Source of the DNA: a virus
DNA: 64,000 bases
Virus record (IMG/VR): IMGVR_UViG_3300027747_002638
Direction: 5' to 3' (one strand)
In this document: one piece after another, positions 1 to 64,000 of the stretch
How the letters are laid out: the number at the start of each line of letters is the position of its first letter
Numbering within the stretch: the stretch's first letter is position 1
Notes under the pieces: generated by a model
Database searches by the model: none
What the model was told of the DNA's origin: nothing
Seen by the model: the letters and a program-made list of their open reading frames with translations, nothing else
Made by a program: the position numbers and the translations under genes

Positions 1-670
1 CTATTACCTGGCGATAAACATTAACGCTATTATTAATTTTACCATTTCCACCTAAAGATTTTAAGTTTTTACTTAATTTTTGAACCTCTTTATCATCTGT
101 TACTATTTCTGCATCTTCTAAAGATTTAGAGTCATTTTTAAGAAGGGCGAGATTATAATCATTAAATCCTAATTCCCAGCTTGCACTTACTTTCATATAA
201 TTTTCACTAGAAGGATCATTGCTTTCTTCTATTAAATTTGATAATTGAGGATTAATAACTTTCCAAATTACTCCACCTAAAGTAATATAAAATGGACCAT
301 TTAAATCTTTTACTTCTGATTCATTAATAAGTTCATTTGTGCCAAATTTGCTAAAACTAGCTGTTAATATGCATCCTATTACTTTACTACGATCATGTTC
401 AATATTAATTGGTTTATTAATGAAATTTTGTGCAATTTCTGATGCAGTAGCAGAGTCTATAACGTCGCCGTTTTTATTTATTCTATTTACAACACATGCA
501 TCAAATGCTATTGGAAGAAGGTCTATATTCTTATCTGTATCAATATCTGGTACAAATTTTTTAAGATTAGATAAAGAGGCTAAAGCTAGATATTTATCTT
601 TTTCTTCACTAACTAATGGTTTAATTTGCAAATTAGCAAATATTGTTGAATTTTTAAATTTATTTTTCAT
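1..670 (-). CDS. Putative prohead (capsid maturation) protease/scaffold, 5' part; runs off the window
   Basis: Open frame read manually from ATG at 670 (MKNKFKNSTIFANLQ...). Contains INKNGD, PINIEH...VIGCI and SASWE motifs typical of phage head proteases. Not in the ORF track because it is truncated. Confidence 0.55.
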   Translation of the reverse strand, partial: MKNKFKNSTIFANLQIKPLVSEEKDKYLALASLSNLKKFVPDIDTDKNIDLLPIAFDACVVNRINKNGDVIDSATASEIAQNFINKPINIEHDRSKVIGCILTASFSKFGTNELINESEVKDLNGPFYITLGGVIWKVINPQLSNLIEESNDPSSENYMKVSASWELGFNDYNLALLKNDSKSLEDAEIVTDDKEVQKLSKNLKSLGGNGKINNSVNVYRQVI

Positions 671-673
671 ATA

Positions 674-1180
674 TTAAATGTCTAATCTATATGTTACACT
701 ATCTTCTTCATCTTCTAGATAAAGATCATCTGCATTTTTAAAATCAAAATCATTGAGCCCAAAAGTTTTAATATCTTCTTGCGCTTTAACGATGTCTTGC
801 TCTTTTGGGTTAAAGCTAGCAGATATAATATAATTATTATTGATTGCTTTTGATAAATTGTTATTTGATCCAATAAAAGATGAAATATCATTTACCATTC
901 TTAAAAACATATTTACTCTTGCTAAAGCGAATTCATTAAAGTTCCCTTCGAGGGGTTCTGAATTTCTATAAACTTTTTTAAGTTGAGAAAAGGTAACTTT
1001 TTTTGAATTATTAGAATTATGATCTTTGCATTTAGCTTTAAGAATTTCTAGTATTTTCTTAGAAAATTCTATAGCTTTATCGTTTTTAATTAATTCAGTA
1101 TTATGATTTTTAGATCCTTTGAAATTTGGCTTGTAATTTTGTACTAATTCAAAGCCCAAATTATCTGAATTATAATTCAT
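674..1180 (-). CDS. Hypothetical phage protein
   Basis: 168 aa ORF with LKKVYR...ALARVNMFL motif; GTGTAT motif just upstream. Confidence 0.7.
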   Translation of the reverse strand: MNYNSDNLGFELVQNYKPNFKGSKNHNTELIKNDKAIEFSKKILEILKAKCKDHNSNNSKKVTFSQLKKVYRNSEPLEGNFNEFALARVNMFLRMVNDISSFIGSNNNLSKAINNNYIISASFNPKEQDIVKAQEDIKTFGLNDFDFKNADDLYLEDEEDSVTYRLDI

Positions 1181-1280
1181 AAATATATATACACTTATAA
1201 CGTATTAAAATTAATTAAATATATAATATTTTTGCTTGTCATGTTGAATTATATTATTATAATGAAATTAAAATATATAT

Positions 1281-1430
1281 CTATTTTTTATATAATTCTT
1301 TTGTTACATCATCCGCAGAACCCATTGTTGGAGTTTCTGGATATTTAGTAGGCAATTCTCTACTATCTAAATTTGGTTCAGAACAAGATATTAATAAAAA
1401 TAGCGGCAATATTAATAATAGTTTTTTCAT
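1281..1430 (-). CDS. Small lipoprotein (possible o-spanin)
   Basis: Manual ORF MKKLLLILPLFLLISCSEPN... with lipobox LISC, directly downstream of the endolysin. Confidence 0.55.
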   Translation of the reverse strand: MKKLLLILPLFLLISCSEPNLDSRELPTKYPETPTMGSADDVTKELYKK

Positions 1431-1438
1431 AATAACTA

Positions 1439-2065
1439 TTACACTTTTAAGGATTCTTCAATTAATTTGGCTTCAGCATCTCGTCTACGACTCATACCTT
1501 TTTCTATGCTGCCACCAATCCATATTCTTTTCATATTTCTTATTTGATTGGCTATAAAGGTAAGTGCTTTTTGATCATAAACTGATACTAATTTCATGCC
1601 ATCTCTTATTAATTTCATTTCACGGCGACGATCACCTTCAAGAGCATTTCCTCTATTAAATACAAGACTAACCAACCCGCCTTTTGCATCTTCTGGAAGA
1701 TTATCAAAATTAGGAAAAGTTTGTTGTGTTAAATTATAGAACTTAGTTACTGTTTTATTATTAAAAACTTGCAATGATAATTCCCAAGGAATAGTTATAT
1801 CTTTTAATCCTCTTATAAGATTCTTAGCGTTGTATCCTTTGATACCAACAACTTTGTATAATCTATCAAAAATTTCTTTAGGAAGATCTTTCCAGTCTTC
1901 GCTAAATTCTGCTTTGTTTACATAACCTAAATCATAACCAACACCAATTGTGACTCCACTTTGTTCTCCTGGCCATGCTGGGTTTTTTAAAAATTTATTA
2001 TAATAGTTTTCGCCACCACCAACTTCAAATTCAAGAATAAGATCTAAGGATTTTTTGCTTAACAT
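1439..2065 (-). CDS. Endolysin, lysozyme-fold muramidase (pesticin/GH24-like)
   Basis: LILEFE...SGVTIGVGYDLG, LVSLVFNRG and C-terminal GMSRRRDAEA motifs. Confidence 0.8.
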   Translation of the reverse strand: MLSKKSLDLILEFEVGGGENYYNKFLKNPAWPGEQSGVTIGVGYDLGYVNKAEFSEDWKDLPKEIFDRLYKVVGIKGYNAKNLIRGLKDITIPWELSLQVFNNKTVTKFYNLTQQTFPNFDNLPEDAKGGLVSLVFNRGNALEGDRRREMKLIRDGMKLVSVYDQKALTFIANQIRNMKRIWIGGSIEKGMSRRRDAEAKLIEESLKV

Positions 2066-2068
2066 ATT

Positions 2069-3568
2069 TTAATATATATTGTATTTAGCATTCAAATATG
2101 CCTCAACTTGCTGGCGTTCTGATATTGTTAATGCTCTATTGTAAAATATAACTTCAGCAAGATCGCCCTTAAATCCTCCGTATTCTGCTGACCATGGAGT
2201 TGAATCGCTACCACCATTTCCGATTCCAATTGCTATGTTTAATTGATTTATAGCACTAACAGAAGCAGATTCAGATGCTAAAGATCCGTTGACAAAATAC
2301 TTTTGTGAATTGTTTGTTATGCTTTGTATGCCACATACAATAGACCAACTTGTACTTGCTGGTTCTTGATATAAAAAACTCCAGTTGTAATCACTCCCCA
2401 TAACTCCAAATGCAGATGTTGTTGGGTCTGATGAGATAAATCTTGGTGATATTGCAAATTGGCTTCCTTCCGCAGTTGCTAAGTCTCCTTTTGATATAAG
2501 TTCCGCCCAAGTATTGTTTGTATTGTCGTATTTGTGAACTGTAAAAATTGTAAATTCTCCATTATTACCAAATGTTGTTGGGGCTGTTCTTAAAATTGTA
2601 GGATTATTACTATTTCCAAAACGCAAAATTGGTTTACCATTTTTAACATTTGATACAAGAGTTGGATTTATGCCATTGGTTACATTCCCATTTGCGCTAA
2701 ATCCACTCTCACTCTGATCTGCCCAAGCTGTTACATCTGAACCAGAAAGCGTAACGCCAGCATCAGCCTTGAGCCAAAGACTTAACCCTTGTAAGGCGTT
2801 TGGTGCAAATGGTTTTTTATATAATGATATTTTTCCACCACCAAGATTTTGTTTTTTAATTGAAATTTTAGTATTTAAAAACTTTCCAGCTCCACTATTG
2901 TAAAGAGTAGTTATTTCCTCTTGAGTTAATGCTCTATCCCATACTCCTACTTCATCTATTTTTCCATCTAAAGCAAGAGGATTAAATTCATTATCATTAT
3001 AATTTATATCTGTATAATATCTACCAAAAAGAAATCTATCTATATCTGGAGCTAAAATTGATCCAGAGTATTCAGATGAACCAACAGATGTTCCATTAAC
3101 GTATAATATGCCGATACTTCCATCAAAAGTTAAAACCAAATGATACCAAACATCTGTATCTGGGATAATGCCACTATCAATTCCATTTGTCCAATATCCA
3201 TTTTCTGTAGTAAACCAAGATGTTATTTGGTTATTGGTTTCAATTATAAATGGATATGTTGATTGATAATCTTCTGTTCCACCTTGACCCCAAATAATCT
3301 GATACCCAATATCATTTGAATTAAAATATACCCAACAAGAATAAGTTCTTTTTCCAGAAAGTGGAGCAAGACCAGATGGAGTAATTAAATAATCATTACC
3401 AGAAAATCCGCTTGCAGAATTTCCTATCAATCCAGCAGGATTTGAAAGTGAGCCAACAAGTGTAAGATTTCTTCCGTTGCTACTTGAATCAGTCCAGCTG
3501 ATATCATCTAATTTCCAATATGCTAAAATTCCAGCAAATAACGAAGATGATGTGGATAAATAACCCAT
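2069..3568 (-). CDS. Two-domain LamG/concanavalin-A-like protein (virion/adhesin)
   Basis: AYWKLD...WYHLVLTFDG...GKIDEVGVWDRAL and LWLKADAG...FKGDLAEVIFYNRAL...VEAYLNAKY. Confidence 0.85.
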   Translation of the reverse strand: MGYLSTSSSLFAGILAYWKLDDISWTDSSSNGRNLTLVGSLSNPAGLIGNSASGFSGNDYLITPSGLAPLSGKRTYSCWVYFNSNDIGYQIIWGQGGTEDYQSTYPFIIETNNQITSWFTTENGYWTNGIDSGIIPDTDVWYHLVLTFDGSIGILYVNGTSVGSSEYSGSILAPDIDRFLFGRYYTDINYNDNEFNPLALDGKIDEVGVWDRALTQEEITTLYNSGAGKFLNTKISIKKQNLGGGKISLYKKPFAPNALQGLSLWLKADAGVTLSGSDVTAWADQSESGFSANGNVTNGINPTLVSNVKNGKPILRFGNSNNPTILRTAPTTFGNNGEFTIFTVHKYDNTNNTWAELISKGDLATAEGSQFAISPRFISSDPTTSAFGVMGSDYNWSFLYQEPASTSWSIVCGIQSITNNSQKYFVNGSLASESASVSAINQLNIAIGIGNGGSDSTPWSAEYGGFKGDLAEVIFYNRALTISERQQVEAYLNAKYNIY

Positions 3569-3572
3569 TTTT

Positions 3573-3989
3573 TTAATTATTTATTTTATCTATGGTCTTG
3601 TCTATGATATTATCTGCTGGGACTTTTTCTTTTAACCAACTATTAAGAACTCCAAAATAAACAAGATGTTCACTATTAATTAAAAATAATTCATTACCAA
3701 AACTATCCTTATAAGGTTTAATTCCAGAATCTTCAACTAGATCAATTGCTTTTTCTTTTTTGAATTTGATTCTATACATTTTAATTAAATTATTATAACG
3801 TTCACGCGCTTGACAAGTAATAAGAGCATCATCACCAATAAAAGAAATTAATCCGCCGTTATCTTTTTGATATTGCTTTGGGGTGCTTGCATCGTATGAA
3901 GATTTGTCATCTTCTATTTTATTTGGTGTCACAGTAGCGCAACCAATTAGAAAAAAATTAAGAGCTAATACGCTTGCGAACTTCTTCAA
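3573..3989 (-). CDS. Lipoprotein, spanin candidate
   Basis: Signal peptide with lipobox LIGC; overlaps the upstream 66 aa gene. Confidence 0.6.
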   Translation of the reverse strand: MKKFASVLALNFFLIGCATVTPNKIEDDKSSYDASTPKQYQKDNGGLISFIGDDALITCQARERYNNLIKMYRIKFKKEKAIDLVEDSGIKPYKDSFGNELFLINSEHLVYFGVLNSWLKEKVPADNIIDKTIDKINN

Positions 3990-4158
3990 GATTTTTCTCC
4001 TGCACTTCTTTTTCTATTTCACTTTGATAGTGGACTTCTTTTTGAGCTTCTTGACGCTCTTTCATTTCTTTTGTATTCTTTGCGCCGAATACGTTATTAA
4101 TTGCTGAGAATATTCCAGATACTGCTGATAGTAAAGCTTGGAGTATTCCAGTTGGCAT
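3958..4158 (-). CDS. Small membrane-anchored coiled-coil protein (i-spanin-like)
   Basis: Hydrophobic N-terminus plus E/K-rich helix, in the lysis cluster. Confidence 0.45.
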   Translation of the reverse strand: MPTGILQALLSAVSGIFSAINNVFGAKNTKEMKERQEAQKEVHYQSEIEKEVQEKNLEEVRKRISS

Positions 4159-4160
4159 GA

Positions 4161-4610
4161 TTACTCTACGTAACTTGCTGTAGCATCTTTACATCCAGAT
4201 GCAATAGCGTTAAGTACCTTAATAGCCAATGCAGTATTTCCATCAATTCTAGCAAATTGTTGAGCGTAGATATCTTTAATAACACTAACGTAATTTACCC
4301 AATGAGTTTTTTCTTGTGGAAGATAATCATTAAGAGCTTTTTGTAATTCTAGTGGAGTTGGTGCTATTCCAGCTGTTAGCCCTTCAACAATCGCTGCTAC
4401 ATGATTAATCATTTTGGCTTTTTCAACTCTATCATCACCAGAAACCGCTTGATCAAGGACAACCGTACAAGCTAATACAACTGCTGGTTTAACATAAGGA
4501 AGAGCGTTGGTAACACTTGTTGCTGCATCAACTTGACCAGTTGGAGTTGTAGCACAAGCACCAAGAAATACGCTCAAAAGAGCAACTGCAATTAAATTTA
4601 ATTTATTCAT
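4161..4610 (-). CDS. Lipoprotein
   Basis: Lipobox LGAC after a hydrophobic stretch. Confidence 0.65.
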   Translation of the reverse strand: MNKLNLIAVALLSVFLGACATTPTGQVDAATSVTNALPYVKPAVVLACTVVLDQAVSGDDRVEKAKMINHVAAIVEGLTAGIAPTPLELQKALNDYLPQEKTHWVNYVSVIKDIYAQQFARIDGNTALAIKVLNAIASGCKDATASYVE

Positions 4611-4888
4611 ATGTTTTCTCCAGTTCTTTTTTCTGCTTCGTTTGTTTGAGCTACTGTTCCACCAGTAACTGCTGCATCTTTTACTGTTAATGCAAAAACT
4701 ATACCACTAACAACTGCTACTAATTTTGAAATTCCAAGAATATAAACTTCTGCATTATCTGGAAGAAAAGCTACTAATGAAGGATCCGAATGAATTGCTA
4801 TTGCTGTACAAACTGCTACAACTGTGGCTATTCCAGATGAGCTAGATCTCCAATTAGGGCCAAATATTTTAGATAACATAGTTTTCAT
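4607..4888 (-). CDS. Putative holin
   Basis: 93 aa with two hydrophobic segments; first gene of the lysis cluster. Confidence 0.5.
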   Translation of the reverse strand: MKTMLSKIFGPNWRSSSSGIATVVAVCTAIAIHSDPSLVAFLPDNAEVYILGISKLVAVVSGIVFALTVKDAAVTGGTVAQTNEAEKRTGENI

Positions 4889-4920
4889 AATATATTACAC
4901 TATATTATATGTATTAAAAA

Positions 4921-6126
4921 TTAAAATATCAATACTTTCTTTCTATTATTCAAAACACCATATAACACATTTCCACTAGCGAATATTCCTCTATTTCCAA
5001 AAGTTGGATCCAGTTCAAAATTAAAATTTAATGATGCTGTTTTATTCTTACCTATAGAAGAGTCATAACTAATATTATCAAATTTACAACCACTAAAAAT
5101 TAATTTTGTTGGGTAAACGCCAGATTTGTTTGTATTAAAATCAACAACAACATTATAATCATCATCGCGATTTAAAGTGTCAAAAAATGAACCACTTAGA
5201 TTTTCTTCTACAATAAAGCTTGTGCTTAATTTTCCATTGACTGGAAATGATAATTTTCTTCCTAATGGAAATTTATAATTTAATGATCTTAAAGCATTTC
5301 TTTGAAAAGCTAATGAATATTCTAAACTTTGAATTGTATCTGTGTAAAATAAAACTCCAGTAGTATTATTTGTATAAAAAGTAACACTAGCATCTCCTGG
5401 TAGGAGAATATTTTGTCCACTTATTCCAGTTTGATAATAATTTAAAGCTTGCGGAATTATTATTTGATCAGTTTGAGGTTGATTTATTCCAGATTTTAAA
5501 TCTAGTGTTGTATAACGTATTCCACTGCCACTTATATAAAAATTAATATTATCAGAAACATAAGATTGAGTTACTATTGGTATTGAGTCAACCGATACCC
5601 TAAAATTATAATCTGTTAAGTAGCAATTTTGAAAATTTAAAACTGCATAATTATTTGAATTTGGATCAATAACATCATTAACCGTAGTTGGATTTATATC
5701 TAGATTTGTTAAAGTATAGTTACCATATAAATCATTTTCATTTTTATTTATCACAAGATAAAAATCTTTTTCGTCTGTAATTGAGTTATCTTGGCATAAT
5801 CCAGAAAACATTGGGGCATTAAATCCAGAAAAATGATTAACGTTAAAATTTAATCTATTTTCATTTGTAACTCCATCTGGAATATACGAAAAACTAAAAT
5901 TTACAGTTGGAGAATTTAAATCATTTCTAAATATACTTTTATTAACACCAAAACCTATAAGACCTATTCGAGATTGATCGATTGAATAATTGAAATTTTG
6001 TATTTTTTCTAATCTTTTGAGTATTTGATAACCATTTAAATAATAATCCGTAGATGCATTTTGTTCTCCAGAATAAGGAGCAAAATATAGTCCTTGTGTA
6101 TTATATATTATTCTATTCCTTGGCAT
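4921..6126 (-). CDS. Virion structural protein, tail-tube-like
   Basis: Beta-rich 401 aa with two IQxFxYS-like halves; late-region context. Confidence 0.45.
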   Translation of the reverse strand: MPRNRIIYNTQGLYFAPYSGEQNASTDYYLNGYQILKRLEKIQNFNYSIDQSRIGLIGFGVNKSIFRNDLNSPTVNFSFSYIPDGVTNENRLNFNVNHFSGFNAPMFSGLCQDNSITDEKDFYLVINKNENDLYGNYTLTNLDINPTTVNDVIDPNSNNYAVLNFQNCYLTDYNFRVSVDSIPIVTQSYVSDNINFYISGSGIRYTTLDLKSGINQPQTDQIIIPQALNYYQTGISGQNILLPGDASVTFYTNNTTGVLFYTDTIQSLEYSLAFQRNALRSLNYKFPLGRKLSFPVNGKLSTSFIVEENLSGSFFDTLNRDDDYNVVVDFNTNKSGVYPTKLIFSGCKFDNISYDSSIGKNKTASLNFNFELDPTFGNRGIFASGNVLYGVLNNRKKVLIF

Positions 6127-6199
6127 ACCTTTTACCTTAATAAATTTACACTATAAATGAATTTATAGAATAAAAGTAATTTTCTCTGTATAATATATT

Positions 6200-6637
6200 A
6201 TGAAAAAATATTGCATAAATTGTGGTTCTGGAACCGAATTCTCTTCTGTTAAGCCTAAATTTTGTAGTGGGTGTGGGCATAACTTTGATACATCTTTTGC
6301 TGGGGTTAAACCACCAGTTAAGCAGACGATAGAAAGAAAAATAAAACCAAATATATCTTTAGATAATACTATTGAAATTGATAATGATGACGATTTTGAC
6401 CATGATGATGTTAATCATGTCCCTAATATAAATGAATTAAATGTAGATTGTGAAGTTCAAAAATACCAAGGCATTAAATTCAATAAAATGATGGATAGTC
6501 CAATTAATCCATCTTTTGGATCTATTAAAAAAGAAAAAATAAAAGGAAAGAAAGTGTCAAAAAAAGACGCTCAAGAGTTCTTTGATAATTTCTCAAAAGA
6601 AGCTGGAGCAATAAGACCTAAGAATAAAAGAAAATAA
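6200..6637 (+). CDS. Zinc-ribbon protein
   Basis: YCINCG...KFCSGCG at the N-terminus. Confidence 0.7.
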   Translation: MKKYCINCGSGTEFSSVKPKFCSGCGHNFDTSFAGVKPPVKQTIERKIKPNISLDNTIEIDNDDDFDHDDVNHVPNINELNVDCEVQKYQGIKFNKMMDSPINPSFGSIKKEKIKGKKVSKKDAQEFFDNFSKEAGAIRPKNKRK

Positions 6638-6638
6638 A

Positions 6639-7325
6639 ATGCCAGCAAAGAAATCTAATTTTGAGTCAAAAATCGATGAGATTAATGCTGAGATTTTTAA
6701 AAGAAAACATAAATGGAGTTTGACTTCTTTATCGTGGCTTGACTTTAGTGATGTAGCTCAAATATTAAGAATACATATATATAAAAAGTGGCACTTATAC
6801 GATCAAGATAAAAAGCTTGCTCCTTGGGTAAATAGAATAATCAGTAATCAAATTAAAAATTTAATAAGAAATAATTATGGTAATTTTTCTAGACCTTGCT
6901 TGAAGTGTTCTGCTGCAGAGGGCGAAGATCTATGTAACATATATGGCAAACAATGTAATAACTGTCCACTTTACGCAAGATGGACAAAAAGTAAAAAAAA
7001 TGCATATGATACAAAGCTACCTGTTAGTCTTGAAAATCATACTCAAGAAGTTCATGATATGGTATATGATTCTATAGATATAGAAAAGAACGCAGAAGTT
7101 ATACATAAGAAAATGTTGAATACATTAAAACCTCTAGAAGCAAAATTTTATAAATTAGTTTACATTGAACATAAATCTGAAGAAGATGCTGCTAAACATA
7201 TGGGTTACAAAACTTCAGAAAAAAATAGAAAAATTGGATACAAGCAAGTTAAGAACTTAAAGAAATCCATAATGATAAAAGTTAAAAAACTTATATATAA
7301 TGGAGATATAGATTTAGATGTATGA
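6639..7325 (+). CDS. Phage sigma70-family sigma factor with Cys-rich insertion
   Basis: Region-2-like DFSDVAQILRIHIYKKWHLYD...WVNRIISNQIKNLIR; CLKC..C..CNNC insert; region-4-like HTH LKPLEAKFYKLVYIEHKSEEDAAKHMG. Confidence 0.7.
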   Translation: MPAKKSNFESKIDEINAEIFKRKHKWSLTSLSWLDFSDVAQILRIHIYKKWHLYDQDKKLAPWVNRIISNQIKNLIRNNYGNFSRPCLKCSAAEGEDLCNIYGKQCNNCPLYARWTKSKKNAYDTKLPVSLENHTQEVHDMVYDSIDIEKNAEVIHKKMLNTLKPLEAKFYKLVYIEHKSEEDAAKHMGYKTSEKNRKIGYKQVKNLKKSIMIKVKKLIYNGDIDLDV

Positions 7326-8413
7326 ATGATGAATTGTCTTTAACTGAAGAGCAGCAATTAAAACTACTCGAAGAGTGGAATCGTAGACCAGATAATCCAC
7401 CAGCTTTAACTGAGTTAGTTAAATTAGCTTTTGATCGTGATGATTTAGACGGAAGAAGCAAAGAAGGAAAAGCTGTAAAAAGTTTTCTAGCTTCAAGACA
7501 AATTAAACCAAGGAAAAGTCACGAATACCAAGCTAAAGGTCTTATAGAATTAACAGAAGATCAAAAAGAATACATTAGTAATAATTGTGCAACTATGACT
7601 GGAATTGAAATAGCTAAAATTTTATTTAAAAATGAATCATTAACTAATCTTTCTCAAGAAACAAGAAGTATTCTTGATTATATGAAAACTATACCTAGTA
7701 ATATTAAATATCTTAATGATACAAATGAAAATATTGCTACAGAAACTTATAAAGCTCCACGAAGCGAAGAAAGAATGGTTGTTAAAATCAATAAATATAT
7801 ATTAGATGGAATAGATAAAGAAAAGATTACTCCAAGGCAAAAGAAAGAGGTGAACTCTTTAATTGGTTATATGAATACATATAGATTTACCCATCAAATT
7901 AATCTTTATGATGATGAGAATGATAGGGATCTTTTTGAAAGTAGTTTTGTAAGATATACTTACGATAAAAGTGATTTAACTCAAGAAGAAGTTGATCAAT
8001 ATATTGTTCTTGCAACAGAAGTAGTCATATCTTCAAGTATTCAACAAACAATTACAACTCTTCAAAATCAAATTGATCTTGCAACTCAAGAAGATGGTAA
8101 AATTCCAATGACTTTAGTAGAAGCTAGTAGTACAGCTAGAAAAGAATACAATGATTGTGTAAATCGCCAACAAAAATTATTACAAGATCTTAAAGTCAAA
8201 AGAAGCGAAAGACTTAGCAAACAAGTTAAGGAAAATGCAAGTATTCTAAATCTTGTAGAAATGTGGAAACAAGAAGAGTCTAGACAAAAATTATTAAAAA
8301 TAGCAGAGCTAAGAAAAAATAGTATTAAGAAAGAGATCGAAAGACTTGGAACTATGGATGAAATAAAAGCTAGGATACTTGGAATATCAGAAGATGATAT
8401 TTTAAATGGATAA
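7322..8413 (+). CDS. Hypothetical helical protein (terminase small subunit candidate)
   Basis: 363 aa with coiled-coil C-terminus, two genes upstream of TerL; function by position only. Confidence 0.5.
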   Translation: MNDELSLTEEQQLKLLEEWNRRPDNPPALTELVKLAFDRDDLDGRSKEGKAVKSFLASRQIKPRKSHEYQAKGLIELTEDQKEYISNNCATMTGIEIAKILFKNESLTNLSQETRSILDYMKTIPSNIKYLNDTNENIATETYKAPRSEERMVVKINKYILDGIDKEKITPRQKKEVNSLIGYMNTYRFTHQINLYDDENDRDLFESSFVRYTYDKSDLTQEEVDQYIVLATEVVISSSIQQTITTLQNQIDLATQEDGKIPMTLVEASSTARKEYNDCVNRQQKLLQDLKVKRSERLSKQVKENASILNLVEMWKQEESRQKLLKIAELRKNSIKKEIERLGTMDEIKARILGISEDDILNG

Positions 8414-9353
8414 ATTTATGTCAGTTATATGTAAAGTAGATGGAAAAGAATTTGCAAGTGATAAAGCTTTACATATGTCACTTAAAGGTTATGGTTTGAA
8501 TAAAGTTAAATATTATCAAACATATTTTGAACGAAGAGATCTTCTAACTAACGAGCTTATTAATTTCAAAACTAAAGAGCAATATTTGAATAGTGATTTC
8601 AATGATAAAAATAATATGAAAAAATGGCTTAAGCAACAATCAGTTGAAAAAGCTCAAGAATATTGCAAGCAATTATTATCCAAAAGAAAACATGAGAAAA
8701 ATTTAACTTATAGTCCTTCACAAGTAGAATTAAGAACAATTATGGCCCCGTCGATTGTTTTTTATAATAAAATATTTAATGATTATTATGATGTTTGCTC
8801 AAGTCTCGGCTTAGAGAATAAATTTATTCACCCAAATAACATAACTGATCAATTTAAAAATAAATTAAATAAAAAATCAATTATCTATGTTGATACAAGA
8901 GAACAGAGTTGGTTAAAATTTGATACAAAGTTTGAAATTAAAACATTACCTTTCGGAGATTACTCTTGCAGTAATGATAATTGTAAATGTTTTATAGAAA
9001 GAAAAAGTTTAAGTGATTTTATCAGTACATTAAGCGTTAAAAACTTTGATAGATTTAAAAACGAAATAGATCGAGCAAAGAAAAGTGGAGCATATTTAAT
9101 TGTTGTAGTAGAAGAAAAGTTGGCTAACGCATTAAGCTTTCAGTACCTTCCGCATATTAGTAAAAAAATTAAAGCTACTCCAGAATATATATTTCATAAT
9201 GTTCGAGAGTTACTTCAGAACTATGATAATCTACAATTTCTTTTTGTAGATGGAAGAGGAGAGATGACAAGGGTAATTGAGTCTATTTTTACATCAAATT
9301 GTTTTTATAAACAAGTAGATCTTCAATTAGCTTATGACCTAAAACTATTATGA
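8406..9353 (+). CDS. ERCC4/XPF-family nuclease
   Basis: VDTREQ...GDY...IERKSLSDF catalytic motifs. Confidence 0.85.
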   Translation: MDKFMSVICKVDGKEFASDKALHMSLKGYGLNKVKYYQTYFERRDLLTNELINFKTKEQYLNSDFNDKNNMKKWLKQQSVEKAQEYCKQLLSKRKHEKNLTYSPSQVELRTIMAPSIVFYNKIFNDYYDVCSSLGLENKFIHPNNITDQFKNKLNKKSIIYVDTREQSWLKFDTKFEIKTLPFGDYSCSNDNCKCFIERKSLSDFISTLSVKNFDRFKNEIDRAKKSGAYLIVVVEEKLANALSFQYLPHISKKIKATPEYIFHNVRELLQNYDNLQFLFVDGRGEMTRVIESIFTSNCFYKQVDLQLAYDLKLL

Positions 9354-11194
9354 TATACTCTCCAGATAAATATAAAAAAGATTATCCAGATATTAATACA
9401 GAATTAATGAATCTTAAAGGCGTTCTTAACGATAAAGATGCAAAAATATCTCTTGCTAAATTTTTAAGAGCCAATTTAGGCTTTACTACTGAGCTTATAA
9501 GTGGTATCAAATTAGCTCCGTATCAAGAAATTCATCTTAAAGGTTTATTAAATAGAAACTTTAGTATGTGCGTATTTGGTCGAGGTTGTGGCAAGAGTTT
9601 TATCGCGAGCGTGTTTTGTTTTCTTCAATGCGTTTTTGAACCTAATACTAAAATTCTAATCGCAGGACCAACTTTCAGAACAGCTAGATTCATATTTAAT
9701 AATCTAGAAAAAATTGTAAATAGCAAAGGCGCAGAACTTCTTCAACAAGCTTTTGGTTCAAAAAGTAAAAGAAATGATCAATACGAATGGTCAATTAATG
9801 GTGGAAGTATCGTAGCTATTCCTTTAAGCGGAGAAAAGATTCGAGGATTTCGTGCTAATGTACTAGTTCTTGATGAGTTTCTTCTATTGTCGGAGGATAT
9901 TGTTAAAACTGTATTAATGCCATTCTTGGTTGCTCCACAAAACATGAAAGAACGAATGGAGATTAGAGAAATGGAAGATACTTTAATCCGAGAGGGAGCA
10001 ATAAAAGAGGAAGACAGAATGGTTTTTGAAAATAATAGTAAAATGATAGCTCTTTCTTCTGCAAGTTATACATTTGAGAATCTTTATAAAACGTACAATG
10101 AATGGATAGAGAAAATTTATTCAAAAGAAAACACAGAAGCATCTTATTTTGTATCTCAATTAAGCTATGAAGCTTTACCATTAGAGATGATAGATAAAAC
10201 AATTATTGAAGAAGCTCAGAATGGAGGCTCAAGTCATAGTAGTTTTTTAAGAGAATACTGCGCAAGATTTATTGATGGTAGTGATAGTTATTTTAGCGCA
10301 AAAAAGATGGAAGAATGCACTATTCCAAACGGTCAGTCTCCTCATACTTTAATGAAAGGTGTTTCTGGAAAGAAATATATTCTTGGTATTGATCCTAATA
10401 TGAGCGATAGTCCTAATGCAGATTATTTTGCTATGGCTGTAATGGAGATTGATGAAGAAACTAAAACTGGTACATTAGTTCATACATACGCTGGATTAGG
10501 AAATTTAAAAAATCATGTTAACTACTTATATTATATCATGACGAATTTTAATATTGTATTTATGATTTTGGATAATGCTGGAGCAGATGTATTTCTTTCT
10601 GCTTGCAATCAATCTGAGTTATTCAAGAGTAATAATTTAAATATAAATAGTTTTGAATTTAATTCTGATTTAGAAGGACAAGATTATGATCAAGAAGTCC
10701 GTAAGATTAGAAATAGTTATAATCTAGAATCAAAGAAAATAGCTTTTAATCAAGTCTTTACAAGTAACTTTATTCGTAAAGCTAATGAGCACTTACAGGC
10801 TTCGATTGATTATAAGAAAATATGGTTTGCTAGTAAAACTTGTGCTAATGATAGCTTCTTTGAATCTCAATTTAGCCAGAATATACCAATAGATCTAATG
10901 AAAACAGAAGAAAAAAAGGATTGGTCTACTCTTGATTTTATTGAAAATCAAGATGATTTTATATATCAAACTAAAAAACAATGTACTCTTGTAGAGCATT
11001 CATCTACAGCCAGAGGAACCCAATCATTTGACTTGCCTCAACATTTAAAAAGAAGTTCTTCTGCGAATAAAGCAAGAAAAGATAATTATTCTGCACTTTT
11101 ATTAGTAAATTGGGGTTTAAAGTGCTATTATGATATAATGAACGCTCCAACCGAGGATATATCAAGCACTTTTATGCCTATAATGATTAATTAA
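9350..11194 (+). CDS. terL: Terminase large subunit
   Basis: Walker A GRGCGKS, Walker B VLVLDE after IRGFRAN, FLREYCARF, nuclease ILGIDP and C-terminal KDNYSA. Confidence 0.9.
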   Translation: MIYSPDKYKKDYPDINTELMNLKGVLNDKDAKISLAKFLRANLGFTTELISGIKLAPYQEIHLKGLLNRNFSMCVFGRGCGKSFIASVFCFLQCVFEPNTKILIAGPTFRTARFIFNNLEKIVNSKGAELLQQAFGSKSKRNDQYEWSINGGSIVAIPLSGEKIRGFRANVLVLDEFLLLSEDIVKTVLMPFLVAPQNMKERMEIREMEDTLIREGAIKEEDRMVFENNSKMIALSSASYTFENLYKTYNEWIEKIYSKENTEASYFVSQLSYEALPLEMIDKTIIEEAQNGGSSHSSFLREYCARFIDGSDSYFSAKKMEECTIPNGQSPHTLMKGVSGKKYILGIDPNMSDSPNADYFAMAVMEIDEETKTGTLVHTYAGLGNLKNHVNYLYYIMTNFNIVFMILDNAGADVFLSACNQSELFKSNNLNINSFEFNSDLEGQDYDQEVRKIRNSYNLESKKIAFNQVFTSNFIRKANEHLQASIDYKKIWFASKTCANDSFFESQFSQNIPIDLMKTEEKKDWSTLDFIENQDDFIYQTKKQCTLVEHSSTARGTQSFDLPQHLKRSSSANKARKDNYSALLLVNWGLKCYYDIMNAPTEDISSTFMPIMIN

Positions 11195-11212
11195 GTGTAA
11201 TATTTAAGTAAA

Positions 11213-13111
11213 ATGAAGAAAAATACCAAAAAAATACAAGAAATTAAAGCATCTACAGAAGAGCAAATATCACCATTAATGGTTTATGGTTCAGAAAGAA
11301 AATTAACAGCTTCAGAAGCAAGAGGAAGTTCACCAGTTAGAAGAAATGCTGCTAGTACGATTGAAAGAACTAATAGATTTACAAATATTGATACTGGAAT
11401 TATTCCATTTAGATATTCTAATTATATTAATAATTTATCTACCCTAGATGTAAGAGATGCTGTTATACTTTGTCAAAAAGCTTATTATAATGTTGCAATT
11501 TTCAGAAACACAATAGATTTAATGACAGAATTCTCTGCTAGTTCTATTTATTTAACTGGTGGAAGTCAAAAATCAAGAGAATTTTTCGATGCTTATTTTA
11601 AAAAAATTAATTTAACAAGTTTTCAAGATCAATTTTTTAGAGAATACTATAGAAGTGGCAATGTATTTACTTACAGATTTGATACTTCTTTGGATTCTGA
11701 GCAAGTATTAAAAATCACTCAAGTATTTGGTTCAAAAGCTTTAGCTAAAGACGGATCAATTAAAATTCCTGTAAGATATACTATAATTAATCCAGCAGAT
11801 GTTTATGTTGCTGGTGGAGTAAATTATTCTTATAATATATATTATAAACTATTAAGTAGTTACGAATTAGAAAAACTTAGAGATCCAAAAACTGACGAAG
11901 ATATAGAAGTTTACGAAGGACTACCAGCCGATATAAAAGAAAAGATAAAAAATAAAGGTAACTCTTATATTTTAGTTCCATTAGATCCTAAAAAGATGGC
12001 TGCAGTTTTTTATAAAAAACAAGATTACGAACCACTCTCAATTCCAATGGGTTTTCCAGTATTAGATGATATTAACTGGAAATTAGAAATGAAAAAAATG
12101 GATATGGCAGTTACAAGAACAACTCAACAGGCTATTCTTTTAGTTACTATGGGTAACGAGCCTGATAAAGGTGGAATCAATCAGAAAAATTTACAATCCA
12201 TGCAGCAATTATTTGAAAATCAAAGTGTTGGTAGAGTATTAATCGCAGATTATACAACCAAAGCTCAATTCGTAATTCCTGATATCGGAAGTTTAATCGG
12301 ACCAGAGAAATATGAAGTAGTTGATAGAGATATTCAAATTGGATTAAATAATATTCTTATTGGCAGTGAAAAATTTGCTAATACAAGTATTAAAGTGCAA
12401 GTGTTTATGGAAAGACTAAAGCAAGCAAGAGAAGTTTTCTTAAATGAATTTTTAATACCAGAAATAAGAAGAATTAGTAAAGATTTAGGATTTAAGAATT
12501 TTCCAGTTCCAGTATTTGAAGATATTAGTCTTAAAGATGATGTACAATATTCTAGAATATACAACAGATTGGTTGAGCTCGGCGTATTAACTGCTGACGA
12601 AGGAATTCAAGCTATAGAAACTGGAAGATTGCCTACTCCAGAAGAATCTGCACAATCTCAACAAAAATTTAGAGAATTAAAAGATCAAGGATTTTATCAA
12701 CCACTTATTGGTGGTGGTGCTCAAGCTGGAAGACCTATGGGTTCAACTGGTACTCCTCAGTCTACAAAAAATGTAAAACCAATTGGTAGTTCAAAAGCCT
12801 TTTCTGTTCTTAAGATAAGAGAAAATATTTTAGCTGTTCAAGATCTTGAAGAAGAAGTCAAAGGTTCTTTAAGAAAAAAATTTGAAATCAAGAAATTAAG
12901 TAATGCACAAAAAGACATGGCAGAAAAAATTACAGAATTAATTATAGCAAATGAAGATTCTAGTCAGTGGAAAGCAAAAATACAAGATTATATTGAAAAA
13001 CCATTTGATCAAAATTTAAATCAAGTAAATGAAATTCAATCAATTGCTTCCGAGCATCAAGTCGATAGTTATTTAGCTAGTTTATTGTATCACAGCAAAA
13101 AATCTGAATAA
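11213..13111 (+). CDS. Portal protein
   Basis: 632 aa directly after TerL; AYYNVAIFRNTIDLM...FFREYYRSGNVF pattern typical of portals. Confidence 0.75.
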   Translation: MKKNTKKIQEIKASTEEQISPLMVYGSERKLTASEARGSSPVRRNAASTIERTNRFTNIDTGIIPFRYSNYINNLSTLDVRDAVILCQKAYYNVAIFRNTIDLMTEFSASSIYLTGGSQKSREFFDAYFKKINLTSFQDQFFREYYRSGNVFTYRFDTSLDSEQVLKITQVFGSKALAKDGSIKIPVRYTIINPADVYVAGGVNYSYNIYYKLLSSYELEKLRDPKTDEDIEVYEGLPADIKEKIKNKGNSYILVPLDPKKMAAVFYKKQDYEPLSIPMGFPVLDDINWKLEMKKMDMAVTRTTQQAILLVTMGNEPDKGGINQKNLQSMQQLFENQSVGRVLIADYTTKAQFVIPDIGSLIGPEKYEVVDRDIQIGLNNILIGSEKFANTSIKVQVFMERLKQAREVFLNEFLIPEIRRISKDLGFKNFPVPVFEDISLKDDVQYSRIYNRLVELGVLTADEGIQAIETGRLPTPEESAQSQQKFRELKDQGFYQPLIGGGAQAGRPMGSTGTPQSTKNVKPIGSSKAFSVLKIRENILAVQDLEEEVKGSLRKKFEIKKLSNAQKDMAEKITELIIANEDSSQWKAKIQDYIEKPFDQNLNQVNEIQSIASEHQVDSYLASLLYHSKKSE

Positions 13112-13130
13112 TATAATTTAATTAGTTGGA

Positions 13131-13850
13131 CTAATCAAGCTCTTCAAATTTTTCTATGATATAAGCTAATATATCATTTCTCATAATATCTTCGCGCCCA
13201 AATTTAAATGTGCATATACCCTTATCTTTACTTTTCTTGTCATCAAAAAGATTATATATCCTGTCAAACCCGCTATTCTTGATATCTGATTGACGAATAT
13301 CTCCAATTAAAATTAATTTACTAAACTTGCCCATTCTTGTAGTTATTAATAATAGATCATGTATGCTTAAATTTTGAGCTTCATCGCATATAATGTAACT
13401 AGCATTAATACTAAGTCCTCTTAAAAAGCCTACTGGTAATCCTTTTACTCTTTCTTGTTTTAATAGCATTTCTACTTGATTTTTTGGTAATAATTCATGA
13501 AGCTTGTCCATAAGTGGTTGAAGATAAGGATCTAATTTACTATGAAGATCACCTTTGAGGAATCCTAGATTATGAGTTGAACTTTCTACTGGATTACGTA
13601 CATAAAATATTTCACCAATTTTTTTCTGATTTATAGCATTTAGAGCTGCGTATACGCTAAGTAAACTTTTAGCTGTTCCTGCTGGGCCTTTGCAAAATAC
13701 CATTTTAGTATTCTTATCTTGAAGTAATTGAATAAATTTCTTTTGATTTTCGGTCCATTGTAATTCGCGAATATTTAGGAAACCTTCAATTTTATCTCTT
13801 TGAGGAACAGGAACCGACTTGTCTTCTTTTTGTTTATGCTTTTTAGACAT
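13131..13850 (-). CDS. phoH: PhoH-family ATPase
   Basis: GPAGTAKS, LGFLKG, FLRGLS, DEAQN, GDIRQSD motifs. Confidence 0.92.
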   Translation of the reverse strand: MSKKHKQKEDKSVPVPQRDKIEGFLNIRELQWTENQKKFIQLLQDKNTKMVFCKGPAGTAKSLLSVYAALNAINQKKIGEIFYVRNPVESSTHNLGFLKGDLHSKLDPYLQPLMDKLHELLPKNQVEMLLKQERVKGLPVGFLRGLSINASYIICDEAQNLSIHDLLLITTRMGKFSKLILIGDIRQSDIKNSGFDRIYNLFDDKKSKDKGICTFKFGREDIMRNDILAYIIEKFEELD

Positions 13851-13918
13851 TGAACTTACTACAAATAATTACACCCCAATTGTATTAATTTTTAAATTAA
13901 TTTTAATAAAGTTTAAAC

Positions 13919-14203
13919 TTAATTAATTAAAGAATAACCTTCTTTAAATTTTAAATCTAAAGAAAATGAATTAACAGCTTGGCCTTCGTCAAATCTTTTA
14001 ATAAAGTTTGCTCCAATTTTCGGCATAACTGCAGTATATTCTTTATTTTTAATTTTCATGTTAACATGAGAAGGTAGTACTGAAATGCTAGTAACTTTAC
14101 CTTTCATATTTTTTTTGATTGCTCTGGCGATTGCACAGTTTTGAGGATTAGATTTTTCTCCTTCAAAAATGTTTCTTTCTGTTATGTTTATTGTTTTATT
14201 CAC
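13919..14203 (-). CDS. Hypothetical protein
   Basis: 94 aa ORF with CAIARA motif, coupled to the upstream gene. Confidence 0.6.
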   Translation of the reverse strand: MNKTINITERNIFEGEKSNPQNCAIARAIKKNMKGKVTSISVLPSHVNMKIKNKEYTAVMPKIGANFIKRFDEGQAVNSFSLDLKFKEGYSLIN

Positions 14204-14840
14204 TTTTTATTTCCTTTATGTTGTAGTTATAATTATTACTGTCTTCAGTAATCCATTTTGGACTATTTTCAGCAGTATAAATATGACTATTTATTTTTCT
14301 TTCCAAAACCAATTCGTTTGGTTTTGTAGCGAAACTTGGATCAAAGACTTTAATTCTGTTATTTGGTTGAATAGCAAAATTACCATTATCAAGTTTAATA
14401 ATATGACCAGCTTTGTGTTGATCTGGTTTTTGACTAAATCCAAAATTTAATTCGTTGTAATCGCTATGAGCCCAATCAAGAGTAAATAAATAAGTTCCCA
14501 TATATTCGTTGCCAGTTCTTCCTGTATATTTAAGTACTTTATTTTCTAGTAAATAAAAAGTTGTTACGGCTATATGGTAACTAAAACTATCCCAAAGCTC
14601 TAACTCTGTTAATTCCATAGTTGGAGCATTTTCTTTATGACAAAATGCACTAATAGGAGCATGCCACCAAATTCCACCATCTTCCATAAGAAAATTAAAA
14701 AGCGGAGCTTGGCTAGGAAGACTTGTAACACCAAAAATTAAACATTTATATTTTTTATCAAAACTATCTTCTTGATTTCTCATATAGTTTCCACGAACAT
14801 AACATTCTATCGGAGGAATATTTGCGTTCAAAAAAGACAT
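14196..14840 (-). CDS. Conserved hypothetical phage protein
   Basis: MSFLNANIPP...LELWDSFSY...GNFAIQPNNR; GTGTAA upstream. Confidence 0.7.
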   Translation of the reverse strand: MSFLNANIPPIECYVRGNYMRNQEDSFDKKYKCLIFGVTSLPSQAPLFNFLMEDGGIWWHAPISAFCHKENAPTMELTELELWDSFSYHIAVTTFYLLENKVLKYTGRTGNEYMGTYLFTLDWAHSDYNELNFGFSQKPDQHKAGHIIKLDNGNFAIQPNNRIKVFDPSFATKPNELVLERKINSHIYTAENSPKWITEDSNNYNYNIKEIKSE

Positions 14841-14849
14841 TTAATATTA

Positions 14850-15779
14850 TTACACTAATAGTCCTGTTATATTTAAAGCTATATTTTCTGTTCTTTCTAT
14901 AATAGATAAGTTATTAAGTAATATTCTTTCGCCAGTTATATATGCTCCACCTGGAATATATGTTGAACCAATATAAAATCCATCGCTTAAATTTAATCTA
15001 TTCGTACCTTTACCAATAAATACTCCATATCCTTGTAAACTGATATCATTATCTGAAATTAAAGATATAGAATTTCCGTCTTTGGCTGTTTCTAATGTTA
15101 TATCTTGATTTAAAATTAAAGATGCTGTACTGTATATGCCTGACTGATTGTAATTGTCACCTTGAACTCCTGCGTTTACTCCAGCCAATTTTATTCCATT
15201 TGATCCTAATGTTATATATGAGATAGAATCTGTTCTCTCTGCGCTGTAACCATCAGTTTTCAACCAATTATTAGTTTGTATCTTTATTGATGTTCCTGTA
15301 TATGGATAATAATTTTTTGCGCTAGGAATATTTTCATATTGAGGACCAGCTAGATATGATCCTATAACTAAATTAGGATAAGTATCAATTTTATTATAAA
15401 CTCCATAGTATCCAGTTGGAGTTGGTGGGCTAAATTTATTTTTTAAATATATTCCGTTTGCAAAATCTATAGTTAATGCGTTAGATTGATCCGCATAATG
15501 ATTTCTATTATCTCCATCAGCGATTAATGATGCACCATTTTGATTTTTAATAACACCATTTTGTCCTGCAATTATTGTGGATGAAATACTATTTATGATT
15601 TGATTATTGTATCCTCCAACTACAGTAGAATAACTTCCAGATACTGTATTATTTTCTCCTCCACCAATTGTTTGTGCTTGTCCTGCTCTTGAAGCTGTAT
15701 TTGAATTATTCTCTCGGAAACTACTTAAAGTTCCATCTGCATTATAAACTCCATATAAATTTTCGTTATTTGTTATCAT
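14850..15779 (-). CDS. Tail-fibre-like protein
   Basis: GGGENN/GGYNN beta-roll-type repeats. Confidence 0.55.
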   Translation of the reverse strand: MITNNENLYGVYNADGTLSSFRENNSNTASRAGQAQTIGGGENNTVSGSYSTVVGGYNNQIINSISSTIIAGQNGVIKNQNGASLIADGDNRNHYADQSNALTIDFANGIYLKNKFSPPTPTGYYGVYNKIDTYPNLVIGSYLAGPQYENIPSAKNYYPYTGTSIKIQTNNWLKTDGYSAERTDSISYITLGSNGIKLAGVNAGVQGDNYNQSGIYSTASLILNQDITLETAKDGNSISLISDNDISLQGYGVFIGKGTNRLNLSDGFYIGSTYIPGGAYITGERILLNNLSIIERTENIALNITGLLV

Positions 15780-15782
15780 ATA

Positions 15783-16817
15783 TTATGCAAATGGATATTT
15801 TCTAAAAGTGCCTCCATTATATAGAGCGGTAATTTCTGTTTGATTTAAAACGTATTCATACCAAAATCCTAAATTTCTAACAATTGCTTTATTATTTTCT
15901 GTTAAAGTATTAGGTTGAGCACCGTTTATATTTCCAAGAGGAGTTCCTCCAATTCCAAAACCTTGTGCTTGAGGAATTGTATTAAATGAAAATCCACCAT
16001 TATATAAAGATACTGTAGTATAATGATAATTTGCACTTCCTTGTAAAACTCCATTAACGTAAAATTTAGCAAGAGAATCATTTCTTGGATCAAACGTAGC
16101 TACAACTTGATAATAGCTACTATTATTAAATTGTGAAATAGATGGAATTTTATGCCATTGTCCAGTGACTGGATTACCACCACCAGCACTCTTTGGCATA
16201 TTAAAGACTAAATAATTTCCACTAAATTCGAAATGAAAATTAAGTTGACCATATTTTGAACCTAATAAAAATCCACTAGAATTAACTCTTTTTGTTTCGA
16301 AACTTGTAGAAAATCTATTAGGATAAAGACCTTCTGGTTGTCCATAGTACATCATGGCTTTTGACCAACCAGGAACAGCTAATGTTCTATAACAAAATAA
16401 TCCATTATTATTTGTTCCGCTAGTGTTTACTCCACTTGAGTTAAATGTAACATTTCCATTGCTACTAAAATAATCATTTCCAAATACTGGATCTGAATTT
16501 AATGTAAAATACCACCAATTATTTGGATTTGTAATACCAATTGGAGATACTGTAGAATCTACTGTCCATCCAGCTAATCTTGCTCTTGACCAATTATTAT
16601 CTGCGTAACAATAATAAACATAATTTTTATCAAATGTAATTGTTCCTTTTTGTCCTAATGAATCTGGTAAATTTGGAGGATTTACTAATGAAATATTTGC
16701 ATTTAAATTAGGATCTAGACTGAGTTGATAACCAGAAATAACAAATTGATTTGTATCATTATTTACATATAATTGTTTTCCAGAATTTAGATAATATATT
16801 GTATTTAATGTTGCCAT
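15783..16817 (-). CDS. Tail-fibre/receptor-binding-like protein with LamG-like C-terminus
   Basis: GxKGxITFDxNYVYYC...W.R motif; YYQVVATFD...KFYVNGVLQG...LNQTEITALYN. Confidence 0.6.
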   Translation of the reverse strand: MATLNTIYYLNSGKQLYVNNDTNQFVISGYQLSLDPNLNANISLVNPPNLPDSLGQKGTITFDKNYVYYCYADNNWSRARLAGWTVDSTVSPIGITNPNNWWYFTLNSDPVFGNDYFSSNGNVTFNSSGVNTSGTNNNGLFCYRTLAVPGWSKAMMYYGQPEGLYPNRFSTSFETKRVNSSGFLLGSKYGQLNFHFEFSGNYLVFNMPKSAGGGNPVTGQWHKIPSISQFNNSSYYQVVATFDPRNDSLAKFYVNGVLQGSANYHYTTVSLYNGGFSFNTIPQAQGFGIGGTPLGNINGAQPNTLTENNKAIVRNLGFWYEYVLNQTEITALYNGGTFRKYPFA

Positions 16818-16818
16818 A

Positions 16819-17256
16819 TTATGAAATTCCTGCTGTAGATTCCAAACATACCCATCCAGTATAATTATTATTAATTACACCAACCAAAGCAATTGAAGCT
16901 GGGGCAGGAAGTGCTAGAGTAGAATCTGAATTATCAAAAATTTGATTAGTATTGTATCCAGTAATAATTAATGGATTTGTAGATTTTAAATTTTTTATAA
17001 TAATTGTTTTTTTATCAGTTATATCTGGTAAGGACGCTGTATAAGAACCATTTGTTCCAGTGCAATAAAATATATTTATATAATTCGTTACATTAAAATT
17101 TGTGTCTGAATAGAAATTGTAATTAGATTGAATATTATCACCTAAGATTAAATTAGCGCCTTGATCATTTCCAGTTATACGAGGATACCTTAAATCTAAT
17201 TGACCAGTATTAGTCAGTTGCTGTGTAAAAATTTGTAATCCATTAAATGTACGCAT
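16819..17256 (-). CDS. Tail-fibre-associated protein (MRTFNGLQIF paralog)
   Basis: N-terminus nearly identical to 19340-19627. Confidence 0.65.
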   Translation of the reverse strand: MRTFNGLQIFTQQLTNTGQLDLRYPRITGNDQGANLILGDNIQSNYNFYSDTNFNVTNYINIFYCTGTNGSYTASLPDITDKKTIIIKNLKSTNPLIITGYNTNQIFDNSDSTLALPAPASIALVGVINNNYTGWVCLESTAGIS

Positions 17257-17265
17257 ACCATATAT

Positions 17266-17436
17266 TTACACCAATACACCAGTTATATTTAACGAAAAAT
17301 TAGAATTGCTTGGGTTAATGTAAATTCCGCTTTCAAAAACGGCTATTTTTTTATTATCAAAATTTAAGTTAGATTCTTCAACTTTTATAAGTTTACCATC
17401 CAAGTTTATGTATTTTAAATCTATTTTAGTGTTCAT
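17266..17436 (-). CDS. Small protein/remnant sharing its C-terminus with 14850-15779
   Basis: MNTKIDLK...SLNITGVLV versus ALNITGLLV; start re-assigned to ATG 17436. Confidence 0.45.
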   Translation of the reverse strand: MNTKIDLKYINLDGKLIKVEESNLNFDNKKIAVFESGIYINPSNSNFSLNITGVLV

Positions 17437-17449
17437 AATTTTATAGTCC

Positions 17450-17600
17450 CTCTGGTAACGTGACCCCCTCTTTGTGTTCGCACACATCCAGAGTAATCAC
17501 ATGAAAAAAATGCGGTTTACTTTTTACGATAAACCCCAATATTCTCTTGACTTTCTTAAGGCCACCCGAGAGCGACCAACAAGTTGTCACGTTACTAGAG
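17450..17600. repeat. 151-bp intergenic element bounded by 15-bp inverted repeats (candidate ncRNA or MITE-like)
   Basis: ctctggtaacgtgac (17450-17464) / gtcacgttactagag (17586-17600), one mismatch that is G-U on the + strand. Confidence 0.6.
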
Positions 17601-17613
17601 CTGTATAATTGAT

Positions 17614-19338
17614 TTACCATTTTATTACACTTTGATTTGTTGGACTATTGAAATCTGGTCTAGATTTATATATGAATAATTCATTTTGTTCAAAACTATA
17701 ATCTTTTCCAGATAATACATAAAATGGATTTGAATCATATGCGCCGTTATCTCTTTCGTCATAAAATTCTATATTCTTACTATATCCACTATAAATTTTT
17801 TCTAATACTGGATAGAAATTTCTAATTACTAATTGCTCTTGAACGGTCCTAGTATCATTTTCATAGTTAAATTTCATATTAACTTTTTTACCTTGATGAA
17901 GGTTTGGAGATAATGGTCTTTTAAAATTAACTTTTTCTTTGATTATTAATTCGTTTGGCATTGTAGTAGAGTATGTATATGGAAAAACATCTAATCCTTG
18001 ATTATCAAATATAATATATGGATAGTATAATTTTATATTTGGATTAACTCCATTCGCAATTGGAGACCAATTATAACTATTTATTGTAAATTTAGAATAT
18101 TGATTAATTTTTGAAATTGGTAATGATGAAATTGAATTTTTACTAGTAATATATGCTCCAGTGGGTTTATTTGTGGTAGTATTAAAACCATTCCATGAGC
18201 TATTATTAGAATACAATAAGCCTATGGAAGAGTAATAAGGATATATAGAAGCATCTGTGCAACCTTGACTGACTCTTATAGAAGAATTGTCAGTCACTCC
18301 TGTCCAGTTAAAATAATTATATGCATAATAAGGATTTATGTCTTGACGTTTTGGATTTGCATAAATTTTATGAGTATATGCATATGATGTTACTGATGTT
18401 GTTTTGTATATACTATTAAAATTAATTGAATCTGGAGATATTGTATAACTAACTCCTGTATTTTTTGGTTGAGCTAAAACCCATCTATTGGTATTTCCAC
18501 TATTATATATTCTATAATTATTTTCATTAATATAATTATTGCTACTTTTATATACATACATTCCATTTGCTTCTGAATAGGAAGATCCGCTTACTATTAA
18601 TACATCTCCACTAGCAATTTGTTGAAATTGTCCTGCAAAAGATAAATTTTTTGTACTATTTCCATAATTTATATTTGCTCCACTTTTTATATTAAGTTTA
18701 ATAAATGTTTCTAAGTGGTGATTTTTTGGTTGTACAGTTATTGGTACACCACTCCATAAATTATATTCAGTATGGCCATTGCCAATGACTGGATGAAATC
18801 TTACTGACTGCAATGCTAAATTTTTGTATCTACTTTGAGGATTAAATACTACAAAATTATTATTTCCAGAAACTCCAGTGAAAAGATTTGATGGCGTTTT
18901 TTCGTAACTGTTTGGTCTATTTCCATCATTTTCAATAACCATATAAGGTTTTGCTCTCAGAGATGATATGTATCTTGCATTATTTGAATCTGTATTTAAT
19001 CCAGACTCCAAAAGACTACTTTTTGGTTCGATAGTGAAATAAACAAAATTTCCAGGTTCTAGCCCAGAAGGAATACCTTGTAAACCGGTATTTTCATTTA
19101 TATATCTTCTAAAAGAATTTCCTTCTAAACCAATACTTAACCATTTTTGTTTTCTATATTTATTTTTATCTGTAGAACCTGCTGGTACTGGTGGAAAAAA
19201 ACCAGTATAAACATTATCAATAAAAAATTGTTGACCGCTAGATATTGTAATTCCTTGATTAGCATTAATATAACTAAAGCCTACATTAGGAATTGATTGG
19301 AGACTTAAAACTTGATTGTATATATTATTTGTTGGCAT
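17614..19338 (-). CDS. N/S/Y-rich virion (tail-associated) protein
   Basis: 574 aa, beta-rich, among tail-fibre-like genes. Confidence 0.55.
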   Translation of the reverse strand: MPTNNIYNQVLSLQSIPNVGFSYINANQGITISSGQQFFIDNVYTGFFPPVPAGSTDKNKYRKQKWLSIGLEGNSFRRYINENTGLQGIPSGLEPGNFVYFTIEPKSSLLESGLNTDSNNARYISSLRAKPYMVIENDGNRPNSYEKTPSNLFTGVSGNNNFVVFNPQSRYKNLALQSVRFHPVIGNGHTEYNLWSGVPITVQPKNHHLETFIKLNIKSGANINYGNSTKNLSFAGQFQQIASGDVLIVSGSSYSEANGMYVYKSSNNYINENNYRIYNSGNTNRWVLAQPKNTGVSYTISPDSINFNSIYKTTSVTSYAYTHKIYANPKRQDINPYYAYNYFNWTGVTDNSSIRVSQGCTDASIYPYYSSIGLLYSNNSSWNGFNTTTNKPTGAYITSKNSISSLPISKINQYSKFTINSYNWSPIANGVNPNIKLYYPYIIFDNQGLDVFPYTYSTTMPNELIIKEKVNFKRPLSPNLHQGKKVNMKFNYENDTRTVQEQLVIRNFYPVLEKIYSGYSKNIEFYDERDNGAYDSNPFYVLSGKDYSFEQNELFIYKSRPDFNSPTNQSVIKW

Positions 19339-19339
19339 A

Positions 19340-19627
19340 TTAATTTAAAACCCAATTTGTTGCAATTGAAGTTGCTCTCCAATCTCCATTCATTCCATTT
19401 CCACTAACACAAATAAAAATATAATCTCTATTAAAAGCTATTTGTCCACTATATCCTGGAGAATTAGGCGTAGAAGGTACATAATTTGGATTAAAAATTA
19501 AATTATTTTTTAGAGTTTTTTGTCCAGTTATAGTTTGATCTGTATTTAAAGTTACATATCGAGAATCTAATTGACCAGAATTAGTCAGTTGCTGTGTAAA
19601 AATTTGTAATCCATTAAATGTACGCAT
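19340..19627 (-). CDS. Tail-fibre-associated protein (MRTFNGLQIF paralog)
   Basis: DQTITGQKT and PSTPNSPGYSGQIAF motifs. Confidence 0.65.
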   Translation of the reverse strand: MRTFNGLQIFTQQLTNSGQLDSRYVTLNTDQTITGQKTLKNNLIFNPNYVPSTPNSPGYSGQIAFNRDYIFICVSGNGMNGDWRATSIATNWVLN

Positions 19628-19641
19628 TTTAAATGATTACA

Positions 19642-19695
19642 CTAATGATCCTTCAACTGATCAGTAAAAATTTGAAGTCCATTGAATGTGCGCAT
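19642..19695 (-). pseudogene. Truncated third MRTFNGLQIF copy (17 aa)
   Basis: Manual translation MRTFNGLQIFTDQLKDH*, with its own GTGTAA upstream. Confidence 0.6.
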
Positions 19696-19710
19696 ATAAT
19701 TAATTACACC

Positions 19711-20724
19711 CTAGCCTCTTCTGTTGCAATAATTAAAATTCTTATAAATTTTTTCTATTATATGCTCTTTAGATTCATCCTTTTCTTCTGTTTTTATCTC
19801 TTGACCTGCAGAAGTTTGTATATCTAAATTTTCTTTTTCTTGTATTTTTGGTTTTATTTCTATATCTTCTTTTTTATTAGATGTTATGTTATAAGCTAAT
19901 AAAAGTGAAACCGCTAATGGATCAAAAACACAAACAATTATAAGTATAAACCATTTAACTACTGTTTCTATTTTTACGTTAAAAGCTTCTGCTATAAATT
20001 TATAAGTTCCTATATCTGATTTTGTGATTTGTTGTTTTAAAGAAATAATAGAATTGTCAATACCATTAATTTCAGCTAATAAAGTATTATTAATATTATT
20101 AATTTTTTCTATATTAGATTCTAATGATGATATGCCAGTTTGCATACTATCTAAAGTTTTAGATTTTAATTCTACTGATTTTTTATCTACTATTTTTTCT
20201 TGAGTATCGCTACTAAATAAACCTCCAGATTTTGTAATTGTAGTTGTGGTAGATTGATCTAGAGCTTTTGTTAAATTTGATTCTTGGTTCTTTCTTGTGT
20301 CTGTTAAAGTCTTAATTCTTTCGTTATTTGAAACTATTTGAGTATTTAATGATTGTTTTTTATTCTCTAATAAAACTACTTGGGATTCTATACCATCTAT
20401 ATTGCTTTTAGTTGAGTAAAAGGCTTGACTTAAAAATCCAAATATACCTAAACTAGTAATTGCCATCAATACAATAATCGCCGCTAATAGATATGATCTA
20501 ATAATATTATTAATTTTTTGCCAATAACGATATAAAAAGCTAGTTGCCATTATTTTTCCAAACTCTAAGCTGCTTGCCATAATTATTGATGCTATAAAGC
20601 TACCAGAGAATAGTAAACCTATACCTTTCACAGAAAAGAAAGCCCCGCATCCTGCTAATAATAAAGCTGACAAGCCTAATAAGTATTTAAACATAAGTTC
20701 AATTTTTTGATTTATAATTGCCAC
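19711..20724 (-). CDS. Membrane protein with long coiled coil
   Basis: 3 N-terminal TM segments, coiled coil, C-terminal TM with FDPLAV. Confidence 0.75.
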   Translation of the reverse strand: MAIINQKIELMFKYLLGLSALLLAGCGAFFSVKGIGLLFSGSFIASIIMASSLEFGKIMATSFLYRYWQKINNIIRSYLLAAIIVLMAITSLGIFGFLSQAFYSTKSNIDGIESQVVLLENKKQSLNTQIVSNNERIKTLTDTRKNQESNLTKALDQSTTTTITKSGGLFSSDTQEKIVDKKSVELKSKTLDSMQTGISSLESNIEKINNINNTLLAEINGIDNSIISLKQQITKSDIGTYKFIAEAFNVKIETVVKWFILIIVCVFDPLAVSLLLAYNITSNKKEDIEIKPKIQEKENLDIQTSAGQEIKTEEKDESKEHIIEKIYKNFNYCNRRG

Positions 20725-20932
20725 CTAATCCTAAAAAATTGGGCTCGCGCACAGAATATAAAGGTTTGGCCGTGGTAATTTTTGGTAAATTATTATCAAT
20801 GTATTGTATATTATTTTGGATTGGCTCATTTGGTTTGTTTTTGTTTGATTTTAAGATATTGGTCTGACTAATAAGGTAATATAAAGATCCTAATAATATT
20901 GTTAAAGCTAATAATTTGATATTGTGTTTCAT
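20699..20932 (-). CDS. Small membrane-anchored protein
   Basis: N-terminal hydrophobic helix; GTGTAA upstream. Confidence 0.5.
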   Translation of the reverse strand: MKHNIKLLALTILLGSLYYLISQTNILKSNKNKPNEPIQNNIQYIDNNLPKITTAKPLYSVREPNFLGLGGNYKSKN

Positions 20933-20974
20933 ATAATGTAGATTACACTAGTTAATATGGTGTAATTTGCATAT

Positions 20975-21811
20975 ATGCCGTCTGGTAAAAAACATACATT
21001 TATTAACAGAACTGTGCAAGGTAGTCCTATATTTTATGAAGGATTAAAATCTATTATTTTTCAAGAAGCAAGCAATTACTCTATAAACTATGGATATTTT
21101 GATTATGCTACTTATGGTAATGCTGTTGCGTTTGTGCAAGAACCTTCTGTGAACGTTATTATAAATTATGTTATAAACCTTGGCGCTGGGAAAAGATCAT
21201 GGACATTCTCCCCAACAAATCCTGCTCTTCCAGTTTTAGAAATAATATTAGATTTTCCAGGCACGAATAATGAAAATGCTCCTCCTTATAAACCAATTTG
21301 GGGTTTAAGTTATTCATTAGGAGATTTTGGTGGAGGTCATCCACCTTTTAGTCCAAATGGAACAGAATATAATATAACTGTAAATCCTGCTCTTACTTGC
21401 TATAACTCAGAAGCAGAAGTTCTTATGGAAGGTTGGTACGCTGGTCCTAGAATCTTAACTCGTGATAACGAAAATCTTTATACTTATTATGTGGGTGGTA
21501 ATCCTGGAGATGAAACTTTAGATAGGACAAACTCTTCGAGTCTTTGGGTTTATAGAAATGTTGGAGATGCAATCGTAACATCTTTAACGGTTGCACCTTT
21601 TCCTTGGCAAGCTGAGTGGCCATCACCTTTTGTATCTACTAAACTTTTGCCATCTTGGAAGGGTGGAAATATTTATAATATTGGAGATATAGTAACTTTA
21701 GGTGGATTTAATTGGATATGTTTAGCTTATGCACCTGCAGGTTATGGACCATATGGTGGTTATTTAGATGGTACTGCAAATGGTACAATATATTGGCAGC
21801 TTCTCCCATAG
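20975..21811 (+). CDS. Hypothetical protein with C-terminal CBM5/12-like motif
   Basis: PSWKGGNIYNIGDIVTLGGFNWIC. Confidence 0.55.
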   Translation: MPSGKKHTFINRTVQGSPIFYEGLKSIIFQEASNYSINYGYFDYATYGNAVAFVQEPSVNVIINYVINLGAGKRSWTFSPTNPALPVLEIILDFPGTNNENAPPYKPIWGLSYSLGDFGGGHPPFSPNGTEYNITVNPALTCYNSEAEVLMEGWYAGPRILTRDNENLYTYYVGGNPGDETLDRTNSSSLWVYRNVGDAIVTSLTVAPFPWQAEWPSPFVSTKLLPSWKGGNIYNIGDIVTLGGFNWICLAYAPAGYGPYGGYLDGTANGTIYWQLLP

Positions 21812-22186
21812 TTTGTTTTGGTTGTATATAAAAAACACTTTATAACAAAAATAGCCCCGCGGATTTTTTTACTTCTAAGTATATTCATTTGTATTGATTT
21901 TTTATAGATTTAGAAAAAGGGGTAGGGGTATATATAGGAGTATAAATAAAGATAAGATAAAGTATAAGCTATTTATTGTATTTAAATTAGGTATAAATAA
22001 GTAACATATTAAAATAATGTGGAGATTGAAGATAGCCCCCTCCTCTCTCTTTTGAGTTTTAGAGCGAAGTAATTTTTTCAAAAATGGGGTAGCCCATAGG
22101 CGAACTCAAACCTAGAAACACAGGCTAGGGATCTATATAAAAAATAAAAAACACAGAAAAAATGGGGTGGGGGTTTAGCGCTTTCT

Positions 22187-22213
22187 CTAAGTCGTTGACT
22201 ATCAATGAAATTT
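22187..22213. repeat. Lone 27-bp palindrome (half element)
   Basis: ctaagtcgttgactatcaatgaaattt, directly upstream of a sigma70-like promoter. Confidence 0.8.
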
Positions 22214-22262
22214 AACTGAAGAAATATCTTGTGATAATCCTATTCTGTGATAGATTACCTAT

Positions 22263-22412
22263 ATGAAGAAATTAAGCAAATATGAACAACTGATCGCAAA
22301 CCTCAACAAGGCTAGCCAAGACCTTAAGGATGCCTCTACCAAGGCTATCGCTACTCTTGACGCTCACGCCAACAAGGTGGAAGCTATCCATCAGGAAGCG
22401 ATGACCAAATGA
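22263..22412 (+). CDS. Small helical protein, paralog of 23616-23804
   Basis: Manual ORF MKKLSKYEQLIANLNKASQDLKDA...; leaderless after TTGTGA..TAGATT. Confidence 0.7.
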   Translation: MKKLSKYEQLIANLNKASQDLKDASTKAIATLDAHANKVEAIHQEAMTK

Positions 22413-22531
22413 ATCAAATAGAAATCATCCTCACCCTTACCATCGTAACCATTCTTATCGGAATCTACGCTATGGTAACAGCTAAAAAATAACCCTTGAC
22501 GAAACATAAACAGAAAGGCAATATACAACCT

Positions 22532-22951
22532 ATGAAACAAAACCTCAAAATCAGTTACCAAACCTTCGGCGAAAACAATGCTTACCTTCTCGAAGGAAGT
22601 ATCAAACAGATCAATCACTTCTTCAATTCAATATATAATTGGGAAGGAACTAACGGCAAGTTGCACGATATGGGCAACGGCAAAGCGTTTTACTTCTACG
22701 CTCATCCAGATGATGTGATGAAAGCTCTTACTAAAGTTGCGTTGCATAGCTTGGTCAATAAGATTAACGCTAAGGGACGCAAGGGTGGACTGCTTGACCT
22801 TGCCAAGGCCAAAGCACAGAGCATCGTGGATGCTATGGGTCAGACTTGTTTCCTATGGGGTGCAAGTAGCTCCGAGGGATACAGCCTTGGAACTATCAGT
22901 GCAGAGAAACCCTCTGACTACTGCGGTGCAGTCAGCAACGGAAGGGACTAA
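22532..22951 (+). CDS. Hypothetical protein, paralog of 29817-30203
   Basis: Shared YNWxGTNGxL and YSLGTISAEK; start re-assigned to ATG 22532. Confidence 0.75.
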   Translation: MKQNLKISYQTFGENNAYLLEGSIKQINHFFNSIYNWEGTNGKLHDMGNGKAFYFYAHPDDVMKALTKVALHSLVNKINAKGRKGGLLDLAKAKAQSIVDAMGQTCFLWGASSSEGYSLGTISAEKPSDYCGAVSNGRD

Positions 22952-22955
22952 TCCT

Positions 22956-23333
22956 ATGACAGCAGAACTATTCATCGTAGCATTAACAATCCTTGGCGAA
23001 GCTAGGGGTGAAACCTTTGAGGGTATGGCTGGCGTTGCTAGTGTTATACAAACACGCACCATAGAGCGTAAGCAAACGCCTAGCCAAGTGTGCCTGTCAC
23101 CTAAACAATTCAGCTTCTGGAATGGTGGAGTAAGTGAAGCTACCAAGAAGAAGCTACTGGCAACAGCACAAGGTAAGAACGCTCTATACCTTGCTGATCT
23201 AGTCGTCCATAAACAGATGCCAGACATCGTGAGGGGTGCAAACCATTACCACGCCATCAGCGTCGCTCCTAGATGGGCTAGAGATGCAAGGCTAGTGGCT
23301 ACAATACGCAACCACAAGTTTTATAAGTTGTAA
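22956..23333 (+). CDS. Cell wall hydrolase, SleB/Hydrolase_2 family
   Basis: GEARGE..GMAGVASVI..R, PKQFSFWN, GANHYH, NHKFY; start at ATG 22956. Confidence 0.85.
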   Translation: MTAELFIVALTILGEARGETFEGMAGVASVIQTRTIERKQTPSQVCLSPKQFSFWNGGVSEATKKKLLATAQGKNALYLADLVVHKQMPDIVRGANHYHAISVAPRWARDARLVATIRNHKFYKL

Positions 23334-23404
23334 GTAGCTGAATACCAACGACTTGCGAGCGCAGGGACGCACCTTATGTAAGTCCTTTATAATCAGATAC
23401 TTGC
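23330..23404 (+). repeat. 75-bp element copy 1
   Basis: gtaagtagctgaataccaacgacttgc-gagcGCAGGGacgcaccttat-gtaagtcctttataatcagatacttgc. Confidence 0.9.
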
Positions 23405-23414
23405 AAAGATTCTC

Positions 23415-23492
23415 GATCTTCTGACAAAACCTGAATGAACGCAAAAGATCAGGCCTGATCTTGCAACAAAACCTGATGGAACGCTAAAAATC
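23415..23492. repeat. Two 36-bp direct repeats around a perfect 18-bp palindrome
   Basis: gatcttNNNacaaaacctgaNNgaacgc at 23415 and 23457; aagatcaggcctgatctt at 23445-23462. Confidence 0.85.
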
Positions 23493-23566
23493 TAAACCCC
23501 TAACCATTAACGACTTACAAAAGCGACCTCCCTGCAGCTGTAACTCGTTGATGGTGAACGAGATTT
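23492..23566 (-). repeat. 75-bp element copy 2 (reverse)
   Basis: ctaaacccctaaccattaacgacttac-aaaagcgacctCCCTGCagct-gtaactcgttgatggtgaacgagattt. Confidence 0.9.
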
Positions 23567-23615
23567 AAATGAAAAAATATCTTGCAAAATTTCTAAAATG
23601 TGATAAATTAAGAGT

Positions 23616-23804
23616 ATGAAAAGAAAAACAAAATTAGAAATCCTCCTCGGAAATTTAGACAAGGCTTCGGCTGACCTCAAAAAAGCCGTTGAAGAATCCC
23701 AAAAAAGACTCGATGAAAGTTTCGCAAAATACGAACATAAAGTTGAAGTCGCTCATCATAACTCGATGATGGTCAACGAAAAACAAATTGAAGAAATAAT
23801 TTGA
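23616..23804 (+). CDS. Small helical protein, paralog of 22263-22412
   Basis: LLGNLDKASADLKKA versus LIANLNKASQDLKDA. Confidence 0.7.
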   Translation: MKRKTKLEILLGNLDKASADLKKAVEESQKRLDESFAKYEHKVEVAHHNSMMVNEKQIEEII

Positions 23805-23878
23805 CTTTTGCAGGAATTGTGGTAAACTATATACATAAGATAAAAGATAACAAATAACAAAGAAAGAAAAAAAATAAA

Positions 23879-24154
23879 ATGACTCATAGAATGATAAACT
23901 GGAATTTTCAACGAAAACAAATGCGTGAAAATATGCGAAAAAATATGAATGCTTCTGAAGAAGTAATCATAACTAACTCTAACAATACACCAACTTACTT
24001 TGGTAAAATATACCTTTACGAAGGAACTCTAGTAAAAGTTTCTTATAAAACTTCTGCAAATACTGCGGTTGTAACCTTCCTAGAAGGTAAAGATAAAGAT
24101 AAGGTTGGAACTATCAACCTTAATAACGCTAAACTAATAAAGGAAAATAAATAA
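23879..24154 (+). CDS. Hypothetical protein, probable paralog of 24707-24925
   Basis: LVKV...TA...LEGxDKxKxxTIxL shared. Confidence 0.65.
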   Translation: MTHRMINWNFQRKQMRENMRKNMNASEEVIITNSNNTPTYFGKIYLYEGTLVKVSYKTSANTAVVTFLEGKDKDKVGTINLNNAKLIKENK

Positions 24155-24332
24155 ATGAATAACGATAATAAAAAACAATTAACTTCCCAAGAATGGGAAA
24201 TTCAACGCAAAGAAAAAAATCAAGCTCTTTGGGCTAATCGTAAAAAGCGATGGTCTGAATGGAAAAAGAATAATCCTGAAAAGGCTAAAGCTCACGCCTT
24301 ACTAAAGGCAAAACTTAATGGAAAATAAATAA

Positions 24333-24530
24333 ATGAACATTCAACAATTCGAAGAACTCTTAAAGAATCACGATTGGACTTACCAAATGAGTGAAGACTC
24401 ATACTACTATCGTAGGGGTCAAAAACAACTTAAAGAAATTGAAGAAGCTATCGCCCAAGCTGGTGAATCAGAATGGGGCGAAGAATATCAAAACCTATAT
24501 AATCAATATCGTAACAAGTTTGGAGTTTGA
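24333..24530 (+). CDS. Hypothetical phage protein
   Basis: LKNHDWTYQMSED motif. Confidence 0.65.
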   Translation: MNIQQFEELLKNHDWTYQMSEDSYYYRRGQKQLKEIEEAIAQAGESEWGEEYQNLYNQYRNKFGV

Positions 24531-24544
24531 CAAAATTAGTTGAT

Positions 24545-24619
24545 GTAAGTTGTTGGATACCAATGACTTACGACGGCAGGGACCCTTGCGTTGCAAGTCG
24601 TTAATGATCAATGAAATTT
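24545..24619 (+). repeat. 75-bp element copy 3
   Basis: gtaagttgttggataccaatgacttac-gacgGCAGGGacccttgcgtt-gcaagtcgttaatgatcaatgaaattt. Confidence 0.9.
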
Positions 24620-24706
24620 AAATGAAGATTTTTGTTGCGTTTTCTCTGAAATATGCTAAACTATACTTATAACAAGATAAGAAATAACAAAGAAAGAAAA
24701 AATAAA

Positions 24707-24925
24707 ATGATAACAATAAATAAAGAACTAACTACAGATGAAAATACTTTTCGATATGGTCACGAAAGACTACTCGTAAAGGTTTTCCCTTCTACAATCG
24801 GTTGGAAAACTATGACTGCAACTGCTGAAATCCTCGAAGGTGAGGACAAAGGTAAATGGACAACCATTTATCTTCGTAGCGGATTGTATAATGTCGATAC
24901 AGATTCTCTTGTCTGGTATCGCTAA
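24707..24925 (+). CDS. Hypothetical protein, probable paralog of 23879-24154
   Basis: Shared motif and shared A-rich leader aaataacaaagaaagaaaaaataaaATG. Confidence 0.65.
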   Translation: MITINKELTTDENTFRYGHERLLVKVFPSTIGWKTMTATAEILEGEDKGKWTTIYLRSGLYNVDTDSLVWYR

Positions 24926-24953
24926 ATCGTTAATAATCAAAGAGAAAAAAAGT

Positions 24954-24981
24954 TTGACAAAATAAGAAAGTGTGATAGATT
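24954..24981 (+). promoter_or_regulatory. Sigma70-type early promoter (leaderless), representative example
   Basis: TTGACA-16nt-TAGATT with TG extension; ATG 6 nt downstream; lone degenerate palindrome at 24922-24948 upstream. Confidence 0.7.
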
Positions 24982-24987
24982 AAAGGT

Positions 24988-25389
24988 ATGACATACGAAA
25001 AAAGAAAACAAAAAGAAATAGCAACTCAACAAGCCAACAGAGCTGAAAAAGCTAGGCTCACAGCAGAAAAGGCTGAACTTTTCAAAAGTCTCAACATCCA
25101 AATTGGTGACTTCATCGAAATAACAACCTCGAAAGGTAGTGAAGTTTTGTTCGTGGAAGATTCTGCGAATACTTACGACACTTTGCCTTTCCTCAAAAAC
25201 ATTCTTTTCCTCTCATTCAGAGGAATCAATGGTGCTGGCATCGTTGGGATGACTTGTCTCCTCGATGTTGTGGAAGTTAAAAAAGTAAAAGGAAGCATCG
25301 CACTTCTACAAGAAGTTGAACAAGCGATGAAAGTTTCAAACCGAATCTTTCAAAGCTATAACGAAGCTGGAAGTTATAAAGGAGACTAA
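24988..25389 (+). CDS. Hypothetical protein
   Basis: 133 aa ORF after a consensus promoter. Confidence 0.7.
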   Translation: MTYEKRKQKEIATQQANRAEKARLTAEKAELFKSLNIQIGDFIEITTSKGSEVLFVEDSANTYDTLPFLKNILFLSFRGINGAGIVGMTCLLDVVEVKKVKGSIALLQEVEQAMKVSNRIFQSYNEAGSYKGD

Positions 25390-25522
25390 TGAAAAAAATA
25401 CTTTTCAAAATAAATAAAAAAACTTTTCGTCTTGCTGTAAAAAATGGTGAGAAGAAAAACTTTTTGCGTGAAAGATTTTTTTACTACATCTCTGCGAGTT
25501 GTTTGAATCTTAGAGACCTCTT

Positions 25523-25597
25523 GTAAATAACTCACTATCAACGAGTTACGAGCGCAGGGAGGCCCCGCGCGCAAACCCTTGACTATCAACGACTTAC
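25523..25597 (+). repeat. 75-bp element copy 4
   Basis: gtaaataactcactatcaacgagttac-gagcGCAGGGaggccccgcgc-gcaaacccttgactatcaacgacttac. Confidence 0.9.
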
Positions 25598-25901
25598 ATA
25601 AGGCTAAACAGGACACATCATTTTAATGTTATGATTTCCTATTAAAATATTTCGTATTTAGTATTAGGCATTCTTCTATTTGATTTTTTATAAAATAAAA
25701 CTTGTGCTAAAAATAATCTGTGATACATTTAATTTATGACAAACGAAATCACATCCCTAGCGACGGAAACCTGCGAGGAAGCCTATGTGGACGCTAATGC
25801 GTTCTTTGACTACATCAATTCCAATGATGTGGTTAACTCGATGCTCGATGCGTTGAGTGGGGTTTACGATTCGGTCGAAACTATTGTGGAGGTCAAATAA
25901 T

Positions 25902-26165
25902 ATGGACTACAAAGCCTCTCTCAAGGAGTGGATGAGTCAGCACATGCTGTCTCCGTTGGATGTGCGCGACATCCTTAACCAGATGCGCGAGGATGACCGC
26001 GCTATCAAATCCGAAACATCAGACGAGCCAAACGATTCTATGGATGGCGACTTCGACTCTGCTATGGCTTCTGCTGGCCACGGCACTGATGAGGATTACA
26101 ATGGTGGATGTTACCAGATGGAAGACTTTGGTTGGGCTGGTGACGAAAACCTCTGTGGAGAATAA
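25902..26165 (+). CDS. Acidic hypothetical protein
   Basis: MDYKASLKEW...DSMDGDFDSAMASAGHGTDEDY; start re-assigned to the internal Met. Confidence 0.6.
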   Translation: MDYKASLKEWMSQHMLSPLDVRDILNQMREDDRAIKSETSDEPNDSMDGDFDSAMASAGHGTDEDYNGGCYQMEDFGWAGDENLCGE

Positions 26166-26305
26166 TATATGATTGATATATTCGATGACGAAAAAACCCT
26201 AAAAATTTGGGCAAAAAAAATGTTAGATGATCAAGCTATGGAGCGAGCTTTAGAAACTCAAGCAGAACTTGATTCTGACCATATGCGTGATATGGGAGAG
26301 TCTTA

Positions 26306-26380
26306 ATAAGTTGCTAATAGTCAACGACTTACGGCCGCAGGGACGCCGCCGATGTAAATCCTTGATAATCAAAGACTTAC
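26306..26380 (+). repeat. 75-bp element copy 5, at the convergence point of + and - transcription
   Basis: ataagttgctaatagtcaacgacttac-ggccGCAGGGacgccgccgat-gtaaatccttgataatcaaagacttac. Confidence 0.9.
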
Positions 26381-26610
26381 ACCAGCAATTTTTTACATAG
26401 AGGCTCGCCAACCTTCAAAAACTTCGTCAATCTCTCTCTGCTTTTGCACAAAACTTTTGTTTGTATCGAGTGGAGGATTTTCATTATCACCCCACGGATA
26501 AAAACTTTCTAAATTTTCGTTTAATAGTTTTTCTATATTCATTTTGACATTTTGAATGTTAGAGTTAATCCTAATATCACAAGACATAAAAATATTTCCA
26601 TTTAGACATC

Positions 26611-27246
26611 TTAATGCTTTTTATAATCTATTGCAAACTCATTCTTATCCCAACACTTGCGACAATCACCGCACTTGTTCCCTTGTTTAGAAGATGGGCA
26701 GTTAAAGTTTCCTAGCTTGCTCGCACCGCTAACGCACAAGCCAAGGCGTTGTGCAATTCCTACGGGTGCGGGGCCATCCATCATAAGAGCAGACAAACGG
26801 ATGGTAAGATTACTAGGCACTTCTCCACCTTGTTCGATATAGGTTGAGACAAAAGCATATTCACGAGTTGGAAGCCAAAAAGAAATGTGAGGAAGATTCT
26901 TTGCAATCTTCACAATCTTTTCAATATGCCAAACACCTTGCAAGTCTCCTGAATCGTGCCACCTGAAATGTGGATTCTTAACTTTACCAATCAAATAAGT
27001 CATAGCGTCCACCCACAAATCGTTAGTAAGAGAAGCGAAACGCTTTTCCATAGCTTTCTGAACATTGGGGAAAACATAACGCCCTTTAAGAGCATAGCAA
27101 AAAGCACAAATGCTTCCTACAACATTCCGCATTTTTTGCCCGATAAGACAACGTTTTGCGGGCGTTGAGTAAGCATATCCAGGCATCTTCGAGGGTTTTG
27201 AGAGTGTGCCAACAATCTCTTCGGCTTGTTTTTTGTTTTTGAACAT
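26611..27246 (-). CDS. Gp88-like Cys-rich protein
   Basis: SKMPG...C...CAFCYALKG...FRWHDSGD...FWLPTRE...C..CGDCRKCW. Confidence 0.7.
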   Translation of the reverse strand: MFKNKKQAEEIVGTLSKPSKMPGYAYSTPAKRCLIGQKMRNVVGSICAFCYALKGRYVFPNVQKAMEKRFASLTNDLWVDAMTYLIGKVKNPHFRWHDSGDLQGVWHIEKIVKIAKNLPHISFWLPTREYAFVSTYIEQGGEVPSNLTIRLSALMMDGPAPVGIAQRLGLCVSGASKLGNFNCPSSKQGNKCGDCRKCWDKNEFAIDYKKH

Positions 27247-27295
27247 AGAATTAGATTAACACTTTTTTTTCTTGTGACAAGTTTTTTTTACAATT

Positions 27296-27370
27296 AAATC
27301 TCGTTGACTATCAATGACTTACGACGGCAGGGACCCCGCTTGCGTAAGTAGTTAATACTTAAGCAGTTAC
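27296..27370 (+). repeat. 75-bp element copy 6 (overlaps the ardC stop)
   Basis: aaatctcgttgactatcaatgacttac-gacgGCAGGGaccccgcttgc-gtaagtagttaatacttaagcagttac. Confidence 0.9.
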
Positions 27371-28195
27371 AGCTTCTTCTTCTTGAATTTCTTCGCTTTC
27401 TTTTCTATCAACAAAAGCGTCAAATCTTTTTTGTGCTTTGCTAGAAGCTGAGATGATAAAGTTTGTATCTTTTTTTAATACTTCTAACCAATTGGAAAGA
27501 TAGCTGGCAGAATTGTTAAAACATTTTTCAGAATCAATTCCGCAGAAGTTAAGACAAAGACTAGCAAAAATCTCAGCGGTCAATTCTTCTTTGCTATAAT
27601 TCTGAGAACCAAAACCATTCTTAACATTATCGCCTGTGCTTTTATGCATAGCGTGGCCGATCTCATGAAATGCTGTGGAGTAATACTCCTCAACGCTGTT
27701 AAAGTTTTCTTTTGGGGGTAAATCAATCTTATGATCTTCTGGATAGTAACAGGCACGACTGCCACCATACTTAATCTGAATCACGCACTTGTTGATTAAC
27801 TTTTCTGCTTCTTCTACTGGTGAGAAATCCAACTTCTGGACTTCTGGCTGTTTCCACTTCATACCTTCAATATCACTCAAACCAAAAACCTTGTAGAATC
27901 TCATAAGAGGAAAGCCACCTGATTCATCATCTTTCTTTTTTAATAGTTTGTAATAAACTACCATGTGAGACTTAGCGCCTTTTTTGATTTTTCCACCTAG
28001 CTCTTTAATCTGATTAAATGTAAAAAAGAAATCATCAGAAGCTACCATGCGAAGTAAGAATTGATTAATGCCTCGATAACCTTTTTTGGAAACTCCGTTG
28101 CAAAGATCAAAAACTTTCCAAGGCTTCTGCCAAGGAATGACTCCTTTGTTGAGGGCTTCGATGAACTTTTCTGTGATAATTTCGTTTACTTTCAT
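27359..28195 (-). CDS. ardC: ArdC-like antirestriction protein (ssDNA-binding domain + zincin-like domain)
   Basis: GVIPWQKPW...YRGIN...TFNQ..LGG.IKKG; YYSTAFHEIGH...YSKEELTAEI...SASYLSNWL. Confidence 0.88.
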   Translation of the reverse strand: MKVNEIITEKFIEALNKGVIPWQKPWKVFDLCNGVSKKGYRGINQFLLRMVASDDFFFTFNQIKELGGKIKKGAKSHMVVYYKLLKKKDDESGGFPLMRFYKVFGLSDIEGMKWKQPEVQKLDFSPVEEAEKLINKCVIQIKYGGSRACYYPEDHKIDLPPKENFNSVEEYYSTAFHEIGHAMHKSTGDNVKNGFGSQNYSKEELTAEIFASLCLNFCGIDSEKCFNNSASYLSNWLEVLKKDTNFIISASSKAQKRFDAFVDRKESEEIQEEEAVTA

Positions 28196-28234
28196 AGCTT
28201 AAATATATCAGAAATTTGTTTTTTGTCTACATTT

Positions 28235-28309
28235 AAATTTCATTGAGTATCAACGACTTATAGCACAAGAGCCCCTGCTTATGCAAGTGTTTGACTATCA
28301 AAGAGATAA
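28235..28309 (-). repeat. 75-bp element copy 7 (reverse)
   Basis: aaatttcattgagtatcaacgacttat-agcacaagagcCCCTGCttat-gcaagtgtttgactatcaaagagataa. Confidence 0.88.
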
Positions 28310-28347
28310 AAATATTGATTTAAAACCAATATAGTGTAATATAAGTT

Positions 28348-28524
28348 ATGAAGGTTTCTGGTTTACTTGAATCGTCTGCTCTATATAAAAAGTTTGTTGA
28401 AGAGCGAAATGAAATCCTAAAGCACAAATGGCTCGAAAGCGAAAAAGCTGGCCACGATATTGGTTTTGAAAAAGCTCTGTTAGATTGGGTTTTCAATCAC
28501 AGAGAAAAATGGCGTAATAAATAA
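28348..28524 (+). CDS. Small DUF4032-like protein
   Basis: Manual ORF MKVSGLLESSALYKKFVEERNEILKHKWLESEKAGHDIGFEKALLDWVFNHREKWRNK; GTGTAA at 28334. Confidence 0.75.
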   Translation: MKVSGLLESSALYKKFVEERNEILKHKWLESEKAGHDIGFEKALLDWVFNHREKWRNK

Positions 28525-28771
28525 TTCTTCGACCCTCTACGCTCATGATTTCGTAAAGGAATATCCTGCTCCTCTACCGCCTCTGACTCTGGGCGTTGGC
28601 AGGTTCATCCTCTTATGGGAGTTAGTCAGACTCGCCAAGAGAAGTATTGGCGTTCCGTTATATATAATCAATGTTGCCATTGAAAACTTTCCAGAACTGC
28701 AACCTTTCGGTCAACCTTCTCTGATATCGAAGAACTAAAACTATCTTAACATACTTTTGTTTATGTGCAAT

Positions 28772-28803
28772 AAAAAAGGCGAGGTTTTTACGCCTCGCCC
28801 TTT
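28772..28803 (-). terminator. Rho-independent terminator
   Basis: ggcgagg-loop-cctcgcc stem with A6 run on the + strand. Confidence 0.65.
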
Positions 28804-28823
28804 CTATAATGTCTTTCTGTAGT

Positions 28824-29090
28824 TTAAACTGGCGAAAGACCACCAGCGATTCGATCATAGCGGAATTGCTTCACGCCAGAATCCATACGACCAGAAAAGC
28901 AGAAGCTAGTGAATAGCTTGTTCCCTGCCTTGCTGATGGTATGAGAAGAAGGCTTGCTGATGATGTAAGTATAGACATCATTCTTGCCGTAGGGTTTGTA
29001 TTCGATTAAATACCTTTGCCCCAAGAGGAAAAGGACGAAGTGTTTCAGATATGAGGTTGCGTATATGATTGCGTTTTTGATTTTGTTCAT
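28824..29090 (-). CDS. Hypothetical protein
   Basis: 88 aa ending GVKQFRYDRI (WYL/SH3-like ending). Confidence 0.6.
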   Translation of the reverse strand: MNKIKNAIIYATSYLKHFVLFLLGQRYLIEYKPYGKNDVYTYIISKPSSHTISKAGNKLFTSFCFSGRMDSGVKQFRYDRIAGGLSPV

Positions 29091-29139
29091 AGATTAAATA
29101 TACCATACCTTTGTTTTTTCACAAGAAAAATCTTAAATT

Positions 29140-29214
29140 AAATCTCGTTGATGGTCAACGACTTACGCGCGCAGGGACCCGCCTTTTGTAACTACTTAAT
29201 AATCAAATACTTAT
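29140..29214 (+). repeat. 75-bp element copy 8
   Basis: aaatctcgttgatggtcaacgacttac-gcgcGCAGGGacccgcctttt-gtaactacttaataatcaaatacttat. Confidence 0.9.
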
Positions 29215-29655
29215 AATAGTTTAATCTTCTTGTTCTTTCCAATTAGGATGAGCTTTAACCCATTTATGCCAAACGATTTCCAAGCCAGCAAGATGCTTTT
29301 CTATTTCAGCAATAAGCCTTGGATCTTCATCTCGAAGAACCCTCTTCTCAAGTATTTTGCTTATTCTATTTTCGTTTTTCATATCAGTATATATTACAAT
29401 TATTTGTAAAATATTTCAACTATTTATTATATACTGTTAGATATTTAGGAAAATCTATTTTAGATGTGTAATTAGTATTTTGATTAACTCTTGTACTCCA
29501 CCCCAGCAAATCGTTAGCATTAAACATAAAATAAAAAACTCTACGCCAAATTTCTCAAAAACATTTCTCACATAAATAGAATACATTCTATTTTTTATTT
29601 AGAGAAAATATTTCGTAATGTCGCTCTCTTTAGTGCAAGTTTTCATAAAAATTCT

Positions 29656-29728
29656 CGCTCTCGGCAGGATTCAAACCTGCGATCTATTGATTAGAAATCA
29701 ATTGCATTATTCGCTATGCTACGAGAGC
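29656..29728 (-). tRNA. tRNA-Arg(TCT), non-canonical D/T loops
   Basis: GCTCTCG acceptor; ATTGA-TTTCTAA-TCAAT anticodon arm; GCAGG-TTTGAAT-CCTGC T arm. Confidence 0.8.
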
Positions 29729-29737
29729 GATAAAGTT

Positions 29738-29810
29738 TCGCCTAGGTCAGACTCGAACTGACACTTGAACGATTTTAAGTCGTTTGCCTCTGCCATTGGG
29801 CTACTAGGCG
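29738..29810 (-). tRNA. tRNA-Leu(TAA) with short variable loop
   Basis: CGCCTAG acceptor; AACGA-CTTAAAA-TCGTT; 5-nt V loop; GTCAG-TTCGAGT-CTGAC. Confidence 0.85.
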
Positions 29811-29816
29811 GATTGT

Positions 29817-30203
29817 TTAGCTGTCAGTATCTAACTTTTCAGCAGAAATAGTGCCGAGAGAATAGATGTCCTCGACTTGTGCTGTGCGAACAAAATGTTC
29901 GTTTGGAATATTATCAATAGTGTTCTTCACTCGATTCATAGCAACTGCTTTTAATCCACCTTTAGCACCACGGAACTTCTTTCCAAGTTTATCGCTCAAA
30001 CTACTCATAATATACTTAAACATCACTCGCTCCAACTTTTCGAGAGTAATCCAAAAATAAGCAAAGTCATTACTCATCCATTGAAGCTCTCCGTTTGTTC
30101 CACCCCAATTATAGACTCGATTGTGGAACTGCTGAATCTCGTCCTTGTTACCTTTAATTCCAATAACCCAATGTGCTCCGAGGTTTTGTTTCATTAATTT
30201 CAT
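29817..30203 (-). CDS. Hypothetical protein, paralog of 22532-22951
   Basis: YNWGGTNGEL, KGGL, YSLGTISAEK. Confidence 0.75.
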   Translation of the reverse strand: MKLMKQNLGAHWVIGIKGNKDEIQQFHNRVYNWGGTNGELQWMSNDFAYFWITLEKLERVMFKYIMSSLSDKLGKKFRGAKGGLKAVAMNRVKNTIDNIPNEHFVRTAQVEDIYSLGTISAEKLDTDS

Positions 30204-30331
30204 AGTTTATAGTTTATCCTGTTCTTGTTTTTTGTCAATACTTTTATTGTTAAAATACCAATCTATATCTTCTTGAGTTGTTTCTGTATGCTTACTATAA
30301 GAGTTGAGCATCCAATCCGCACAAGGAGAAG

Positions 30332-30403
30332 TGGGCAAGGCTGGACTCGAACCAGCACTAGGAGAATTATGAGTTCTCTGTTTCACCTTTAAACTACTTG
30401 CCC
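30332..30403 (-). tRNA. tRNA with CAT anticodon (Met or Ile2)
   Basis: GGGCAAG acceptor; GAGAA-CTCATAA-TTCTC; GCTGG-TTCGAGT-CCAGC. Confidence 0.85.
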
Positions 30404-30662
30404 CACTTTAGCAGGAAAGCTCGAAGGTTTTGGCACTTGAAAGAACTCTACTGCAAAAGCCTTGGCGTAATTTTCCAAGTCTTTCAGAGAGCAAGTCTCT
30501 TTCGGTGTGCACATGCGGATTGAGGTGTTTAGGATGATGGCTCGGTCTTTACCGAACACATTCACCACATAGAATGGAATTGTTTTGTTTGTCATAGGTT
30601 TAATATACAACAATTAGAGAAATAGTCAATAAAAATAATTCGTTGAATGATAAGGCTTTACA

Positions 30663-30753
30663 TACTAGGGGAAGGATTCGAACCTTCATTACGCTCAAAT
30701 CTAGAGCTTCACGAGTATAAGTCGTGGGTCTTAACCAGTTAGACGACCCTAGC
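30663..30753 (-). tRNA. tRNA with TAT (Ile) anticodon and long variable arm
   Basis: GCTAGGG acceptor; CACGA-CTTATAC-TCGTG; 22-nt V region with GCTC/GAGC stem; GAAGG-TTCGAAT-CCTTC. Confidence 0.85.
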
Positions 30754-30940
30754 AATCAACACCAAGCCGTAGCTCAATGTCAGCCTCCGAAGTTATCCAC
30801 CGATTTTCTTGATGGTAACTTTCGTTCCATCAGGCCAAGAGCGGATGACCTTACGCCAAAACTCCGCTTCTTGCTCGGCATCTTCCATCTTCGAGTGCAT
30901 ATCTTCACTCACACGGACTCCATCTCGCAAAACGATATAC

Positions 30941-31177
30941 TTAAGATTCATTTTCTACCTCCAATGCTACTGCGTTGTCAAACATTGAGCCACCATCTAC
31001 TGCATCACAAATAACGATGTCATTACTGCCATCATCACCAGCATATACAGCTCGTAGTTTTCTTGTTTGACTATGTTCTTTTTTTGTCCATTGACTCTCT
31101 GGAACGCCGAGGACTTGCAGAGCCTCAACTCTCTCTGGTGAAAGTGCTTCACCGCTTACTGCACATTTATATGTCAT
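30941..31177 (-). CDS. Degenerate TraR/DksA-zinc-finger-like protein
   Basis: CAVSGEALSPERVEAL resembles CxxCGExIxxxRLxA but lacks three of the four Cys. Confidence 0.4.
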   Translation of the reverse strand: MTYKCAVSGEALSPERVEALQVLGVPESQWTKKEHSQTRKLRAVYAGDDGSNDIVICDAVDGGSMFDNAVALEVENES

Positions 31178-31184
31178 AATCGGA

Positions 31185-31598
31185 TTATACCGCTAATTGT
31201 TCTGGTGTCAAGTGAATTTCTGCTGGGGGTTCTGGAAGAACATTATTCTTCCGAGGACGGCCACGGCCACGCTTCTCACCATTAGGCATAGTTGCAGTTG
31301 CAACATAAGCTGATAGTTTTTCTTTTAGTTGGATGAATCGTTTGTCTGCATCTTCACGATCAATACAAGTGAATGCCCAATCGCCCCATTGACTATCGCT
31401 AGGATACATTTCAGCAGGAGGCATCTTCACACCTGCAATTTCATATCCATTGTGACGCTTAATAGCAATCACTTCATAGTTAAAAGCTTCGCTGTCATCT
31501 TCATCGAGTTTCTTTTTATAGATAGCAACATCTCCATCACGACCAACCATCGTGAACTTAAATCCTCGACTGGTAAATGTTTCTTCAAGAGTTTTCAA
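31185..31598 (-). CDS. Hypothetical protein with AT-hook
   Basis: KRGRGRPRK near the C-terminus. Confidence 0.65.
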   Translation of the reverse strand: MKTLEETFTSRGFKFTMVGRDGDVAIYKKKLDEDDSEAFNYEVIAIKRHNGYEIAGVKMPPAEMYPSDSQWGDWAFTCIDREDADKRFIQLKEKLSAYVATATMPNGEKRGRGRPRKNNVLPEPPAEIHLTPEQLAV

Positions 31599-31765
31599 TT
31601 TTTACTCCTTTAGGAAGCCACGCTTCCAAAGTCAGACCTTCTCCAATATATCCGACTTGAGTTTCAGTTTTAGTTTTAGGGTCAGTTGCGTATAGTGCGT
31701 AGCCACCCTCCTTTAGTTTTTTGGCTTTAGTGATTTCCATTAGATAATCTTACTATACTTTTAGA

Positions 31766-32107
31766 TTAATTCAAGACAAAAATATCACGATTAATTACTC
31801 CAACCCATTTAGCTTTATATACAGGCTCTAGGGTATCAGAGTAAACAAAGCTATTAAACTTATAAGGATTATATGTTACTTTTCTTTCAGTTTGATCTAC
31901 TGGCCATCCATCGTCTGGTGTGCCACACACAAAAGCGTGAACATTCTTTCTTTGTTCTTTTAATACTCTGTTTCTACCAGCTTGACTCACTCTAAACTCA
32001 ACATCTTTCAAAAAGAATTCTGTGCTATGCTCTAATACTTTTCCTCTAAGCATAATAGAAAGACAATGCTTATGTAAATTATAATATACTTTATGCTTTG
32101 CTTTCAT
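31766..32107 (-). CDS. Conserved hypothetical phage early protein
   Basis: YYNLHK...VSQAGRNRVLKEQRKNVHAFV...YNPYK. Confidence 0.75.
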   Translation of the reverse strand: MKAKHKVYYNLHKHCLSIMLRGKVLEHSTEFFLKDVEFRVSQAGRNRVLKEQRKNVHAFVCGTPDDGWPVDQTERKVTYNPYKFNSFVYSDTLEPVYKAKWVGVINRDIFVLN

Positions 32108-32146
32108 CTCATAACTATAACATAAATAATATAAATGTCAAGCTAT

Positions 32147-32221
32147 GTAAACCTTTGATAGATAACGAGTTACAAAAGCGGAACCCCTGCCGTCGCAAGT
32201 GCTTGATAGTCAACGACTTAT
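32147..32221 (-). repeat. 75-bp element copy 9 (reverse)
   Basis: gtaaacctttgatagataacgagttac-aaaagcggaacCCCTGCcgtc-gcaagtgcttgatagtcaacgacttat. Confidence 0.9.
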
Positions 32222-32239
32222 GCATGATACAATAAGTGC

Positions 32240-32270
32240 AAAAAGAAGCGGAGGGTTTTGCCCTCCGCCT
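32240..32270 (-). terminator. Rho-independent terminator of the DUF932 gene
   Basis: gcggaggg-ttttg-ccctccgc with upstream A run. Confidence 0.7.
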
Positions 32271-32291
32271 CTGTTAAAGTTTCGTTTTAGT

Positions 32292-33149
32292 TTAGGCGAC
32301 CAGTTTCAAGAGGTCTTCGTCACGGGTTTTGCCCGAGAAGACTTTGAGCAAGTCAGTGCTGATACGCTCACTGTACTCGTAGCGTTCATCTGCAACATTA
32401 CGAGTTAGGAACTGAGTTGACGCATTGTACAAATTGTACAGGTTGCGATCAGTATCCTCCTCATAAGAAGGATTACGCCACACTGCTTCGATGCCTTCAC
32501 GCACCTTGGCAGAGATGATAGCCTTCTCCTCCAACTTGGTGAGCAAGGTCAAACCCTGCTCATCAGTGATTGCCTTCTGCGCTAACCTGTTAAAGATTGC
32601 TACAGAGGTATCAACACTGGAGACCGCATTAGCCAACGCATCACCAATAAAATCCAGATTGACAGCAAGAGTGTGCCTCTTGGTCATGCTGAACTCCTTG
32701 GTCAACGATTTCATTCCGTTAGTGCAAATCAAACGGAGGAAACCGAGGGTTAATGAGACACGACTGGAGCGGTCATAACTGTTGTTAACAGTCAATCGCA
32801 GTCCGAGAATGTCTCCCTTGGCACGCTTGCCAACTGGCTTCAATTCAGTCTTGAAGTCAGTGAAGTCATAGCTAGCGTAGAAACGAGCACCATCACGAAC
32901 CACAAACTTTTTGGAGTTGTAGTTAGCGAGCATACTGTTCTCCGATAGCGACTCTTCGACCATCGTTACGAGGTCTGCATTCTTCACCACACCATACTGC
33001 TCGGTGCAAACTCCGAGTGTCATGGGTTCGGCGGTGTCACGGCGCACCATGCCGAAGTATCCTGTCCTCTTGCCGTCTGTTGTGAGGAGTGGCTCTTGGT
33101 GTACATCGAAATCGTATACACTTTGAGCGGGTTTTGTTGTTCTAGCCAT
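32292..33149 (-). CDS. DUF932/DUF945-family protein
   Basis: VRRDT...LG...YGVVKN; NSYDRS...RLICTNG; NLYNLYNASTQ. Confidence 0.8.
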   Translation of the reverse strand: MARTTKPAQSVYDFDVHQEPLLTTDGKRTGYFGMVRRDTAEPMTLGVCTEQYGVVKNADLVTMVEESLSENSMLANYNSKKFVVRDGARFYASYDFTDFKTELKPVGKRAKGDILGLRLTVNNSYDRSSRVSLTLGFLRLICTNGMKSLTKEFSMTKRHTLAVNLDFIGDALANAVSSVDTSVAIFNRLAQKAITDEQGLTLLTKLEEKAIISAKVREGIEAVWRNPSYEEDTDRNLYNLYNASTQFLTRNVADERYEYSERISTDLLKVFSGKTRDEDLLKLVA

Positions 33150-33255
33150 ATGTTAATCATACCATACTTTTAACTTATGACAAGAACTTTTTTCGTGTCA
33201 TAAGATTCTGATACTCAAGTACTTGCCAATCCTGTGAAAGTTTTTTTATATTGTT

Positions 33256-33330
33256 GCAAGTGCTTACCTATCAACGACTTACGCGCGCAGGGAGCCCGCT
33301 CACGTAACTATATAATAATCAACTACTTAT
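33256..33330 (+). repeat. 75-bp element copy 10
   Basis: gcaagtgcttacctatcaacgacttac-gcgcGCAGGGagcccgctcac-gtaactatataataatcaactacttat; extra lone palindrome at 33200-33226. Confidence 0.9.
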
Positions 33331-33331
33331 G

Positions 33332-33784
33332 TCAAACTAAATTTAATTTATAATTACCTTTTCTATATTCTCTTACTTTCCTCTTAGCATATAAAGACGC
33401 ATCTACTTCACATAATTTAGCTCTAGTACCCATATTATATTTTCTTATCTTTTTAATGCCATGATAGAACTTATTCTTTTTATATTGATATAAGTGTCTT
33501 AATTCATGAGCAATTAATTCAATTAAACCTTCTTCCCAGCTATATGTTTCTACATTAAGATAGCCTCTTCTGCCTCCAGTATTATAAGGTCTAAGATACT
33601 TGCCATATCTAGGCACACCAATATGTACTCTCATGCTACCCCAAGCCCTGCCATGCCAATTTAATTTAGTATTACCAAAATCTATCTTTCTAATGTCTTT
33701 AAGAAATACGCCATCTGGCATACACCATTTAATAATTTCTTTTAACTTTTCAGAACAATAAGAGGTGCTATTAATTAACTTCAT
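33332..33784 (-). CDS. Zincin-like metallopeptidase domain protein
   Basis: IAHELRHLYQ plus downstream EVDA. Confidence 0.65.
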   Translation of the reverse strand: MKLINSTSYCSEKLKEIIKWCMPDGVFLKDIRKIDFGNTKLNWHGRAWGSMRVHIGVPRYGKYLRPYNTGGRRGYLNVETYSWEEGLIELIAHELRHLYQYKKNKFYHGIKKIRKYNMGTRAKLCEVDASLYAKRKVREYRKGNYKLNLV

Positions 33785-33809
33785 AAGTTAATAATATACT
33801 ATATTGAAA

Positions 33810-36800
33810 TTAAGTCAAGATGATAACTTCTGCTTCTATTCTTTTTCGCTCATTCTCCAAATCTCTCAGCATCTTTACCTGCTCATCCCAAACTCCAATC
33901 CCCTTTTCAACATCATAAATAATCTTGTACATATTATCTTTTATAGTTTTTAATTGATCTTCATATATCTTTTTCAGTTTGTTTTGTAGGTCTTGATAAG
34001 AATATGTCATATATTTATAGTATATTAAATTAATTAAATGTCAATCATCATTCATCATATCACTTAATAATATCAAAGGAAATAACAATATAAATAAAAC
34101 TATATTAACTAGACTCTTTAGTATCTTCACTATCTCTTATTACACTCCTAATAAGTAGCAATTCATCAAAGCATATTACTGGCTTTTCGTTTAGTATTTC
34201 AATGCAAAATAGGTTATTCATTGTAGCTAAAGTATATATAAATAACAAAAACAATACTTAATATAATAGCAAAAATTAAAGGTGCATTACTCATTAATCC
34301 ATTCCAATAGATGTTCTAGTTCGTGAATTGCACTCTCTAATAAATTAACCGCATCTTGATTATTATCATGCTCGACTTGTAGGGTTTTATATTCTACAAT
34401 CCTATCATTGATTTCTTTGACAATTTGCTCACTCGACTTCATCTTCATCTCCTTGTGTTAAAGTATAACCGCAAACTTCTAAAGCCAACTCTAGTGCTTT
34501 TTTATAGCTATTAGCTTTAATTATTTTCATGGGCTCTTGCATATCTGCACTTTGCCAAAGCTTAAACTTCATCTTCGTCCTCCTCTTCTTCCTCGACATC
34601 AATAGCTTCAAAGTTATAATCAACCTCATCCCAATCGAGCATAAAGCCATTAGCATCAGTGCAATTCTCAGCCATCTCTGTTGCCTTATCAACCGCTTCC
34701 TCATCTGATGTGGCCTCGACCTCGATGTCCACTTCTGCGATTTGGTTGCGTTGCATACGAATCGTGAATTTCTTTAGGGGTTTTTCGGTGTTGTTCATAG
34801 TTTTAATATACTCCTTTTATATTTATTGTCAAATTATATTTTTAGGAATCTCTATTTGCCACTTGCTAGTAATCCATTTAAGGATCTGATCTGACCAGTA
34901 ACCACTTACTATTTGAAACAAGTCTCTTTCGATTCTAATCCTATCAAAGCTATAATAGATATATTGATTAATTAAGTATGGTGCATCACACGAACCTCTG
35001 GTAATATGATTAGTAGAAATAACATCTATCTTAATATTAGTTAATGTTTTAGGAATAACTACCTTGATAGTTCCGCCAAGTGCTGTCTCGCCTATTTTGA
35101 ATGTTTTAGTCATAAATAGAATATAACCTAAATTATTATTTAGTCAATTAAATATTCTATATTGTTTCGCCGCTTTAATTAATTTCTTTCTTAATGATTC
35201 ATTGGTAACACTATATGAGCCACCCCAATCTGATCTCTTTATTTCTCTAAAGCATAATTCATTATTACCATCAAATGATTCTATTACTTCATAATCAGCA
35301 GGGCCAATCTTAAATTGATAATACATTTTAACACTTCTTGATGTTAAGGTAGGTTCAGAGTTTGTTTTTGTTGATGCCATATATTTAATATAACTTAAAT
35401 TATTATTTTGTCAAACCCTTTCCCACTTCGCGCCCCATCTATTTAATGCATCTTTTGCTTCTTTGAATGTTTTGAAATAAGTATATTGCGTTGGTTCACA
35501 ATGAGGAAACACTTGTTTAGCCATCCATACTTTCTTATTTAGTAATTTTTTATTATACTCGCCACCAAACAAATAAGGATTATTGTTTACTACGCGATCT
35601 AAAATATAACAAAATATCGTGGGCTTGTTGATATAGTTTGCTATGTATTGGTATGTGCTGTTCATATAATAAATATAACTCAAATTATTATTCAGTCAAG
35701 TAAATAAAATAAAGAAAAGCTATCCATCCACTCAAAGCTATAATAGTAATAGCCATAGCTTCTATAAAACATCTTGTTTTACTTTTGCTCTCTACAATAG
35801 GAATATCAGTCATCTATTTATATTAAGTTATTTATTATTTAAGTAAAGAAAAATATGGTTTCTGCGACACCAAAAAACGCTCAAAGGATATATGGTCAAG
35901 GTTAATTCCGCAATCCCCTCGACAACCAATCCTTGATTTCGTGCGGAAATCAACGTAGAAGGAACGAGAGAAATATACGGCGCCTCGCTTTCTCTCTTTG
36001 CACCCTTTCGCAACCGAGAGTGTGCCTTCTACTGTTCTTATAGTAATGTTTTTTTATTCTTTTGTCAAAACATTTTTTAATGTTTCAATTACGAATGAAA
36101 AAAGATTATTACAATCACCGAAGTCTAGGTTTTTTTCAATTTCTTTTTTGCTCATACGCTGTATTATACAGCAAATACAACAGATTGTAGAACAAAAATT
36201 ATTATTTTTTTAAAGTTGCTTGTATTTCCGAGGCTTTATTTAAATATTCTGATTCTTTTTGTAAGTCGTTAGATTGTTTATAAAGTTCTGCTATTTTTCT
36301 ATAAATAAAAACAATACTTTCTCTTGGTTGAGATTTTTTTGCATTTTCTTCTTTTTGTAAAAGTTGTTCTAGTGTTAGGTTGTTAGATCTCATCTACTAT
36401 AATATACACATCAAAGCTCATACTTTTGTTTTATTTTTTTAATAGATTCTATCTTTGAATTTAAGACTTTTTGATAATCTACTCCTAGCTTAAAACTTGT
36501 AGATGAATTAGACATTATTGATGTGAAATATGAGTATCTGCGTTCTTCTACATTATTATAAAATTTTTCTTCAAAAAATTCCTTTATCTTGGATTCGTTC
36601 TTTTTATTTATCTCGAGTTTTTCTTCAGTATTTTCAATTAAATCAGTCAAAGTAATTGAAACTATTGAATCTGGATCTACAGCTTTGATTTCTTCTGCGA
36701 AAGAATTTATATGATCTATACTTATGATTGGTTGCATATTATATTATATCTATTCCTATTATTATTTCTAATAAAATATGGTTATTCGGTACCACAAAAC

Positions 36801-37047
36801 GATCCTTTTATTTACAAGAAAAGGCACTCGATGACCACTATCACCTCACCAAACTTTTATATTTTCTCTTTTTAGATTTAAATGTCTTATATCTTTTCTT
36901 TAATCTGACCTTCTTATTGAACCAAAAACGAATAGGTTCTGGATCATAAGAATACAATCTAAATGTTTTAATTACTTTATTAGTAATGAAACATAAAGCC
37001 CCAGTAACACTAACAAACAGAATAGAAGCATTGATTAGTCCTTTCAT
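33810..37047 (-). other. Run of small hypothetical ORFs, many with their own sigma70-type promoter
   Basis: ORFs 33810-34010, 34562-34798, 34829-35113, 35144-35380, 35411-35683, 36202-36393, 36411-36737, 36841-37047. Confidence 0.6.
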
Positions 37048-37071
37048 ATTTTTATATTACTAAAGTTTAAT

Positions 37072-37419
37072 TTACTTTGCAAGCTCCACTTCGAGTTTCT
37101 TGGTCTTGCCCATCCAAGGTTCTGGCATAATATGTTTAAGCCAATCTTGCATAGATGGAATAAATCCCAAGTCCTCTGCTACATGTTGTTCGCCAACCCA
37201 ACGAGTAGGAATCTTTTTACCATTGGATAATGTGATGGTATTACCAAATATCCTCTCACACATAAAGATACCCTCTGCGTGATGTCTCAAAGCACGATGG
37301 CGAAAGTCTGCCATCATCATCTTACTCTCATCAAACCAATCGTGAATCCTCTGATAATCTTCTGGAGTTCCACCCCACTTCTTTGCTGATGATAATGAAT
37401 GGTGGTATGGATTAGCCAT
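37072..37419 (-). CDS. DUF6915-like protein
   Basis: MANPYHHSLSSAKKWGG...IHDWFDESK...RHRALRHH..GIF...EQHVAEDLG. Confidence 0.75.
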   Translation of the reverse strand: MANPYHHSLSSAKKWGGTPEDYQRIHDWFDESKMMMADFRHRALRHHAEGIFMCERIFGNTITLSNGKKIPTRWVGEQHVAEDLGFIPSMQDWLKHIMPEPWMGKTKKLEVELAK

Positions 37420-37937
37420 TAGAAACTCTCCTCGCTAGTCCGAACCTCCTCTATCCTCTCATTGTATTCGAGACGCACCTTGCGAGTAGAGACATCAAAG
37501 TAGAATGTTCCATAGCTACCTTCGTTAATCTCCCAACCTCCGTGACTTGCACCTAACTTATCATAGCATATCTCTTCGATAATCTCTCTGACATTTCCTT
37601 CTCTAGCTTCTGTCAAAACCATCTCTTTTTTCTTTTCGTCCCATTGGTGATAAGATGTTTTAGCTGAACCTTTAACAATAACCTTATCAAGATATGCTTC
37701 GTCTATACCCTTGCCATTAGCGTCTGTATAATCTACTGCTTCGATTTGTCCAGAGTCTCCGCAACCTTCAAAATCTACTTCAATAGTAGAGACTTTTGTT
37801 TGTGCTAGAGTATCGAATAATAGATTAGTATGATACTTTACTCTATCTCCTTTTTTGATTTGGTCTGCTTTAATTTGTGCCATGATGTCATCCATCTTTG
37901 GCATCTTGATTTTTTTAGATTTAGATGTTTTGCTCAT
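37419..37937 (-). CDS. DUF6878-like protein
   Basis: FEGCGDSGQIE...GWEINEGSYG; adjacent to the DUF6915-like gene. Confidence 0.7.
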   Translation of the reverse strand: MSKTSKSKKIKMPKMDDIMAQIKADQIKKGDRVKYHTNLLFDTLAQTKVSTIEVDFEGCGDSGQIEAVDYTDANGKGIDEAYLDKVIVKGSAKTSYHQWDEKKKEMVLTEAREGNVREIIEEICYDKLGASHGGWEINEGSYGTFYFDVSTRKVRLEYNERIEEVRTSEESF

Positions 37938-40254
37938 ACATCCAATATAATCTAAACTTAAACTTTGTCAATCTCTGTTTAAGAAAATATTTAAAATATA
38001 TACTACTAAGATAACACCAAAAATATAATAGTAATTCATTATTTGATTATCCCTTATTTGCAACTAATCTACTAATTCTAGCTTTTTCTAGCAAGGCTTC
38101 TAGACGCTCAACCTGCTCCTCGTACCCATATTGTTGCCTATGCTTAAGGTACGATATCTGATCAACAATAGCATCTTGAATTAATTCCCAATCTTCTCTT
38201 TTAAAATTTTCATCTGTATATTGGCTCATAGATCTAATATAACCTTTATTTATTATTTGTCAATTCGATTTACTAAACATATTTAATTATTATTTGATCT
38301 TCTTTTATTCTTTCTACCCATTGAATTCCATATTCATCTTCTACAAAATACTTATTTTTGTCAAGTTGATTAATAATTTTAACTTCACAAGACAATCCAT
38401 TATGGTAATATATGATAGCTTTTTTAATTTCATTCACTTGTTTGCTTCTAGTTTATGTAATATGTTCATTATTATTTCAGAATGTTCGGGTAACAAATTG
38501 CCACTATACTTATTTAGAGTTTTATGAATCACATTATTTTTAAATGTTTTTAGAATATACCAGTCAAACTCATAACCCATATTTAAACTATCCCATTCAG
38601 TTTTTAAGCAATAATAAAGATAAGATAGCTCGTTCTCATCTAATGCTGTTATTTGATTAGTATCTATCATCTTGCTGGACGAATGTATCCACCATTCTTA
38701 AATAGATCTCTCTCTTGTGCTTTAATTAATTCTATGATAGAATTTGGATCTTCTGTTTCGCATTTGGAATAAGTTACATTATCTATATCTGTTATACCAT
38801 AGAATTTAACTTCCTCTGAATAAACATTATTTATAAATACTACAATAGTAAATAAAGTGGTTTTCAGCAGAGAAAGGAATCTGCTAGGATAACCACCAAC
38901 CTTGCTTCCTTGGGTCACGGCTTCCAAAGTATTCTTATTGTAACTATTATTTAACATAATGTCAATTATAAATCTAAATTAATTCAAAATCAACCAAAAT
39001 ATTCTAAATCTAACCTAGCCTTCTTATTTAGTTTAAAGCCAAGTAGTTTCATTATTTCTTTATTTGATATTATCTTACTAATATTTTCTTTATATATAGT
39101 ATCTCTATCTACTGCTATTAAGTCCCAATCCTTTATTAAGTAATCATATTCAGTATCTATTACTTTAGTAGCAATAAAACTTGGGCTATATTTAATAATA
39201 ATATACTTATTTTTAGTTTCTGTTGTTATTATTCTATCAATTTCTCCGTGGCTTATATTATTTATACTAATTATAGTTATCTTATTTAAAGCATTAAAAG
39301 CATCAATATCAATAATAGCCCAATTATCTATTATTTTGCTAGGATTCTTTACTTTATCATAGTATAACTCTAATTTTTCCTCTAGTGATTTGAATTTCAT
39401 TAGCTATTAGCTTATTATACATACTATATAGATAAAAAAAGATATATTTTATATTTATTTGTTATTGACTATTGGAATATTATATGTATTATAGTCCACC
39501 AAACCTATTTCATTCTTTTATACTTATTTCTATTCTTCTCTATGTCTTTTAGTATTATCTCTAGAGTATTTCTTAAAAACAAGATTATATATAATGTTCC
39601 TAATAAAGCTAATAACACTATAAAGTATAACATACCTAGTAACAGATAAAAAGGCTTGAATATATACCCTTTTATATCAAATTGCATACCTAAACAAGAC
39701 ATAATCTTACTTTTCACCCCTCTTTTTAATATACTGCCTTATAGCTTTTACTTCAAGAAGAATAAAGCAGTTCAAAACAAATAGTGTCAAAAAACTGCAT
39801 AAGAATATTACAAGATCAAGGCTAATATCGAGGTTTAGTTCAGTATAGGCCATATTATCATTAACTATAAGAAACATATTATTAGGCTTTTTTAGATATT
39901 AAATAAACAAACCAGAATACCAAAGAAAAAGCTAGTAATGGAACGATTAAACTCAAGAAACTCCAATTCATTTAATTTTTGTGCTAATATCTTCTACAAA
40001 GTGAACCAATGATTCTGGCAATACATATACCACTTGTTTTTTGCGACCACCAACATCTTCCTCAACTTCTACCATATATCTATCTTGAGGCAATACTCCA
40101 ACAATCTTACCATAGTATTGAACCTTTTCTGCACTTTGAAACATTACTTCTTTGAACATATTTTTAGCCATAACATCTATTTTTGCATCTTCATTTACGC
40201 TAGAATCAGCTACTTGAGGATACTTTGCATCGTAATTTAATGGGTTAGCGTTAT

Positions 40255-40590
40255 TCATCTTTTATCTCCACTTCCTTTTATTTTACCTCTTTTTAATCTA
40301 TCTGCAAGTTTAATTATATTATTTCCTGCAATATCTTCAAGATTCATACCAAGTTCATCTGCTAAACTCGCACAATACCAAAGCACATCACCAAGTTCAT
40401 CAGCAATACTAGCTTTAGCGTCTTTTGAGAGATTTCCATTGTTATCTCTCATTACCTTCTTAACTTTATTAGCAATCTCCCCAGCTTCACCAACAAGCCC
40501 TAAAGTAGTATAGTATAACCCATCACCCGCTAAATCTCTTGGATAAAAAGCAGTTCTACTAGCATTGGTCTGAAAATTATTAAAGGTCAT
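40255..40590 (-). CDS. MazG-like nucleotide pyrophosphohydrolase
   Basis: LGLVGEAGEIANKVKK...DELGDVLWY...GSGDKR. Confidence 0.88.
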   Translation of the reverse strand: MTFNNFQTNASRTAFYPRDLAGDGLYYTTLGLVGEAGEIANKVKKVMRDNNGNLSKDAKASIADELGDVLWYCASLADELGMNLEDIAGNNIIKLADRLKRGKIKGSGDKR

Positions 40591-41365
40591 TTCTTTTTAC
40601 TTTTAACCTTTTTAGCCTCGCCCAAGCCTCTAATAAGTGCATAGTTAAAGCCAATATTAATAAATTGCTCATCAGTAATAACAGATTTGCCTAGATTAAG
40701 AAAATAGTTATGAGTTATATTATCCATATCTACTTTAGATTCATAAACGCTTTTTTTTACAAATCTGCCAACTTTTAATGAAGATTTTTTGCTCATTTAC
40801 CCTTTATAAATCTATTATATAACTTTGTAAAGATATTTTTTGATTTTCTTTTTTTAGAGAAATGTTTTGATAGTTTATTTATTCTAGCTATACCAACAAA
40901 AGGTCTTTTTTTCATTTTAACAACCTTGGCATCCAACAAAATCGCAATCACACTTTCTTTCGTTTGATCTCTTAGCTTCGTTATCGTCCCATTCCATTTC
41001 TTCTCTATATTCTTCAATTTCTTTGATAGTATCATCTGCTGGTAAATGTTCAAAAAGTAAATCAATTAAATCTGCGACTGACGCATTATTATACAAATCA
41101 TAGATATACTCTTGCTCATCCTCTGAACAAGTCTTGAGGAAGTCTTTGGTATTCTTAAACTTTTTCATCTTCATCTTCTTTTTCATAATCTATTACTCCT
41201 ATTTCATCAAATACATATCCACATCCTTTGAGGAAATCTCTTAATTTGTCACAAATTTCACCAATAGTTGTTGCATTAAAACTAATCTTATGATTTGTTT
41301 CTCTGCCAATTTCATCAGCATATTCATATTGAAAGGTATATTTATCTTTTTTAATTTTTTTCATT

Positions 41366-41929
41366 TTAGGAACACTTTCTAAAGTTTCTCTTGACAACTT
41401 CCTCACCTTTCATATCGAATTGCTCTAACTCTCTTTCTTTTCTCCACTCTGCTAATTCTTCTTTTGCTCCATTAAATTCAGCCCAATCGTTTAATTCTGC
41501 ATCAGTCATAAATTGTTCATCTTCTTCTCTTGTAACGCATCCGTGAGCATCGTTCTCTGCTTCATCTGCATAACTTTCAAGAATATGCTCGGAGCTTGAG
41601 CCGTGTTTGTTGCTAATATCATCTGTGATAGTATAGATTGTTACCTTGTGTCTCTTGCCACTTTTAAATTCTGCCAATTTCTTTTGCTGTTCTTTCTTAC
41701 TTTTCTTTTCTAGTTTCTCAAGACAAACCAAATCTTTTCTATATTTATTTACAATTTGCTCAAGATCATTATAATAAGCTCTATTCTGAAAGATAAGCTC
41801 AATCAAATCCATCTTACTCATCTCAACATAATTACGAGCAACAATTTCTTGCTCGTCTTGATTAAGACTTTTGAAAAACTTTAGTGCGTTCTTAAACTTC
41901 TTTTTGCTCATATATTCAATATACTGCAA
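41366..41929 (-). CDS. Hypothetical protein
   Basis: 187 aa; N-terminal part resembles 40917-41186 (KKFKN...DEQE...DLIxLxF). Confidence 0.6.
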   Translation of the reverse strand: MQYIEYMSKKKFKNALKFFKSLNQDEQEIVARNYVEMSKMDLIELIFQNRAYYNDLEQIVNKYRKDLVCLEKLEKKSKKEQQKKLAEFKSGKRHKVTIYTITDDISNKHGSSSEHILESYADEAENDAHGCVTREEDEQFMTDAELNDWAEFNGAKEELAEWRKERELEQFDMKGEEVVKRNFRKCS

Positions 41930-43742
41930 ACTTAAAAATTGTCAATATGTAGCACCAAAAATATTTACTTGAGCATTAGGATTTCTACGGCCATCTGGAC
42001 TATCCATCATATTATATTTTGTAGGATAATCTTGAGCATCTTCGCTCATACCATCTGGAATAGTCTTATACGAAACATTTGCACAACCAACAAAGAAAAA
42101 TGTCATAAGAATCCAAGCTAATACAATAAGCATAAAAGCTATTACTTTAATTGGTTTAAAAGTCATTTCTTAAAGTTACGCTTTCTATAAGTAATTGAGC
42201 TTCACGATTTTGAATGACTTCTTTTACTGACAATCTTTCATTCGCCATTGGAGAATGATTAAAAATGAATGTTAAACAAAAAATTTCTATTGGAGTCCAC
42301 ATAAAATTATAATAGGATAGTGGGCTTGAACCATCTATCCTACTATTAGATTACTTGGCCGATACAGAAACTACCGAACCACCAGTCTTGTTGGCAAATC
42401 GCTTACTAGCGATCTTTGCACCACGGAGAGTTGGGTAACTCTTGGGGGCAACAACAAGCTGACCAGTCGTAGCTTTGACTTGCCAAGTATATTGCGTTTG
42501 GGTTGTATTCATAATGTTAATATTAGTATATATTTGAGATAATGTCAATATATTATTTCTTATTTTTAAACTTTTCTTCTTTGGGTTGTTCAACGGCATC
42601 TTCTTTATTATAAATTGCTTTCTTGGGTCTACCCATATTTGTCATCTTCATATCTTTGCCACGCTTTAGATTACCCCAAGGATTCATACCAGAGTTCTTT
42701 AGGTTAGCTTGGAAGGCTCTGATTTCTTTTAGTTCTTGTTTTGTTAATGCCATAGTTAGTATATACTAACCGAATTTATTTTTTAGATCAAGAATTATTT
42801 TCTACAACTACAACCAGAACAACCGCAACCCAATTTTAGATTCAACAACCACTTAAACGCTTTTTTTAGCTTTTTTAACACTTTTCTTTTTAGCTTTCTT
42901 TTTCTTTGGCTTAACTTCTACTTCTTCATCTTCCCAACTAGCTGAAACTTCATTATCATTGTATTCGCCAATAAAAGGGGCATCTTCTTTTTCTAATTTC
43001 GCTAATTCTCTGGCAGTTTGCCATTCAAAAAACTTATCTTCAATTTTAAAACGAACATCCCAATAAAGATTGATTAGCCAGTTCATAGGCGAACCCCACA
43101 AGCTCCACCTAAAATAAAACAAACTGAAAGAATTAAAATTTCCATAATATTACTCTATTTACCATTACACTTTGTTTTTAGGCTTTTCCTTAATATTTTT
43201 ATTATAGGCTAAAACATCATCCAAATATTTATTTAACATATTACTGCAAGTTCTTTCTTTTTCGGGGTCTTTACTATAATAGGATTTCTCAAGAGCAAGT
43301 AATTGATCTCGCCAATGATTTAGACTAGCTAAATGTTCTGTTAAAAATTCAATTTTAGATTTTTTGGGTGGCATTTTTTACCTCTATTTTCCATTCTTCT
43401 ATAATTTTTCCAGAATCCTCATAATCATAATTAGGATTGCTTCTTAAAAGATAAAAGGTTTTATCGCTTGAGTCAATTTTATTAATAATATTCATATAGC
43501 CTTCTTTTAATAACTTTTTATTTAAATAATAAAAACTTTTCATATATGGTTTAGACATATTATCTTTACTCATAATACTTTGAGTTAATAAATAGCCATT
43601 TTTTTCATCTTTTTGACAAAGTATAATACTCTTATATATATCATTACCATACATATTAGAGAATTGCTTTGGTAGACCTAAATTAATAATACAATTATGA
43701 TGATAAATAGCAAAAAAACTAATACTATCATCAATAATCATT

Positions 43743-44210
43743 TTAATAAATTGCAACTTTAACTACTTTAGGATTGTTATTTACAAATCTCATAGCTTCT
43801 TTTTCAGTCATAAAGAAAATATCAACAACTGGATATTGTCCGTGACTAGCTTTCTTTTTGATAACATCTGTGCCAGTATCGTGAGCAAATCTAAATCCAA
43901 GATTAGGAATGTAAAGTTTTGAGAAGTAAGGAATAATTCTAGGGTCTACTGCAACGCTTCTATTAGGTTTAAGGGTCGCACCAGTCGAGCTTTGTCTCCT
44001 TGCACTCCAAGAATCTGTTCCAGAACCTTTTGCCCAATATGCAGTTAAGCGAACCTTGATCTCTTTCTTCGCAGTATTAGCCTTAATAAAATCATCAACC
44101 ATCTTATCTTTATTAAAGATAATAGGTTTCTTTGAAGCTGATGTTATTTCGCTCTTGAATAATATACAAGAGGCTAACAACAAAACGGATATTCTACATA
44201 GTATTTTCAT
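43743..44210 (-). CDS. 3D-domain (MltA-type) cell wall protein
   Basis: LTAY...STG...VAVDPRIIPY...AHDTG..IK...VDIF; N-terminal signal. Confidence 0.8.
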   Translation of the reverse strand: MKILCRISVLLLASCILFKSEITSASKKPIIFNKDKMVDDFIKANTAKKEIKVRLTAYWAKGSGTDSWSARRQSSTGATLKPNRSVAVDPRIIPYFSKLYIPNLGFRFAHDTGTDVIKKKASHGQYPVVDIFFMTEKEAMRFVNNNPKVVKVAIY

Positions 44211-44826
44211 AACTTGTCCTCGACTTATTTAAGATTAATTTAAATTGATTAAAATGTCAAGCTAGATTAACTTCTTCTAGCGACTAGATAATTCCTTATG
44301 ATTAATAGACTTCATAGTAATATAAGTTACACTCATAGGGTATTTTACGCCCTATGAATGTATCCTATAATAGAATTACTTTGTAAGAAGATCAGAAACT
44401 CGGAGCTTGCTGGTCAATTTACGCTTGTCAAAGGAACGCCAATGACGAGTATGCTGATTGACTTTATCAAGAACCTTTGCTTCACTAATGGTAAATGTGC
44501 CGTTAGTGTTGTCTGTCATTTTAACAAAGTATGTTTTGGGTCTGTTTGCCATAATGATTGATATTAGTATATTTATTGAATAATGTCAAATATTTTTTGA
44601 ATCTTCTTTAACTTGAATGTATTTTTTATTAGTATTTTCACAGAATATACAAAAGTTGTCAAAATCAAAAACTAATATATAGTCATTCATTGTTGCGTCT
44701 GGACGCACTTCTTCCCAAGTGAAATTAGTTTTAAGACCGAATGACTTTTTCATTTTACCTAATATATAGGTTACTTTATATATGGGGAGTTGTCAAACAT
44801 ATTTTATATTACATAAATAACTTTGT

Positions 44827-45240
44827 CTAGTTTTTATTTATATTGTATTGAATAAAATTGGCTTGACTATCTGTATGATAAACATTTTTAAAATTTAATT
44901 GTTTAATCATATCCGAGCATCCGTGACAAGGAGCAGAATGATCTAGAGCATTATTTCTATTGATTCTAGTATTAACAAGAGTTAATCTAGAACAATCCTC
45001 TATACCTAATTTGATAACAGCATTTAATTCGCTATGAGTTCCAACAATATCACTAATCTTTTCTTTATTTTTATTTATATAATTATATTTTAAATTCATT
45101 GGATGGGTTTTTATGGAGTTCATTCCAATGCTAATAATACGATTGCGGTCAAGAATAAAAGAAAAATGTCTACATCTTAAATCTGCATTATGCTTATTGA
45201 TTAAGGCATAAGTAACCTCAATAATCTTATTGAAGTTCAT
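44827..45240 (-). CDS. Cytidine/dCMP deaminase-like zinc protein
   Basis: HSELNA...SAPCHGC. Confidence 0.75.
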   Translation of the reverse strand: MNFNKIIEVTYALINKHNADLRCRHFSFILDRNRIISIGMNSIKTHPMNLKYNYINKNKEKISDIVGTHSELNAVIKLGIEDCSRLTLVNTRINRNNALDHSAPCHGCSDMIKQLNFKNVYHTDSQANFIQYNINKN

Positions 45241-45241
45241 A

Positions 45242-45571
45242 CTAATCTTTTTTATCTAAATCTTCGTATTGTTTTTCAACTTCATCTGCTTCTTTGTCTA
45301 AATCTGCTTGTATTTCTTTTAAATAACTATCAATCTTATCTAGGTCTGGAGTTTTTGGGCTATAAAAATTGCTAATATAGTTTGTATTAGTATTTCCAAA
45401 AAGAATCCTAGCTATTAAATGAATCCCAAATCCTTGAAGGATAGATAGATGAACAAAAGTAATTGGCTCAAAAAGATAATTCCAAACCAAAGTTACAATC
45501 GTGCCATAGATAAGGCCAAAGAAAATATAAGTCGTAAGAAGATCGAGTATGTCAAGTTTAGGTAATTTCAT
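45242..45571 (-). CDS. Membrane protein
   Basis: Two TM segments with WNYLF motif. Confidence 0.6.
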   Translation of the reverse strand: MKLPKLDILDLLTTYIFFGLIYGTIVTLVWNYLFEPITFVHLSILQGFGIHLIARILFGNTNTNYISNFYSPKTPDLDKIDSYLKEIQADLDKEADEVEKQYEDLDKKD

Positions 45572-45912
45572 TACGATAAAGTATTTATAAACATTGGAGT
45601 AAATTCTCCAACATAAGAACCTCTTACATTAAATTCAAAATAATCAATAGCATCGCCCATAGCATCTTCTTCATCTTTAAATTGTTCTGCAAGAATATCC
45701 AAGCATTTCTCAATAGAATAAATTGCTACTGGATTTCCCTCTGCATTATCACCAACTCCAATAAAAGCATCATCAAAACCATCTGCAAGAAGAATCTTGT
45801 CAGAGTAATCTGAATAGCCTACTTCAATAAAGTCCACGATCTTTTGATTATGTCTGCTTAATTTCATAATTGCTAATGTATATGGTGTCCTCTTAACCTT
45901 ACTTATACTCAC
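45571..45912 (-). CDS. Conserved hypothetical phage protein
   Basis: ADGFDDAFIG...AIDYFEFNVRGSYVGEFTP. Confidence 0.7.
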   Translation of the reverse strand: MSISKVKRTPYTLAIMKLSRHNQKIVDFIEVGYSDYSDKILLADGFDDAFIGVGDNAEGNPVAIYSIEKCLDILAEQFKDEEDAMGDAIDYFEFNVRGSYVGEFTPMFINTLS

Positions 45913-47484
45913 ATTTTAACTTACACGCAAGTATTATTTTCAAAATTTACTTAATTTGTTTGGTAATCTCTTTTACTAGCTTATCTGCTTGGTCTATTTC
46001 TTTCCAAGTGATGCCAGAGATATGAGTATTATTTCTATTGTGCCACTCAATCAATTCTATGATATTTTTCTTTAAGTCTTGGTTTTGCATATTATCCCAA
46101 AAAGTTTTTAAGATATTCATTTGCCTCATCTTCTTGCTTTATTAGATACTTAAATTTAATATAAAATTCATTTAGATCAAAAGCTAAACTTGCTGAAAGC
46201 GAAGTATTAGCTAATTTTGTTTCATACCAATCTACAAATTGTCTGATCGTGCGAATGGTTTTGACTTCTTCTTCCATAATCTATATACTAATTTAAATTT
46301 ATTTTTTCTTCAACTTTAATTTTGCGTGATCTGCAAATAAATTTGGATTGTCTTTGTAAAGTATTTCTAATGATATTTTTGCAAAAGCTCTTAACTCTTT
46401 TTCGTCTTTAATAGCATCAATGATCTTTTTAGCCATTAAAGCAAAAGTCTTTTCTTCTTTTTCTAAACCTTTTTCTATTCGTGATTTTTCTACTTTTTTC
46501 TTACCCATAATTCTAATTACACATTAGAATTTAAATTCAAACTGCTCTGCTATATATTTTGGGTTAGTTTCATACTTTTCAGAGTATAATTGACAAAGTT
46601 GGAAGTCTGTTAGATTATTTAAATAGCCAAGAATCCTATCTACAAGAGATACTGGATGTTCTTTAAGATATGCTCTCTTTAAGTCTGATAAGATTTTTGA
46701 TCTTGGGTTAGTCATTTTCTTTGTCCAATAAAAACTCTGGTATCATATCCTCTGTTGCGTTTTTATCCTCGACAACATCAATCCAATCCGTAATATTACC
46801 ATACTTAACACCTTGCATCAAATCTTCATAAAGAGATTCAATAGCGTGTTTAACCATATCTTCATTATCCATATCTACGATATAGTTTATATCTAAAGTA
46901 ACTCGTCCTAGTTTCATTTTGCGTTTTTATACTCCATTATAAATTGACTAGCTTCTTCAAGAGCATTAACGAAGTGCATTGTTCTGCAATCTTGAGGACA
47001 ATCCTCATCAGCTTGATTAACAAGCTCCTCTAGAATTTTAATTGCTTTTTCCATTTCTTGATTATGCTTCATTTTAGTTTAATGTCAATTAAAACCTAAT
47101 GATGGTCTTTCTTTTTCGCTAAACAATTCTATAATACGAATATTGCTTATCAAGTGCCAATCATTATTGATCTTAATACATTTCTCTGATGGAGAAATCT
47201 CTGATACCTTTCCCTCTTGAATTGCGTATCTATTAATAGGAAAGTTAAGATAAAGAATCTTGCGATCAATTAAATCTTTTAATTTCATTCTTGTGGAGTC
47301 TCATTTCTAAAATCAAAATCATTAAAATAAACATCTATCTTGTCTACTAATTTGTAATACTTATCAGTAGCATCGTGAGATATTGAAATTTCATCTAGGA
47401 AATCTTTATTAGATAACAAATCTCCAAGTATTCCCATAGCTAACTCAATCTCTCCATCAGTAAAATAAGATGACGCTTTCATTA

Positions 47485-48162
47485 TTAAAATGGCTTGAGA
47501 ACATATCCCCAATAATCGCTATCAGCTTGCTTTTGAATATCGTCCCACATAAGACAACGAACAATATAAGATGGCACACCTAACTTATCGCAATTATCAA
47601 TCCAATGTTTCTCCATCGCTTTATATTTCATCGCACCAACCTTTGACTTGGTATATTTTAAATTCTCCATACCATAAAAGCGAAGATGGTGAACATCACC
47701 ACATACAACTTTAGTATGATTAGGATTAATCATTTCAAGAGCGAAGCTAACTTTAGCATAGCTCAATCCACGAATACGCTCAACAAGACTATCACGAACC
47801 TTGACATAATGCTTCTTGTTATAGCAAACAAAGTCTTTGGGATTATGCCAGAAATCTTTTGCAAAGTCCCAAATATAATCTGTCCTTTCATTCTGACAAC
47901 CAACGCCAGAACGAGTAAGACGCTTTAACAATTCCTTGCGATTATATCTCCAATAAATAAAGTCACGAATAGCAAGATAACCTTTGATGTTCCCTTCCCA
48001 AGTAGTATGAACCGAGCAGAAAGCGAAAAGATAACGCCTAAAAATATCTTCATTGGTCAAAGGTTTAAGGGTTTCCCAATACTGCTTGTAGGCTTCTACC
48101 TTGTGGCTATGAAGCTCATTAAAGCTGGCGAAAAACTGATCTGGTTTAGTTGTATCCATCAC
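47485..48162 (-). CDS. HhH DNA glycosylase-like protein (8-oxoG/OGG-type)
   Basis: LVERIRGLSYAKVSFAL HhH motif followed by CGDVHHLR. Confidence 0.65.
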   Translation of the reverse strand: MMDTTKPDQFFASFNELHSHKVEAYKQYWETLKPLTNEDIFRRYLFAFCSVHTTWEGNIKGYLAIRDFIYWRYNRKELLKRLTRSGVGCQNERTDYIWDFAKDFWHNPKDFVCYNKKHYVKVRDSLVERIRGLSYAKVSFALEMINPNHTKVVCGDVHHLRFYGMENLKYTKSKVGAMKYKAMEKHWIDNCDKLGVPSYIVRCLMWDDIQKQADSDYWGYVLKPF

Positions 48163-49336
48163 TCAAATATAATTTAAATTTAATTTAAGTCAAAGAGTTA
48201 ATTGTTCTTACCATCATTTTCCATCCAATTCCTTGCGTGATAAGGACTTGGAAAAGTTTTTAATAGTTTAGCGTCAATTAAATCAACACTAGGGTAATTA
48301 TCTTTACGAGTTTCTTCGTAAGCTCCCCATAATTCAAGGTCATTTCCAAATTCATCTTCTAATTGTTTTATGTATCTAATTACTTTCATAATACAACAAT
48401 ATTAATCTTTGCGTTTAGTTTATAAACTCGATTGCCCTGCTTTTCATCGGGGTCATTAATCGTATTACGCTTTTTAGCTGAAAAGTCATAAGCCTTACCA
48501 TCTCCTAAATCTAAGATATTTACGCTTGTAGTATTAGGAACTTTAATCTTCATATAAATTGAGTGATTGCCTCGCTGAACAGATTCGGGGTCAAAGAAAG
48601 AAAAAACCTCTCCTTCTTTAATCTGGTCAAATTCAGTAAGTGCTTCTTTGTCTTGCGATGTTATATTGTATTTCATAAATTAAAATGGTCTAAAGTTATA
48701 CATCCTTTCAGCTATCTTACTTATATTTGTTTTATTTGTCAAACTGAATCCGTATTTTTTCTTAAATTTTGCAAGTTTTTTAGGATTCATATTCTGTTTT
48801 TCAAAATCCCCAACAGAGCTTTCATCAGTCACAAGGTATTCGCCTTTTTTAAAATCAAATAAATCCATTATTTCTTGCACTTGATCTGGATACTTGTCTA
48901 CTACTGCTGAACCAGCAAACTCAATAATTTCACCATCGTATGAAATTAATTTTCCTTTAGTAAAATCGTATCTAGGTTTCATTACCTATTCCATTGAAAC
49001 TCAAAAATCCAACCTAACCAATGAAATCCACATTCAGTAAAGTATTTGCCATTCATATAAAAAAATTTAGGCAACAATTTAAATTGAAATGAATTTAAAA
49101 TATAAAGCCCCATACCTTTAAATGTGATACGATAATAAACTTTACTTACAAAGCAACCTTGAGCTTTCATAGTTTTCTCAAATTCTTCGCTTGTCATTCT
49201 TTTTTTCTTCTTTTTCATCTTCTTCGATAATTTTCCTTGTAATTTTATTAATATCAAGTGATAAATTATATAATGATTGAGATATATCAACCAAACTTCT
49301 TTTAATGTCTAATAGTATTCTGTCGTTGTTCATAAT

Positions 49337-50011
49337 TTAATCCCATAAGTCCTTAAAGTAAAGGCCAAGGAGCATCAATCCATTTCTTTGACGCTCATAG
49401 GCTTTATTTAATTTTGAATAATCTGGTTGAATATTTTCTTTCTTTTCAAATTCAACTAGATATGTTCCATCTTCTTGTTTCTCAAGAAACATTTGACGAT
49501 CTTTAATAGGGTCAAATCCTTTTGGATAAACCTCATAAACTTCTTCTAGACTTACATTAATATCATCTTCATCAACAATAGTTTGGAGTGCAAAGATAAT
49601 TTCATCTAAAACATATTCATATTCTTTTTGATCTAGGGAAATTTCCAAGCCAGTTGTTTTATCAATGTGGCATCCAAGAGTTGTATTAAATACAAAATCA
49701 TCTTCTTTACCAACATAAGGAACAATCTTATCATCAATAATTAAATGGTGACGATTAGCAAGGCTATGATAGTTTTGTCGAAGATGCTTGATTCTTGGAA
49801 GCATAAACTTCGCAGTAGATTGAGGAAGATTCCAGCAATCGCTATCAGAAAAACCTCTAGTTAATTTCTGTGAAATATTTTTTACTTTCCATTTTCCATT
49901 AAGAAAAGTATGATACAAATAATTACATTCAGCAAAAACCCAATTTAAAATTGGATTCTTGTGAAATCTAAAAGATCGCATCAATTCTTCAAATGTTTGT
50001 TTTTGACTCAT
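49337..50011 (-). CDS. Conserved hypothetical phage protein
   Basis: RGFSDSDCWNL...LDEIIFAL...GLMLLGLYFKDLWD. Confidence 0.7.
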   Translation of the reverse strand: MSQKQTFEELMRSFRFHKNPILNWVFAECNYLYHTFLNGKWKVKNISQKLTRGFSDSDCWNLPQSTAKFMLPRIKHLRQNYHSLANRHHLIIDDKIVPYVGKEDDFVFNTTLGCHIDKTTGLEISLDQKEYEYVLDEIIFALQTIVDEDDINVSLEEVYEVYPKGFDPIKDRQMFLEKQEDGTYLVEFEKKENIQPDYSKLNKAYERQRNGLMLLGLYFKDLWD

Positions 50012-51294
50012 ACTTTATTTAAGGTTTCCCTTACTGAATCTAACACTTCTTTAAGGTCTTGTAAAGAGTAAGATTTAAGTCCACCATTAAAACTATAACC
50101 TTCATTATCTTTATCGAAAGTAACCATTAGTTTAGTTTCAGCAAAAGTATAATTCGTTCCACCCCAAGATGTTCCTTGAGCTTCTTTTCCATAAAAGTAT
50201 GCGGTTGCTGTTGGGTTTTTGCTATTAAGATTATACATACGAATAGTTACTGCTTCACAAGGAAATTTATCCGTAGATGTTTTATTAATAATTTGTTCTT
50301 TTGGAACAATACCTTTGACTCTGCTATTCTTTTCCCAAAATATTTTATGTTTCATAATCCTTGCTCCTTACAATTTTCTTCGTAATCCTTCAAGAATTTA
50401 TATTCTTCCCAACGCCCAGCGTTGGCTAGAATGTTACTTGTAAGCATTACTCGATGTTCTCCCTCATTTTTAATATCTTTTTCATCGTAAGTCAAGGTAA
50501 TAATTCCAAGACCATAATCATCATAATCTATAATCTTTAAATCAACACCTTGCTTTTCTTCATCATCCAAAACGCTTTCGATTGCTCTAGTTGTAGCTTC
50601 TGTATATCTATCATTCTTTTTAATTGAATCTTCTAGATCAACTTTAGCTAACCAATTATGTCCACTTACATAAACATTCATTCTTCATCCTCATCTTCAA
50701 AGTTATAAACCGCTTCATTTTCTTCTGGTGAACGAAACCAAAGATAAGTGTGATCGTTTTTTTGTTGAGCTTCGATAAATTCAAGATTGCAATTTTGTAA
50801 TCTTTCCTTTACAATATCTATGAAATGATTACCAACTTTGATAAACAAACTCTCATCACCAGCAATCCATTCATAGGATTCGCCAAATTCCTCTGCAATC
50901 ATTTTAATTTTAGGATGTAATGTCATAGTTGCTTAAGATCAATCTTTTCGACTTCTTCCTCTTGAGTTGAAACTTTACCACGAATTTCAGCTAATAGATT
51001 TACTACTGAATCCAAATCATATTCGCTAGAATCGGTTGTATCAAAATCAATTATCTCTTGAAGATAATTAATATCCTCAATTATCAAATCAATCTTATCA
51101 ATTATTTTTTTGTTCATTTTGTGACATCTCCATTTTTAGATTATCTAACTCTTTCTCATTTAAGTCAAGAGCAGAAGGGTGAATTGTTAGTGTCATATCT
51201 AGATGAGGCACAAAACAATAAAACATTTTGATTTTGCTATCATAGCTTAATACTTCCATAGAAGTTCCCTTTGTAGTTTTTACTTTGTGATTTT

Positions 51295-52263
51295 TCATAT
51301 AGATATATGTTCCTTGTGATAATCACTACCTTTTTGAGTTAATGCTCTACCAGTTGGACGAATTTCAATTAAACTATTACGAACAAGATATAATTCAACA
51401 TTCTTTTGCAACATATCTCTTGTAAGATTAGTTTTAGCTGAAAGGTTAGTTAGTCTAACTTCTCCGTGTTCTTTAAGAATTTTAATTACATTAAGTTCGA
51501 TTTCTGAAAGGCCAAGAGGGTAGATGGATAGTTTGCTTTTAATTTCCTTCCAACCTTCGCTAGTCAATTCATTAGATTTTTTACCCGCTAAATAACCAGA
51601 AATTTGATTTGCCATAGATTGAGCTTGTCGAGCATTACCACGACAAACACTAGCCACTTCGTCAATAATCAAATCATTAATCTTTTGCTTTTTTGTAAGT
51701 AGATTTGCAGAAATAATCTTACCCAATTCAATATAAGAATAGTCTTGAAGATCAATTCTATATAGACGATCAAGAAGTGCGTGAAAAATCTTTTGAGCTT
51801 CTGTTGTGCAAAAGATAAAAGAGTTTTGGTTAAATCTAAAAGTATAAGTTCCATCTTCAAAAGAAAAATCATTTTGATTGGTGGAGTTAGGATTTAAAAT
51901 AGTAAGAAGTGCCATAGTAACATCTCTTGGCAATTCACTAGCCTCATCAAAAATAATAGTAATATCTTTATCTGCAACAAAAGGAAGCATAATCTGATTA
52001 AAAAAACTCTTAACATTTTTGATTGTAGAACAATTAACAATTAGAGTTTTCTGTCTATTCATAAGATTAGCTGTTTTTTGAGCGATAAGAGTTTTACCAC
52101 ATCCTCTTGGAGCAACAAAAAGAAGATGAGGCATAATTCTTGTTTGCTGAAATCCCTCTAGTAAGAAATTAATTTTACCCTTTGTCTTTTCTTGTCCAAC
52201 GATCTCTGAAAAATTATCTTTTGTCATATATGTTTTTATACAAGGGTTTTGTTTTGTAATCAA
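51295..52263 (-). CDS. ruvB: RuvB-like Holliday junction branch-migration ATPase
   Basis: FSEIVGQE, Walker A APRGCGKT, IFDEA, FCTT...ALLDR, CRGNARQA, ELYLV...PTGRALT. Confidence 0.85.
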   Translation of the reverse strand: MITKQNPCIKTYMTKDNFSEIVGQEKTKGKINFLLEGFQQTRIMPHLLFVAPRGCGKTLIAQKTANLMNRQKTLIVNCSTIKNVKSFFNQIMLPFVADKDITIIFDEASELPRDVTMALLTILNPNSTNQNDFSFEDGTYTFRFNQNSFIFCTTEAQKIFHALLDRLYRIDLQDYSYIELGKIISANLLTKKQKINDLIIDEVASVCRGNARQAQSMANQISGYLAGKKSNELTSEGWKEIKSKLSIYPLGLSEIELNVIKILKEHGEVRLTNLSAKTNLTRDMLQKNVELYLVRNSLIEIRPTGRALTQKGSDYHKEHISI

Positions 52264-52904
52264 GAAGTTTATTTAAACTACTTGAAAATCAATGCTTTGC
52301 TCTAAACTATTATATGTTTTAGTATTGACTTCCTTTTCAATTCCTTTTATATTTAAATTGTCGAGGAATTTCTTTGATACGATAACTATTGCATCTTGCT
52401 TCAATACTTTATTAAGTTCACTCAATGGAATCATTGAAAAACAAAACGAACCTTTTTTACGACCACGATTAGATTTCATCTTCATCTCCTTCTTCTGTAT
52501 GTGCATTTCTCATAGCGTTTAACAAATCAAATTTCAATGATTCTAAAACGCCAATAACTTGATACGCTGTCATATCACTTTCTTGAGCATACCTTAATAT
52601 ATCTTTGTATAAAGTATCTCTCAACTGATTTCCAGCTTTACAATTAAAATTATCTTCTTCGTTCATAAATTAAATTTACTTACTTTAACTCCAAGTCCTA
52701 AAAAAATCAAGGTAAATATTTTTCCGTATTCGTATGATTGAAATGATATGTCTGTCCTTAAATTGAATTTAAATCCAAACCATTTATCATCATATTCTTT
52801 TTTAAAACCGAGAGAGATGGTCGGTAGGATAACTCTAATCTCAAGATTATTGTCTCTACCAAACCATCTCCCTATGCACCAATCAATGTGCAAACCTAAC
52901 TTCA

Positions 52905-53861
52905 TTATCCCTTAATAAACCTTCCAGTATGAGGGTCACGCTTATTGTGATAATTAGCTTTAAGTGTGCCATCAGTTCCCCAACTAGGAACATCATCTTC
53001 CTCATCTTCATCACCATAAATATCATCATCGGGGTCTACATTATACATTTCTTGCATAGCCTCGATAGCTTCTGGACGATATGGATGAATAAAGTTTCCA
53101 TAAGCAATATCATAAAGTTCTTTGTCAAGAGATTTACGATATAGTGCAACAACTTCTAATTTAGATGCACGAAGTTTCTGACATTCGCAATCTGTTGGAA
53201 CAGATACAACATCGGCGGGGTTAATCTTAACTATTACAAGATTGCCACCACCATTGAAACTCTTTGCATATTCTTCTGACCCAGCGTGATAACCAGCAGA
53301 GCAACCAACATCTGCATTATCGCAAACTTGATTCCTTGCCATCTCACGGACTTGGCCGATAGCAAAATTATGTTTGCCACTATACCAATCAGTAAAATCT
53401 GCTCTAACACTCTTGTATGCAAGGAAATCGCCATCTGGTGTGAGAGGCATTTTCTTATGCTCCAAGAATTTGTAGAGTTCATTAACTGCTCTACGAGAAG
53501 GATTTGCCATTAGCTTATCAAGAAACTTAACAAGAGGCTCGTAAGGCAAGCCATTCTTAATAAAGTTTAAGATTCTATCTACAACGATATTATGAATTTC
53601 TTCGCCAGCATAAGTCACAAGACCATCACGGACTTCAATTTTGCCGTGAGAGAATCGTGCAATAGCTTTGCTCTTGTCGAGAATATCTGGAAGATCGCTA
53701 AACCTTCCTTGTCGAATTGCGGTGATAGCGTCATTCCAAACTGGATTTTCGCTAGTGATAGTCTTTGGCTCATCGTTAAGAACGATGGTAAGACTACGAT
53801 CTGTTAATATGTATGGTATTTTCATTTTTTGTATTTTCTCTCCTTTTTTAGTTTTTGTCAA
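52905..53861 (-). CDS. rIIB: rIIB-like protein
   Basis: NPS..AVNELYKFL...LTPDGDFLAYKSV...CSAGYHAG...VKINPADVVSVPTD. Confidence 0.85.
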   Translation of the reverse strand: MTKTKKGEKIQKMKIPYILTDRSLTIVLNDEPKTITSENPVWNDAITAIRQGRFSDLPDILDKSKAIARFSHGKIEVRDGLVTYAGEEIHNIVVDRILNFIKNGLPYEPLVKFLDKLMANPSRRAVNELYKFLEHKKMPLTPDGDFLAYKSVRADFTDWYSGKHNFAIGQVREMARNQVCDNADVGCSAGYHAGSEEYAKSFNGGGNLVIVKINPADVVSVPTDCECQKLRASKLEVVALYRKSLDKELYDIAYGNFIHPYRPEAIEAMQEMYNVDPDDDIYGDEDEEDDVPSWGTDGTLKANYHNKRDPHTGRFIKG

Positions 53862-56046
53862 TAAGATTTATGTAATTTACAATCTTTGTCATTTTATGCT
53901 TTTCGTTTATCTCCCACATACTGATATGAGGAATAAATGCACCGAGCATTTCATATCTGCTTTGGACATTCTTTAATAGAGCATCCAAATCATAAGTTGG
54001 ATTGACTTGATCGAATTTAATATCAATTTCAGCCAATTTTAAAAATTCAAGAGCTTCTCCAACCTTCTTAAAGTTCGATTTTGCATAAAACATAACCGCA
54101 CTCAAATATTGTGCAAACTCTGAATTTTCATTCTCAATAAGTTCGTGCAACTCTTTCTTGTGCATATTTTGAGCAATATCACTAAAGTTATCATCTTCTC
54201 TATTATGTTTATCCCAATGATTCTTGTCTGTGATTTGCTGTGATAGTTTAGAATACTCCTTGCGGATTCCATCTTCAAGATGTTTCCAGAGGCTTATAAG
54301 ATTTTTATTTTTATTAATAATCTTTTTCTTGGATTCAAAAGTTTTGGATTTGATTCCATAAATCTCTGGAAGTTTCTCGTCAGTCAGTTTTTCATACTGC
54401 TCAAGAATATCTTTTAGAGTTCCATTTCTAAATTCGTGTTCTTTACCTTGAGCTTGGAAGTTGCTAATCTCCACATAGATAGCGGTATCGTTTGCTAAAT
54501 CCATAGCCATAGTCTCCCAATTATTAGAATTTGTTCCCCAATTTGTAGCATCTTTACGCTTAAACTTAAAGATTTGAGAGGAATGTTTTGGATTCTTACT
54601 GGTTACAACGCTAGTTCCAGAATTAATCTTCTGAATTGTAATCTTCTCATAATCAGAAAGATTCAAATAATTCTCATTAACAATACCAAGTTCCTTGTTA
54701 AAGGTATCTTTCGTTACTTGATCTACGAATGTAAATACATAAGCACCATCAATCTTGTCTCCTAATTCATTCCAAAGAGTAGCAAGACGATGAGTTACTC
54801 CCATAGCTGAACCAGTATCATTGACTAGGACTTTATGCGTCTTTTCACAAAGAATCCTTTTAGCCTCATTCTCTGAATTTAATTTTGTGCTTCTGCGAGA
54901 CTTCTGATAAAACTTTGAAGTCAATTTGCCATTCTCAATCATCTTCGCAATCTTATCATTGAAATCAATATGATTATCAGTAATAGTTTTGCTATTCCAA
55001 GTAACCTTATTACTCAAAGCATTACGAACAATATAACCCAAACTGCCATAAGTTCCAAAGACTTCATTATAAAGAGCTTTCGCATCATAGATGTTTGTAG
55101 AGTCTTTAAATTGTTGAGAGATACACTCTGCCATCTCCTTCTTAATCTTGCGAAACTTTTCTCTGATAGCTTTTCTAGTCTTTTCGGTATATTCTAGATT
55201 CTCACGGCTTGCTGTAATATCTAGTTCACCAAGCTCAAACTCAACTTCAAATCCTTGGCTACAAATACTTTGCTCATCAGAATCTTCTTTGAATTGCACA
55301 TCGCTAGTTTCGATAGGATAACCAACTCCCATAATAGCAACAGATTCTTTACCATAGCTAGAGTTATTATAATAAGCCCAACCATTACCTTTAAATATTG
55401 GTGTGCGATCATAGATTTCTGACAAATCTTCTTTTCTTGCACCTTTGATAATTGGCTTGTTCTTAAAATACTTAAATAATTCTTGAGCAGTAGACAAGAA
55501 GGTTTCTGTATCTTCTTCTTTGATTGGAACAGAAATCAAAATGCCAGTAGGCTCGGAAGATTTTTCTTCCTTGAGCTTGACGATCTTACCGATTTTAGTT
55601 TCATCAATAAAAGCATTATAAGTAGTTTTCTTACCATCGTGATAAGAAATTAAAACAAAGTTATCACCATAACTGAATGGTGCGAATTTGCCAATGCCAT
55701 AATATCCAATAGCAGAATTACTATTGCGTTTGGTAGATTCACCATAATAGCAATAAAGATTCTTAATATCATCAGCAGAAAGACCATTACCAAAATCTCT
55801 GATAGTTAAGGTAGGCTCTAGCTTTGTAGGAAGTTTAATCTCAATAGGACGCTTGCTCTTTGCTTCGATGTTAGCGTCTTGTGCATTACAAGTAATCTCA
55901 CGCAATACTGCGAGAGGTTTGTTGGAATACAACTGATTGCGAAGGATGTTAAAGATATAAGGAAGTCCAGATTGCTTGATTCCGAAACTTACGGATTCAA
56001 AACTATCGGACTCGACTACATTGATTGGTTTTTCGATTAATTTCAT
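53848..56046 (-). CDS. rIIA: rIIA-like protein (N-terminal GHKL/HSP90-type ATPase)
   Basis: LYSNKPLAVLREITCNAQDA...IRDFGNGLS...YGESTK...GYYGIGKFAPFSY; directly upstream of rIIB. Confidence 0.85.
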   Translation of the reverse strand: MKLIEKPINVVESDSFESVSFGIKQSGLPYIFNILRNQLYSNKPLAVLREITCNAQDANIEAKSKRPIEIKLPTKLEPTLTIRDFGNGLSADDIKNLYCYYGESTKRNSNSAIGYYGIGKFAPFSYGDNFVLISYHDGKKTTYNAFIDETKIGKIVKLKEEKSSEPTGILISVPIKEEDTETFLSTAQELFKYFKNKPIIKGARKEDLSEIYDRTPIFKGNGWAYYNNSSYGKESVAIMGVGYPIETSDVQFKEDSDEQSICSQGFEVEFELGELDITASRENLEYTEKTRKAIREKFRKIKKEMAECISQQFKDSTNIYDAKALYNEVFGTYGSLGYIVRNALSNKVTWNSKTITDNHIDFNDKIAKMIENGKLTSKFYQKSRRSTKLNSENEAKRILCEKTHKVLVNDTGSAMGVTHRLATLWNELGDKIDGAYVFTFVDQVTKDTFNKELGIVNENYLNLSDYEKITIQKINSGTSVVTSKNPKHSSQIFKFKRKDATNWGTNSNNWETMAMDLANDTAIYVEISNFQAQGKEHEFRNGTLKDILEQYEKLTDEKLPEIYGIKSKTFESKKKIINKNKNLISLWKHLEDGIRKEYSKLSQQITDKNHWDKHNREDDNFSDIAQNMHKKELHELIENENSEFAQYLSAVMFYAKSNFKKVGEALEFLKLAEIDIKFDQVNPTYDLDALLKNVQSRYEMLGAFIPHISMWEINEKHKMTKIVNYINLIDKN

Positions 56047-56089
56047 ATATTGAATTTAAATTAAATTTAAAATGATGTCAAATAATATT

Positions 56090-57202
56090 TTATTCGTAGC
56101 TATCTCTATCAATAGCAATCACATAGGGAAATCTTGGCACTTCATCTGGTGTGTAATTGAAGAATTTTATAGTAGCTTTCTTGCCAATGATCTTGTTTTT
56201 ATCTTTGAGAAGTTTAGCTAGGTATTCAAAATCACCTTTGATATTACTTTTGAACATCCTACCATCTTTATTTTTAAAACACATATATCCAGCAGTTCCT
56301 TTTCTATTTCCTTCGCCTTCTGCAACATCTAAAATTTGAAATTCAGCATCCATAAATTCTTTTCTTTTAAGAAGAAACTTACTACGCTTATTCTCATAAG
56401 GTCTATTAAGTCTAACCATCTGACCCTCATAACCATTCTCCATATACATTTCATAAGATTCAGTAAGTTCTTTTTCGTTACTTACTTTTAGGGTAGTTAC
56501 AATAACTATACTTGTATATTTCCTTTTAGTAAGAGCATTAGAAAATAATTCATATCTCTCATAGAATAAATCTTTTTCATTTAACAAACCAATTTTAGGT
56601 GCATCATAAACCCAATACTGAATACTATCTGCACTTTCCTCTAGTTCCTCATCAGTAGGTTTAGTTCTTTTTACAAGAGAGCAAATCTTATTAAAATCAT
56701 TTGCAAACTTATCACAATATAACTCACCATCAAGAATAGCATTAGGATAATCTTTAAAGAATAAATCTAGATTCTGGCGAATGTGAGGAGCAGAAATAAT
56801 CTTCTTGCCGTTTCTGCTAAACATTCCATCTTTTGTTACAATACAACGAATACCATCAAGTTTAGGTTGGCTATAAACTGGATAATTGATTTCGTGATCT
56901 TCATATTTTTGTGCAAGCATTGGCTCAAAGTATTGAACCTTATTAATATCTTTGATAGACTCAAAGTAACCAGATTCTAATTTCTTCTTGCGTTTTGCTT
57001 CTGCTTCTTTGATTGCTTGTTCTTCTGGAGTAGTAGCATTTGCTCTGCCAGCATTTTTAATATCACAATCACTCCAATTATTAGTAATCTTTTCACCATC
57101 TGTTTGACCAGAAATAGTGCGGTATTGATTTCCTTTAACTTCAATAGTCCACTCTTGGACTTTGCCAGTTTTAGTCTTTTTATAAATTGTAGGTAACTTC
57201 AT
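56090..57202 (-). CDS. ATP-dependent DNA ligase
   Basis: PMLA...QPKLDGIRC, LDGELY, GYEGQM, YENKRS..LLKRK, PRFP. Confidence 0.92.
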   Translation of the reverse strand: MKLPTIYKKTKTGKVQEWTIEVKGNQYRTISGQTDGEKITNNWSDCDIKNAGRANATTPEEQAIKEAEAKRKKKLESGYFESIKDINKVQYFEPMLAQKYEDHEINYPVYSQPKLDGIRCIVTKDGMFSRNGKKIISAPHIRQNLDLFFKDYPNAILDGELYCDKFANDFNKICSLVKRTKPTDEELEESADSIQYWVYDAPKIGLLNEKDLFYERYELFSNALTKRKYTSIVIVTTLKVSNEKELTESYEMYMENGYEGQMVRLNRPYENKRSKFLLKRKEFMDAEFQILDVAEGEGNRKGTAGYMCFKNKDGRMFKSNIKGDFEYLAKLLKDKNKIIGKKATIKFFNYTPDEVPRFPYVIAIDRDSYE

Positions 57203-57233
57203 AGTCTCAGTTTATACTGGACTAGCCAACTTG

Positions 57234-57422
57234 TCAAATTTTGTTTTTTTTTGATTTAGAAGGACTTACGACTTTCAATAAACTCCAACTACCATCTTTG
57301 TTATCTTGCCAATCAATCGTATCACCGATTTTCCATCCCATTTTTTTCATTAAAGAATTTGGTAACTCAATGTATTGATAACCATTTTCTTCTTTTACTT
57401 CAATTTTAATAGGGGTTTTCAT
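57234..57422 (-). CDS. AbrB/MazE-like DNA-binding protein
   Basis: YIELPNSLMKKMGWKIGDTIDW. Confidence 0.7.
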   Translation of the reverse strand: MKTPIKIEVKEENGYQYIELPNSLMKKMGWKIGDTIDWQDNKDGSWSLLKVVSPSKSKKNKI

Positions 57423-58006
57423 TATTTTGATATTTTATTCATTACTGAAATATTTTGTAAATTTAATTCTATTATAGCATTATTTACCGCTTGTCCAGCT
57501 TCATCTTCAGTTTTAAAAAAACCTAAATGCTTTTCAATAGTTTTTTGATTTTTGTATTTCGGATAATTTTTTGGTATAGTAACTCTTGCTCTCCAAATTT
57601 TTCCAGTTTTAAGTTTTAATGCTTTCTTGTCTAAATTTACTCCGATATATTTAGAAGATGTTGCTTTTACTCTTTTCCTTCTTTTCCTTCTGTTTTCTTG
57701 CATAGTTAATGGCTTTAAATTATCTATTGTATTATTTAATGGGTTAAAATCTGTATGGTCTATTTCTTCTGGCAAATATCTATGCTTATGATAGAATAAA
57801 ATATTATGCAATAATACTCTAATTATTTTTCCTTTTCTACTATAATTAATTTGAGGATATTTACATCCACCACTTACTTGAGGAATATATGTATGATTAG
57901 TTTTTCTTTTGGTTACTGATTGTTCAGATAAATTAATAAATAATTCTTCATCCATTTTATCTGCACTAGGCCAAAGTTCAAGAACAACTCTAAAATTTTT
58001 TCTCAT
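57422..58006 (-). CDS. HNH-AP2 homing endonuclease
   Basis: IDHTDFNPLNNTIDNL..N; SSKYIGV...WRARV...HLGFFKTEDEA. Confidence 0.85.
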   Translation of the reverse strand: MRKNFRVVLELWPSADKMDEELFINLSEQSVTKRKTNHTYIPQVSGGCKYPQINYSRKGKIIRVLLHNILFYHKHRYLPEEIDHTDFNPLNNTIDNLKPLTMQENRRKRRKRVKATSSKYIGVNLDKKALKLKTGKIWRARVTIPKNYPKYKNQKTIEKHLGFFKTEDEAGQAVNNAIIELNLQNISVMNKISK

Positions 58007-58650
58007 CTTGGTGTTAAAACCTTTATGATTTTTCTAATGCCTTTCCATTGTAACCAATTCAAAAAATTAATAATCTTGACAATGCCAATAGAAAGTTTCC
58101 ATTCAATAAAATTCATAGTCTTAACATAATATTTAAAGTAGAAACTATAAACTGGACATTTCATTTTTCTTTCGTGATCTTCTATTTCTTTCATAAAAGA
58201 TTCTTGTGCCTCTATTCTTTGACCAGATGAATTTTTTTCTATGGGCTTAATTAAGGATATTTCTGTTAATAAACCTTGGACTACAACGCATTTCCAGTCT
58301 GGAAAGTAATCATAGCTTTCCTTGGTTTTGCCAGAGATGTAAGCACCAAAAGTAAATGTGCCAGTATAATCATCTCTAAAAACTTCTTCTCTACTATCTT
58401 CTACCAATTTATTCTTATTAAAAAATTCACCAAATCTACTACCATCTTTTACATAATCTGGATTATCTTCCCAATGGCTAGTTATTTTTAATTCAAATAA
58501 TCTATAATCACGAATAATATAAGTAGACATAAGACTTTCTTCTAGTTCTTTTGTTTGAAATTCTTCTTTCTTGAAATCAATATTAAGAGCTTTCAACTCA
58601 TCATTAAGAGGTAAATCTTGCTCGACTTTGATATAATTAAACATACCCAT
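58003..58650 (-). CDS. Conserved hypothetical phage protein
   Basis: MGMFNYI...FQTKEL motif. Confidence 0.65.
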   Translation of the reverse strand: MGMFNYIKVEQDLPLNDELKALNIDFKKEEFQTKELEESLMSTYIIRDYRLFELKITSHWEDNPDYVKDGSRFGEFFNKNKLVEDSREEVFRDDYTGTFTFGAYISGKTKESYDYFPDWKCVVVQGLLTEISLIKPIEKNSSGQRIEAQESFMKEIEDHERKMKCPVYSFYFKYYVKTMNFIEWKLSIGIVKIINFLNWLQWKGIRKIIKVLTPR

Positions 58651-58667
58651 ATACTATATATTATCCT

Positions 58668-59336
58668 TTATTTAATTTTTGTCAATTTTATATTGCCTTT
58701 TTTATCTATAACAACATAGCCACATTCTTTTTCACAGAAACTTCCAGTATTTACATATTTATCTGTATTTTCTGGAAGATGAGTATGACCACAAATTATC
58801 TTATCATATCCATTCATATTAATATATTTTAAAGCGTTTTGTTTAATGTTGGAGCTTTTCTCTACAAAATCGTTTGTATGATGTTTAAATAATCTAAAGA
58901 AATCCTCTGCAAATGGAGTATAGTGTCTGATGAAGTAATATACCTTAATAATAAAATTAGTAATCCATTTGTATTTTGTAAAATAAATATCAAATATATC
59001 TCCGTGAACCACTAATATCTTTTCATCTTTTAAATCTATGATATGTTCGTCCTTGCAATTAAAGCCAAGAAGAATACTCATAAACTCTGCTTTAAGAAAA
59101 CAATGATTGCCAATTAAATAAATTATCTTGCATTTTTTAGAAAGTTTGCGTAATTTAGATAATACCTTCCAATGGGCTTTATTTAACCTATGTAAATTGT
59201 GGTGGTCAAAAAGATCGCCAGCAATTATAATTGTTTTTGCTTTGTTTTCTTTTAATACTTTTAAAACTAAATCTGCTCTGGAATGTTTATCTCCAAGATG
59301 AATGTCTGATAATATTAAATATTTATTCATTACCAA
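58668..59336 (-). CDS. Calcineurin-like metallophosphoesterase (LpxH-like)
   Basis: SDIHLG, AGDLFD, GNH, HGD, CGHTH, NTGSF. Confidence 0.85.
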   Translation of the reverse strand: MVMNKYLILSDIHLGDKHSRADLVLKVLKENKAKTIIIAGDLFDHHNLHRLNKAHWKVLSKLRKLSKKCKIIYLIGNHCFLKAEFMSILLGFNCKDEHIIDLKDEKILVVHGDIFDIYFTKYKWITNFIIKVYYFIRHYTPFAEDFFRLFKHHTNDFVEKSSNIKQNALKYINMNGYDKIICGHTHLPENTDKYVNTGSFCEKECGYVVIDKKGNIKLTKIK

Positions 59337-59415
59337 TGATGTATTGCGTTAATTATAAGAACTATATTAGCAATTACACCAAGGATAACTATAAACATTT
59401 CATATAGCTTGTGCG

Positions 59416-60315
59416 TCATAAGTTTGCAAAAGATTGTTCTTTCATCTTTAATTCAAAATCCACATCTATATTATCATAACCATAAGTATTAGGCAAGGAC
59501 TTTGCGTAGTCTGCGTGTTTGCGTGGATTCTTGTGACCATCAATGCTTTCGGAGTAATGAAATAGTGGAGTATGATTGCCCCAAGTAATTCGTGCAAGAT
59601 GAAACGCTTGTTCCTCTGATAGATTATCTGGATGACATTTGTGATGAAGATAATCAAAAGTAATAGGAATGTTAGAAACAGAATGGAAATGTTTCATAAG
59701 TTTCTTAACTGACCAGCAAGTGTCTTTATCGTCATTTTCAATAACTAATCTAGACCTAACATCGTTTGATAGTTTTTCAAAGTTACTCATAAACTTTTTA
59801 ACTATATGATTTAGATTGCCCTTGGAATTATGTATGTGCATATTCATAGGTGCATCATAGTTTAGTGGACAGCCAATTTGTGTCATAAACCAACCATAGT
59901 GATTTAATTCTTTGATTGTTTTGTCGATTGCATTTTGATTGTCACTTGCAAGAACATTAAATTCAGAGGGATGGCAAGAAACTCTTGCGTTCTTGGATTG
60001 AACTAGATTCTTGATATTATTAAACTGATTTACTATTCTCTCATAGTCTGGCAAATCTTGTAATGATACATTTGCTTTGTCATAAGTAATAAGAGGAAAT
60101 AGATCAGAAGAAATTCTATAAGTATGATTATGGTCGGCACAATATTTTATGTATTGATAAGTGGTAGTCATATTGTTTAATATTCTAGAGGATAGGGTAG
60201 AAAGAGCTTCTTTCCTATCCATCGCAGAAAAACGAGCATAAGTCATAGTATTGAACTTGATAGGATTATCTTGTTCAGTTAGACTTAATACAATACAACA
60301 AACTCCTTTTCTCAT
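59416..60315 (-). CDS. uvsE: UV DNA damage endonuclease
   Basis: YRISSDLFP, SCHPSEF.VL.S, RLVIENDDK, FDYLHH, FHYSES, HADY, ELKMKE. Confidence 0.9.
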   Translation of the reverse strand: MRKGVCCIVLSLTEQDNPIKFNTMTYARFSAMDRKEALSTLSSRILNNMTTTYQYIKYCADHNHTYRISSDLFPLITYDKANVSLQDLPDYERIVNQFNNIKNLVQSKNARVSCHPSEFNVLASDNQNAIDKTIKELNHYGWFMTQIGCPLNYDAPMNMHIHNSKGNLNHIVKKFMSNFEKLSNDVRSRLVIENDDKDTCWSVKKLMKHFHSVSNIPITFDYLHHKCHPDNLSEEQAFHLARITWGNHTPLFHYSESIDGHKNPRKHADYAKSLPNTYGYDNIDVDFELKMKEQSFANL

Positions 60316-60559
60316 AGTAAAAGTATATTACTATTTGTCAAATCTGTCAATACTTTATATGTTATTTGTAAATGTATGTAGCTGAACCATTATGGTTTTT
60401 TAATTCTTTTTTAATCAACGACTTATCTCTTTCATCTGACCAATTTATACTATCAAAGTTTTCCTTAAACCTATTAGAGAAACAATTTCTTGCTTTATCG
60501 CCTTTTCCAGCACCATTATTTGGCCGAGATTGATTCATATTTGGACTTTTTTCATTCAT

Positions 60560-60652
60560 ATATTTGGCTTTTTCGTGTTCACAAATATAGATATTTGGCT
60601 AAATCCTACTCACAAATAGGAGTATATTTGCCTAAATCTCGTTAGCAAATAT
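60560..60652. repeat. Three tandem ATATTTG-N15-CAAATA(T) inverted-repeat boxes
   Basis: Units at 60560-60588, 60591-60619, 60624-60652. Confidence 0.8.
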
Positions 60653-60945
60653 TACTTTTTAAAGTCACCAAGATCGCGATCAAAAGAAAACTTTCCAGGT
60701 TTTTCTACAAGACCTTGATAAGTTTCTTCTGTACATCCAGCCATTTCGGTAAATGGAGCTACTACTGCAAAAATTCCAAATGCACCAATTGTTGCTGCGG
60801 TTGAAATTGGGCGAACAAATACTAAGTCTCCAGCAGATAGAAAGCCATCTGCAACTGGAGTGGATTCGCTTTGAGTACCAGTATCTGACAAGCCTAAAGA
60901 GGCAGAAAATAGTGCAATTAATGCTAGTGTTTTAATTTTATTCAT
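60652..60945 (-). CDS. Secreted/membrane small protein
   Basis: Signal peptide; DLVFVRPIS...VVAPF...LVEKP..FSFDRDLGDF. Confidence 0.7.
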   Translation of the reverse strand: MNKIKTLALIALFSASLGLSDTGTQSESTPVADGFLSAGDLVFVRPISTAATIGAFGIFAVVAPFTEMAGCTEETYQGLVEKPGKFSFDRDLGDFKK

Positions 60946-60984
60946 ATTAATATATTATATATGACTATTATGGTTTTGTCAAAT

Positions 60985-61013
60985 ATATTTGGCATTTTCT
61001 TGTTAGCAAATAT
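60985..61013. repeat. Fourth ATATTTG-N15-CAAATAT box
   Basis: atatttg-gcattttcttgttag-caaatat, beside a -35 TTGACA. Confidence 0.75.
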
Positions 61014-61020
61014 GATATTT

Positions 61021-61107
61021 TGGAACGAGTAGGATTTGAACCTACGGATGGATTTAACCATCGGAAGTTTAGTAAACTTCTGCTTTAGACCACTCAGCCA
61101 TCGTTCC
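61021..61107 (-). tRNA. tRNA-Ser(ACT)
   Basis: GGAACGA acceptor; GAAGT-TTACTAA-ACTTC; long V arm; GTAGG-TTCAAAT-CCTAC. Confidence 0.85.
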
Positions 61108-61116
61108 AAAAACTTT

Positions 61117-61617
61117 TTACATTTCCCAATTTTTCCAATCTAAACCTTCGGTATAGTGAATATCATTATGACAATGAAAACACAATAAATCACATTCGTT
61201 TGCTTCTTCTTTTATTTTATCCCAAGGTTTAGAAGCTATTGAATGACCATTGATTTCAAATGATTTTTTAATTGGATCCCTATGATGAAAACAAAGATTG
61301 CTTATATTTTTATCGTAATTACATTTGATACATTTACCGCCATTCTCTAACACTAATTTTTTCTTTCTTAAATATCTTCTTCTTTTGGTATATAAATGAC
61401 TAATTTTATTAAAAGCTTTCTTTTGTTCTTTTGTCATTTTTTGATAATTCTTTGCACTATTAGGACTTGGTTCTTTATGAATATGTATTTGTTTGGTGTT
61501 GTGTTTTTTGAAAGGAGAACATTCAAAGCAATACTTACGTTTTTGAAGGTTATACGTTTTTCCTTCTATAATTATTCTATTAGGAACTATATTATTACAA
61601 TTTGGGCAATTTCTCAT
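61117..61617 (-). CDS. HNH endonuclease
   Basis: GGKCIKCNY...LCFHHRDP...CDLLCFHCHNDIH. Confidence 0.85.
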   Translation of the reverse strand: MRNCPNCNNIVPNRIIIEGKTYNLQKRKYCFECSPFKKHNTKQIHIHKEPSPNSAKNYQKMTKEQKKAFNKISHLYTKRRRYLRKKKLVLENGGKCIKCNYDKNISNLCFHHRDPIKKSFEINGHSIASKPWDKIKEEANECDLLCFHCHNDIHYTEGLDWKNWEM

Positions 61618-62163
61618 ATTTCAATTTATTTAAAATAAGTTTTAAATATTTCCAGCGACTTCATTTACATGACCTTTTATTAGATTATATATTCTTACTT
61701 CTTCTTTATTAGCTTTTCTTTCAACTCTGCGAAGATTATTAAATTTATACTCTTTTAACTGATGATGCTTGAAGTGGTATACTGGTTTATTTGAATAAAC
61801 TTCATTAGTAAATCTAATATATCTAAAAGGTAAAACTTCACCTTTGATTTTATAAAGAGTACCTAATACTGGTTGCTCTTTTTCTTCTTCAAATACTCCA
61901 TCAATAAAGTTTAGAATTTTTTTTAACATTTTTCTTTTTCCTTTTGTTTTTCGGTTTAGATTCGACATATTTCCAAATTAAACCTTTTTTATCAAGATCT
62001 ACACTCCATAACATTACTTTATTATAAATTTTGAATCCATATCCATCTCCCCAAAACATAATAGTTCTGCTTAAAATATCTCCAATCGAATAGAAAAAGT
62101 AAGACAATAAAAATCTCATATTAATATATTATAGTACTTTTTTTTAAAAAAACAAGTGTAATT

Positions 62164-62565
62164 TTATATTCTCTGTTCTCTTCCTTTGCCTTTATTTAAA
62201 TTTTTATAAGATTCGGTCAAAGAATGGCAATTTGGGCATAAAACTTGAAGATTATTGATATTATTATTTTTATAATTTCCATCTTTATGATGTACTTCTA
62301 AGGTGCTTTTATTGGTTATTAAATTTTTTTTATCCCACCCACAAAGTTCGCATGAACTATTTACTTTTGATATTAAATAATTTCTAATAAAAGATTTGGT
62401 TTGACCATTTGTTTTGTATCCAAGTTCATCACCATTTAACCATTTTTGTATTTTAAATTGATTTTGATATTTAGATTGACAAATATTATTACAATAAAAT
62501 TTTTCTGGTTTGTTACACTCTTTACTGCAATTTTTGCATTTTCTTCTTGATTTTTTGATGTTCAT
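62164..62565 (-). CDS. HNH endonuclease
   Basis: CELCGW...LEVHHKDGNYKNN...NLQVLCPNCHSLT. Confidence 0.88.
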   Translation of the reverse strand: MNIKKSRRKCKNCSKECNKPEKFYCNNICQSKYQNQFKIQKWLNGDELGYKTNGQTKSFIRNYLISKVNSSCELCGWDKKNLITNKSTLEVHHKDGNYKNNNINNLQVLCPNCHSLTESYKNLNKGKGREQRI

Positions 62566-62583
62566 ATTCGATGTGATTAATGC

Positions 62584-62618
62584 TCAATAGGTCATCGGTT
62601 CGAATTCGATTTCTGGCT
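62584..62618 (+). pseudogene. tRNA 3'-half remnant
   Basis: caataggtc-ATCGG-TTCGAAT-TCGAT-ttctggc-t; no matching 5' acceptor strand seen nearby. Confidence 0.55.
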
Positions 62619-63065
62619 CTTTTTTACTTCATAAAAAAATAATAATTCTTCATTCTGATTAATATCTTTATGTGCTATCCAGACTATTTTTCTTTTTTCA
62701 ATTGAGTATAGATATTTTATATTAAGGTCTTTTAATTTTTCTGCACTATTGTAAACTATAGAGTGACCTAATGGCAGGCATTTAAAGTTTTCTCCTTTTT
62801 CATTTTTATAGTCGTAAAAATATTCATCAAATTTTGGATCTGGTTGATATTTGCTTGGTAAATCGAAAGGAATAATATAACAGATTTCAATAATATCGTC
62901 TTTCTTTATATTTTTTTTAGTAAAAACTCCGTTACCTGCGTTTTCTATTTTTGATTTAGTAATATACAAATCTGAATTAGAAAAATAATCCATATTCATT
63001 AACTCCTCTTCCGAGAACTCTGGATGATTAAAATAAAAAATTTTAAAAATTTGATTTGATTTCAT
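62592..63065 (-). CDS. SET-domain protein (degenerate)
   Basis: SKIENAGNGVFTKKNIKKD...LGHSIVYNS...IAHKDINQNEELLFFY. Confidence 0.75.
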   Translation of the reverse strand: MKSNQIFKIFYFNHPEFSEEELMNMDYFSNSDLYITKSKIENAGNGVFTKKNIKKDDIIEICYIIPFDLPSKYQPDPKFDEYFYDYKNEKGENFKCLPLGHSIVYNSAEKLKDLNIKYLYSIEKRKIVWIAHKDINQNEELLFFYEVKKSQKSNSNR

Positions 63066-63756
63066 TTTCTAATAAAGATAGTAATAAAGTTAAATGATAA
63101 ACATTCCAAGATGTTCCGTCTTTTTCTGGATTTTCTTTTTTATCATCGTATAGATTTTTTTCAATAATTTGCCTTAAAAGATTTATAGCTTCTTTTAAGT
63201 TTTTACTTTTTATATTTTTAAAAAATTCCAAAGATTCTTTTTGAGTAAAATCATTTTTTGCCATATTTGCACTATAGCATACAAATTGTACATTCCCTAT
63301 TTGGTAAGGTAAATCGGAATCAATTCTATCCAAACTAGCTTTAATTGGGCTTTTTTTAATGTCTGCGTCTTGTGTTGTTCTTGGCAGATCCATTTTAAGA
63401 CCAGTAAGAGTACATTCTCCATTTTGAGATTCATAAATGTCTTTAAGATATTCGTTAGTTAAATCTGTATCAAGGCCTTTTTCTTTATTCTTGAGTTTTG
63501 CTTTGTTTTTGTAATACTTGAATGGACTATATTCATCTAATCTATTATTAGCGTATCCAGTTAAGAATGTGCCTTCTTCATCTCTATATTTTGCTAAATG
63601 CTCTGGATTTTTTTTATTAGCAAATATTCCAGAGCATATATTGTTGCAAAAAAAATCTTTTTGTCCAGCCTTTATTTTTCTATTATAGTCAGATTTTATC
63701 TTTTCTATATCTTTTTGGCATTCTGAGCACTTTATTGTAATTGTTGATCTCGCCAT
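63043..63756 (-). CDS. HNH-like endonuclease with zinc-finger N-terminus
   Basis: CSEC..FCNNIC; QNGECTLTG...ASLDRIDS...GNVQFVC...NMAK. Confidence 0.75.
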   Translation of the reverse strand: MARSTITIKCSECQKDIEKIKSDYNRKIKAGQKDFFCNNICSGIFANKKNPEHLAKYRDEEGTFLTGYANNRLDEYSPFKYYKNKAKLKNKEKGLDTDLTNEYLKDIYESQNGECTLTGLKMDLPRTTQDADIKKSPIKASLDRIDSDLPYQIGNVQFVCYSANMAKNDFTQKESLEFFKNIKSKNLKEAINLLRQIIEKNLYDDKKENPEKDGTSWNVYHLTLLLSLLENEIKSNF

Positions 63757-63824
63757 TTTTTAATTCTAATACAAAAATATATTCTTGTCAAATAATAAAT
63801 GTTCTTTGAGTGATTCGATTTACT

Positions 63825-64000
63825 TGGACCCGAAAGGAGTTGAACCTTTGTCTTTTAAAAATCTAAATTAAAATACTACAAGTTTAGTTCTTTTTATTTT
63901 TTAGCTTTGTATAGATATAAGAACAAACATACTTAGCGTATTCTATCTTGAATATTATTATTTAAAGAACAGAAAAACTATTAAATAATAAACATCTAAT
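63825..64000 (-). ncRNA. ssrA: tmRNA, 3' part (5' end outside the window)
   Basis: Minus strand reads ...gaactaaacttgtag...GACAAAGG-TTCAACT-CCTTT-CGGGTCC-A: a tmRNA-style ACTAA..TGTAG element, GAC + T arm, and acceptor without an anticodon arm. Confidence 0.7.

Follow-up and report, generated by a model that had tools for sequence, protein, structure and literature searches.

Enterobacteria carry repeats (BIME / RIP) in which REP palindromes are combined with an IHF site; in RIP the IHF site is central, with GC-rich REP palindromes on either side, and copies are dispersed across the bacterial chromosome. IHF sites follow a consensus in which WATCAA starts near the centre and TTR lies four bp further, and prolines intercalate at two ApA steps separated by 9 bp (PMC1874591). 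T4-type phages carry promoter-early stem-loop (PeSL) cassettes (Arbiol 2010, PMC2839356; Comeau 2014, PMC4122927), each combining one G/C-type stem-loop terminator with promoter, Shine-Dalgarno sequence and start codon.

We analyzed a window of 64,000 nucleotides (the whole stretch of DNA available to us) from an uncultured freshwater phage, in which ten full 75-bp elements partition the early, anti-defence gene island. The G+C content of this island is 36-40%, against ~29% in the remaining genome. Like PeSLs, the elements are short composite regulatory repeats, about half of them beside sigma70-type early promoters. They also cluster, as PeSLs do, where small accessory genes form a hyperplastic region, and insertions, deletions and displacements beside or within the repeats distinguish close relatives. 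Unlike a PeSL, the phage module comprises two 27-bp AT-rich dyads without pairing selection, spaced rigidly at 48 bp around a polar GC-rich core, its starts are mostly leaderless and its terminators are separate, and the source phage is not a T4-type myovirus. Membership among PeSLs was rejected because the elements have neither a terminator stem-loop (no pairing selection, no U-tract) nor a Shine-Dalgarno sequence and start codon at their 3' end; by this comparison they are analogous to T4-type PeSLs and not members of them. With BIME / RIP they share the form of repeated extragenic modules uniting palindromes with an IHF-type site, located at transcription-unit ends, including between convergent genes, but in the phage it is the core that is GC-rich, with an IHF-like dyad on each side, and copies occur in a single island only. 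The palindromes resemble IHF sites such as the lambda H' site (PMC1874591) in the core consensus, the ApA steps 9 bp apart and the TT-purine four bp beyond, and resemble canonical sites in the A/T tract on the far side of promoter-proximal arms. Known IHF sites are asymmetric and single, whereas the phage palindromes appear mirror-doubled and paired at 48 bp, with extra conserved positions, in a module repeated about ten times in a kilobase-spaced array. We found no published description of this class of element. Our main reading, to which we give a probability of about 0.55, is that the elements bind an architectural protein as boundary modules between early transcription units and also serve as recombination substrates for cassette exchange.

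Each full copy consists of a 27-bp palindrome, a 21-bp GC-rich core and a second 27-bp palindrome. The 12-3-12 / 21 / 12-3-12 layout is common to 10/10 full copies, with palindrome centres rigidly 48 bp apart, and the core hexamer GCAGGG lies 4 nt past the first palindrome in all ten, so that the element is polar (7 forward, 3 reverse). Full-copy spacings were 1053, 978, 783, 990, 939, 905, 1109 and 3007 bp. A preliminary description of this DNA had given the same starts, geometry, polarity and intervals, all of which we recovered: a search using a 21-nt pattern (inner arm plus core, with up to 2 mismatches) matched exactly these ten places, for an expectation of 0.00 in shuffles. Scanning with a palindrome weight matrix yielded 25 sites, all located between 22187 and 33304 and corresponding to the 20 arms of the full copies and 5 lone palindromes, while the shuffled window yielded none. 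Four of the lone palindromes had been named before and the fifth had been missed (marked as new in Table 1). The claim that the window holds no copy elsewhere also stood, the only match beyond the island being one weak half-site at 60400. Outside a conserved heptamer the core varies freely in sequence; its polarity is independent of gene strand or direction of transcription, and its direction agrees with the island frame in only 70% of cores.

Table 1. Elements, lone palindromes, phased promoters and terminators of the island, in window coordinates.
Feature	Position	Strand	Context
Full element	23330..23404	+	starts on stop codon of SleB-like hydrolase gene
Full element	23492..23566	-	P1 side toward promoter of ORF 23616-23804
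Full element	24545..24619	+	P2 side toward promoter 24635-24662
Full element	25523..25597	+	overlaps stop codon of ORF 25389-25526; without phased promoter
Full element	26306..26380	+	between convergent gene ends; without promoter
Full element	27296..27370	+	P1 toward leftward promoter of GP88-like gene; P2 overlaps final codons of ArdC-like gene
Full element	28235..28309	-	between divergent genes; one promoter per palindrome
Full element	29140..29214	+	P1 toward leftward promoter of ORF 28824-29090
Full element	32147..32221	-	between canonical terminator and promoter of L5 gp82-like gene
Full element	33256..33330	+	abuts stop codon of ORF 33332-33784
Lone palindrome	22187..22213	.	29 bp (centre to -35) upstream of first island promoter
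Lone palindrome (new)	23758..23784	.	within 3' end of ORF 23616-23804; 30 bp from promoter at 23801
Lone palindrome	24922..24948	.	19 bp from promoter at 24954
Lone palindrome	30635..30661	.	19 bp from leftward promoter at 30629
Lone palindrome	33200..33226	.	30 bp from leftward promoter of DUF932 gene
Phased sigma70-like promoter	22229..22256	+	leaderless ATG at 22263
Phased promoter	23582..23609	+	leaderless ATG at 23616
Phased promoter	23801..23828	+	with leader; ATG at 23879
Phased promoter	24635..24662	+	with leader; ATG at 24707
Phased promoter	24954..24981	+	leaderless ATG at 24988
Phased promoter, GP88-like gene	27253..27280	-	leaderless ATG at 27246
Phased promoter, ArdC-like gene	28202..28229	-	leaderless ATG at 28195
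Phased promoter	28315..28342	+	ATG at 28348
Phased promoter	29097..29124	-	leaderless ATG at 29090
Phased promoter	30602..30629	-	leaderless ATG at 30595
Phased promoter, gp82-like gene	32114..32141	-	
Phased promoter, DUF932 gene	33156..33183	-	leaderless ATG at 33149
Canonical intrinsic terminator	28778..28799	+	separate from elements
GC-rich stem-loop terminator	32247..32270	-	3' of DUF932 gene, just before element 32147; read from sequence

Counted from the palindrome centre, TCAA (+2 to +5) and TT-purine (+10 to +12) are invariant in the half-site, and so are the ApA/TpT steps between positions 9 and 10 and between positions 18 and 19 of the 27-mer, 9 bp apart. The palindrome columns fit the WATCAA...TTR core and the ApA spacing of the published IHF site. 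The strict IHF core pattern occurred 31 times in the window (13 expected), including 11 occurrences within the island, every one in a palindrome arm. By sequence geometry the palindrome reads like a mirror-doubled IHF core. The fit extends from the 13-mer to the entire dyad geometry, which makes the proposal of IHF/HU-type sites stronger than the preliminary description had made it; the further suggestion there of a core "presented" to a factor is speculative. A search of 8 related phage records for a DNABII gene gave none. Beyond the E. coli IHF core, the half-site also keeps a G and an A within the four "N" positions, as well as a final C; a dedicated phage protein would account for these extra positions equally well.

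Across all loci, strong sigma70-type promoters begin either 19 +/- 1 or 29-30 bp from a palindrome centre, with none between; the two distances are one helical turn apart, and +48 echoes in the promoter-distance profile stem from the distal palindrome. Twelve phased promoters are present in the window. The ATG follows the -10 hexamer by 6 nt in 60/93 cases, and the corresponding mRNAs are therefore leaderless. The constant spacing of the 29-bp class may come in part from a conserved UP-like spacer inherited by duplication. A phased promoter was present in 86/164 elements; the idea of promoter modules is supported by strict helical phasing for about half of the copies, and the other half have no adjacent promoter.

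Alternatively, a dimeric or tetrameric regulator encoded by the phage (for example an early-gene activator or a shut-off repressor) could use the palindromes as operators, and their resemblance to IHF sites would then be coincidental. The conserved half-site positions beyond the IHF core, the limitation of the sites to one island of one phage lineage and the strict phasing with promoters would all suit such a protein. However, we found no HTH or other DNA-binding family among the island ORFs, the four contact blocks 7-8 bp apart would fit minor-groove wrapping better than a helix-turn-helix dimer, and half of the elements have no promoter to regulate, so that we regard this explanation as possible but rather unlikely.

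The element family recurs in ~50 IMG/VR phage contigs, and in a complete 172-kb relative the elements are confined to the same island (~12 kb), with none outside. Among 120 bacterial loci matching the pattern, full copies were found only in one 1.3-kb contig, which is probably phage DNA; the other bacterial matches are single chance matches. The preliminary description had allowed for a host REP/MITE scattered genome-wide or for a sequence not conserved in relatives; what we observed is an element restricted to the island, both in the window and in the 172-kb relative, and a family kept across these contigs. The elements do share with selfish non-autonomous mobile elements (MITE, REPIN or BIME type) a small size, terminal inverted symmetry, multiple intergenic copies and a copy presence that varies between strains, but spread of such an element within the island is very unlikely given the absence of target-site duplications around the copies, the restriction to one 12-kb island in 172 kb, the near absence of full copies from the bacterial loci, the fixed register with stops and promoters and the lack of a transposase among the ORFs scanned.

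Within the window copies, arm pairing amounted to 155 Watson-Crick pairs, against 156 with shuffled partners. Arm covariation in 167 and 106 distinct copies from relatives gave z values of -0.8 to -1.9 (P1), ~0 (P2) and negative (long-range), and no compensatory change between arms was found in the 167 copies; the palindromes are therefore not under selection as hairpins, whether of RNA or of DNA. Across 397 orthologous alignments, identity was 97-100% at contact-like positions, 50-70% at interspersed positions and loops and 81% in coding flanks, and the half-site is preserved among phages whose proteins are only 25-60% identical. Conservation is thus position-specific and acts on double-stranded DNA, and together with the lack of covariation it bears out the earlier claim of selection on protein-DNA geometry. 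RNA or single-strand DNA hairpins (PeSL-type terminators, RNase processing sites, N4-type hairpin promoters or single-strand promoters of the plasmid-leading-region type) might be suspected from the 12-bp stem with a 3-nt loop possible in each palindrome, from the elements located directly after stop codons and from the one palindrome flagged by a terminator scan. We give this explanation very little credence, since the stem positions pair on average at ~65%, no more than with shuffled partners, the palindromes lack a U-tract, canonical terminators stand beside the elements as separate features, and element orientation is unrelated to the direction of transcription. Two candidate functions of the core were rejected: an intrinsic terminator (stems of 3.1 vs 3.05 bp in shuffles, MFE of -4.7 vs -4.1, no T-run after) and a sigma54 promoter (GG/GC 10 nt apart, TGGCAC / TTGC), for which only 12/167 cores were within 2 mismatches.

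Natural strain variants among assembled metagenome contigs carry element-to-element deletions in which the register is kept, and in relatives and strain variants alike cassette indel junctions fall inside elements. Comparing breakpoints between relatives, as had been proposed, we found homology-block ends enriched 3.6-fold in elements, but only ~2.3-fold over other intergenic DNA, and repeats can bias alignment ends. One small gene occupies a different element-flanked slot in a close relative. Junction positions are scattered over the whole element, and promoter-to-promoter junctions occur too. The statement that no recombinase is present in the window holds in part: the ORFs scanned yielded no integrase, resolvase or transposase, but did include two HNH endonucleases and a RuvB-like ATPase. 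The proposed role of the elements as cassette boundaries is supported as an evolutionary pattern (block ends, deletions, relocated gene), but nothing points to site-specific recombination: with no fixed crossover point and no recombinase found among the ORFs scanned, it is simpler to suppose that the repeated modules recombine by homology. A dedicated site-specific system (integron attC- or lox-like) using the asymmetric core as crossover region would match the flanking inverted repeats, the ~1 kb cassettes and the register-keeping deletions, but is highly improbable in view of the dispersed junctions, the lack of an integrase or resolvase among the ORFs scanned, the cassettes having their own promoters and both orientations, and a core free to vary except for its heptamer.

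If the elements are boundary modules that also serve recombination, each 27-bp palindrome would be recognised as double-stranded DNA by a dyad-symmetric protein, most likely a host DNABII (IHF/HU) bending protein. A mirror-doubled IHF core would imply two sharp bends 48 bp apart; between the two footprints ~13 bp of GC-rich core would stay accessible, the conserved polar heptamer among them, and the core would keep the two AT-rich sites isolated from each other. The module would mark the border of early transcription units, in the order gene stop, sometimes a separate terminator, module and then the next unit's promoter. At borders followed by a promoter, the nearer site would be centred at ~-53 or ~-63, and because these positions are on the same helix face, a bend or a bound protein could assist RNA polymerase. 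Because the same ~75 bp recurs at every border, the modules may also offer phage or host homologous recombination a place at which cassettes of 1-4 genes are lost, gained or relocated. Less well accounted for by the boundary-module reading are the 78/164 elements without a phased promoter, the one located between convergent genes and the core polarity, which gene strand does not explain.

The early and anti-defence islands of phages have a rapid turnover, and to our knowledge the swapping of their small genes, and the expression of these genes immediately after injection, are poorly understood outside T4-type phages. We put forward only tentatively that the elements belong to a widespread undescribed class of boundary element, common to many uncultured phage lineages, in which paired mirror-symmetric DNABII sites would fold cassette borders into a double U-turn, expose the polar core to a phage or host factor, set early-promoter activity and make the anti-defence island a modular platform on which genes are captured and exchanged. 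The module is rigid, conserved and easily recognised, and it ties together cassette exchange, early-promoter placement and what is probably an architectural protein of the host. Should binding be confirmed, the module would provide a sequence signature for spotting early or anti-defence islands in uncultured phages, a handle on the regulation of these islands and a concrete model for how they acquire genes of foreign composition.

We recovered all ten 75-bp elements listed in the preliminary description, each with the same geometry of a 12-3-12 palindrome (P1), a 21-bp core and a second 12-3-12 palindrome (P2), and in each of the ten the core hexamer lay 4 nt after P1, as had been claimed. A pattern made up of inner arm plus core matched the window exactly ten times, at the ten elements (0 expected by chance), and a palindrome matrix returned 25 sites, every one inside the early/anti-defence gene region that we call the island (22.2-33.3 kb), with 0 in the shuffled window. 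The palindromes reported earlier are thus real sites, to which the matrix added one overlooked lone palindrome, a 27-bp site without a partner. That no copy lies elsewhere in the window held for the 25 of 25 matrix sites, the exception being one half-site with an exact inner arm, the sole palindrome-like match outside the island, which is found ~98 bp upstream of the start of a UvdE-like gene. The spacer between the inverted pair of elements contains a perfect 16-bp palindrome and a direct repeat of ~19 bp.

Coordinates of features in the window
Feature	Coordinates	Strand	Remark
Full elements (starts)	23330, 23492, 24545, 25523, 26306, 27296, 28235, 29140, 32147, 33256		75 bp each
Additional lone palindrome	23758		Palindrome matrix
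Half-site	60400-60426		Outside the island
Spacer of the inverted pair	23405-23491		87 bp
Phased promoters (twelve)	22229-33183
Near-consensus promoter	33307-33335	minus	11/12 matches; -10 hexamer inside P2 of element 33256
Four tRNA genes	29655-30754		Arg-TCT, Leu-TAA, Met-CAT, Ile-TAT; within the island
Non-coding stretch	21812-22186		370 bp, just before the island; A-run then G-rich motif in three copies (21909, 22076, 22158), plus other short repeats
HNH endonuclease genes	57422-58006, 62164-62565		Replication and repair region

The inner-arm/core pattern also matched 85 stretches of IMG/VR contigs, which we searched with an HMM trained on the ten window copies, yielding 227 elements (194 distinct) from about 50 of the 85, arranged in arrays at 0.8-1.1 kb spacing and in mixed orientations. 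One relative of 171,916 bp (the 172-kb relative, from a record rated complete) aligns colinearly with the window (75-95% identity) and has eleven elements, all within the corresponding 12-kb island and zero elsewhere; it lacks the whole spacer of the inverted pair together with one element of the pair. Even in more distant phages, with protein identities of only 25-60%, the same half-site is kept; element length there ranges from 69 to 77 bp and the cores form clearer GC hairpins. Bacterial genomes searched with the pattern gave single chance matches, apart from one 1.3-kb contig in the bin of a Bdellovibrionota MAG; two full elements lie on it at a distance of 1.1 kb, and it is probably a mis-binned phage fragment, too short to indicate a host. 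Because the bacterial matches were single chance ones and their sole exception is probably phage DNA, a host REP or MITE was ruled out. No target-site duplications were found at the elements, and a search for the host via the terminase in bacterial genome contigs returned no relatives.

We then considered whether the arms act as folded strands or as duplex DNA. Watson-Crick pairs between the window arms number 155, and shuffling the partners gives 156; across 167 distinct copies (106 after clustering) the pairing z-scores were zero or negative for P1, for P2 and for both possible long pairings, with strong mutual information exclusively between neighbouring columns. Among orthologous copies (397 alignments), identity is 97-100% at a fixed set of positions but falls to 50-70% in the loops and at the intervening positions, lower than in the coding flanks (81%). 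Since the arms show no pairing excess and conservation is position-specific, the pattern is that of base-specific contacts on duplex DNA, as read from these alignments, and not of a folded strand. Within the core, conservation is limited to a polar heptamer and the GG or CC that comes after it. A core hairpin was rejected for the clade of the window, as were sigma54 boxes in these elements. Also rejected was a Chi- or KOPS-like role for the heptamer in polar signalling across the genome, because outside the elements it occurs as often as expected. Element orientation is 70% uniform in the island frame and independent of gene strand, which was called by ORF length, a coarse measure for such small genes that left many flanks undecided.

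Across all loci, strong sigma70-type promoters start either 19 +/- 1 or 29-30 bp from a palindrome centre and nowhere between, with echoes at 67 and 77 bp contributed by the distal palindrome; the window has twelve such phased promoters. An ATG lies 6 nt past the -10 hexamer in 60 of the 93 early promoters from all loci and in most of the window's twelve. With the ATG this close to the hexamer, translation of the opening gene in each early unit appears to start on a leaderless mRNA; at these promoters the dyad is centred near -53 or -63. Internal genes of the early units keep Shine-Dalgarno sequences. For 164 elements in distinct contexts, the promoter is on the side of P1 in 58, of P2 in 21, of both in 7 and of neither in 78. 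Element 28235 lies between divergent genes, each palindrome serving one promoter, and element 26306 between convergent gene ends; canonical terminators are features separate from the elements. The minus-strand promoter at element 33256 would read through the core toward the DUF932 gene, giving that gene tandem promoters.

Measured from the dyad centre, positions +2 to +5 of each half-site are an invariant TCAA and positions +10 to +12 an invariant TT-purine, with two invariant ApA/TpT steps exactly 9 bp apart. In the described IHF site, WATCAA begins near the centre with TTR four bp beyond, and nine bp separate the two ApA steps where prolines intercalate (PMC1874591). Given this shared layout and spacing, each palindrome may be described as a mirror-doubled IHF core, and the element resembles IHF sites in both sequence and geometry. 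The promoter-proximal arms have an A/T tract in place of the outer part, like canonical asymmetric IHF sites. Two proteins with 34-bp footprints and centres 48 bp apart would leave ~13 bp free, including the conserved heptamer. We found no gene for a DNABII (HU/IHF family) protein in eight related phage records, so the binder would be a host protein, and PHROG and Pfam searches identified no DNA-binding protein among the island ORFs. Assignment of the element to IHF/HU is plausible, at about even odds.

To assess cassette exchange, we compared island variants and found homology-block ends at 3.6-fold enrichment in elements; intergenic DNA outside the elements had 1.6-fold and coding DNA 0.67-fold. 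Strain variants, retrieved as contigs from other freshwater metagenomes (parts of the island are also present as contigs in metatranscriptome runs), were of several kinds. One deletion joins element 23330 to 24545 and keeps the register, and the inverted pair 23330/23492 can be fused to one element, as it also is in the 172-kb relative. The ArdC cassette that lies between elements 27296 and 28235 can be missing, as can the gene at 26169-26306, and there are palindrome-to-palindrome deletions at 33200-33330 and two promoter-to-promoter junctions. In the 172-kb relative, the gene at 26169-26306 occupies a different slot with its own promoter and two flanking elements. The suggestion that the elements are shuffling sites therefore stands as regards breakpoints, which are enriched at elements with variant junctions inside them, but not as regards a dedicated site: junction positions are scattered across the whole element and no recombinase was seen among the window ORFs scanned. 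Homologous recombination between repeated modules would be the simplest mechanism of cassette change. In one metagenome variant, a tRNA-to-tRNA junction (29712 to 30673) carries a different tRNA-like insert.

The window derives from an uncultured freshwater phage with genes for terminase, ligase, repair enzymes and lectin-like fibre proteins. Cultured phages include no relative of it: their best terminase matches are only ~25% identical, and megablast with the island as query gave no match among them. The island consists of small genes at 36-40% G+C (26-34% outside, ~29% in the rest of the phage) encoding SleB-like hydrolase, GP88-like, ArdC-like anti-restriction, DUF932 and L5 gp82-like proteins and many ORFans, and an Rfam scan of it returned the four tRNAs and nothing else. 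ArdC and DUF932 are gene types typical of plasmid and ICE leading regions, which together with the G+C difference suggests acquisition of the cassettes from sources of higher G+C. For the non-coding stretch before the island, the candidates are a terminus, an origin and a small RNA locus. The two HNH genes neighbour RuvB-like, UvdE, Ogg, ligase, MazG and SET-domain genes.

In its behaviour the element is like the promoter-early stem-loop cassettes (PeSLs) of T4-type phages (PMC2839356; PMC4122927). It differs from their definition in both the stem-loop terminator and the Shine-Dalgarno sequence. BIME/RIP elements combine palindromes with IHF-type sites at transcription-unit ends; ours appears to join the same components at such ends, but in an inverted arrangement and inside a phage. 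Literature searches by sequence or keyword found no published description, the one sequence match being an unrelated PCR primer. The element is a real, conserved feature under selection. Very likely it is a module that binds protein at the boundaries of early transcription units and serves as a recombination substrate too.
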